From Phallusia mammillata (Eukaryota): DNA of 64,000 nucleotides. Shown here in pieces: positions 1-64,000 of the stretch (the stretch's first letter is position 1; each line of letters starts with the position of its first letter). The notes under the pieces are model-generated. The model was not told the DNA's origin, ran no database searches, and saw nothing but the letters and a program-made list of their open reading frames with translations. The stretch is taken from the NCBI GenBank assembly GCA_965637545.1, contig OZ281497.1, positions 9,114,001 through 9,178,000 on the forward strand. Direction: 5' to 3'. A program made the position numbers and the translations under genes.

Positions 1-748
1 ATTGTCAAGGTTGTTTTCATGGCACCCACAGCAAACAATCTGATAGACATGCACGTCAATAAACAATTAATCCCTGCCCATTTTCAGACAATTTGCTTTC
101 AAGTTTTCGCAAATACTCTATGCGCCGTAGCTCTACCACAGTTCGTACTGCTTACAATCGAGGGCGACTTATATCATTTTTACCACCTCAACATGCGGTT
201 TTTGAGCAAGGGCGATTAGTAATCGAGAGTGGCTTAATTAGAATCGAGTAAATACAGTAATTGCCTAATTCAATTTTAAACTTTGATTTCATGTTTCCCT
301 TAGACTAGTGGTGTTGGGTTCTCACGCCCTTGTGGGGTCTGGTGTTGTCATAAAAACATTAGAATTATGTAACGAACAGTTCTGTCAAGTTTTGTTGATC
401 AAGCCCGACGGAGATCCCCTTTTTTGTCAAGTTTCGTTTTACGCCGGGTGACATTAAAAGCAAACTTTGCATAAGGAGCAAAACAAAAAAATTTACTCTA
501 AATCATACATAAAAAACAGACCGACGAACCAAACACGAGTTTTATTAATGACCAAGCAAAAACAGTATATTGACACCAAGAAAAACACAGTTTACACCGA
601 CTTCAACAAGTACACCCAGCAATACCTCTACATCACTTGGTACACCGGGAAAGTTATCACACACAAAATTACATGCCACATGAACATCAAATTGCTAAGC
701 CAAAATAGACCGAAATTAATGTTTTGTTTAACTGTTATAAAAAATAAA

Positions 749-3700
749 TCATATAAACCTATACATTAAATCAAAACCTTTATCAGTTACTGAACCATCT
801 GTCATGAATGCAATAAACATGTCAGTTGACGTTGAATTAAGGTAAGAGCCTATCGGTGGATTGGCAGAAATTCGTGGGGAGCTCGTAGACAGGCCATCAA
901 ACAATAAAAGATAGTCGCAACAGTCTTCTAATGCAATATCAGCAACGTAAATTTCAACCATATAGCCATAATACGGAGCATGAATGCTCCAAGTAGTGCA
1001 AATGTCATTTAGGTAGTTGTTGGGATAATTAATGGATGTAAAGCTGTTATAATAGGAAGAGGCATTTAGGTGCTGAGTATCGTTACAACTTGCCGGGAGA
1101 GTCAATTGGTAAATGAAATTAAAGCCGCTACTTGTTACTATTTGATCAGTCACTAAATTTATATGTATGAAGCGGGATACAAATGGTTCGGTTGGATAAC
1201 TACTCCCAGTTAGGTTTGTTGTGCCTTTATCCGTAAATATTGTAACAAAATCATAATTGTATTCTAAGTCGAGATCGACAATTTCCAATGATACCCAAAG
1301 GCCGTAGCTCCCATAGATATACCACCAGCAATCAATATTGTTATAATATTGGTCGGGATAGTTTGGCGAGGATACGTAATAATATTGACCAATTTGTGGA
1401 TACAAATACTCCCAATTACAAGTTTCATTGCGAAGCGAATCAGTAGTGTTAGCAATTACACCGGGAACAGTTGTACCCATCACAGGAGTTGTTTCGTTTG
1501 CCGGAGCAATTTCAACATGATATGTAAAGTTAAAACCACGACTTGTTACAGTACCATCAGTGATAAACCGAATATTCATATAATCAATAGAAGTAACAGT
1601 TCCATTAGGGCGATCAGTACCGTACAAGGTCATACTAAAATCATAACCATATATTGCAACATAATCATAATAATTTTCTAAACTTATGTCAATTACATCC
1701 AATAAAATCAACTCATTGTAAGCATAGATATACCACCAGCAATAAATATCATTGTAATATTGACCGGGATAATTAGGAGATGACAAGTAATAGTATTGAC
1801 CCGTTTGTGGGTATAAATATTCATAGCCACAAGTTTCGTTGCCAGTTGTTTCGTTTGTTAAAGCACTTTCCACATAGTACATAAAGTTAAAACCACGGCT
1901 TGTTACAGAACCATCAGTAACAAAATTTATATCCATCCAATTTTTGGCAATAATCGTTTCATTCGGAGCACTGGTACCATACAAGCTGGTTAAAAGGCCG
2001 CCTTGGAAGTATATTGAAACATAATCATAGCTGTACTCTAAACTTAAATCAATTACATCCAATGAAATCCAATCATAGTAGGCATAGATATACCAACGGC
2101 AATTAATATTGTTATAATACTGCCCAGGATAGTTAGGGGAAGTCAAGTAATAGTATTGACCTGTTTGAGGATATAAATATTCATAGTTACAAGTTTCATT
2201 GGGAAGTAAATCAGTGGTGTTAGGAACCACACCAGAAACAGTGGTCCCTACAACAGGAGTTGTTTCAATTGCCGAAGCATTTCCAACAAAATATGTAAAG
2301 TTAAATCCTCTTCTTGTTACGGAACCATCCGTTACAAAGTTAATCCCCATGAATCGGCTCGCAACAAATTGCTCGTTAGTGAAACCTGAGCCAGTTAAGG
2401 TTGCAATAGAGCCATTTTGGTCTCTCAGATCAACATAATCGAAGGAGTTTTCTAAATCCAAATCCAAAACTTGCAAAGTGATTGACTCATATAAGTAAGA
2501 ATAAATATGCCACACACAATTGATGTTGTTATAGTACTGGTTGGGATAGTTGGGCGAAGTCAAATAATAATAGTAATCACTATTTTGTGGATATAAATCT
2601 ACATGTCCACAAGTTTCATTGCCAATCGAGCCAGTTGTGTTCGAAATCACACCAGGAGTTGTTGTCGTAACAGGCATAGTTTGTGTTGTCAAACTAATTG
2701 TACCAACCGAAGTTAACGCCCTAAAACCAGTTTTTGATTTGGAACAATCAGAAGTCAAATGCAACGACATACTACTTCCGGTGGACTGGTACAAGGTAAA
2801 ATTGTTCTGATTGGTTAATGCACCAGATAAAATGGCAATCACTGGACCGTGTAAGGAGTTACCGTCATAGATGGTGAGTCGATCGCAGCATTCCTCGATG
2901 TCGATATCGACGATATTGAGTTGAACCACTTTATCGTCAGGCACACGAACCAACCACGCGATGTCAGCAGAGTTGGGATAGGGTTGAGGATAGTTGGGAG
3001 AAAATATTTCACCCACCAAATTCTCAACAGTGGAGCCAGAAAGATCAAAAAGCACCTGAGCTCTGTTTTGTATCTTCACACCGGAGTCGATCATGTCTTG
3101 CACAGTTTCTTTGTACTCGATGTTGAAGGTGACCTCCTTGTTGCCTTTGATGTGGACCGTGTTCTTTGCAGTTTGAATGTCAATGTTGAAATCATCTTTA
3201 AAAAGGACAGTGTAACTTTAAACAAAAGTAATCTAAATAGCAACAAACTTAGATTTTTTTGTCCTTATTAGTAGAGATGTACCGAATATTCGGTTTGCCG
3301 AATTTATTCGGCCGAATCGGCCACTTTTGCAAAGATTCGGTTTCGGCCGAATAATTTGTTGCGATTCGGCCGAAACCGAATCTTTTACGAACACTCATTT
3401 AAAGCGTTATACGTGTTTTTTTCTGCTTAGTACCAACGAAATCGCGTCAATCATTATATTTTTTTAACACATTGTCGCTTTTCCCACTGCAGACGGAAAT
3501 CAGTAATTCATTGTGGGGTTGGCAATCAATGTTATACCTCACTGAACTAAAATAAGGACGAAACAAAACCATTCTGCACTTATTGCCTGGTAGAACAACT
3601 TATGTTTTCATGTCAAACGCGTAGGGTACGAATTCGCGTGACGTCATAAATGATTCGGTTGATTCGGCCGAATTTATTCGGCAAAACCGCCGAATATTCG

Positions 3701-4790
3701 GTTTCGGCCGAATCGAAATTTCGCCGATTCGGTACATCACTACTTATTAGTCGATTTAAGTTATAAGTAGTAACCCACATAAATATTTAGTTAAACCTAA
3801 ACCGACCTAAACGTTTTGTCGAATGCATGGCAGCCACGTGATCATTCCTCTTTGCTTTTTCGAGCACCTCTTGCGCCTCCTTGTGGTTGGTTTTTCTTCC
3901 CTTGTACGCCACCCCTTCGGTGTGCATTGTAAATGACGTCATCTCTGCGTAGTCGGGAAGGTAAGTGTGAAATCCGACGTCATCGGCTGTTTCACCAGAG
4001 TTCATGATTGTGACCTTCAGGTTTTGAACGTCATTGAATGCTGGTGAGGGAATGGGCCACGTGACTTTTGCCTAAAACGTTATAGAAATGGGTGAAAATA
4101 TTTGTTTTGCCAAAAATGTTAAATGGAATCCATGAACCAAATACCTAGGGTTGCCATCCACACGGAACCGAAAATAGAACCGATAAATTAAGTTTCCATA
4201 CGAAACGAAACAAACGTTTTCGAATAAATCTATGCATTTATACGAACCATGACATATTTTATGCGACAATCAATCTGTTCCAGCAACTCCTTGTTTGTAG
4301 AAAATACTTTATGCATCTTAGGAAGGCTCAGGTTTACATTTTTACTTGTAGCAGGGATTTGATTTGTAATTGTCGAAAATAAAACAAAATAAGGACACAA
4401 GTCAAAACGAAGGACATTTTTTTAGAAATAAGGACGATATGACAACCCTGCTTATACCACTAACTAAGTCATGTTCCAAATGAACAACGAGGTACAGCTT
4501 ATACATACCCATCAGAATATGAAACGATATAAAATATGAAACGTACTACAACACAAATTCACTGATGTCCCTTGTTGGCGGACTGTTGGTACTGAGAGTA
4601 AGTCTAGATTTAAACCCCCAAAAAAAAAAAACACAAAAAAAAAACAGAAAAATATATTTCTACCTACTTTTTCGTAGATTGGTTGGGGAAAAAGTCCAAC
4701 GACAAAAGCTTCGTCGTCTTTCGTCGCATCACAAAAGCAGATCAAAGTCCCCAGAAAATATATTAAAGCTAAAAACTCGTAATAAAGCAT
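749..4790 (-). CDS. Secreted VIT-like domain + six CUB domain protein (4 exons, ~960-970 aa)
   Basis: Exon 1 4790-4664: ATG at 4790, hydrophobic signal peptide MLYYEFLALIYFLGTLICFCDA. Exon 2 4603-4563, after a 60-nt GT-AG intron. Exon 3 4071-3807 (or -3797). Exon 4 3195 (or 3215)-749. Phases are compatible for both exon 3/4 junction options. Exon 4 has six SPNYP/SINYP-type CUB motifs, each with a W strand, E-x-x-x-D and T/S-D motifs. Exon 3 resembles the ITIH VIT domain (N...F...LP..A..T.F.M...G..Y.G......EAQ). No C-terminal TM or GPI signal. AATAAA on the minus strand at 541-546. Confidence 0.85.
3272..3742. mobile_element. Non-autonomous hAT-type DNA transposon (MITE), intact
   Basis: TIRs TAGAGATGTACCGA / TCGGTACATCACTA (1 mismatch). 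Perfect 8-bp TSD CTTATTAG at 3264-3271 and 3743-3750. Many subterminal CCGAAT/ATTCGG motifs. Lies in intron 3 of the CUB gene. Confidence 0.92.
4146..4450. mobile_element. Degenerate MITE (AGGGTTGYCA termini)
   Basis: Left end TAGGGTTGCCA, right end TGACAACCCTG. Flanks CAAATACC / CTTATACC match at 6 of 8 positions, a possible decayed hAT TSD. Confidence 0.5.
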
Positions 4791-6270
4791 TGCCAAATGC
4801 CTTCAGCTGTTTCTGCAAGGTATTTTTTATTTTATATTGTAGTAAACATATCCAGAAAGAAACAGGAATAATAACACTTTACAAACACACGGTCGGTTTG
4901 GTAACCATTGCGACAATATATTCGTCGTTGTTGCTGTAATGGCCTTAAACATTAACTTCCAAAAGTACGTTTTATCTGTTTTGTAATTTGATCCCAAATA
5001 TTACTCTTTTCTAGTGGTAAATCATAAATAATTTTATCACTTAAACTAAGCCCACTATAGTCAACACATTTGCAATTGTACACCTATTTCGACAATACTA
5101 AATCTTGAAGTTGTTTTGCGTTTAAATAGCCAGAAACAAGTCATCGTGAGAAGCAACATCTTGTAACACTTTTTGGGACTTTGTTATCGATAAGCTATTA
5201 CTTGACTCAGATGCTCTGTTCCCACATTATGATGCAACCTACATGAAACGACCAGGGGCTGAAAACTCTCCCATCGATTTGTTTACAAGATTTCCTTTCC
5301 AACTACACTAAAGTGTTTTTCCTTTTTTTATTGGGCATTAAAATTTGTCGAGATTTTGAAAATTGGCAACAAAATAAAATCAAAAATTAAAAACAATACT
5401 TTATCAATAAAAGACATCGTTGGGGTTGGCCATAAAAAATTGTGGATAAAAACGCTTCTTTTTTATGCAATTTGTCACTTAGGCTGACCTTCTGTGGGAA
5501 TATAATACACAAAAGTATGTATGAAATGCAAGTTTTGGAAATTCTTTGCTTTATTTGCGTTCATCTCCTTTTCTTTTTACTTTTCTTAACGACTGTTAGC
5601 TAGTTTCAAACACGGATCGGTTCCATTTAAAGCTAAAAACAAAAGTATATCCGCGCATAAAGTTAAGCAATGAAATTGTGGTTATCTTAGGTACATACAA
5701 ATTGTCAACTTAGATAACCAGAGTTTCTCCCCACTTCGTCACTTCGACGCCAAATTGCCCCCAAACAAACTTTCCAACAGCCGTTTGTCTTCACAGGAAA
5801 TAACTTTAAAGTTCATCAACCCTGAAATGCACTATTAACCCAGCCAAAAGCATTAAACTTATTTAAGTTTTGTGAAATGATCCCAGACGTTGCTGCCATG
5901 TTCCGAAATCATGATAAAATTCATTGATTGTGACGTAACAAAGCGCCTGCAATGATTGGTGGAGAAATCTTTATCGTAACAATGCTCTTTGGTGATAAAA
6001 TGTTGTGCAGACCACGTTTCAAATTTTCTTTCTGTGCAGTGAACTGTTTTGTAGTTGCAGTTTGAGGTTAAAATAAGTTAGGAAGTATTTATGTGCTAAC
6101 ATTACAGTGTATTATGTGCGGCTAATTGAGCATGAATGCTAATAAAAATAATTTTAAAGTGCTGAAACGTCTTATTCTGTCAAAGTGTCTGTAATTTAGA
6201 CCAGGTTTCCTTACAAGTTGACACATAACTTGTTTGTGTGTAATTGTATTAGATTAATGTCGGGTTTGTG

Positions 6271-6410
6271 CAGTGGTGGGATTCAAATTTTTTGTCAGTC
6301 GGTTATATCACAAAAGTCACATTTTTCTGCTACAAAAAGTTTGACAGTAACCAGTAATGCTAACCGATTCACTGATCTCCTAAAATTTCGTTAACCCACA
6401 AAGAAATTCG
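6271..6410. repeat. Dispersed MITE family with CAGTGGTGGGATTCA terminus, copy 1 (partial, inverted relative to the 38.2-kb copy)
   Basis: Its reverse complement matches 38200-38335 (GCGAACCGATTAGCATTAC..., GACTTTTGTGATA, CTGACAAAAAA). Shares its terminus with the copy at 51168. Confidence 0.65.
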
Positions 6411-8644
6411 CAAGTATTTTGTTTATTTTACGCCACTCGGTTTTCATACAAAACACAAAATCGATTTGGAACAATAAACAAGGGGGGTCGTCGCACCCCT
6501 AGCGCACAATCTGATAGACATGTACACGTCAATAAACAACAGTTACAGTGATCAGAAAGGTAGTTTTCGCTTCACGTAAGGCACAACACACTTTACTGAA
6601 ATGACTTGGAGGCACATGCTGACAATGATTTTTAATTTGACAAAATATATCAGTTATATGTGCCCTAACAAATGCCTTTTATAGACCTGTAAAGAGGCAC
6701 ATTGATATATCGTAAGCTTAAAACGCCTTATTGGCATGTCTTGATTTGATAAGGGTCGTAGTTTGAATGAAGTAGGGCATTTTCTGTGTGGTCGACAGGC
6801 AAGTTCACGGGCAAACACGTTATCACAAGACACCTTTACGTCACCAAGATTGCGCGCGCAGTCGGCGCGAATAATCACGTGATGAAATTAGTCTACTGCA
6901 TGTTAACCTTGTTAATTAAGCGAATAAATCAAAATGTGCTCCGAATTATAAAATGTCCCGAATCGATACGATAAGTAACTGAATGACAATTACGGAACAT
7001 TGTCGATAGCAATGACGTCACCAACCGCTTTTTACGAAACAACGCGTTACGAATATGTATGACATTTTATTTAATGCATCGATTTATATAGTCATTGCTT
7101 GCAAGAGCACGACATTGTGTTCAAATTCAATCCAGTCAATGTTACAATTTTCGAATGTTGATGTGTGTGCACGACAAAAAAGGACAAATTCCATGAATGA
7201 TAGCAACATAAATTCCGTTAAGAAACCCTCAGCGAAATACGGAGGCCCTCTATTCTCGGCAATTATTGGTTACAAATAAATATACAACGTGTTAGAAATG
7301 GCGCATAACTCTTTGCTAACAATAGGATACAATGCTGTCCAGTTTTGTTCATATGGATAGGGGTTAAGTTAAGTGGTAAGAGAGTTTCAATTAAAAAAAT
7401 TAGCTTATATTCCTGAGTGAAAATGATCCCTACAAAACTATGTCCTGTGATTGAAGGATCAATATTACTGCTATCCGCAATATGTATTACTTGTAGGCCC
7501 CCTTTTGTATCCCACTATGCATCAAAAGCGCTACCACTGCTGTGGGTCAGGCAACCTAAGCAGTTTTGCGTTAACACTGATAATGCAGCGAGCGCAAACT
7601 CCATTGCGCTTTTCAAAAACAAGAGAGCGGCTTGAAGAAGGTGGAGGTTAGGTGGCGAGAGAAAAAGAAAGAAGGGTGGTTGCCCAGGGAGATAACTCCA
7701 ACGGACAATTTAGGGGTAAAATACGATCGCTTGCATAAATTTTGTTGCGGGCGCTGGGCGTTGTGAAAAACGGAGTGAAAAACAACGATAAATGTATTTG
7801 TATGTAAAAGTCTTTACAGAAGCCGGGAGTATGTGGGACAAAAGTAAAAATAGACAACACTCGGTAAATTTGAATTTACAAAAACTACAAACTGGTCGCG
7901 CAGCAAGAAAAAAAGGCAAAACAAGCGGAACACTTATAAGTTAAAAAGGAAAGTCGACCACCTTTAAACACCTTAGTTAATATCGTTTGACTTCGACCCT
8001 CCATTTTCAAGGGTCGGTCATCCCCGGGGTACAAGATCACGCCTTACATAGATATCAGTGCTTCACCCTATCAACACCTGGGGCTTGTAGGGCCCCAAGG
8101 TTTGTTCTAGGTGTCCGTAAGCGTTGGTTTAAAAGAGCATTTTTAGTTTCTTCTAATCACAAGCTACTGATCCGCTTTGGTAAAATTTTACTTGGAGATC
8201 GTTCCTTAATGAACTTGAATGAGGGATATGTTACTGCAAACATTTTGGAAACCACCGCCCTACAAGATGAGATACACCTTTACGGTATAGACAAGCTAAT
8301 GGTAAACAATATGCCTAAGGTATCTGGTACCAGATTTGCAAGTGGGTTCTAAATTTGAGAACTATATAAATCAATATGTTCTGTGTACATTCACATTTGG
8401 GGAAATATAGTAAAGTTGAAAGACAAATTAGGAATACCAGAGTGTGAATTCAGGCCTGGACCAAGACCATTTTTGTTCGAAAACTTAAATCCAATCCCTG
8501 CTTGACTTACAATTTTGTGATGAGCGAAGCACAGCGTCGACCAATCGTCTCCCACTCTGCTGTACACGGTTATTTCATTTACCTCTCGAGCGGTAAAATA
8601 ACCTTTTCAATGTGTGTTTTATTCCAGAATTCATCTTTGTCAAC

Positions 8645-11600
8645 TCATTTAATGTAGAGTTTATAGATTTCGTTGCCATTGATATCGTCTAACGGCATTT
8701 TTCCATTCTTTCGCCGCCGTACAGCACGATGGACCTTCTCGAGCGCTTCAAAATCGTTGTCGGAAAATTCTGACTCTAACCCGAGCTTGTAAGTTGGCTT
8801 GTTGTTGGCCTTCGACTCGCCATTTTGCGTTTTGTCAAGGTTTAGCGTCGGATTTTCCCGCACAGGAACGGCAACCTTCTCGAGGTGTGAAAATGCATTT
8901 GCGTAAACCTGGGGATGGCGGATCTTCGCTGTGAATTTCAGTTGTTTCGGTCGCATAGAGAGATTGTAAACGCCCTCAAGCTCCGGTGGATGGTCAGAAT
9001 CCGGCTCCAGTTCGGCCACACTGAAAAAGGTGGCCATAAAATGCATGAGCAGGAGACGAGAGATTTCATCGCCAGGGCATTTTCGTATACCAGTGGAAAA
9101 TGATAAATAGCGTTCGTGCGGTTTGTGCACGAGCGAACCGTCAGAGTTTAGGAACCTGTATGGGTCAAAATCATCGGCGTTTTCCCACGCACCATCGTCA
9201 CGATTCGCTGCATATTGATTCACAAAAATGATGGAATTTTCTGGAATATGATATTGACCCAGGGTTGTAGGCTCGGTGGTACTGTGCGGGATCGTGGAGG
9301 GAGTAAAGGACGAGTGACGGAAGATCTCATGCAGAACAGCCTCGGTAAAAGGAAAGTTGTGACGGTCGTCGATGGTCGGTAAACGCCGGCCGCGAAGTGT
9401 GCGGTCAAGTTCATCTTTAATCTGCAAAAGAGCAACGAATTACATACACTGAAACCCTTGGCCAAAATGTTTCAAGTTTTGACATTTAATGCAAAATGTA
9501 CGTTAAGATATAATCAATAAATAAATATAAACGAACTTATAGAACTATTGCTGACAGCGAAATAAAAACAGATAAAACAGCTTTAAAATCGGTTAATCCC
9601 CAAAACAGCAGCGTACGTTAGATTGATCTTTAAAAATCGTGTTTTTAAGGGAAATCTTAACGTTGACAAATGTTGCGACAATTTCTTTGCACTAAAAAAT
9701 TATTTCAACATCTAAAGCAGAGCTAATGCTGCAAAAACAACGCATATCTATAAAATACAGACAAAAAAACAACAATTATATTATATAAGCTACCAAAAAA
9801 TTACCTTTTGCTGATGATCAGTGAAATAAATAAGGTACAGGAAAATCCACTGGATGATGGTAGAGAGCGTATCCTGACCCGCCCCGAAGACGTCGGTTGT
9901 TAAGGCAATCACGTCTTCCTCGGTCATATTGACCTTAGGATTGTCGATGCTCTCTGCAATGTACGTGTCCACTACATCTCGTACAACGCCGTGTACGTAC
10001 GTTTGGCGATGTTCCTTGCTCCTATACACGAGATGGCGCATTAGAGCAGGTTTGGCAGAGATTGACTGACAAGCGATGGCCAGTGTAATGTATAGACAAT
10101 GGTTTGTCAGTAAAAATCTTGTTTACAAAGAAACTAACGTTTTAAAACGCAAGCACAAGCAAAACGTTTGCAAAAACATATACTGGCTACTGCTCAAAAG
10201 ACAAGTAACATTTTTCTTTTTGGGGGGTATAATAAAAAATATTTTTGCTATAATCAATAAAAATGCTTAGTATAAGTTTGCGTTATTGCCCAAAAGACTC
10301 AACTATTTGTGAAACAATCTATACTGTACACAAGGAACCAAAAAAGTATCCAAGTACTTCCAAGAACAGCTAAAGTAACCAACTACTATCCAAGAACAGC
10401 TAAGGGATTAGTGAATGACTTTGCTCGTTATGGTCCACTAGTAACTTGTACGTCATAGGGGCTTATAAGGTCACTTTGTTGTGACAGTCACACCTACTTA
10501 ATGAAGTGCAAGACATACCGTGCAATCATCCAGTTATTCGTACGGTTGTTCAAGAAATCGAAGGTCTTGACAACGTTGGCGAATTTAGGTATTACCTGCA
10601 AGAAATGGAAAGGTTTGGTTTAGTTTTGTTAAACACAATTTAGCTATTAGAATCCTAAATAACAAATCTATCATTGGTTCAACCAGCATAACGATTTTTT
10701 AAATGGTGTTTGTTGGGTCCAAATGTAAAAAATATTGTCAGGAAAAACGATTCAAAAGGGGTTTTACTCTTTTGCACACTCGACAAAAGTAGTTCAAAAA
10801 TGGTTAAAAATTGATTCAATTGTTTCGCATGAAACAGTTGTTTGCAAACATTTAACCGAGGTGTCTCACAAAGATATGCAGTACAAGGCAAGAGTATTAA
10901 GATTTTACGTCCATAGCTCAAAAAGACCAAAAGTAAAATACTGTAAAATTCTGTGTAAAACATACTGGAAAAACGTAGTACTGTAAAATTCGAGAAAAAA
11001 TAAGTTGTTTCAACATCGAAACAGATGTGTCGCAATCGTTCAGGATAAGCCAACTAAAACGCCCTTTCGGAGCTAAGGACTGAAATCCCCTTTTATACGC
11101 GCCTGGGCCAGCTGTGCATGGGTCTAAACAGCAAGGTATGGTCGGAATGCAAGGGGCTCCTAGTTTTCATAGAGGTTCCTGTCAGTAATGGTGTTGCCCG
11201 CTCTCGAAGATGTGCCCGAGCGTGCAGCAACGACACAACGATGCTCTTTATGACGTAATAAGTCTCCCATGACGCCGCGGCGTGCCGGAGGCGGGTTCAC
11301 GCGTCCGGAGCCCGAGTCGGTTTGTCATGTGACTTGGGTGGGACAATGGCAGAACATGACTTGCCTTTTCATTTTCGAAACGCAGTTTCTTTTCTATAGG
11401 CCTGTTGAACCGTTGTAACCCTTGCTAGGTTAGTAGGAGAGACCCGCCATTTACAAAGTGCGTTATCTTAGATTAAAACCATATTCGTTCAAACTTTTAG
11501 TAGCACTTTTGGAAACAACGGCCATGGAATATTTTTCTATGGTCTGATTGGAAAGAAAGTTTTGTTGTTTGCGTAAATCGCTTTCCATCTGACAATCCGT

Positions 11601-14600
11601 ACAAAACCTTCAGTTTATTAAGCGCTAAAACAAATTATTGCTGCAAATGCCAAACGGGGCAACTTTGGGGATTGTGTATTGTTTGCGCGCAGTTGTATTT
11701 GAAAAACCCTGACTCAAGTATCTTACACATAGTAACGAGTTTACCTTTAACTCAATGCAGGAAACCTTACCACCCTTAATCAAGCGAGAGACCAAGGTAA
11801 GCCCGGTCGTTGCGCGGCCCCAACTACAGCACTTGGATCGTAAAAAACACAGCTGCGAACGAATTAAGATGGAAACGCACGGTTGCTTGGTAAAAGATCA
11901 TTCATAAGCGTAAGCCGGCACCAAAACTCTTCTCTGGCGACGAACCGAAGAAACTTCCCAATGTGGCCATGATTCCAGACCTGTTGATGTTTTGGAAGAG
12001 TGGGAGCACAGAATAAGGGTTTGTCTTGTAGCGAAGGGAACTTTCGCCGCCGTTTGAACCGCACCGCTTGATGTGAGCACCGTGGCATGAATGTCGCGCC
12101 ATGGTCAGGGGTCAGGCGCCATGGGTGCAAGATGCCTTGTTTGTTTTGTTTATGATCATATAAAAGCAAACCCTGAAGCTAGGACTTGTCTTATCCAATT
12201 TACAATCAGTGGAATAAGTTTCAACCGTCGTTTTTATAGTTTCGCTTTTTTGGCCAAAAAGTGTGAAAAGTAGTTTTGTTAAAGCCCGCTTTTTTATGTC
12301 ATTTATAACTAACAATGTGCAAAACACTGGCTTAACTAGCCAAAAATTTGTCACAATCATTACTTGAAAAGGAAAAGCGTTTGACATGACATTTTGCCAC
12401 TAAGAGGTGCTCTTAAGCTGAGTTTGGTTTACAAAAAAAATTTACAAAAAACTCGAAAGATTCCAAAAAAATTCTGTTCCTACCAAACGCATGCAATGCA
12501 CTTATGAGAAACACAAGATGATTTGAGATTTCATCATCCAACAAGCCTTCGTTTTGGATAAACCAATGACATTTTGGGGCCCAGCTCATATTTCACAAGC
12601 GAGAGATTTTTTCCTCTGGTTAATTCGTTCTTGGAAAGTATCAATTTTTCCATTGCGAATTGATATTGTCGCAACGTGGCTTTGATATGGGATTGTGACT
12701 AAATTTAGTAGCAGTGTTCGATCAGTTATCTTTTGACCAAAGGACGCTACCTGGCCTCTATAAAAACACAAGCGCACGCGTACGAACGTTTAAAGCGTCA
12801 TATAGGCACGCGAAAATATTGTGATAGCATTATAACCGAGATATTTGCCCACGAAGTGTTCAACCCTCGAGACCATATTCAGACCATTTCCGATCTCAGA
12901 ATTAAAAACACGTTGTTAAATTTGAAAAATCAGCATTTTAGAGTTAAAAAATAACATTTGTAGCCAATGAGAAATGAAACTTTTCCCGCAAACTTAAAAA
13001 CCATTCACTTTTTTTCGTTAATTGCACATTTGTATCATATAATCGTGTCATCCTTAAATAGTAAATCAAGTCTAAAAATTACTTTTGGTTTTGTTTAATC
13101 AGCTTTCCTAAACATGCGTGGTATTACCCTGATGAAGGCGACTCAAAACATGACGTTGAAACGTCGATACGCACAAAATATTTGCCTGAAGAGCATTAGC
13201 TTTCCCAAATTTTCGGTTCTCCTGAAACAACTTTTGGCAACAAAGATGAAAAACATATGATTAAACATTTAGTTGTGTAGCAATTTAAAGGACTGAAACT
13301 ATGGGTCCAATTCTTCGAATACTGGCTATTGTTTGATAAGAGAGAGCTTAGCAAAATCATTTCGGCAATAATTTGTAAGTGATAATGTGCATTTGCGGCA
13401 CTTTTCTTCCCATCGGTGGCGAATCGTTTGTTGAGGTCTCGTTTTCCGGCTTTTTACGTTAAAAGATCGAATCGCGTCTTGTTGAGAAAATCGTGCTTTG
13501 ATCAAATGAAACAGACAAATAGGATTTCAGGTGAAACATTTATTTTCGGATGTTTTTAAAATAACTAACAACATTTTGTAAATTTTCTTTAGACCTTCAT
13601 TATTTGAAGCATTTCGTTTTTGCAAACTTAACTTGTACCATCGTCAGAACTACTCACTACAAGGATTGTAAAGAAATGGAAAAATACGTATTTTCAATGA
13701 ATAACATTTCCAACGTATCCAAGCAGTTATGTAATTTTAAAATCGTCCTGAAAAGTTTGCGGTCACGCGGGCACAATTGTGTATTATCGAGACTTGTAAA
13801 AACACATCAAAACCGCAAGTGACGCAAACCGGGAGACCGCGAGAAATTTAGCGGGAAATCCGGGCGCGAAACGCGGCGAACGCCGGACAGTCTTTCAGGG
13901 AAGAAACTGACTTAATTTCTGGTCCGAAGAGCGGCCGAACTCGTCATCGATAATGATAGGAAGCGACACGGGGAACCTTGTCACGCAATCGGCCCGAAGC
14001 TTCGCGAACTCGAGCGAGGTCGTCGCAACGCTACAGTGCCCGTCACGCTCCCTGGTCACCGGTCACGTGGCAAAGGCACTCGCAACTTCGGGTTGTCAAG
14101 ACGACATTCTTTCTCTAAAAATAACCGCGACCACTCGTCAGTGAGCCGTTCCTCCCCCACCTGAGGCCGCCGACACTTATCTTTCGCCGGGTGGGGGGAG
14201 GGGGGCTGGCGGGCAAGGCTACGCGCTTCACTGCGCCTTTTAGAGCGCCGAGGGCTGGTTTTTCCTGTCGCTTAAGCACTGGTCATTGCCGCCGTACACA
14301 GGAGAAAGACAAGGGAAAGAAAAAAGCGGGGAATAAAGAGAGACACACAGAGAGGGGGGTTACTGCGCCGCGAAGGAAATATGCAAGATATTTGAGGTGC
14401 ATGCACAACGCGGTGCACAGTGATGCGGCACTTTGTAAGGACTCGTGAACTCGGACCAGTTCATTTTGACGTCAGACATTCCTGGGCCGAGGCGTCCACC
14501 TTGAAAGCGGAGACAAGTGGTCATTGCCGAAAATGGGCCGCGCAATTTCGGTATTACGGTCGGCGTTAGGTTCCAAGACAAGCAAAGAGTTTGGTTCGTC

Positions 14601-17600
14601 TTTTGTACGCGAAACGCCAAAATTGGGGGATTACATCGTCGTTGCACCTGGATGCTTCGGTATTATGTTCCCCATCGCATTTTTTGCTAACCGACCAATA
14701 CGGGAATTATTTCGCGAAAGTTCAGGCGTTTTGTTCACCGTATCCACAGCCAAATAGCTAATTTAGTACATCACCCGCCATTTTGATTGCTTCCAACAAT
14801 TGTTGGATTTGTTAAGCTCGCTTACCGCTTAACAAAGGCTTGTTGTGCTCGTTAGTTAACCATTTATCCGATAATACAATCTGTCGCTACAGCAATCCAT
14901 ATATAACTTACACATAAAAGGCTTGGGGGCTTTCTACATTCATTACCTATTTAAGGCTAGGTTTATTCAAAATCATTCACTGAAAAGAGTTCGAATGAGT
15001 TGAAAACCCTATTCATGACAATTTAAACTTGTTTGATTAATATTTTGGTTTAGCTGATTTCAATGCACTTGTTGTAATCAGAAAATTTTGCAGTTTCACC
15101 AGACAATACTCTCCGTGTAAAAAGACTAAACGTCGTTATGTTTTACAGGAATTTACTGGCTCTGATATTTTTGTTTAGATAAAAAAGAATAAGCTTTGGA
15201 AATTCAATTCATTTTGTGCAACATACCTTAACGATACCAATAAACGAATATACATTAGTTCCCATTTGACCCATGTTAATTTAAACTTAGAATTGATCTA
15301 AGTAACACAATAACTGCATTATTCCAATTTATATTTAATGTGAAAGTTGGATGCTTTTGTGACCCAATTTAATTGACACATACAACTTTTTTCAACCGGC
15401 TCTCCTTACCAAGCCGTATGAACGACCTGTCTATCGTGTTCGCAATTATCTAATGAAGACTTGGCAAAAATCGGACAACGGGCAAAGTGGTGGTGGCGGT
15501 TGCGGTTTGAGAAGAACACCCAAGGTGCAAAAAGTAATTAATTTCGTTCGGCGGTTCAGAACAATTAATACTGGTAACGGAAACTTTAAAATTGAGTCTT
15601 TGGCTGATACGACTTTTTCAGGCATGTAAATTGGGACAATAACCTCACCTTGATCCATGGCATGACATCAATCTGACTTCCTGATCCGATGACTTTGCCG
15701 AATTCCCGATTGAGACTTACGAGGTCTTGAAACTCCTGAGGACAAAATGAAATACATTTAGTCTTTTTAAGCAACGTGTAAACTTTTGCCTAAAAGTAAA
15801 AGTAAAGGTACATGACATCAAAATTTTATTAGGGTTGGGGCCAAAGCACACGGAGACCACATAAACAATAATTTCCAACGTTTTGTACAAGCAAAAAAAA
15901 TTCCATGCTTGGCCTAACCTACAGGAAACACCTGTTAAGCGTGCAAAGCCGTGTACTTTGGCATTTATAGGAGAAAAAAATCATAGACGACCGTTTTTCT
16001 CCCAAGGTTTTTATCACAAAACGGTTAGCGGTGCCAACGGGTCACATGACAATTAGATCGATGATGATGATCGATATATCGGATTATCGTTGCATGATCG
16101 CAGGACAATAGCTGGTAACGAGCAAGATAATAATAAATCGCAGAATACCGACTATGCTTTCAGGCAATATCTTACAGATTTTTGCACACTTTCATACCGC
16201 TTGAAGGTAACCTAATTTAGCTTTACATCTATAAACAAAATTTTTGCTTATCTTTTTGCTGCTGATATAAACAAACTGAACATGTGAACGAAAGAGAAAG
16301 TAACTATATCGAAAGAAGTCAGCGTTACCTATTGCTTCGAAGCATCATATTGCCAATTGGAATTCGCTCTTTTACCTTTTGGTCGCAACCGGGCCCAATG
16401 TACCACATACCATCAACAAACCCTTTGCAAACGCAAACATAGAATTCCAAAAAAAGGACGAGCAAGTTTATGGACACAAAGGCCAACGCCTCGAAATTGT
16501 TTTCTTTCGACACAACCGCGGCGTTAGCGAACGGAGAGAGTCGCTTCGCTTCTATGGAAAGCATGCCATACCTTCCTAAACAGACGCCATGGCGCATGGA
16601 ATCACACCCTTCTTGTTTAAGACGCCACAACACCGACTTGTATGCTTTGGCGAACGAAAAGCAGGAGTCAGTATGACGGATTAGGATATTTACAAGCAAA
16701 ATGATTAGCCCCGAAAATTCGGTGGCAGCTTTAGATGATGCAGAACCCGGATGGGCCCGATTTGAAAACGGAAGTCACGCTGTTTCTTTGTGACGTCACA
16801 GAAGAATGGACGCGTCCGAAGGAATGAAAGCAAATGTTACGTAACGGCAAAATGAACTCGCGGGGTCACGGCGTTAGTCTGGATCAGGGGTCGACAACTT
16901 GTGGCTCTTTCAAGTGACTTGCGCGGCCCCAAACACTGAACGAAATACCCTTACGAGGAATAAAAAAATTGTATAGAGCCTTATATACTAAAGGCTTTTG
17001 ATTTTGTGTTATGGAGATCATTTTTTGGCAAAGCGCCTTAAACATTTGGCTCCTTAGCTTTAAAAAAATGCAAATTAAACTAAGATTGAATGGAGTAGGC
17101 TGTATCTAACCCTCTGCCAGGCAACATGCTCAACGACGATTGCTGCATATGAAAAGATTCTGTTTGATTAAGGAACTGACGACAGTTTTGACATAGACTG
17201 ATTTGTTTTTTGAGATAGGTATTTATATGTAGCGAAATATTTATCAGTCGTAAACCAATCTATGCGGAAAAAACTTCAACACAATACCAAACCTTTTAAA
17301 TAAATCGTTGAAAATTGATGATCTGCCCACTGACATTGGTCTCTGCGCGTGCGAGATACTAACCGCAAACGCGCGACCTAAAGGATGCTAGGCCTGAAAT
17401 TATACAACCGCCGCGATACCAATTACCCAATCCCGATACATTGATCTATAGGATGATGATTCAACAACTCCAACAGGATTGGATTCGAATTTTTCATGGT
17501 AACTTTCACGTATTTTGGAAATTTCTCGCGATTACTGCTGCATTGACGCAAATGCATGAATTCGCGTGTGAAAGAAACAATGGTCGCAAATTAGGTAATT

Positions 17601-20600
17601 TTTTGTGCAAACCGCTATTGCTTCCATTGTGCGACATTTTTAATATTTCCCGTACCATTGCTGATATTTTTTTTAACTCATCTGTTTTCTTTTTGTGGCT
17701 GAGTTGGAAAAATCAACTTGGATATTCTTGCGCGATTTTAACAATTCCATCTAATTTTAAACATTCAAAATGAGCATATGTTTGAAAATTTATATTGTTA
17801 GCTTCTATTTGAATACGAACTCTTTTTACTATTGTATTTTGGACTGCAGGCAGCACCAAGAGGCCAAGTGAGAAATTGGGTTTGTTTTAAGTGCCTTTCG
17901 GAACAAGAGAAAACGAATCTCTAAAACGACATACATGTAATTAACTCTAAGTGCATTACAATAATTTTAAGGCTTAACCACATTCACGCGAAATAGTTTG
18001 TTCTGCAACCTTCAATCTCGAGAATAAAATCTCAAACAAGTTGCAAACGATTTCGAAACAATGAATACGCGGTTCGTGTTCTCTGCACGCGAGCTTGCTT
18101 TTAGAGTGGATAGCACTTGAAATTTGAGACCTGTTCCTGTTTCTGCACCTCGCTTTTTCACAACAGAAACCGTAACTACTGGGTCGATGAGGTCTCAGAA
18201 CGCTTGGCTTGCATTTTTTTCCGGAAACACTGAACTTTATGTTGCATGTGCAAGCTAGACACTTAACTGTGAGGGTTAGTATTGATATTGGATGTGTTTA
18301 TAGAAAAAAATCAAACTAAACGGTAGTAATGCTCAAAGGGTTCACTGGCTATATGCAAATTGCATGTGATACACAAAAGGAAAATATATTTAGGTTTTTG
18401 ACCCTACTAGTCAAACCCATGCACAAACAGGAGTAAAATTGTTTATACTCAACCCGCTTTAAATGCTCATATATGGTGTATAAAACCTTTCAAAATGCAA
18501 TTTTTTTTTACCAAAGCCAGCTTTAGCCCGAAAAAATACAATATGTTGCCCTTTTTGATACTTTTTAGAACTGATCCAAATACAACTATAGCAGCTTGGT
18601 GTTTTTAAACGTGATCTGCCTAAGAAATCAGTTGCATTTGCCTGCACAAATTATGCACACGACTAAAACATGTTGTTTAAAAGCCAGATGTGTCCAAACG
18701 GAAGCGAATTCCACGGGGTATGTTGCGATGCCCAAGCAGACAAGGTGTCTCTATACAACTCCTCACGACGATTAATCACGACCCAAACAAAACGAGCAGT
18801 TATTTGCCACTGCAATCGGGTGATAATAGATTGCAAGGATAACATATAGATCGTTCGGTACCGAGGTGTCACGTTTCTACCTAGCGTTTACCAAGCCGTC
18901 CAGCTCCCGAGAAGCAGCGGTTTTTAAACGTGTTGCCACTGTTTGTTTTTACGGAGGGAAGCATGAGAACGCAGAACTGGATTAGGAACTTGCGAATTAC
19001 ATAATGGTTTTTGGCGACAAGCTATTCCAGTCTGAAATGCTCTTATTAACCTGCTGCTTGGTGTTTCCTCCCATAAGCTTTGCAGAGAGCAAATATCATG
19101 GTACAAAAAATTGCCTATACCACTATGGTTGCAAACACTGTAAATTACGTTTGACTTTGCGCTGATGATAATGTATAATAACAACAGTAGCGTTTTTGGA
19201 GCGTTTACAATCAAAATTATTGAATACATAAAATGTATTTGACAGATTCATTTCTGACTAATGTACTTACACAAACTGCGGGAATAGTGCACTGGAATAG
19301 AGTTTTGAAAGTATAACGCTAAAATTCATGTATACTAGTTCATGACAAAAGCGAGGATTATGGGTTTTTCGTTTAGTGTCTGAGAAAATCCTGCACTTTA
19401 AGTGGGAATTCCAATGCGATCAACTTAACAAAACAACGACAAATAATGTTGCCTTTATCCTCACGAAGTAAAAAAGTTTAAGCAGAGACCATATCACGTC
19501 TAAAGGGAATTTCCATGCGTCAAAAAACGTCAGAAGCAATGAATACTCCCAAATCGTTGGGGTTTGTTTGAAAAGGAAACAGTTTTGACAAACGTCAACT
19601 AGGGCAAGAGGCGTGTTACCTCGCTATAAAGATAATAATGAAGTGCCGATGAGATAATATTGACAGAATATGACAGCTTTTCGTGTGATATGTCAATGCC
19701 TAAATCGATTGAGCATTTGACGTGTGATTCGCTCCTATTGACGCGGACGTTACACTGTTATGTTAAGTCTGCTGAATTTTTGCATCATTTTGCTCAGACC
19801 TGATCGACTACTTTACTTTATGTTTGTCTGTGAAATTATGTTAATTACTGCCTAAAACCTATTCTGCTTAACATTACACTAGGTATTAGTTCATATTGAT
19901 TTGGTATGAAACAGTAACTCATGCTGTATAAAAAACGATTTCAGGCGTCCATACTGCCCAGTACACTACATGGGATTCGAACCCATTGCGCGTGATCAAT
20001 CGCTGTAAGGCGAGAAGAGCAGATTTTGCGTCAACGTATAAGCATTTCCGTATTAACCAGCATCTTTAAACCACAAAAGAGCAATCACATAAGTCTGAAG
20101 GATGAATATCACACACCTAACTGGCAATCGCCGACGGCCTATTAAAACGCTAGGATTCTGGGAAAACGGGCTTTGGTGTGCCAATTAGTATCAGGAGGCT
20201 TGCACGCGATCTCAAAGGCTTCGGTTTTGGCGCGCGACATTTGTGGGTGCGAAGGTGGTTTGTTGGATTGAGATTGTCGACTTTATGTGACTTGTTGTCT
20301 GGCAATGTTATAAACCCGGATATTCAATTCAACTGATTTATAGACGTTTATGGCGTTAAAATGTCTATGTGATATTATATGGCAAAGTGCATACGTTTTG
20401 TGGTGTAAAAATTCAGTGAAATACGGCTAAACAAATGTACTACTTCTGTGTTTACAACTTATCTAATCGCAACACGGTTTGGTATTTAAACCATTGCATT
20501 GAAACTAACTCAAAAGAAAACACAAAACACTGCTGTAAGAGATATTTTCTTAACGTTAAACCAGGCGGGGGCATTTTTTAAACTCTTTTCGTTCACGTGG

Positions 20601-23600
20601 TCACTTAGCAAAAGACAGGACACAAATGGAAACTTCAAATGGAGTCACGAAAATTGTCACGCATGCAACCAAGCCATCCGCTTTTGGCAACGTTTGCTTA
20701 TCGACGTCCTTTCCAAGTCTATTTCTGTCATGAAATGTTGGTTCGTGCCCAGGTCAAATCACAACACGCTCGTGGCCGCCTGCATACATCAGAATGGGAA
20801 ACGGGGAAATAGGGAAACGCGTGTTACTGAACAGATTGGTCGTCGAATCGCGTGACACACTGGAATTATAACAGCCGACAGACACACGCTACTGGTTCAT
20901 GCAAAGTGCGACCCAATAACTGTATTGATTTGTTGCTTTACCTTCAGGGAAGCTATGTTAATATTAACGGTTATTGCAGCACACTTAAGAACTATCATCA
21001 CATGGTTACAGTGACCTACTTAAAGGGAATTGAATGCATATAATCATCTTCTAAAACGAAAGCGTGTTTAGGGCTCAGAGTTTTTATTTTTACGTTGAAA
21101 ATGGTTTTAGGCAATTCACATCACAAGCATAAGCTTTGATAAACATCCTTTAAAGTTTAAACCATCTGTTTTTGAGGCGATATGTCTGTATTTTGCATTA
21201 CGTGCTCATTACGTGCTTATTTCAAACTCGGTTTAAAGAGAAATCTGGATTTATCGCGTACCTAACACGAGATAGCAAACAATATTTCAAATACCCTGTC
21301 GTCAAACAGGTCGGTATGTCAAAACCAATTTACACAATGTACGGTCGTTGAGTTAATGACCCGAACGCAAACACAAGGGAAGGGGTGGTGTAATTACAAC
21401 CACTCAACAAGGCTCTTCGCACGCAAAAGCATTGATTTTTATTCCTGTATCAACTAACCGATTTTGCCATTCGAAGTATTCACAAAATTGCTGAGTCACA
21501 TGACTGTGGACTAAAATATTTCACAAATAAGTGTTACAAAAGTTAGCAATTACACAATACAGAAAAACGGTTCGTTGGTACTACATTGGCGCAAAGTGTA
21601 TTAAATAAATAAAACAACAATAATTTTAAACATGGTTTCAAATATCCCTTTGTGTGGGGACGTAGACCCGCAGTGCATTCCCTTGGGCCTAAAAGTGTAT
21701 ACACATGGGGACAGTGCCATGGGTTCCGGCGACTGGGATTATTGTTAGCACCCTACACATCTGCGGTATTTTCTCACTGGTGGGTCTGGCGGGTGGGGTT
21801 ATGGACTCCCATGTTGAAGCGTGCCCGCAGTAATTTGATGCAAACATTTAATGGTTGACTAATATCACAAAGAATGCAATGGAAGAAATTAAAAAATTCA
21901 CATTTTACTTATTTTACCGCCTTTATCAATATCGCTATTAGAATTTTGTTCCTTTAATTCTACGTACATTTAGAGGGCAATTGAACTTAAATCAGTCAAC
22001 TGTACGTTTATCAGCTGAATAATGCTAAAAAATAATTTTAGCTTGGAAAACGAAAGAGTTTAAGTCCATCTTTTGTGAAGAACATTAAGCACGTTGCTGT
22101 CCTGAAATTCCAACACAAAATTCCAACAACACTTCCCAGAATTTTCATGGCAAAATGCAAATAATTACACACTCAAATTGCCATGTTTTTTTTGTTACAA
22201 CAGAGGCTATACACAGGGCATCGAAGTCAACCAGAACGCGTGTACGTGAAAGCGATAAGTAGATGGAAAAACCCATGCCGCCGCTGCAAATTGAATATGC
22301 AGTGCATTGCCAGCTGAGGCCGGCTATTAGCGTCAAGCGAGGTCGCAGAGTTGAAGAGGGCGGTCGGAGTGCGTTAACCAGCTTCTGAGAATTAGACCGC
22401 AAACTATAGCAGCGAATTTTGACCGAAATCGCACGCAATGTGACCTCTTGAAACAGTGTTTCCCAAAATATTTTATTAGTGACCAAACCAAATTTTCAAA
22501 AAAAAAATTGGTAGCTTATAAACAAACGAATGTGCTTAAAATAGGTAAGAAATGACAACAATGCAAATTTGTTAAAAATTGCTCTGTGCCCCCCATATAA
22601 ATGACATCGTGACCAAATGCTGAGACATGAACCATAGATTGAAAACCGCCATCTTAAAACGACTAAAAATCATAAAACAGCATAAAAATGGGGTCATAAC
22701 CTTAAATATCTACAATAGCATTTTACAGTGTGAATTGAAATTCTAGGAATTACTCCGGCATAGCATGCTAATTTAAATGTTAACTATTTTGGGCAAGATT
22801 CCAGTCAACGCAACATAACGCAACAGGCAGTCGTTTCGGACATCACGAAAGGCAATATGCAGAACACAACAGAAAATTAGCACTAATAGTAGCAGCGACC
22901 CTTGCATCAACCCATTGAGAACGTGGAGCGGGTGATTACGACATAATTAGGCACGCGTTCCGGATTTCCATACTGAACAAGTGGAAACCATAAAGTGGGC
23001 GGGGCAGGGCGGGTCGGCGCGACATGACGTTTGCATTTTCGAAAGGGTGTCGTTGTGCTTCAAAACTTCAGCACACAAAATTTAGGCCTCGGCTTTATAT
23101 AAGCAACACAAAAAGCTTTTTTGGTTACCTATGCTATAGATTTTAGAGCCAAACTGAGTTACATAATTCTGTTATTAACGTGCCAAGTTTTAGGTTTAAC
23201 ACGATTTTTTAACCTTTCCAGAGTAATGGATCGTAAAACGTAAATTTTAATTTCGAAAGTTTGCCCTTTAGGGTTAAGCCACTAGACGCTGCCGTAAAAA
23301 GGGAGCTTGATGGCAAACGTAACTTCCAAAAAAAACGTATAATTGTTTGGGCAAATATTATTCAAAATGACTTTTTACAAGCTTACTTAAATGAGCAATG
23401 ATAAAGCCCGAACTAGGGATCCAATCGTTTAACCGGTTTACCCAGCAGAATAACAATAACAAAACACGGCGCACCACACGAGTACCGACGCGCAATCTCT
23501 CACCTTGTGTTCACCACCGAAATCATCTGCGGTTCTCGCGGGGATTCCCCGTCGGCGAATACCTCCGGCGCGTGTGTCAACAACAGGCGGCGTGCGCAAT

Positions 23601-26600
23601 GTCAACAACCGCACCACGCTTGCGTAAATAATCGGCTTAGAGGGCCCGGGCCATTGTTTCCGCGCGGCCTGCGGCCACGGTGGCCCGCCTGGGCGAACGG
23701 AATGATTGCGGCGCCATCTGCTTTGTGCAATCGAATCTTGTTGCGCGTGTGATAAATAAACAATGCCTTCCCGCTGCCTGATCAGGTGATTTCTGCTGGC
23801 AGTGATGATTTAACCACAAAATGTGAGCAGGCTTTACTAGACACCCTGGCGAAATTTCTTGAGAAATATTTTGCACATTTTCCTTTAAAACAATTTCATG
23901 CACTTTTCTTTAAATTTAATTTTTATTGATTTTGTTACATAAGTCTGTTTTCGAAGTTGGAGTTTTTTCTCTTAAATGAAGTGATAGCCACGCCAAAGCT
24001 TCTCGGCCACGAACCGTAGGATATCACTTGATATGGCGTGCCGCTTTTAAACGTAAGCACATGTACTTACGTTCGTCAACCTCGAACTTAAAGTGGCCAC
24101 TTAGAGGTCACCAAGCCGCGCCTTATCAAGTTGTACGAAGATATAGCGCAATAATAAAGTACTTTGGATAAAATACTTTGCAAGTTATAAATTTTAAAAC
24201 ATCAGTCGTTTTTGTTCTGAAAAACGTATAGCAAAAGATTAGCAATACCAGACCAAGATGTATAATTTGTATTCGTTAAAAGGGAACATGGGTTTAACGT
24301 GGGAACATTTTACAAAATTGACAAAAACCTTTGTACTTTACCAAGAATAAAAAACAAACGTTAAAAACTCAATCATAGAAACCACTTATAGACCACAAAA
24401 GTGAGCCCCTATAGACCACAATGGATACAGGCGGTGCAAGGTTACGTGAGAGAGAACGAGATGAAAAGACCATCGCGTGAGAAGGCGAATGGCTACCGTC
24501 AGCTGTCCAGCAGCGTCCAAATGAACTCGTAAGAGGTCATGTCCAACCAATGGTCACCATAGTTGCAGCATTATAACCAAACCATTTTGCTAAAGAGAAT
24601 TTATGCAGAACATAAACACTATTTTGATGTTTTTGAACATAAACACTTTTTTGATGTTTTTGATGCAGCCACTTTTTGTTTATTCTTTCAAATTCTGAAC
24701 ATTAAATATTCTATTCGAATAAGGAACCGATAATGCCTGAGGTTTTTTCACCCGTTTGAAAGGTAACGTGAACTAATTTAAATGACTTTAGAGTTCCATG
24801 TAGTTGTATACGAGTATGTTGTGCAACAAATACCCGCAAGCCACGATAAACCAGAGTTCTAAGGCACGGCACGCTATTGGCTAGGCGTAAATCAGTATCT
24901 AAACCACCTCCAACCACGAGACGAATTCGTTCCAGTTTCCACACGCGACTGAGACACAAAACCGCGTTTGGGAGACAGAAAAAGGGTGATATCTTTACTG
25001 ACTTGACTCGACCGGTTTAACAAAAGGAGAAAATTAACATAAAGAGACACCGCTGTACTTCTGAAACATTCCGTTTTGGGTGGGTGTCAAAGGTTGCCTG
25101 TTTTAGACGTGCTTAAATTACTAGCCAATGCATAAACCGCAGTGTAGTTTTATTTATTTCACCCATTTGAACACTTCAATTAAGCATTTACCCTTGATTG
25201 CAGGAAAGCGTTTTGCCAGATCTAGCCTGGAAAATCATGTACGTTTAAATTCAAAGTAGGCTTATGCAACAAAATAATACGCTATAATAGTGTGTACAAC
25301 ATCAACCAATTGACTACGTCGAACAACGACACCGAAAAAAAATGGACTGGTTCATAGCCAAACCTGTCGCATACACAAGGGTTTAAATCGCCAACCTATA
25401 CGCGGCAAAATTGATTGATGGTCTTCTCGTGCTATAGAGTAAAGCCCTTCGCACGCACACGTAGGGAAAGTAATACAAGGACGAAACAATAGTAAACATA
25501 GGGAAATCGTCTGCTGCCGTGCGGGCCGGGTATTAAACGGGTAATTTATGCCCGCATCGCTCGTATTAATAATTAACGAGGACGGTCAAGAAGCTCGTAA
25601 CACGACACATCGCGTGCGACTTGAATCTCATTTTCATTCGTATTCGCACGCAAGTGCATGTGAAGCCATGATGCCAGCAGTTTTGGGGACAGTATTCAAA
25701 TAGCCAGACGTCTGTTTGATCCAGTATTTATAAGTATAATATTCACTTTACGTGCATACATTAAAACTTAGTGTGAATGAATACAAAGTATTTTAGTACG
25801 TTTATTGGCATGTGTTTGTACACATTGTGGGCAACGGTAAAACGATACACGAAATTTGACGGCTTACAATAAGGGCTTTGTGTTTTCAATGTACGTATAA
25901 ACTGCTATGGAATCACGTGACAAAAATCATTAGAAATCAGTATAAAATCTTTAAGCCTTGCCATTTTATATAATTTATTCAAAGGCACGAACAAATAATC
26001 CTAGATTTATTTCTCCACGCAAGCTTTCATGTCCACTGTGTACAAGAACAAATTAGGGTAAAGGGAATTTATGGCTCCTTTCAACAGTGAACTCAAATTT
26101 ATAGCGATGGAATTCGTTACGCAAGTATAACCCCAGTGTCCTCGGCGAGTAAACATTCCAAAACTCAAATAAGGTGTGCAAACACTCATTAAGTTTAGTG
26201 CTTCAAGTGCTTACCATATTGACCTCCGACTATAGGTGAACCTTGATTGATTCAAGTTTCAAAGTTAATGAAATAAAACCCTGTCGCAACATTATAACTT
26301 GTACATATTTCGTATGTTTGTAAAAGGGATTCATAAAGCCGGGGAATAACTTTAAATGTCAAATTTACAAATAAACCTATTTTTAAACGTTCATTAGAAG
26401 GAGATTTTCCATGGCAAATTTTAACGAATTTGTGGACAAAATAGATAATGGAACAAGCAATAGACAAAACAAAAGGAAAAAGAAGATAAACATTGATAAA
26501 TTAACAACAAAAACTTAAGCATTTGGAGAAAATTTGCGATTACATCGCATAGAGATACCTTGTACTGTGATTTTAAGCAGGCAAAGGGCACGAACCATGA

Positions 26601-29600
26601 CAAACATTTTGCTAACCCGAATTTTATCTTCCGTGACAAATCGGAACCTTCTAGAAACGGAAACTGGGCCGCAATCGCATGCAATCTACTTCACGGACAA
26701 GTACTTGGTTCAAACGTAAAACAGACTGGCCCTTAAAGCGTCGTTTAACATGCATTGTTTTACAGGTGCAGAAATGCGTAGGTGATAAGTTTAGATGAAG
26801 CCTGAAACGTTTTTTGGTGCAAAAGTCAAGCAGAAAGTGAAGCAGACCATCTAGGCGAATAACATTTGTCTAATTAGACAGTGCAGCACCGAACGAGAAT
26901 TTTGAGAGTGTTTAAAATGGCCGCAAAGACGTCAAACTGTAAACCGTAAACCAATGTAACCTCTAATTTCTCCGAACAGTTTCATCAGGAGTACGAAAAA
27001 CGTAAGCGGATAAAAATAGCACTTAACAGATGTAAAATAAGAGCCCTTCCTACCATGTGCGTGTACATTTCCTGCACGATACGTGATTGATATGTATTTG
27101 GCTCCACGTTTTGAACCCTAACCAAGATATTGACTGTTGTAAATATCGCTACACTCCGTTTCCGAATACAGTTTGTAGCATGAGCTTCGACTTTACACGA
27201 GGGGGTTTAATGCCACATTGGCACACTGTAGTGTGAACCCAAGACATGACAAGTCTAAACACGGCATAAGGAATACTTGAAAGTGCTTAGTAGTTGTTGA
27301 TTGGGCGAACCACGCGTACACATTTCGTGAGAAGCCCGGCCGCTTACACGCCTCGCCACGTTGCTGGTAGCGTGCGAACAACTGTATCAAATCCGTCGCG
27401 TGGCATACAGGCGTCACTCAGACCATCGATGTAAGTACGGCGATTAGCGGAACGCCGATTGGAAAGTGGCTCGCGTGATGGCTTCAAACGGTCCTCGTTC
27501 GCACGAACGCTTGACCACTTCCAGCGCAAACAGCCAAAAGTCGATGACGTCATACACTTGAACTCGTTTCACCCCGGCCTGTCCGCACGCGAATCTGTTG
27601 TTTTGCTCCTTAAGCCGTTTCGGAAATCGACAAACACATCTGCTTTGCTGCAGTTAATCTTTACGATGCACGCGAAGATTAGTCTAAGCGTGACAAACAC
27701 CAGTAATGGGACAGAACCCAGAATACACGACATAGAAAAATCACGTCGGCAAGCTATTCCTGGATTGCTTTCCCACATGAACATGAATAGAGTCATGTCT
27801 GGAATTTCTGCGGGTTTTTGATGTCACGTTAAAAAATTACGAGGTCATTGACCCCAATTTTTTCGGATCACAAAATACAACTTATATACTAACCTATTGG
27901 AAGTTAGCCCAAAAATTGCGGTGAATGGTTTATAGTTATAATTTTTGGTAGAGAAACGTGTCAAGGATAAAGGGGATCATATTTGACTTTCGTGTAACAA
28001 ACCACCTTAGGTATTTTTGTATGCCAAGGGTACGCCCAATAAGTAAGGCAACTTTACAGGAGTTGACTGACCACAAGCTATTTCTCCATATCAACTACGT
28101 TAGCGTTAAGCTCACCGCAAGTGACATAACAATACGAGCAAAACACAAGCAAGTAGTTTCTCCAAAAACTGCAGTCAATCAGACCAGACGAGTGCACGAT
28201 TTTACATAGCGTGTGTGTATTCGCTATTCGTGAGACCTGCTACAGGATTGCGTGCAGACGAAAGAAACGCATCCTATAGCTTAGGAGGCAGTGCTCGCGT
28301 GGAAGGCAGACATTTCATGCGACCCGGGAGCCGTAAGAAAACAGATTGGCGATCCGTAATTACATGCCCGAGGTGCACCGAGATGAGTCGCACGCGATCC
28401 TCATTAAGGACTAAAAATACACGAGTCCACAGGATGGCGAGATTTTCCGCACTCGCCTTAAATCATCCCGCATGATGGAAAGACTAACCGAGGACAGCAC
28501 GTCTTTTGGAATAAGCAGCCTAATCCTAACACCGGCGCGATACTCAAGATTCATTTCCACGCATGCTCGGTTGTTTTCATTAATGTTTAACTTTTTCTTT
28601 CGTAACTCTGAAAAATCTTCACTTTATATGATATTCGTTTGCTTTGGACGAACAATTTCCTCGCTATGTAGAAGTGATGTCTATATATGTTTTGGGAATT
28701 TGCTCAAAACAAAAATAAATGATAGTTTGCTTATATTTTTTGCTTTTTGGGGAATTATGTTGTTACGTTTCCGACGTTTTGGCGTCTCAATAACGATAAT
28801 GGAACACTACAACAAATTTATTTCTATCAAACACTACAATTAGTGCTATAATGACGACCCGATAAGCGCTAGCACCAAAAGATTGATAACAAATTTAGTT
28901 CAGAGGCAATCTCAAGAGTCTGTTTTTACGTTCATTGTGTTTACACGCAGTTGAATGCTTCAGAATCATAACAGCATCACTTACGTCAAAGTTACGTGGA
29001 CTGCAAACAATTTTTGTTAAATGTAATGTATGTTCCCGAAATTACGTAACACGTACTTGATATTGCGTTATCAAAGGTTGCAATTTTTGCTTAACGTCGC
29101 TTGGACTTGAAATGAATGCAATATGTTAAAAACAAATTACACCCATTCGCACAAAACTTACGGGATAGACAAACCTTAGGTTCAACAGTTACGTGGAAAA
29201 GGTCACCTATCTAACCTCCACAACCCTTATGCTCAAAATAAATCGAAAATTGTAGAGTAGCACACCACGTTAAGAGTGGCTAAACTGTGACGGAACAGGC
29301 TATGTACATGAAGAGCATCCTTATATATTCTCCATAGGACAGAGGTTATGCAAACATACTTGAGTTTGTCTGTGGCCGCGTCTACTCACTTTTTACTCAC
29401 ACAGCTGCAATTGTTTGAGAAACAATAACTTCCTGTTGCTATAAATTGAACATATGAGCTATTTTTGCATTAAGTACACTGCCTTATGGAAAAAAATAGA
29501 CGCGCACTCTTAACAAAAGGCAAACAACGCAAATACTTTTGATCCAAATTAAGTTGAACTCTCTATACGACAGGGTTAATTACACTTGTACAAAATGGTT

Positions 29601-32600
29601 TCGACACCGTTCAGACTAAATTAATAAAGTAAGATTAAAGTTGCACTTGGAAATCTTTTCTTATTAATGAAATCCCCTTGCAAGTAAAACAAAGGACTGG
29701 CGATTCAGGGCAAATTTTTCATGACTGCAGGAAATTTCGAAGTGAAAACACCAAATCAGTCGCTGTATTAATGTTTTCACTGTGAAATTTCCTGAAGTTG
29801 CACTAATGTTTGTAACTAAAAATCCATACAAAAGTCTTATAAAATAGAAAATCGGATCTGCAGGGTTCTTTGGCATTTTGCAACACATTCGCGAAAAAGC
29901 TTGGACGCGAGTAAAAATAGCCGAAAAAGTCTTTGGATTCGATAGTCTCGCGATTTTACACAAAAGGTGCAAAAAATGATTGGATATTGTGGGAAAAGTT
30001 TTCTGCTATTCCTCCGAATTTTGCAAATGTATAAGTAGTCACGTAGGCAATTATAAGCATTCAAAGGTCATTTCGATAATAATGTGTTGCAACCAAACCA
30101 TGAAATTAAAATGCAAAAAACACGGTTTAAAAACTGTAACTTTTGTCTTATTTAGAACGACCACATTCGACCTATAAAATGTAGCACGACGCGGCGGAGG
30201 CACCCTGTAATTTTGGTTAGCACAACTGCCATGTAAAGCGCCGTTTCGCAGCCGCTTTCGCGTATTTCCAGCCACACGGAAGTCAGCAACTTTGACCTCG
30301 ACTAAAAACGGAGCGAAAATTTCCGGACACTTTCACGAATCCGTGCTCAACAGAGCGAAACGATTTCACGAATGACTCCCGAAAAAACGCGTTCTTAGAA
30401 AGCAAGAAGGCCGCAGTTTTTAATTGCTCCGTTGAAGTTGCATTCCGTATGGTCTTGGCGTGACAAGCACTGTTGTGAACCGACAAGGGGAAACAAACAA
30501 GGCTGGCCCGAGCTACTGCGCTTTATATGTTGCTATAAGGCTTTCAAACAATGCGCCTCCAGTTTAAAATGGATTTTTCTCCATACGTAAGAATGCACAA
30601 TCAATCATTAAGATGCATAATCAAATCATTCAAGTTTGGACATGAAAGCACTACTAGAACTTTAGACCTTTAATTTCGTAGAAACTTGCTACATTGCGTC
30701 TGGAGTGAGACGGGTTCGTTTTTCTTTGGGGACACAAAGACAAAATATGCAAACGTCTATAGCTGCAAACTGAGTTAATGTGTTTATAAACCACTAGCAA
30801 ACGGGCACCAATTTTGTGCATTTACGGGATTTGCATTTGCACAAGAATTCAAACAAGCCACGGTCAGTGGATTCACGCAAAATCTATGAACCAAAATTAC
30901 ATCAAAAATCGTGAAACTTTCTTTGACAATTTAGAGATTTATTTGATAACATTTCAAGATAAGGCACCATCTCAAAACGTTGACACAAAAACTGCTTTAC
31001 TTTATTACGTCTAAACCAACCCTTGATATTTCACGCACACACGCCAAAAATATGAGGTAAAAGTAATTTGGAAAGTTTTAAGGAACAGAAAATGCTCAAA
31101 ATTTGAGAGATTTCGAAACGCTGACATTTGTGCAAAGGATCGGTAGCCACACCTCCGTTTTTAAGCCGGCGCGGCAGAAAATGTCGGAATTTGCGTGACG
31201 CGATTCGGTTTGCATTTGGACCATGACGTTGCAAAATTGTTTATGACGTCATAAAGGTTACAGGGTTGGGTTTATTTCACATTCAAGTCGGAATGCTTAT
31301 TTTGTTTTGCTTTTCAGGAAAAAATCTAGTTTTGCATTATTTAACAAAGTTTGCTTTCAAAAAGACAGATGTGTAATAATTTTGATTTGCCATCATGAAA
31401 ACGTTAAACGATTTGCCAAATGGAAACGTTAAACGTAATGCACAGGTACTTTCACCAAACACAGCAGCAATGTGACCAAAAATGGCCGTTGCCTATTTTA
31501 ACTGCGTAAAAACTACCGGTAAAAGCATAAAAATGTACATCAAGGAAACAAACTTTAATTCAATTCAAAGTTATATTTGTACTTTAGTGCAGGGGTCGGC
31601 AACCTTTTTTGCACTGCGGGCCGTTTTTGAAACTGAAATTTTATAGCGGACCGGACATAAAAAACTACAAATATTTGGGAATAAAAACGCATAAATTAGT
31701 TTATAATTCCCAGGAAGCATGGGCAAAATGTTTCAAAGCATCTGGCCTGATAACGTATACGGCCTGGTAACAAACTTCTAGTGGACCGGCGGTTGCCGAC
31801 CACTGCCTAAGTGTACAAAAGGCGGGGGCTCCAATAAGACGCTGTTTCGTACAAAGCAAAAAGATTGGTTGGCAGCGACCAAAAGCAACCTTTGACCACG
31901 AGGAAAAAAGTTCTCTCGTTTTCTTTTCGCCGGTCGCTCGACTTCTTCCTTTTTCTCTCTTCAAGTCGATGTCAAGGCGTCAGGTGGCAAACGAACCCAG
32001 GCAGGTTCACATGCCGATCTCGTAACTCAAGCCGACGATCGGGGCAGCTCGGCACGCTATCGGACAGACCACATAAGACGGGTACTGATAAGGCGAGAGC
32101 TGTTACGCGTCTTTCTCTCCCCTTGAGCCCCGTCAGACTCTGACATTTGCCAGCTTGTCGTGGTTGCCCCAGTCATTTCGCGGGGGTCCGGAAAAGTGGT
32201 TTGAAAACCGCTGGTTGAGCAGAAAGCGTTGGTGACAATTGGCGCCATTGTCAACCACCACAAATTGGACCCTTTACCGGAAAACTAACGTGGGTTATGC
32301 TTCATCGGTGTATGACCGTTTGCAACGCGTATTTCGCAATCCATGAGAATTTTAAAAAATTTAACGGATGCGAGTTTCTTATTGTTTCACCTGACTGAAA
32401 AATGCACACATGAATAAGACCAACTGTGGCTAAACCCTTTTGAAACAGTATGGACCTGCGATAAGCGCGTAATTGTCAACAATTCACCCCAACGCTTCGG
32501 CACGCTTTACAGATTTCAAAAAGTCGTTTGAAAAACTATTTACAGATTTCAAAAAGTCGTTTGAAAAACTGTTTACAGATTTCAAAAAGTCGTTTGAAAA

Positions 32601-35600
32601 ACTATTTTTTGTAGTACAAATAAAAATGAATGACTTTTAACATATTAAAATGTTTCAGAAACTTGGAATTGCTTGCGACTTTTTTGTGTCTTGTTTTACC
32701 TATAAATAAACCGATACATGTGTAATTGAATCGCCTCTGCCAAGCCGTCGATAATAGCTCAGAAGACGGACGGGAGTGCAGCGCGACAACCAAATGTGAG
32801 AATGTTCTGTGCATCTACAAATAAACAAAGCGGCTGAACATTTTGCCCGAAGCGTAGTCTTTTGCCGTTTTGAGAATGCATCACAAAACAAAAAGGAATT
32901 TTACGCAGATGGACAAAGTCGTTGGGCGACACTGTTACCAGCAAATAATGCGATTCACTAAACGCGGTTTGGTGGCAGTTTTGAGACCACATAAAATGAA
33001 ATTTCAACATACTCGCCCCCTGTGTGGTTAGAGATGTACTTAACCAGTGCTCAACATATAAAAGCGAACATTGAAACATTTAAATGTCTAAAACAGTGAT
33101 TTTCAAACTATGTGCAGAGTTACACCATGCAGTGCGCCCTGAGAGATTTCCGATTGTCCCGCGAAATCTTCGCTAGTTTAAAAGTGGAAACATTATCTAG
33201 TGTTTTAGGACTTAATGACGAATTGTATGTTTGTTTGTTTTTTCGTAGAAACCAATCTCAGCACCCACCACAATAAAGTTGCAAATTAACATTGGTTTGG
33301 ACCACTGGTCTAAATACACTTAGGTATATAACTGCTAGATTTTTTACATGCGATGCGATGACTCACCAACCTTCATGACGCCATCAAACATGAAAATCGC
33401 CCCGTCGGCAATACTACGGCATTTTCGCCAAAATTTGTACACCGTGCGAAAAATCGTCTACATAGAAAAATCATTGCACTCTGAAAGCCTAAAAATACGA
33501 CTTATATCAATTCCATGATAATCCGGGCATCGGTGCATTATTTGGAATATTTTAAATGAGGCAGAATTTCATGACCAGCAGTAACGGCATTTTGAAAAAC
33601 AGTGTGTCATTTCGTTATTCTGCAGGACGCATTTTTGGTGTAATCTATAAAATGTACTTAATAGAACAACGAAAGCGAAACTAAAGTTATTTAAAACCAG
33701 TGAACTACAAAAAATAGAGATGCTTTAAGAGATGCTTAAAATAATAACCTTTTTAAGTGTACAGATTTAAAAATGACGTTATTATTGTCAACTCCAAAAC
33801 TATACATGAACATGACAGAGAACAAACCTACTAATGATTCATGCGACCATAAAACGCCAGAATTCTTTCCAACATTTTTGGGCGTTTTAGCATAGTTCTA
33901 GTCTTACATCGTAAATTTTCTATATTTGCCCGACTCGCCCTTAAACACAGATGGAGTGAGAAAAACAGCCAAGCAAGGGTGTAATTCTGAGATTATAGAC
34001 GGTTTTAGTAGGATTAAACGTAAAGGTCTTTGGCAAAAACCCCGCAGGAGAAGTAACATGTTATGACAAACCAGGAAGATGTAATACAGCGTGTTAGAGA
34101 AGTTTCATGTCACATATCATGTTAGATGAAGTGTCTTCAAGCTCAACAAGTTTTCCTAATGTTTAACATGACGAAAGGAATGCTGCCCTAACAGTTGTGT
34201 GGAGTCAGCAATTTTTTCACATTCATGTTTGTTGCAATAAACCCGCATCTCCTTGTCGCCTATAGCCCATACGTTTCAAGTTCTAGCCCTTGTAGGTAGA
34301 GTATCTTGTTTTTAGCGCAAAAATTGCACAACTTGTGCACATATTAATAGCCACCGCCTTAAGAATAAAGTGCCCTAATTCTTTACCACACTGTAGAAAC
34401 ACAATATATGCCCCAAGTAAGACAACAGTAAAGGATGCTCATAAAAATGGATCACATTTAGCTGCAAATTTGCACATAACGATTTACACCAAGGCAGAAA
34501 AATGCATTTTCTAGGCCCGACGGTTAATTTACTGGCGCAGTGACTCCGCGACGGGATTTCGACAGCCCTTTAGTTTAAGCGACTAATACTATATGCCTAC
34601 CAACGGCTCAACGACATGATTTGTCACATAAAGGGAAAGAGAGTCCCGTTATGGGAAAGATTTAGAGCGTAACCACGCCGGAATGGTGGTCAATGATGCG
34701 ATACGTACCCTGCTCTGCGTTTAACGTTGCCTTAGTCGAATCAATTTCAAGCCCTTCGTCAAGCAAAGGTCCGTACCGTTGGCGGTTGTTCAACCCGCAA
34801 ATGGGTTCGTTTGAAATGCGAAAGTATGCCAGCTGTGCCCGGGCACCGGTCACGCCCATTGGAGCTTACAAATGTGCTGCATTGCTCAGGCTCCCTTATT
34901 TTCAAATTTATTAACGTGGTTCAGCTTCGGTAAAGCTGCTCGGCGCGGAAATCTTGAGTTAAAACTAAATAAACCGTTGTCGCGGGGTCATGGCCGTAAA
35001 AATGATATTAGTACTTTAGTTTGAATAATAATTCTGTAAGGTATCACTATTTTCAATGCCATACTACATTTCTCTGTTTCTATAATGTTTTGGTGGCAAA
35101 ATTCCTGATAGAGTGGCAAAATTTACGATTACCAAATAAGGCTTATTTTCTTGTTAGCTCATACTCTTTTACGAGACAAATGCAAAATAAACATCATAGT
35201 TCTTTTACCAATGAATTATTTTTTTTAATTGACTATGCCAGCAGAATAAACACATCTCGTTGAAATACGATTGTCCTCTAAACTAGAACTTTTACCAATA
35301 CATGTTATTTCAAAGTTTGATTTCAATGAAGAAAGTCACGTTTTACCGATTTAAGGTTTTAAAACATTGCTTTATATTGGAGTGAGCGTAAACCCAGGGG
35401 GTACGGATCACCGAATCAGGGGACGCGTATTTAAGTTTTACTCTGGTTAAACTAATTTAACATTTGTCAAAAATACCACAATATCAATTTCTTGTGTCAG
35501 GTATAACGTAGGAAAAAAATCATAAAAGCTGAAAGCGTACAAGCGTCAGAAAAGTGTTAAGAACCATGGCTTAAAGTATGCGTTCGCGTGTTGCGGTCGG

Positions 35601-38588
35601 CCACAGTTTATTTACCGGTGATCCTCCGTGATTCCGACGCCTGACGCATTCTATTGTCTAAACTTCGGCAAACATTGCGCGCTAAACCCAATGTATTGTC
35701 TTGCGGCAATTCCGTATGCCAGATCATTCTCTGACACGCCACTAATCCTCGAAAGCCGGTTGGCATTTCAAGTCAGTGAAGGGTCGCATGTTGCTCATGA
35801 CTGATTCAAATGATAATCTCCGAAACAATTTTCTTGGCATTCTAGTTCATCAGTTCAATCGCTCTTGCAGATGCTGTGTTGCCACTTGCCAGTTTTTAAA
35901 TCGAACATTTTTCAGAAAAATATATCGCAATCCACAACGATTTGCGTAAAATCATTCTTCTAGTTTCGTTTTCCGCAACATTGCTGTGTTCGTTTTTGAT
36001 GTTATTCATGTTTTTTGTTAGTATTTTTGTGTTAAGCTTTTATTATGTCATGTATTGTTGTTTTTGCTTTGCTACTCCAACCCCACAACCCCAACATGAG
36101 CACTTTTTACTTATTAAATAAACAGTAACGGGTCAGCCAGTGTTTAACCTTTCACTGACCCTGTCACGCAGTTATTTTTTCGTTTGTGTAACTTATTTCC
36201 TTTTTAAAGCGGGGCATTAAAGTATTAAATTGAATTGGAAACTAACACAGTATTGGCGAGGTGTATTTGAACTATTTTCGCGTAAAAACAATTTTACAAA
36301 TATTATCACATCAGTAATTTGAGCTGAATCAAGTTCGTCATGCATAAGCACCAAGTACATAGTTTGCGGATGGTTTTATTGATAAAAAAGCACGTCTCCA
36401 CTTGCACCCTAATATTTCATACCACGGGGCATTAAGTGGTAGACATTTGATCTATCACAACAATGCAACGACTTATTTGTCTAATGTTACACAACACCTT
36501 AGCGGGTTTGCATCTACGCCCCATAATCTACGCGACATTTTCCAATAGGATTAAAACAGCCACGAAAAGGGGTGTCAACAAAACCTTTGGCGGAAAAGCC
36601 TTGACAGACGATCTCAAGAGTTTCCATTTTCCTTATCAAAAAATCGTATGTTAACCTTTATGGTGCTTACATAATAGTTTATATCATGTTAAGCGTTAAC
36701 TCTAATTAAAAAGCTTGCGTAATGGTCATTGCCCCCCGCTGGCATGTTACATGTGATGCAGACACAAGGCTTAAGGATCGGGGCTCTCGTGCAGCCTCTC
36801 CGCTGCTTAAATGGCGACCGACGGCAAACGCGTGAACTCGCCACTCAAAGATGACCCCATAAACAAACAAGAGACAGCTTTGGTCGGCAGACGCTTCCTC
36901 AAACAGAAACCAAGGCTCTATTGCAGGCCCACACCGCCGCGGGGATAGCTTAACGCGAAGCCGAGGACAGTTGCTGCATCCTAATCCTGTAAGTGCGAGT
37001 CAGGGGAGCAGCTTTTATCGTCGGTCGCGTCGCTGGGAGCTCACCTCGTTAACATACCGAGGCTGATGGGTTTTTTTCCAAACAACCGAACAAGGCGTTC
37101 AAGTCGAACCTAAGCGCGGCGAATTGGCAAATGTCACGCGAACTCAACGATACGGGTCGAACCACTGGCGATCAAACACGATAAGACAAGCGTAAACACG
37201 ATAAAAATATCGAATTATCATGGAGCGGCCGGTTCGCACCGGAAGGCCATCGAACCCCAAAAGATTCACAAGCGTTGTCATAGCGACGCTTTTCGAAACA
37301 GGGAATGCCGTGCGGCCAGACAAAAGCTTTTTCGAGCGGAAATTGAAGCTGAAGTTCATGTAGGCTGATTATTGGCCGCTAAAAGGGCATTTTCTGGCTG
37401 CCTGAGGGATTTGTAGGCATCGGTGCATTTCAACAACTTAATAAATTTCCTCGAATTTTAAATGCGCAGTTTCGGTTCGGGCGAAATCAATTGAAACGGT
37501 CGCAGACCCCATGGGAACTTTATCAGAATCGTCCGTATTATTCACACCGGTTATTTGAAAAACTATTTACAATCATGGATCGTGTCAACCAAACGCATCA
37601 TTAAAAATTGTTGGACGTAATGTAAATTAATGAACGTACCTTGTTTGAATACTCGTAGCGATGTCCGAACATCATGGCACAGACGAGATTGGCAACGCCA
37701 ACTTGAATGATATTCTCTGCTGCATTCTCCTCTTTTGATTTTCCGCACAGTTCCTTGACCAAGTGCAATGTCTCCGTACGGACGTGACGACACAACAAAC
37801 CACGTGTTTCCGACTTTGACGTAAACCGATGCAAAAGTTTGATGACCACTCGCTTCATGTCTGTCCATTTCTGTCCAAGACTTAACTCGCTGTTAAAGAC
37901 GATTCCTCTGCCTTGTGAAATTTGGCGAAACGAGTTGAATTGCGGGCGACCGGAAAATACTCGACCCTGTCGTTGGAGGGCGTCCCGGATCACCTTGTAA
38001 CTGTTTAGGACGATTACGTCGACATTTCCAAGCTTCATGAGGTAGATGTTGCCGTATCTGTTGAACAAAAACATTTTAATCAAATAATAACAGTTTGCTC
38101 ATGCTGCATGCCTTTGTCTAATTTATACCAAGTGTACATTATTGAAATGGGTTCTAGTCAGTGGTGTGATTAAGCCTGTTCGCACCGGTTCTACAGAACT
38201 GTCTCACGAAATTTTATGAAATCAGCGAACCGATTAGCATTACCGATTACTGTCAATTGACTATTTGTAAAAGAACCGGCTAAAAAATATGACTTTTGTG
38301 ATAGAACCGGCTGACAAAAAAATTGGTTATAGTTGATATATTTGAACCAATCTTTGAAAGGCGACTGTACAAAACTTACTTTTTTGCCATGGCTTGCATA
38401 GACTGCTGTGGTTTGTCGCCAAGTGACAAAGCATTGCCTATCACTGGCCAAGGAAAAGGACCTGGTATGTTCGGCCGAGAAGAGAAGTACGAAAATATTT
38501 TCCGAAGCAGAAAGAGCAGCAAGATTGAAATGACCATTTCAGCTTTGAAGTCGTCCAGAAACTCAACTACTTTGAATAGCAAAGACAT
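8645..38588 (-). CDS. CYP1: Cytochrome P450 family 1 (CYP1B/1C clade, tunicate CYP1F-like), 6 exons, ~594 aa
   Basis: Exons 38588-38380, 38057-37640, 15735-15649, 10595-10519, 10021-9805 and 9421-8645. All junctions are GT-AG, phases match, and the total is 1785 nt. Motifs: N-terminal anchor + PGPFPWPVIGN, FSGRP, VANLVCAMMFG, GSQIDVMPW, I-helix DVFGAGQDTLSTIIQW (CYP1B1 has DIFGASQDTLSTALQW), ExxR (EIFR), PYRF and heme motif FSTGIRKCPG. The subfamily name needs phylogeny. Confidence 0.92.
16887..16931. repeat. Truncated hAT/Charlie-like MITE end
   Basis: CAGGGGTCGACAACTTGTGGCTC...GCGGCCCC resembles the termini of the elements at 31590 and 47497. No partner TIR seen. Confidence 0.4.
31590..31805. 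mobile_element. hAT/Charlie-like MITE
   Basis: TIRs CAGGGGTCGGCAACC / GGTTGCCGACCACTG. Flanks CTTTAGTG / CCTAAGTG match at 6 of 8 positions. Confidence 0.75.
32506..32604 (+). repeat. Tandem repeat, 3 x 33 bp
   Basis: Unit TTTACAGATTTCAAAAAGTCGTTTGAAAAACT(A/G), three head-to-tail copies with no spacers. Confidence 0.95.
38159..38335. repeat. Dispersed MITE family (CAGTGGTG(G/T)GATT terminus), copy 2, in CYP intron 1
   Basis: Shares AGAACTGTCTCACGAAATTTTATGARATCAGCGAACCG with 51168-51255. Its 3' half matches the reverse complement of 6271-6410. Confidence 0.75.
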
Positions 38589-38682
38589 TTTGTCCAATTT
38601 TCATGTGCACGATTGGTAGGAATGTTCTTCCGTCGTTCAGTTGTTCAACTGGCTTTAAACTCTCGATCCAGTTTGACAGCGC

Positions 38683-38689
38683 TTTTATA
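38683..38689 (-). promoter_or_regulatory. TATA box of the CYP1 gene
   Basis: GTATAAAAGC on the minus strand, about 95 nt upstream of the CYP ATG at 38588. Confidence 0.6.
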
Positions 38690-41600
38690 CGTGACTAAAC
38701 GTCTGCTGAAAAAAGTTACACGATAATTAAAACGACCGAAAAAAGAAAAAGTGCTAATCCAGTTGATTTTAAGACAGGTTAGGCAAATTTTGTTACAGGG
38801 GAAAAGAGGGTATTTTTACACAGATACACAACAACTAAAAATTGTCTCCCTATACCACAATATTCCACATTAAGTTTCTTGGGCGCATTTGTTAAAATGC
38901 AAGATCTATCACGGCCTGTCAAGAGCATTTCAACCTCTCCAAACATCTCAGAAAATCAAGTCAGGCTGTGTGACAGTATGTCACTGCCTCAGACATTCTT
39001 TAACTCTCAATTACATGAAAAGAGATTGTCAAAATAAGCACGACCACTGGGAAAAGCGATAAACCCGCGCTAATCTTGCGCAAACGCACGCCCTGTCGCT
39101 TCTGTTGATACTAGCCTATATTGGCTCTTGAACGAGCAATAAAGGGCTTGTTCGATGAGCTACCAAGGGCACAATGGGCCTCGTATGACGCGACAATGCT
39201 CAAAGATGATGCGGTGAGATAGATGATTGGGCCAATGACGTTCATTGATGCAGATATCAAATAAAGGGGACATGGAATAATGCGCTCAATGTGGCCACAC
39301 GATGAATGGCTTTTTGGCCCCATGGGCTAGCGCACGAGGTGCTGAAAGATAGCGATTTTGGATTAAAAACGCGTTGGCAGAAGCTAAGGAATGTAGTAGA
39401 CGTTTTGATTTTACTGGAATGCCCCAGGTAAGGCCTCTAGTGATCGAATTCGTGCGTCCAATGAACGGAAACGCAAAATCAACACGATAATGCTTCCAGG
39501 GCGGCCAATTAAGCAATCGGGTAAAGCCATCAGACAGATTATCGACCCCATTATAGTCAGTTTGCTCACAATGCGACCTTTTTGGCTTTGGCCACTCACT
39601 AATATTTGCCAATTCAGGAAACGCTTCGCGTGCCTATTTTGCAAACCCTCTTACTTCAATAGAACGAGTCCTTAATCCAGCACAAGGCTACATAGCAGAA
39701 CTGCACGCACGGTTGGGTATGTAAACTTGCTCTACCCAGGGTTGATTTCCAGCATAAATGTCCCAGGTTGATTTTCTGACCTTGTGGCTTCAGTTCATTT
39801 GCTACCAGGCACGCGTGTACACCGCAATGCATTAGACAAAAGGGCTGCTTTTTACTGGGGTACCTGCCTGTTACTTCTGCGGGACGAACCGCAAGCAAGC
39901 AGTCATCACTTTTTTCTGACAGCAAATAAAACAAGGGTATGATGAAATGTACTACACCAATCGCATTTTTGTACATGAGTTACAAAAACAATAATAAGAG
40001 TTAAGAGAAAGCTACCGATCTGAAAACCACCAAACACTCTTCAAACAGACGTTAAGCATTGTGTTCAAGATTTTGATCAAGCATCGGTTTTCAAATGAAG
40101 ATTTAAATAAGCGTTGATCTGATGAGCAATACGATAAAAACTAAAGAGTCACCTTTTCTATCGCTTCCGACCACACTTCAGCCTAAGGACTGCACGAAGC
40201 GAGTGCAAAGCCGCATGAAAAAGATCAAAGCTATTTCGCGTCGCGCATACGACGGTGTCGCATTGCCCCTCAGCACCCTACAGTACCGAGTGTTTATTTG
40301 TTCGTCTGGTCCTGTGCAAACAGCATGCAAGCCCCCCCACAAGCTCACGCTAAACGGATAGGCCCATTTCCTCAACGGAGAAAGGTAGTTTTGCGCCAAT
40401 TAGCACTGCAAAGTCAGCCTGGATCTATCTGAATTGACTAACTGTAATAGTCGTCCTGTTAAAATATGCAACCGGTCTGTATAAGTTTTATTACTACTGT
40501 TTGTTTGTTTTTTGCCACGTCCGGGTCAATGCACTGCAACAATCATATTGAGCAGTAATTCCAGAATAGTTAAGATGAACATATAGCGCCTTCAATGGGC
40601 CTGGCGTACTGTGATTTAATTCCAGAATATGTAGACTTTATATATAGACACGTTTATATATTACGCCAAGTTCTTCGCGGGGTCAGGCACAATTTCACGT
40701 AGCAAATATTGATTTAAGAACCTGACGACTTCACGCCCCTCACACATGTGTGAATCGCTGCGTCACAACGTTGCGTGTCGTCAACGCCAACAGCTAAATA
40801 ATGGTAAGTCACTGCCGTATAGAAATGATTTCTCAAAAGACGCTCCCTGCTAAAATTGTGCACGGCATACAGCAAGCCCGGCTATGTAAAGGTGCGATAC
40901 AATCTTTAGAATAGCTGTACTCCAGCGCACGCAATTTTCATTCTGAGCCTGAGGAGCAATTTTAAATCATCTGGCATTTGCTTTATTAGTCCATTACTGA
41001 GTCGACTAAGTCAAAGTCGATTAGGCTAACACCGCACCCAATACCCTAGACTTTAAATCATATTACTGACTAAGCTACAGTGGTTACTACAATCCCAACT
41101 ACTGAACTTTTACATTTTCTTTGCCTTGGTGCTCTGCTTGAATATGTTGGATGCCATAATGCTATGTAATGTGCATTTTCATACTGCAACCTTCATGACA
41201 CACTAGCTTTTTAATGGTGGTACCCCTACGTTTTGGGGATGCGACGCACGGTCGTCAATTTTCGAAGTGCACCAGTAATCACCAGCCGGTTCGCACGCGA
41301 AGTCAGCAAAGCGCGGAAGGAAAAAAAGCAGCGCGCGGCCACTCTCTCTCTCATTCTCTCGCAGCCACCAGTAATAACTGAGATAACTAGTGTGCAAAGA
41401 CCGCTAGGTGTTTAGAAGCCCTCGTTCGACCGTTCGCTGGAAGCCCTGCGGTTGTAAGCGGGTTTCGGCAGCTTTTGACGCATCAACGGACAAATTGTGT
41501 CATCAATCCGGCAGCTCAAAGCGGTTTCTGATAGCACGCTACGAATAGCTGAGGTGTCAAACGCTTGAGTTTCTACACCCCTGCAGAATAAACACGATTT

Positions 41601-42389
41601 AAGTGTGCCATCTTTTCACACTAGCAGGTGCGCATAATGGTGGTTTTAATCTGCGCCTAGTTCCGTTTGTATGATCAATGTTGAGAGCATGGCCGGGACA
41701 AAAATTGTCACTTGCAAATGTGGCAAAACAGTCGTTACCAAGGAACCCCTTTGACAGCAAATAATGGTTCGGATAAAAGTACTTTTATAACAACGACAAT
41801 GATTTGATATTTTTGCAGTTGCTTCACTGCTAACTTTTTTCACATGACATTAACTTATCACATGAAACCTAAATTCCGACCATTTAATGCCTGGTTTCAG
41901 AAAGAGTATAAAAAAGAAGGGCGGGTATTGACATGTGAAAATGCTTTTGACCTGCGAAGCGATTTTTCCATATGGCTGTCAGAAATTACTAATCTTACAG
42001 GGGATTTAAAGTTACATGTCAACCTTTCTTGGAAAGTACGTTATGTTAGCGTTATGTGCTTTTTGTTTCCTGTTTGGCATAATCTATATCACTGCAGAGT
42101 GCGGAAGATGTTTTACTGCTAAATACGTTTTGCGCGAGTCTCGGAAACCAGATGTATCTCAATGAACCAAGAAACATTACTGACTGACTCTTAAAGCACG
42201 AGTCAGATTGTGACGTAACAATGTGGAAATTGTGATGCGTAACAATTGTGATTTGTGACGCAATAAAAGTAACTTGAACAGTTGGGTATATTAACAAAGA
42301 AATAAAGCGAACAATAAATGCCAACTTTTCGGAATAAAAGTTCGCCATAAACTACGTAGGCGATTCAGTTGCCAATATGAGTCATTTCA

Positions 42390-42447
42390 AAAAATACCAC
42401 GCGGGCTACTCAGAACCTTCCTGCGGGCCACGGGTTGGACACCCCTG
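42390..42447. repeat. Single hAT/Charlie-like MITE terminus
   Basis: GCGGGCCACGGGTTGGACACCCCTG is the reverse complement of a CAGGGGTGTCCAACC-type terminus. Partner end not found. Confidence 0.45.
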
Positions 42448-43804
42448 ATTTAATCCCTACATGGTACCAATAGATTACTATGCCTTAATACAATGTGTTT
42501 GCAGATGATCCCCTATTAAGCCATGTTTTTCACGCTAAAAATGTTACCCACTATGTTGTCAGAATTGCGTTAATCGCAAAAATGCAAATAACTGCAACTG
42601 CATTTCACAAACATCTTTCTACACATGCAGTTTCTTCTTTCTAACTCCCATTGTTTCGCCACAGTACCGCTTTTTTCTTATCCTTTCTCATCAATAACCC
42701 AGGCCATTTGCGAGGTCACCCACCAGACCACACCGCACTTCAGTAAGTCGTATTTATGCTTATTTCGAGTGCCTGAATTTGCAACTCAATGATTTTAGAC
42801 GGCAAGTTTATTCAACTGGTATGTGAAACGAACGTTTTTTACATGATAAGATGCATATAAATTCATGACTGAAGTGTTTATGCAGACCAGCGATCACCGC
42901 ACACTCAAATATAAATCATATAGAAGGAGTTTAACCGAATCAGTCGATCACCAAGAATTTCCATGTAGCATGGCACAGGCTAAAAATCTACCGTAAGGCA
43001 AATTTACACCTTTGAACAGTATCAAAAAGAGCTAAAAAATGTCTGTACCAAAATGCAAAAAGTAGTAAAAATATGCACATAACGATTACTGATTCTTCTA
43101 CGGTCTGTAATGAAAAAAATTTTTCTGCAGTTTAATGAAAAATCTGCAACTATTTTTTTTCTTCTGTGCAGCTTTCATTCAAATTCAAGTTTAAGGCGCA
43201 ACCACAAAAATTGTTGACCACAATAGCGATAATCTGTTGATCATATCCAATGTTCCTTTGGATGCACACATCAAAATCACATGTTGTTTGCTTTGAAAAC
43301 CGCAGTCTACACCCCCCAAAGTCGACAATGTGCAGATCAAAGTTCATTTGACGGGCGCCCCAGTGTTTACCTTTCAGAAATCTGCTGGAATTTAAACTAG
43401 GTAATACTTTGTTGGCATCACTAAGCGACCGACATGCAAAAACAAACAATACGCCTTTTAACGGCCGATTCAAAACAGTTAAATGCCTAATCGCTGGTCT
43501 GTATGCTTAGTGTCCCTGTGTCTCAAGCATTGGAAATCGCTTAGTCATTGCAAAAACGTAGGACCGACAAAGCAGTTCCGATTGCAAACTCTAAAACAAC
43601 AATTCGGTTTGCTAATTCAACAAGTGCGGATTGTGTTTGCATTAAGACAGCTTCAGGACGCTGTCTCTGTGCGTTTTCAAGTTTACAAAACAAATTTATC
43701 GTTATTTTGCTTGTTTGTCAGCTAAAGTGTGCATTTTCCTACGTATAGTAGGACAAGTACATCACATACATAGGTTTGTATGTTAAAAGACATTTATTAT
43801 AGAC

Positions 43805-44224
43805 CAGCGGTTCCCAAACTGGGGTCCGCGGTCCTTTAGGGGTCCGTGAGGCAATTTTGAGGGGACCGCGAAGCGGTTGAAGTAATTCTATAATCTTATT
43901 TGGCGTCAGTTTGTGCCACTAAATAAGTTTAAATCAAAGTAGAATTGAGAATCAACTGTCTCCATTGCTTAACAATAGCCTTTATTGAATGACAACTATC
44001 AAAAATGTAATTGTTCGCGCACAATTGTAGTGCATTTGTCTTGTCTGTGATGTCACATGCTGTGTTTGGATGACTTTTATGTGCAATTTTGCATAACTAG
44101 CTAAAATACTGCAGTCAAATTTCGTTTTTATGAAACACATATTTAGGCTCAAGGACCGCGAGCCCTCAAAATAATGGCAAAAGGACCGTTTTGAAAAAAA
44201 TATGAAAAAGTTTGGGAACCGCTG
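43805..44224. mobile_element. hAT/Charlie-like MITE
   Basis: Perfect 16-bp TIRs CAGCGGTTCCCAAACT / AGTTTGGGAACCGCTG. 8-bp TSD TTATAGAC / TTATAAAC (1 mismatch). Subterminal GGACCGCG motifs. Confidence 0.9.
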
Positions 44225-47032
44225 TTATAAACAATTACTGTTTTGTAAGTACTTTTGGTAATAATTCAAGCTAACGGTTAAAAAAAATCCAAAAAATAGA
44301 ATTAAATAGTGTATATGTGGGTTTAATCCAACCAAGGCCATGAATTGTACCAAAAAGATTTTTATATGTTTGGACCACGTTGTCATTAATATTTTATCAA
44401 AACGACAAGGGCGGTTTTGAATCAAAAGATAAACTAGTTTGCTCTTGAGAACCTAGAATTTAAACCGTTTTTTAGTAGAATTGTGGTGTTTGCAAGAATA
44501 ATAATACAAAAACGTGTTTTTTTTTCTGAAAAAAAACAACTATAAGTATTACATCAAATCAACAAGCAATTGTTGGAATAAAGTATATTCACCTAGTACA
44601 AGCTAACTGGCAATTTTGTTTTGGTTACCATTAATACAAGAAAGCGAAACAGAACTAATTTAAAAGAAGAACATGACTGAACAAATGGGTATTTTGGATT
44701 CCATGTTTTAAATGCAAAAGCAAGATATAATAATTAGTTTCGTCGGCCTACATCCAAGCATTAGCTTTGCAAATAACACTAATGTCCAAATATCATATTT
44801 TCCATGTCCAAATACGGCTTTAAATGCCAACATTAAGAACGACAAAGCATAGATTAAACCAAGTGGTGGATTTTATTAAAAATTGCATGCACAGCAGAAA
44901 TCGCAATTCACGACGCTAATGTCCCTTCGCTGAGGTTTAGGATTTGCATTTTGTTGTGATTAGTGCTACGGAGTGCTTTCAAATCGTGCTGGGACAACAG
45001 ACATGTTATGGAAGTCCGGAATAATCAAGCAGAGTCATTTTGAGTCTCGCCATTCCACATTTAAGCTAAATGCAAATGTTCAGGTTATTTTTAGCAGCAA
45101 AGCTGGGGGATTTTTTGGTAAACATTTTTAGTTTTTTTAACGACCAAATACGGAAAACCCGGGTTAAATTTAAATGTAGATTTGCCCGGATAATCAAAAA
45201 TAACGCTAATAACGTGTTATAACATTCCATGACAATACTTATGTGGCAAATAACAAAAGCATATGTTGTATTGGTTAAGATGAATACATTCATATTGGGA
45301 TCAGCCCTGAAGCTTCCATAGACCCGCAGCGATCATGGAATACTCATGACCTGGGTTCGAATACCACCGCGGGTTAGATTTTTCAAGCCTGCTGAGCCTT
45401 GTCGTTTGGGAATGCTTGGTTACCGACTTGATTCGGTTCAACACCTTTAATATGCCTGGCGTAATATGATGTTGTATTGGTTTTTGTAATCTCCTAGCAG
45501 TTAATAAAAACAGGCCAACATTTAACACTGGGAATAACTTGACCATTGATATTTCTCTATGCATGTGGTAAAAACAACATGTGTCAAGAAAAGTATGAGA
45601 CATTTCCTTGTGTTGATTTTGTGGATTTGAAACCTGCGTCATTCAATTGTTGGTACCTTTTATCGGCTTTGTGGTTCACCAATAAAGTAATTACCGTACT
45701 ATTTGTTATTTAGGCCACATAGCTTTTAGAAATCGTAACATGTTTCTAAAAAACTTGTTCGTCTAAAAAAAATTAAATGAAATTTTTTAACAAAATCTAT
45801 GAACTAACTGCCTCCAATCATTATTGGAAATTTAACCCGTTAAATCTTTTTTGTATTTACAATTTTAACTTGTGTTGTGTTTTTTAAGCGGACTTAGAGC
45901 ATTAAAGATGACTTCCCCCCTCCTCCTAAAAAAATAGAATTTGATGAAAGAACGTCATTTGAAAAATCAGAATGCAACCGGTTGTTCGGATACGCCTTTC
46001 TCAACATGTAAACATTTGCTTTGTGAACGTAACTTTTAGGCGAATTAAACTCATTAGTCCATTTTGGGATCTGGTACGAACCCGGAAATAACTCAAAAAT
46101 CTCATGAAAACCTGCCAAACGGAAGTCCTATCGACTGCACGTTTTCTGTACTAGAGGTCATTATATCGTGACAGCACAGAAAGTTGTCGGCCCATGAAAG
46201 AGGCCCAGACCATGTTTCCATTCAACACTGAAGGGGTAGGACGTGATAGGTCGCTTATGGCGAAGCTTATAGGACGAAACAACGTTTTTGTGAATGGACA
46301 AAGACATGGGAGACTGGGGTTTTGTCACTGACCATTTGATCGTGGAATTTTCAACGCAAGAAAAGCTCACATATGCGTGCGAACTCCAGTCTCCAGGTAT
46401 TGTGTGTTTCCTGGTGCTGTTCGTTCCAGCAATGCGACCACTTTTGGGGAATTAGCGAATACAGACCTATATACAAATGCTTAAATTTGAACATTTTAAT
46501 ATTACATCTTAAAACACACACCTTATTTAATGGGTTTCAAACCCAAAAAGCTTCTCCGGACGAATTCCAGGTAGTTTTTTATCCCCATATTTCAGGCTCC
46601 CTGGGCCACTCGACCAGGTTCCTACCAGTTTTGCACGGTTTGGCAGCTGTTTCTAGCACCTTGCCTATATATCAGCGACTAGAGATTCATTTGTTAAAGG
46701 CAACATTTAAATCAAACATTAATGTAAAGCTTGCGTCTTGTTATTTGTAAGTTGTAAAGTAAAAACAAATCGTTTGCAAGATATAAACCATTCGAAGAGT
46801 TTTCCAAAATGAAGCCGTTTTTGTAATAGAAATAAACAACTCTCATAATAGTACAAAAAGACTTGAAAGAAATAGACATTCTTGGGCTTTGACCAAAATA
46901 TACTCTACGCTTGCCGACATACTTATATTTAGGCAATAATTTAAAACTTTAACTTGTAATAGCAGGGTAAAGCTTAGTGTAGCTATAAATAGGAAGTTGT
47001 GGAGTCAAATAATAAAACAAAGTCTATGAAGG

Positions 47033-47147
47033 TTAGGAATAGACGTGGCTATCCAAAACTTGTTAAACTGTTCCCAATTGTGTGAAGATATCTTCGAACA
47101 ATTTGGGAACAGTTTAACAAGTTTGGGGTAGCCACGTCTATTCCTAA
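47033..47147. repeat. Near-perfect 115-bp palindrome (loopless inverted repeat)
   Basis: TTAGGAATAGACGTGGCTATCCAAAACTTGTTAAACTGTTCCCAATTGTGTGAAGAT is followed directly by its near-exact reverse complement ATCTTCGAACAATTTGGGAACAGTTTAACAAGTTTGGGGTAGCCACGTCTATTCCTAA. Confidence 0.92.
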
Positions 47148-47240
47148 TCGAACCCAGGACACCCCCGGGGACGAATCCCGATCAGTTTTTTTTATGTCTG
47201 TATATGGGTCAGGCGCGCCAGACCATTCGGCCAAGTTCCT
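47148..47240 (-). mobile_element. tRNA-derived SINE head or tRNA pseudogene (type II Leu/Ser-like)
   Basis: Minus strand: A-box-like TTGGCCGAATGGTC (47234-47221), CCTGA...TCGGG anticodon-stem-like pairing, CCCCGGGG variable-arm-like hairpin, B-box-like CTGGGTTCGA. A second copy lies at about 60920-60990. Confidence 0.55.
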
Positions 47241-47496
47241 GCCCTTGTGCGAAGATATCCTCGCAGAAAAATATGTCATAAAGTTCTGACGACGCCTAGT
47301 GGTTAGTATTTTTAGGAATGACTCCATGAACTCTGTTTTATAGGTTTTTCTTCAGATACGATTATGTTTAGATATTTTAAGATCAACTTCATCCAACACA
47401 TTGTATTTTTTAAATTAATCCAAAATTTCTTTGCCAGTATATATTTATGTTTAACATACATTTTCGATATTATGGAACTCAGGGTATCATGTAGCC

Positions 47497-47995
47497 CAGG
47501 GGTGGGGAACCTGCGGCCTAAAGGCCACATGCGGCCTTTCAGGGTAGTAAGTGCGGCCTTCGATGGCAGATACATTTTTAGGATGTTGATATAACAGACT
47601 GCACCAGGCGCTGAAAACAATAGACAGTAACGTACTTTTGACTTTATTCCACATTACTATTTGATTAGTTCCAGGGCAGCGTTTTTCAAACAAGACCAAT
47701 GGTCCCATAGTGGTACATAAAGTGATTTCCATAGGACTACCAAAAACTCCAGGTTCAGCAATTTATAGGTTAAATAAATCCTGAATGTTCTAGTGAAGAT
47801 GAAAATGTAGTGAGGAATTTTAATTAGCTTGGACCGTAAGTCCTACAAACTACGAGGAAATAGCAAAACGACCATTCTGTAAGTCAAAAAGTTTGAACAT
47901 CACCGTCCTTGGCCTGGGAACTAGTCTATGCGGCCTACATGAGTGTCGATGAACCGTTTGGTAGCCTTTATAAACAAAAAGGTTCCCCATCCATG
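47497..47995. mobile_element. hAT/Charlie-like MITE
   Basis: TIRs CAGGGGTGGGGAACCT / AGGTTCCCCATCCATG. Perfect 8-bp TSD ATGTAGCC at 47489-47496 and 47996-48003. Confidence 0.88.
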
Positions 47996-49179
47996 ATGTA
48001 GCCTAACTACTGTTGAAGTTTTACAAAATATTTTAGTGGTAAATAATACGCTTAATGAGTAGAGTAAATTGTTCCTGCGCTGTTATGTGCAATTGACGCA
48101 GAACATAGCAGACTTGGGAACTTAAATTTATAAGATGCCTTCACGTATTATCTTTTATTGAATATTTAGGCGTTACACCAGGGATAACTTAAATTGGAAA
48201 TCTCGATCCTTCTAGGGGAGTTTTCTTAACCGGGAGGAATTTGCTTTAATTATTAACATAACTTATATGTGGTTTGCAAATATACACTTTAGGTCTGGGA
48301 ATATAGCCTATATTGTTAACAAAAGACCCAATTTTAAATGATCTTTGTTAGCATCTACTATGTCTATTGGGGAGGAATTAAAATATTTTGAACTAGGGAG
48401 GAAGGTTGGGAACCACTGCCCTATGGGTAATAAGCACCGAAGCAGAGGGTTCGAGATATGATGTCAAAATGAAGGTTAGGCTATATGTAGACCTATTTGT
48501 GAAATCGTGAAGTTTTAGTCGTGATTGAGAATGTTTCTTGTAGGCTATGATATATTTTCACCCGTGTGCCACTAAATGGGTAAAAAAGCGGGCTTACTTC
48601 TCCATTGTTACAACTTATTTGAACTACTTCAGTCAAGTCATTTTGACAACAAATTCAATAAAAGTTTAAAGGATAAAAAAGCCAAATAACTCTGTCAAAA
48701 CAAGCCCAAAACCGAAACCACGACTCAATAAAAATGAGTTCAAATTGTAACGATATTTGACTGCTTGCAAAGACGCATGCATGTCACAACTGACAAAAAA
48801 TGGGGTTTTCAACTACCCGCTCGAAAAAGAAACCAATATCAAACCGCAAATCTGTCAGAAACCAGCCCATTTTGGCGGGAAAAGAGCCACCCTGGGCACT
48901 CGGCCTAGCATACAATCAATCAGGCGGTTGGTCCGAAAGCCCTGTACCGTTTGCCTGGTACCGTGCATCCATATTTTTGAAGTTCGGTGGTTTGCTGAGC
49001 ATGAGCAGTGATTCTTCCACAAAATGTGCAGTACATCATGTTGGACATGCCTGGTTGTGTAAGAAAGATTGGTCTTTCTGTATGATCAGTGGGTTAAAGA
49101 AACTCCAAATCAAGGCAAAAAAGGTCGAGAAACTCTGCTGGAAAACTGTTTTGTATGCTGAAGGGCCAAAACAACGGAC

Positions 49180-49745
49180 CTGATCACAATTGTGCGCAGT
49201 TTATTCACCAGCATCGCAAGTGTAGACGAGAAATCACGTGATAGTGCGGACAAACCAGCAACGTGCTGCTGTTCCGGATAAAACTCTTACGTCACAAACA
49301 AATCGCTGTAGCGGGAGAGGGCAAGGATAAATACGCAGGAGGCGCTTATGTTTAGAAATGGGTAAAACGCACAAAAAATACAATCAAAAAGTAAAACAGG
49401 AGCAAAAAGTCCGCGATGGCGCGTTTTGTTTCGATGTGAGAAAAAAGAAGAAAGCGATTTAAGGTACAGTCGCAAAGAAGCGTTTTCAAATAAATTTGCA
49501 AACGGCGCGTGTGGCTGATTTCTCGCGTGCGCGGTTTGCAGAAATTCAACTAACAATACTCTTGCTTATAAACGTATATTATTCGCGTGCGCGTTTGCCA
49601 GTAGAGCTCACGCCGCCCCATAAAGAATCGCCTCGGCGTGCAACATAGTGACGTCACTCGGCGCTATGACGTCACGCCTGGATTGGCTCGCGACCGCAAC
49701 GCAATACACAACAATCTGTACAACGACAGTCGGTGTTCAGCCCGC
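49180..49745. promoter_or_regulatory. CpG-rich, promoter-like island overlapping the putative OGT 3' UTR
   Basis: Dense CpG, two TGACGTCA palindromes (49649-49656, 49667-49674) and ATTGG/CCAAT (49682-49686). A minus-strand AATAAA at 49200-49205 is the likely OGT polyA signal. Confidence 0.5.
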
Positions 49746-49771
49746 ACAGAGTGAGGCTTGTTTCAGTTTCT

Positions 49772-58905
<9,134 letters not shown>

Positions 58906-58984
58906 GATCTTTTTCGCTGTATCCTCTTTGTTTATTTGCGAATACATAGTGTTAACACTTTACAATTACATAAAACTCAAGCAC

Positions 58985-59160
58985 GATAGGACGCACAATG
59001 ACAAGTTTTCCACGTTTCAGAACCGAAGATCGGTATCTTTCATTCGAGCAGGGCCGGTTTTCACGAATCACGGATCGCGTGATCGCATTCACAGCATGAC
59101 GTCACAAAGAACGCCCAAACAAATGGTATTCTTCCGCGAGAGAAAAAGGTAAAGGAACGG
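58985..59160 (-). promoter_or_regulatory. OGT promoter / 5' region (CpG-rich)
   Basis: CpG-rich patch just upstream of the OGT ATG (58905), with TGACGTCA at 59097-59104. Contrasts with the CpG-poor gene body. Confidence 0.55.
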
Positions 59161-60919
59161 TTATTTAAATAGCAAAATTGCACCACAAGTTTTGTTTATT
59201 TTGAACCTAAAATAGATCATGAAATCCAAGTGGTATTAATGCTATATTACAAGTTTATTTAAGCATTACAAAGAGAATTTGTTAACCGTATGTCACGTGA
59301 TTTCATCAGTTCCGGAACAACGGCTACGTAATTTATTCATTGTTATTGTTTTTGATACAGGTGGGGAGCAAACATGTTTTCTTTGTTATGTCACAATGTG
59401 CAAATACATTTTCTGGTTTAACATGCAATTGGTTTCCGAAATTTTAATACATTCTTATGTCATATTAAACAAATCCACACCAGTACTCATATAGATAAAT
59501 GTTGACCTTTTTGCTGTTGTCTTAAAAGGGCGGTTTTAGCCTACACCAAAAACGAAGTTGCAAGATCGTAAAACAGATGTCATCCCGGACCCAATTCTAC
59601 TCAAAGGCTCTACCCGAGCTTAATATACGATCCAGTTCTTACAGACAAATCGAGTTTCTTACGAATGATGCTAATCCTGGCCACAAAATCTGGTTCAGTT
59701 TTAATTATGTTACATCTTACATGACATCTGGGATCTGTAGTGACAAAAATCATTTCGAAAACTGATCTTGGGACATTTTGACTGGAGATGCACCGAATCA
59801 TTTAGGTAACGGGTCGAAACAAATTCGTCAGACCCAATCAAATCATTGATGACGTACCGCTACGTGTTTGACACAAAAACATAGGCTTTTCTACCCCGAA
59901 AACATTGGTGCTACACAACAGGACAGTTGCGTTTCATTATCATTTTAGTTCCGTGGGTTTTAAGTTGCCTGCCTCGACCATGGTTGCCAGGCTGCCAATG
60001 ACTTACTTACTTTTTGCCTAAATAGAAAAATCGACAATGTTTTAATAATGGTAATAATTGACGCGATTTTAGTTACGACGTAGTTTAAAAGAATGTGCGT
60101 TACCTCTTCAAGCAGAAAAGACACGTATTACGCTTTAAAATCGTGTTGGTAAAACATTCCGTTCGGACCGAATTGCAAAAAGTAAAAATAGCCGATTCTT
60201 AAGTAAGCTTATTTAGAGTCTTAAAATATATCGTAGCCTACCATTATTTTCATGAAGTGTAAAGTCTGGATCTTTCTCTCCTACCCGTCAGATTTTCAAC
60301 AATACATCAATCTTACTGTTGAATTAAAGTGAGTCGATCTGGAAGCAGTTAGCTTAAGTCACGACAGGCGATCGAGTTTTCTGATTGCTATTTGTTTTTC
60401 GTTTGTACAAAATCAATACAAACCGGCAGATTGCGGAAAGTACAAAGAAACAATATGATAAAAGCATTCAATACATATAAGATTAGTTTCAATGTATTCT
60501 TAGACATTGCAGCAAAGGCGAAGATCAAGACGAAGACAAAATATATTTACAAGCAGACAAGATTTCGAAATTAGCCTGTAAGAAGTGGGAAATGGAGGAA
60601 TAGTGGACAAAACTATTTAATAGTTGCCAACAAAGTGTTGAAATTGCAAAGAGTATCTCTGACTTTTTACGTTAATTATAACGACCAGATTAGTTAGCCT
60701 GTAGGTTTTTCGGTCGGGCGCTTTCATAATTCACCATGGTATCACGTCATAACAATTGGCAGGCGTTATGGAACTGGAACTAAATCTTCTTAAGAAGGCC
60801 TGAAGAGGGTTTTAAGGATTTTATGTTCAGGTGTTTTTTTAATGAGATTGAAAAAAAAGCTGAATTTGTAACACAGGAAATTTTTATGTTGGTAAACTAC
60901 AGTAAAAATTTTTTTTCAC

Positions 60920-60990
60920 GAGGTTCGACCCAGGACGCACTTGGGAACGAATCCCGATCACGTTTTTATGTCTGTATGGGTAACATTTTT
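60920..60990 (-). mobile_element. Second copy of the tRNA-related SINE-like repeat
   Basis: TCGACCCAGGACGCACTTGGGAACGAATCCCGATCACGTTTTTATGTCTGTATGGGT aligns with 47148-47210. Confidence 0.6.
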
Positions 60991-61007
60991 AATGGCTATA
61001 ATTTGAT

Positions 61008-61073
61008 CGGGTTCGGGACGGGTTCGGGACGGTTTCGGGACCGGTTCGGGACCGGTTCGGGACGGGTTTGGGC
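61008..61073 (+). repeat. Tandem GGTTCGGGAC(C/G) array, about 5-6 copies, probably subterminal repeats of a DNA transposon remnant extending to about 61243
   Basis: Direct 11-bp repeats. Related TTCGGGCC motifs continue to GGGCCCGCCTATAACTA at about 61227-61243. Confidence 0.75.
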
Positions 61074-61468
61074 TTAGGTATTGTTAAACAAACGGTATTG
61101 ATTCGGGCCTGACTTTAAATTCTGTGTCCGTTTTTTTCAGGTAAAATTACCCAACTAAGTAGCCAGTTGCTGGACGCCCAACTAATAAAACGCCACGATT
61201 TCGGGCCGGTTTCGGGCTAGAATTTTGGGCCCGCCTATAACTATGTAGCAGGATAGAAAGTCAGAGCCAAAATTATGTCCATTCGATTCCAAGCCAAACC
61301 CTGGCCCTCTAAAAAAGCAATTTCGGTTCCGCAGCACTTAACTTAAAGCGTTAAAATGCATACTGTCTTTGGTTTTCATGTTTACATGACACATGTTAAA
61401 GACAATCAACTTTTCCGTTTCAGAATAGAAAAAAATCATTCCTTCCTATTATCAACTTTGTCAGTGGA

Positions 61469-62119
61469 ATGTTTTCTGCCATGAAAAAATCGAAATCTGA
61501 AGAAAGAACGGAAAAGAACTATTACAATGGCCTTGGATGTTTTGAATCTATACCACCGCATACGGAACAATATGAACCAAGAACCAATTTAAATGTTAAA
61601 CCAATAACGGTGTTGCGTTGTTCAGCAGCAGAAATGAAGAAATTAAATTCATGTGATCTAGGAGGCAGATTTGGCAAAACTGTGCCTGCTACATACAGAG
61701 CCAACGACTTCAAATCGAAAGAAAAAGACACCGAAGCAACCATACTGATGGTGACCACTGGAGGCGCACGAAACATGCATGTAAACCATTTTACGACATA
61801 TGGGTCTCATGATGATGTTGCCGCTGTTTCGACAGGGCACGGGAGATCAAGGCTCGTAAGTTACCCTTCACCTGTGGTAAAAAGGCATCCTCACCTAAAG
61901 AATAACAATATTCGTCAAATTCATTTATCGGAAAATGACCCATCTTCCAACGATGTCCCAAGAAAAGATGGGACAGAAAGATCGAGCAGCGTAGAGGCTG
62001 TATACACGTCGATTGTAAAGTTTTTTCGTTTGTTTAGTGTTTGTTTTGAATTCAGCACTGAAGAACATGGTAGAAGAGACAGTACAAGCAATTTTGAATT
62101 TTTTCCGACTTTACACTAA
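61469..62119 (+). CDS. Uncharacterised 216-aa protein (single coding exon or terminal exon)
   Basis: 651-nt open frame in AT-rich DNA. A pyrimidine-rich 3' splice/trans-splice acceptor (TTATCAACTTTGTCAG, ending 61464) lies 4 nt before the ATG. Followed by an AT-rich tail with AATAAA at 62266-62271. No domain recognised. Confidence 0.55.
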   Translation: MFSAMKKSKSEERTEKNYYNGLGCFESIPPHTEQYEPRTNLNVKPITVLRCSAAEMKKLNSCDLGGRFGKTVPATYRANDFKSKEKDTEATILMVTTGGARNMHVNHFTTYGSHDDVAAVSTGHGRSRLVSYPSPVVKRHPHLKNNNIRQIHLSENDPSSNDVPRKDGTERSSSVEAVYTSIVKFFRLFSVCFEFSTEEHGRRDSTSNFEFFPTLH

Positions 62120-64000
62120 AAATAATTCGTGACGCAAACGCAGCCAAAAAATGTTACTGGACTGATTGTTTTTTTGTAAACAGTATTTTTAATTGTTGTA
62201 GCAATGATTGTATTGCAGTGTATGTTACTTGATACGTTTTGGTACGCATGTACTGAAATTTTATGAATAAACTTAAAAACAACAGTATTCTAGTTTTTTA
62301 AAACACACCTGGTTAAACAGTAATCTGTATAGCCGAAAAGCATTGCCTATTTTGTAGTTCACACAAATAAAAGCCTACGGCGACGGCATATAGGTCTAAT
62401 CTAAGACTTACTGTGAGTAACTACGTTTTAAAACAGTTTAAATGCCGCTTAGTCGGCTTATTTCATGGGGGTATTTCAATGACACTAACAAATAGATTTT
62501 TAAATGCGCTTGGAATAGGTTATGTAGTTCAGCCCACGTCCTACATACAACGCCCAGGAGACTTAGCGTGTAATTACATTGGTCGCCCGGCTTGAGCTCT
62601 GCAATCATACCTCAATACACATGCGTTGGCATATAACGATACACGTTGGACATAAATATTAATGACAGAGTGTATTATCTTGAGCTGGGCATACAGGTAA
62701 ACCAGTTAACAATTTTCTTTTGTTTGACGTTTGCAAAGCAACTTCTGCTAAAAAAGGTAAAAAGAGGCCTTGCAGTAAATTAGCCTAACGAAAAAATAAT
62801 AAACTTGTTAATTTGACAAGCACATGAGGCACCATTACATTTTGCAGTAAAAAAATAGTTTTACAGTGAAAAGTGAAAAGCTACTGAAGTTTATAAATTG
62901 ATTATTGCCTGTTTGTTACGTCACACGGCGTTTCAATTCAACCCTTTAAGTTGTTGATGTTCGAAATCGGTTGTTTGTTTTTAAAAATCCATACGGCTGA
63001 GGCTTAAGAGGCTGGCGCCAACATGGCTTGCACATGGACATTAATAGACGTTGACTCTCACGCAATCAATAGAATTGACATGGACTTCTTATCGGGTGAA
63101 AAGGTTGAGCGTCGTTTGCATAATTACTACTGATTGTGACCACTGACCAGGATTATGCTGTCCAGTCTGAAGAAAGCGCATGGCATGCAGTTGTAGGTTT
63201 AACAGGCAAAGAGCACATCAGAAGAAGAGACAACAATGAATATGCAAGTGGGCTGAGTTTTTTAAAAAAAAACGGGTTATCAATGGTTTATAGTTGCGTT
63301 TTAGGATTAGAACAAATTAGCACAAGCAAGACTGCGGCTTATGAATGCGAAGATGTAATGTTATGACATGAGTTACTAAAATGGTCTTAATTAAGCAGCA
63401 TGTACAATGTGCCACAGATTATAGTGTCAGAAAGTTGGAAGCTACAACTAAGTCCACGTTAAAGACAAATTCAAGTGCTCCTAATGCTGCTTACAATTTC
63501 GTTTACCGCTGACATTATTGATTATAGGTGTAAACACATGACGCTGACAAACGGTATACGCCATGTTGTAGTATAGAACTATGTGTTAAAAGTTTTAGTC
63601 GATTAATTTGTTCCACTAAGAGTAATGATCTCAAGTGTTCAGCCAAAGAGGGACAAAAGTGTTTCAAACAGACGAGAAGATACACTTAAAGAGGTAATGT
63701 TCAATACTTAATGTTTCGTATCAACTGATGTTCACTAATTACCATGTCATATGACTGCATTTTTGCATTTTCAAACATGCGCACAGCCATAATCAGCACT
63801 TTTATTTGGTATTATGTCACATAACGAACATGTTTCTCACCTATTTTAAAAAAATGGTTGCTCGAATTTCACGACAATAACGACAGTTTTCAAATACGAG
63901 CGGGGGGTTTAAAGATTTTTAATTTTATGTTTTGTGTTAAGTTAGCGAAACATTAGGCAACAAGGGCATGAGGTAAAGAATATCATTGCAAATTTCCCGT

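Follow-up and report, generated by a model that had tools for sequence, protein, structure and literature searches.

A gene on the minus strand of the window (the whole 64-kb stretch of Phallusia mammillata DNA that was analysed) is a real, intact ascidian gene for a secreted protein in which a VIT domain is followed by six CUB domains. Its three coding exons (4790-4668, 4071-3807 and 3195-749) encode a protein of approximately 945 residues, made up of a signal peptide, the VIT domain and the six CUBs. VIT-CUB without vWA is a real new domain combination that is apparently lineage-specific; it is unusual, but not unique to the Phallusia gene. The anatomy of the gene and its membership of an ascidian family are held with high confidence. 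The best explanation overall, which joins this three-exon gene for a secreted protein to a binding mechanism, is probably right, while the mechanism taken separately is a tentative proposal.

Gene structure and splicing

Coding exon 1 (4668-4790, minus strand, as are all features below) starts with an ATG at 4790-4788 and translates as MLYYEFLALIYFLGTLICFCDATKDDEAFVVGLFPQPIYEK. A hydrophobic core at residues 6-20 agrees with the signal peptide that had been predicted ahead of the VIT domain, and the exon also carries a family-conserved motif, AFVVGLFPQPIYEK, which aligns with (A/V)YVVGLFPEPVYE of Ciona and Clavelina. The exon closes in phase 0 at the donor AAA/GTAGGT. Within intron 1 (4072-4667, 596 nt; splice signals read from the sequence) a high-copy repeat lies at roughly 4128-4568, where word depth is about 25,000 versus about 90 for single-copy sequence. 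Coding exon 2 (3807-4071) holds the VIT core in 88 codons plus one nucleotide; its translation gives the peptide quoted in the original prediction (VTIMNSGETADDVGFHTYLPDYAEM...), and it closes in phase 1 (donor TTAG/GTCGGT). Intron 2 (3196-3806, 611 nt) is mostly taken up by a MITE-like insertion, whose terminal inverted repeats of 24 nt lie at 3264-3287 and 3727-3750; word depth in the intron reaches 4e5.

The large exon (3195-749) opens with the tail of the VIT domain (..VHIKGNKEVTFNIEYKE) and continues with the six CUBs. The last VIT strands lie at 3104-3195 and read D DFNIDIQTAKNTVHIKGNKEVTFNIEYKET, which aligns with Ciona DRNSELQSESVNVHIKGEKKMTFNLDYTES. The VIT domain is therefore coded partly by exon 2 and partly by exon 3, so that intron 2 splits it and splicing is required for the whole domain. 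As had been pointed out, the open reading frame track starts the CUB exon at an internal GTG (3103). No stop codon interrupts the reading frame of this 2.4-kb exon, both introns are bounded by GT...AG, and the stop codon (751-749) directly follows CUB6. The C-terminus is not hydrophobic and has neither a transmembrane nor a GPI-type tail. There are 20 N-x-S/T sequons in the protein. Four exons had originally been counted; three coding exons were found.

Two alternative junctions between exons 2 and 3 had been put forward, 3807/3195 and 3797/3215. Judged by alignment, the first is the correct one: the Ciona and Clavelina homologs align gap-free across it, and it fits the phase-1 intron of Ciona. 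The second is in frame, but it would add 10 residues that are absent from all homologs, and it conflicts with the Ciona intron. The homologs are colinear over the three exons, and their residue numbers run on contiguously (P0002 127 to 128, P0004 121 to 124, P0007 125 to 127). The Ciona gene likewise has three coding exons, with the same two intron positions, identical phases (0 and 1), and exon 1 ending at the same residue.

A single search of sequencing runs found the gene in two, and both are DNA, with depth even through the introns and flanks. Twelve small runs guessed to be RNA share 2-3% of the words, and the two that were mapped touch intron repeats only; these runs are small (16-34 million letters of contigs), of unrecorded tissue and stage, and cannot prove absence. 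Three short ENA fragments from the Clavelina clusters (P0232, P0242 and P0247) were considered as possible spliced transcripts spanning VIT and CUB and were rejected, as all lie inside the CUB exon.

A divergent VIT domain without vWA

Exon 2 alone matches the Pfam VIT profile (PF08487) at E 9.4e-8 and 32.7 bits, above the cut-off of 26.5 bits, over profile positions 25-94. In homologs the match extends to position 111, through the part equivalent to the start of exon 3. The first 18-24 profile positions are unmatched in the window gene and in every homolog scanned, and scores over the family are close to the cut-off (23.9-32.7 bits). By tblastn, exon 2 is 32-57% identical to the Ciona and Clavelina homologs: 48-57% to the Ciona proteins and Clavelina P0007, and 32-41% to the two other Clavelina proteins tested. 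A family profile (A1) matches ITIH4 (9c4f, E 1.7e-6) and ITIH1 (6fpy, E 1.6e-4) in the PDB, at chain residues 42-156. When a library of 1.84 billion proteins was searched by profile, the nearest non-family matches were VIT-vWA proteins, with vWA present in eight of the ten nearest. Because the Pfam score exceeds the cut-off, the PDB matches are to ITIH4 and ITIH1, and the nearest non-family matches are VIT-vWA proteins, the N-terminal domain is, on the evidence of these profiles, a divergent VIT domain homologous to that of ITIH, as the original prediction had claimed.

The searches were run exon by exon or with the Ciona homolog, and the fold model is that of the Ciona homolog. The predicted model (P0004:18-174; pLDDT 78.5, pTM 0.72) matches ITIH1 weakly, with a Foldseek probability of 0.99, E 0.013 and TM 0.36. 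The VIA comparison with ITIH1 is also weak, at Z 3.7 and rmsd 4.4 over 107 residues, while unrelated sandwiches reach Z 5-5.6. These top VIA rows are collagen-binding domains of bacterial adhesins; their scores are below a meaningful level, and no homology was inferred.

VIT domains are usually paired with a vWA domain. The claim that this protein has none was borne out: Pfam vWA has no match on any exon of the gene, and tblastn with six VIT-vWA (ITIH-like) proteins over the 64-kb window found neither vWA nor ITI_HC_C (PF06668). These queries match the window via the VIT domain only, at 3814-4020, apart from Styela P0189, which also matches via its CUB. SRCR and ZP domains were found neither in the window exons nor in seven homologs scanned from ascidians and metagenomes, and Pfam EGF has no match in the window exons.

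The ITI_HC_C domain supplies the residue that links ITIH chains to glycosaminoglycans. The ITIH heavy chains (ITIH1-6, with solved structures for ITIH1, 6fpy, and ITIH4, 9c4f) resemble the window protein in being secreted and in starting with a VIT domain, the homology of which shows in profile comparisons. They differ in having a vWA domain with its MIDAS, hybrid domains and ITI_HC_C, all of which the VIT-CUB protein lacks. The VIT sandwich of ITIH1 also takes in a strand of the C-terminal region (PMC10539598), and the VIT-CUB protein has no such region to lend it.

The CUB array and its ascidian family

The VIT domain runs directly into six CUBs, as predicted: Pfam CUB (PF00431) matches exon 3 in six stretches (E 8.5e-80, above cut-off). 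CUB1 (2711-3046), placed by Pfam CUB and CDCP1_CUB_6, by alignment and by its cysteine map, has no N-terminal disulfide; it contains a Cys-Cys pair as well as a Cys within the D-x-S motif. CUB2 (2285-2617; Pfam, alignment) is preceded by a Thr/Pro-rich linker with N-glycosylation sequons. It is followed by CUB3 (1865-2197; alignment), CUB4 (1508-1837) and CUB5 (1103-1426), the last two from Pfam and alignment, and by CUB6 (749-1093; alignment and cysteine map), which runs to the stop. Thr/Pro-rich linkers with N-glycosylation sites separate the domains from CUB1 to CUB5, and there is almost no spacer between CUB5 and CUB6. Identity among CUB2-5, CUB3 included, is 51-67%, versus 24-35% to CUB1 and CUB6; going by these identities, the four middle CUBs are the product of internal duplication.

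Among solved structures, CUB3 comes closest to cubilin (3kq4, E 2.3e-17), through cubilin CUB5-8, and to PCPE-1 (6fzv). The Ca2+-site residues of PCPE-1 CUB2 include Glu183, the Asp that follows Tyr190, and Asp233 (PMC6372009). When CUB3 is aligned to that domain, the equivalents of all three are kept, and the same columns read E, D and D in every one of the six CUBs; only three of the six retain the Tyr that is stabilising in PCPE-1. Tandem CUBs with three acidic Ca2+-site residues are shared with cubilin, PCPE-1, the neuropilins and TSG-6. In contrast to these Ca2+-binding proteins, CUB2-5 of the window have the first disulfide only, and mucin-like linkers run from CUB1 to CUB5. Cubilin has 27 CUBs, EGF repeats and an amnionless-binding N-terminus, whereas the window protein has six CUBs, neither of those other features, and a VIT domain at its N-terminus. 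DMBT1 (gp340) is secreted, contains CUBs, and has repeated domains split by Ser/Thr/Pro-rich spacers; it also has SRCR and ZP domains, unlike the window protein and the scanned ascidian homologs.

Predicted proteins with VIT and three to six CUBs, and without vWA, occur in Ciona intestinalis (XP_078495680.1 and XP_026689840.1), C. savignyi (H2YDJ1) and Clavelina lepadiformis (at least eight proteins, e.g., XP_076805322.1, CAK8682023.1 and XP_076809594.1). The Ciona and Clavelina proteins have a signal peptide, the motif VVGLFPxPxYE, VIT and then Pfam CUBs; they vary in CUB number and are known from computer predictions alone. Their CUB arrays are approximately 35% identical to that of Phallusia. 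The window gene shares the signal peptide, the VVGLFPxPxYE motif, a VIT domain split by a phase-1 intron, the CUB array and the lack of vWA, while the family motif HNAAVYIP has diverged to HVAAMHST. On this comparison the VIT-CUB family is conserved in Ciona and Clavelina. It has so far been seen in ascidians only, as far as one profile search of limited reach can indicate; a word-based search with the Ciona VIT region returned the two Ciona proteins only and is no census.

The architecture had been put forward as unrecognised. It does stand as unusual, and full-text literature searches aimed at VIT-CUB proteins or the Ciona gene found no description; however, it is shared with the predicted proteomes of Ciona, C. 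savignyi and Clavelina, where such proteins are present and automatically annotated. One objection that the original prediction had itself named, that VIT+CUB proteins might prove already common and described, is thereby borne out by half. Their automatic names are "DMBT1-like", "cubilin-like" and "tolloid-like", and RefSeq calls the Ciona homologs DMBT1. That name reflects CUB similarity only, and the names across the family are misleading. A tunicate protein with both VIT and CUB is also found in Styela clava (ITIH4-like isoform X4, XP_039268562.1, P0189). It differs in having a canonical VIT domain (97 bits), a vWA domain and a single C-terminal CUB, and neither its VIT nor its CUB is closer to the VIT-CUB family than are the domains of other animals.

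Clavelina has tandem clusters of VIT-CUB genes, judged by consecutive accession numbers. In the Phallusia DNA runs, the VIT exon and CUB1 are covered at 5-10x the single-copy depth at 90% likeness or more, which implies several near-identical heads elsewhere; CUB2-6 are almost single-copy. The contig of the best CUB match (P0001) carries a VIT tail and CUB1, with no VIT core exon in the 10 kb fetched upstream. That upstream sequence contains a retroelement. By tblastx against Ciona, the gene itself is the sole shared item, and the genes beside it in Ciona, which are those of an SNF transporter and of Cupin_8 proteins, are absent from the window.

Alternative explanations and proposed function

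It is hardly credible that this is an ordinary ITIH-like gene (VIT, vWA and C-terminal domain) whose vWA exons were overlooked in the introns or flanks. Such an error would be natural given the usual company of VIT, vWA accompanying it in most of the nearest non-family matches, and given the VIT-vWA-CUB protein of Styela. However, the ITIH-like queries that detect the VIT domain, and in one case the CUB, reveal no vWA or ITI_HC_C; two further matches in the VIT tail are only marginal (E 0.3-0.6). The introns are short and filled with repeats, the stop comes right after CUB6, and the RefSeq models of Ciona and Clavelina equally lack vWA. A second artefact, in which exons of two different transcripts, one with VIT and one with CUBs, have been read together, is also very improbable. 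Among the Phallusia runs searched no RNA reads cross the junctions, as this reading would have it, but the last VIT strands open the CUB exon, so that neither piece would fold alone. Moreover, the phases fit (0/0 and 1/1), they and the intron positions are identical in Ciona, and gene models of two other species join VIT to CUB.

It is also unlikely, if less so than the artefacts above, that the gene only looks intact and is a silent or decaying member of a tandem family that expanded recently. The lack of RNA signal in the 12 small runs of the species, the raised depth over the VIT exon and CUB1, and the altered HVAAMHST motif would suit such a copy. Against it, the 2.4-kb exon is fully open, the introns keep GT and AG at their ends, all six CUBs retain their cysteines and acidic site residues, and the putative RNA runs are too small and poorly documented to prove absence. 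There is little likelihood that the protein is an ITIH-like matrix stabiliser, transferred covalently onto glycosaminoglycan, in which binding has passed from vWA to the CUBs. The homology of its VIT domain to those of ITIH1 and ITIH4 points that way, as does the presence of the CUB of TSG-6, the heavy-chain-transferring enzyme, among the closest solved CUBs; but ITI_HC_C is absent and the protein ends at CUB6. Working in the ITIH manner would be impossible, because there is neither a MIDAS-bearing vWA domain nor a C-terminal domain for glycosaminoglycan attachment.

The preferred reading is instead that of a secreted, Ca2+-dependent binder. The family, which duplicates in tandem, would have taken the VIT module of ITIH-type proteins without their vWA and C-terminal parts. 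The secreted protein would, as its sequons predict, be heavily glycosylated. By analogy with cubilin, PCPE-1, neuropilin and TSG-6, the three acidic residues of each CUB may hold Ca2+; in those proteins the same residues grip a ligand through one of its lysines or arginines. Since these residues occur in all six CUBs, the protein may be an extracellular, multivalent, Ca2+-dependent binder or cross-linker of proteins, a mechanism that we advance tentatively. The VIT head would be a docking module in its own right. A role in tunic, mucus or gamete coat, as had been suggested, is a conjecture.

A more speculative and rather doubtful extension is that the family is an ascidian invention in which VIT works alone as a constant head, while the CUB arrays vary in number and sequence. 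It is similarly conjectural that the high depth of the head beside the almost single-copy CUB2-6 is the pattern expected of a diversified surface recognition family, which might act, for example, in mucosal or humoral defence or in gamete-coat recognition.

The names that databases give to the homologs in Ciona and Clavelina could be corrected. VIT is a widespread domain, but its function is poorly understood because it is almost always joined to vWA, and a conserved family with VIT before CUBs offers a natural setting in which to study VIT on its own. The family also adds a lineage-specific group of secreted proteins to the sister group of vertebrates.

Gene structure and splice junctions

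The VIT-CUB protein is encoded by a single minus-strand gene that spans 749-4790 and has three coding exons, rather than the four of the original prediction. Read along the strand, coding exon 1 opens with the ATG at 4790-4788, continues with MLYYEFLALIYFLGTLICFCDATKDDEAFVVGLFPQPIYEK and ends at the donor AAA/GTAGGT after 4668. Exon 2 (88 codons) follows the acceptor ttttag/ before 4071 and ends with TTAG/GTCGGT after 3807, while the large exon follows the acceptor tttttaaag/ before 3195 and runs to the stop codon at 751-749. A signal-peptide-type hydrophobic core lies within the first 20 residues, as judged by eye and by a hydropathy scan rather than by a trained predictor. As originally noted, the ORF list begins this gene at an internal GTG (a 784-codon ORF, 749-3103), and the open frame continues upstream to 3217.

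Two junctions had been proposed for intron 2, 3807/3195 and 3797/3215. Both keep the reading frame, but the latter inserts ten residues that are found in no homolog. The Ciona and Clavelina proteins are colinear with all three exons, and their residue numbering is contiguous over intron 2 (127 to 128 in the homolog P0002, 121 to 124 in Ciona P0004, and 125 to 127 in Clavelina P0007). At the Ciona intestinalis locus, L001 (chromosome AP043567.1), exon 1 ends in phase 0 at ..VYET/gtaagt, the residue homologous to ..IYEK/ in the window, and exon 2 ends in phase 1 at ..PLP+G/gtaaaa, the position homologous to ..KRL+G/. Since Ciona shares both intron positions and both phases, the 3807/3195 junction is supported.

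Two DNA runs (X1 and X2) cover the exons, introns and flanks of the gene at even depths of about 90 and 300. In the two of twelve putative-RNA runs that were compared with the gene, matches were confined to the intron repeats. One of these repeats, in intron 2 (3264-3750), is about 487 bp long and MITE-like, with 24-nt terminal inverted repeats (CTTATTAGTAGAGATGTACCGAAT and its complement) and nested TTCGGCCGAA palindromes; it reaches a word depth of 4e5 in the DNA runs, against about 90 for single-copy sequence, and is present in the putative-RNA runs as well. A second high-copy repeat occupies 4128-4568 in intron 1, with a summed word depth of about 25,000 in X1 and 62,000-104,000 in X2. Upstream of the VIT-CUB gene there is at least one cytochrome P450 gene, represented by two exon-sized minus-strand ORFs at 8645-9427 (E 1e-37, C-terminal part of the profile) and 37601-38083 (E 1e-16, N-terminal part).

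A VIT domain without vWA

Pfam matches VIT (PF08487) on the 88-codon exon over profile positions 25-94, with an E-value of 9.4e-8 and 32.7 bits, above the curated cut-off of 26.5. The rest of the domain (..VHIKGNKEVTFNIEYKE) opens the large exon and aligns with the Ciona and Clavelina segment in which the Pfam match extends to profile position 111; thus, the VIT domain is split by intron 2. On the large exon, Pfam recognises six CUBs (E 8.5e-80). ITIH-like queries matched the window through VIT alone, plus CUB in the case of the Styela clava ITIH4-like protein P0189 (XP_039268562.1), and these queries found no vWA or ITI_HC_C encoded in the 64-kb window. The predicted order, a secreted VIT domain followed by six CUBs without vWA, is therefore upheld. 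The identities of ITIH, DMBT1 and cubilin were each considered and rejected, as the gene lacks their defining features.

A profile built from the N-terminal region of the family matches the solved structures of ITIH4 (9c4f, E 1.7e-6) and ITIH1 (6fpy, E 1.6e-4). Searched against 1.84 billion representatives, it retrieves 110 proteins at E<=1e-3. A local profile detected CUB in nine of the 110; eight of these are family members or fragments, and the ninth is P0189. Ten non-family matches were scanned (the nine closest full-length ones and P0189), of which eight are VIT-vWA proteins, three of them with ITI_HC_C as well. P0189 has VIT-vWA and a C-terminal CUB, whereas the family has VIT-CUB without vWA; it was the only one of the ten with the VIT-vWA-CUB combination. 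Other arrangements also occur among the profile matches: P0139 (1083 aa) has three VIT domains without vWA, and the beetle protein P0130 (1948 aa) joins two VIT matches, five Kunitz domains and a vWA in a single chain.

The fold was modelled on the Ciona homolog, using its VIT region (P0004:18-174) and a 106-row alignment (A2). The model is a beta-sandwich with one long helix (pLDDT 78.5, pTM 0.72), of low confidence in the first 26 residues. Foldseek placed ITIH1 second, with a probability of 0.99 but an E-value of 0.013 and a TM of 0.36. VIA-align scored ITIH1 (Z 3.7) lower than collagen-binding adhesin domains (Z 5-5.6), all under the tool's meaningful level. The VIT assignment is one made by sequence profiles. 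In ITIH1 the VIT sandwich borrows a strand from the C-terminal region (PMC10539598); as the family lacks such a region, its sandwich would be completed otherwise or left open. The N-terminal motif VVGLFPxPxYE, strictly conserved in the family and predicted with low confidence as a strand, is a hypothetical candidate for completing it.

The CUB array and its proposed action

The six CUBs lie at 2711-3046, 2285-2617, 1865-2197, 1508-1837, 1103-1426 and 749-1093 (CUB1 to CUB6). Thr/Pro-rich linkers, such as TTPVVGTTVSGVVPNTTDLLPNETC, precede CUB2, CUB3 and CUB5, CUB5 and CUB6 are only three residues apart, and the large exon contains 20 N-x-S/T sequons. CUB2-5 are 51-67% identical to each other, against 24-35% to CUB1 and CUB6, which points to a linker-plus-CUB unit that was duplicated internally as the middle of the array grew. 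Each of CUB2-5 has the first canonical disulfide pair only. CUB6 has this pair and a Cys-Cys doublet, and CUB1 lacks the N-terminal Cys pair and has a Cys-Cys doublet together with a further Cys within its D-x-S Ca2+ motif. With 15 cysteines encoded by the large exon, an odd number, one might remain as a free thiol or form an intermolecular disulfide.

The best solved relatives of CUB3 are cubilin CUB5-8 (E 2.3e-17), PCPE-1, neuropilins and TSG-6. Against PCPE-1 CUB2, the counterparts of Glu183, Tyr190, the following Asp and Asp233 are all matched (the chain numbering in the alignment differs by 4 from that of the paper). All six CUBs have E, D and D in the three acidic columns. The stabilising Tyr column is Y in CUB3-5 and F in CUB2; in CUB1 and CUB6 it is C, with the Cys-Cys doublets sitting where PCPE-1 has its lysine-stabilising Tyr. 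This conservation suggests that the CUBs bind Ca2+.

The gene thus encodes a secretory signal, VIT, six CUBs and glycosylated linkers, with no membrane anchor, vWA or ITIH C-terminus. Because the chain ends in CUB6 without a hydrophobic tail, the protein is predicted to be soluble. ITIH heavy chains have a metal-dependent binding part and a glycosaminoglycan-attached part; both are missing here, which makes an ITIH-type heavy-chain action impossible. We infer an extracellular, elongated, multivalent binder. CUB Ca2+ sites grasp basic side chains in PCPE-1, cubilin and complement proteases (PMC6372009), and those of the VIT-CUB protein might grip basic side chains of partner proteins in the same way, while the VIT head would offer a second, distinct docking surface. 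Mucus, gut, blood, tunic and egg coat are candidate sites of its action.

Putative paralogs and the ascidian family

Summed at >=90% likeness, the DNA runs cover 2658-3245 (CUB1 and the VIT tail) about 4-11 times as deeply as single-copy sequence. Within CUB1 (2805-3098) the depth rises to about 10 times that level, and the VIT exon (3834-4127) lies at about 2-5 times, although summed word depth is not a copy number. CUB2-6 remain close to single copy. The pattern suggests several further paralogs whose heads are almost identical while their CUB arrays have diverged. One contig, found in both DNA runs at single-copy depth, matches to 3203 and resumes at 3804, skipping 600 nt. The skip nearly coincides with intron 2, its ends differing by 8 and 3 nt, and the contig is probably an allele or a paralog with a MITE-less intron rather than a processed copy.

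Related predictions exist in other ascidians. Ciona intestinalis has XP_078495680.1 (959 aa, VIT and six CUBs) and XP_026689840.1 (822 aa, VIT and five CUBs), and Ciona savignyi has the fragment H2YDJ1. Clavelina lepadiformis has XP_076805322.1, CAK8682023.1, XP_076809046.1, XP_076809594.1, XP_076803384.1, CAK8682024.1/25.1 and CAK8681942.1; Pfam finds VIT and 3-6 CUBs in P0007, P0011 and P0019, and the local profile finds 3-4 CUBs in three further proteins. In Clavelina, accession numbers that follow one another suggest that the genes are clustered in tandem. Directly downstream of the VIT-CUB gene in Ciona intestinalis (L001 16126-17043) is a 305-residue CUB-only gene call, which may be a partial tandem paralog. 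The closest relatives are unlabelled ENA/JGI contig ORFs, P0125 and P0126 for the VIT exon and P0001 and P0003 for the CUB exon; P0001, which comes from a metagenome contig, spans the VIT tail plus seven CUBs. The taxonomic range of the family is that returned by one search with a divergent profile.

Database names for these proteins are DMBT1-like, cubilin-like, tolloid-like or CUB domain-containing, and full-text literature searches on the family turned up no account of the VIT-CUB combination. The architecture originally flagged as unrecognised is real but less singular than supposed, as Ciona and Clavelina predictions share it. The gene belongs to the VIT and CUB superfamilies and to an ascidian VIT-CUB family known from automatic predictions only. 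Genera share little identity (about 35% over the CUB array), the number of CUBs varies and genes have duplicated in tandem, traits that would fit environment- or gamete-facing proteins. The VIT-CUB family is conserved, and is of moderate interest for the evolution of extracellular domains and for tunicate biology.
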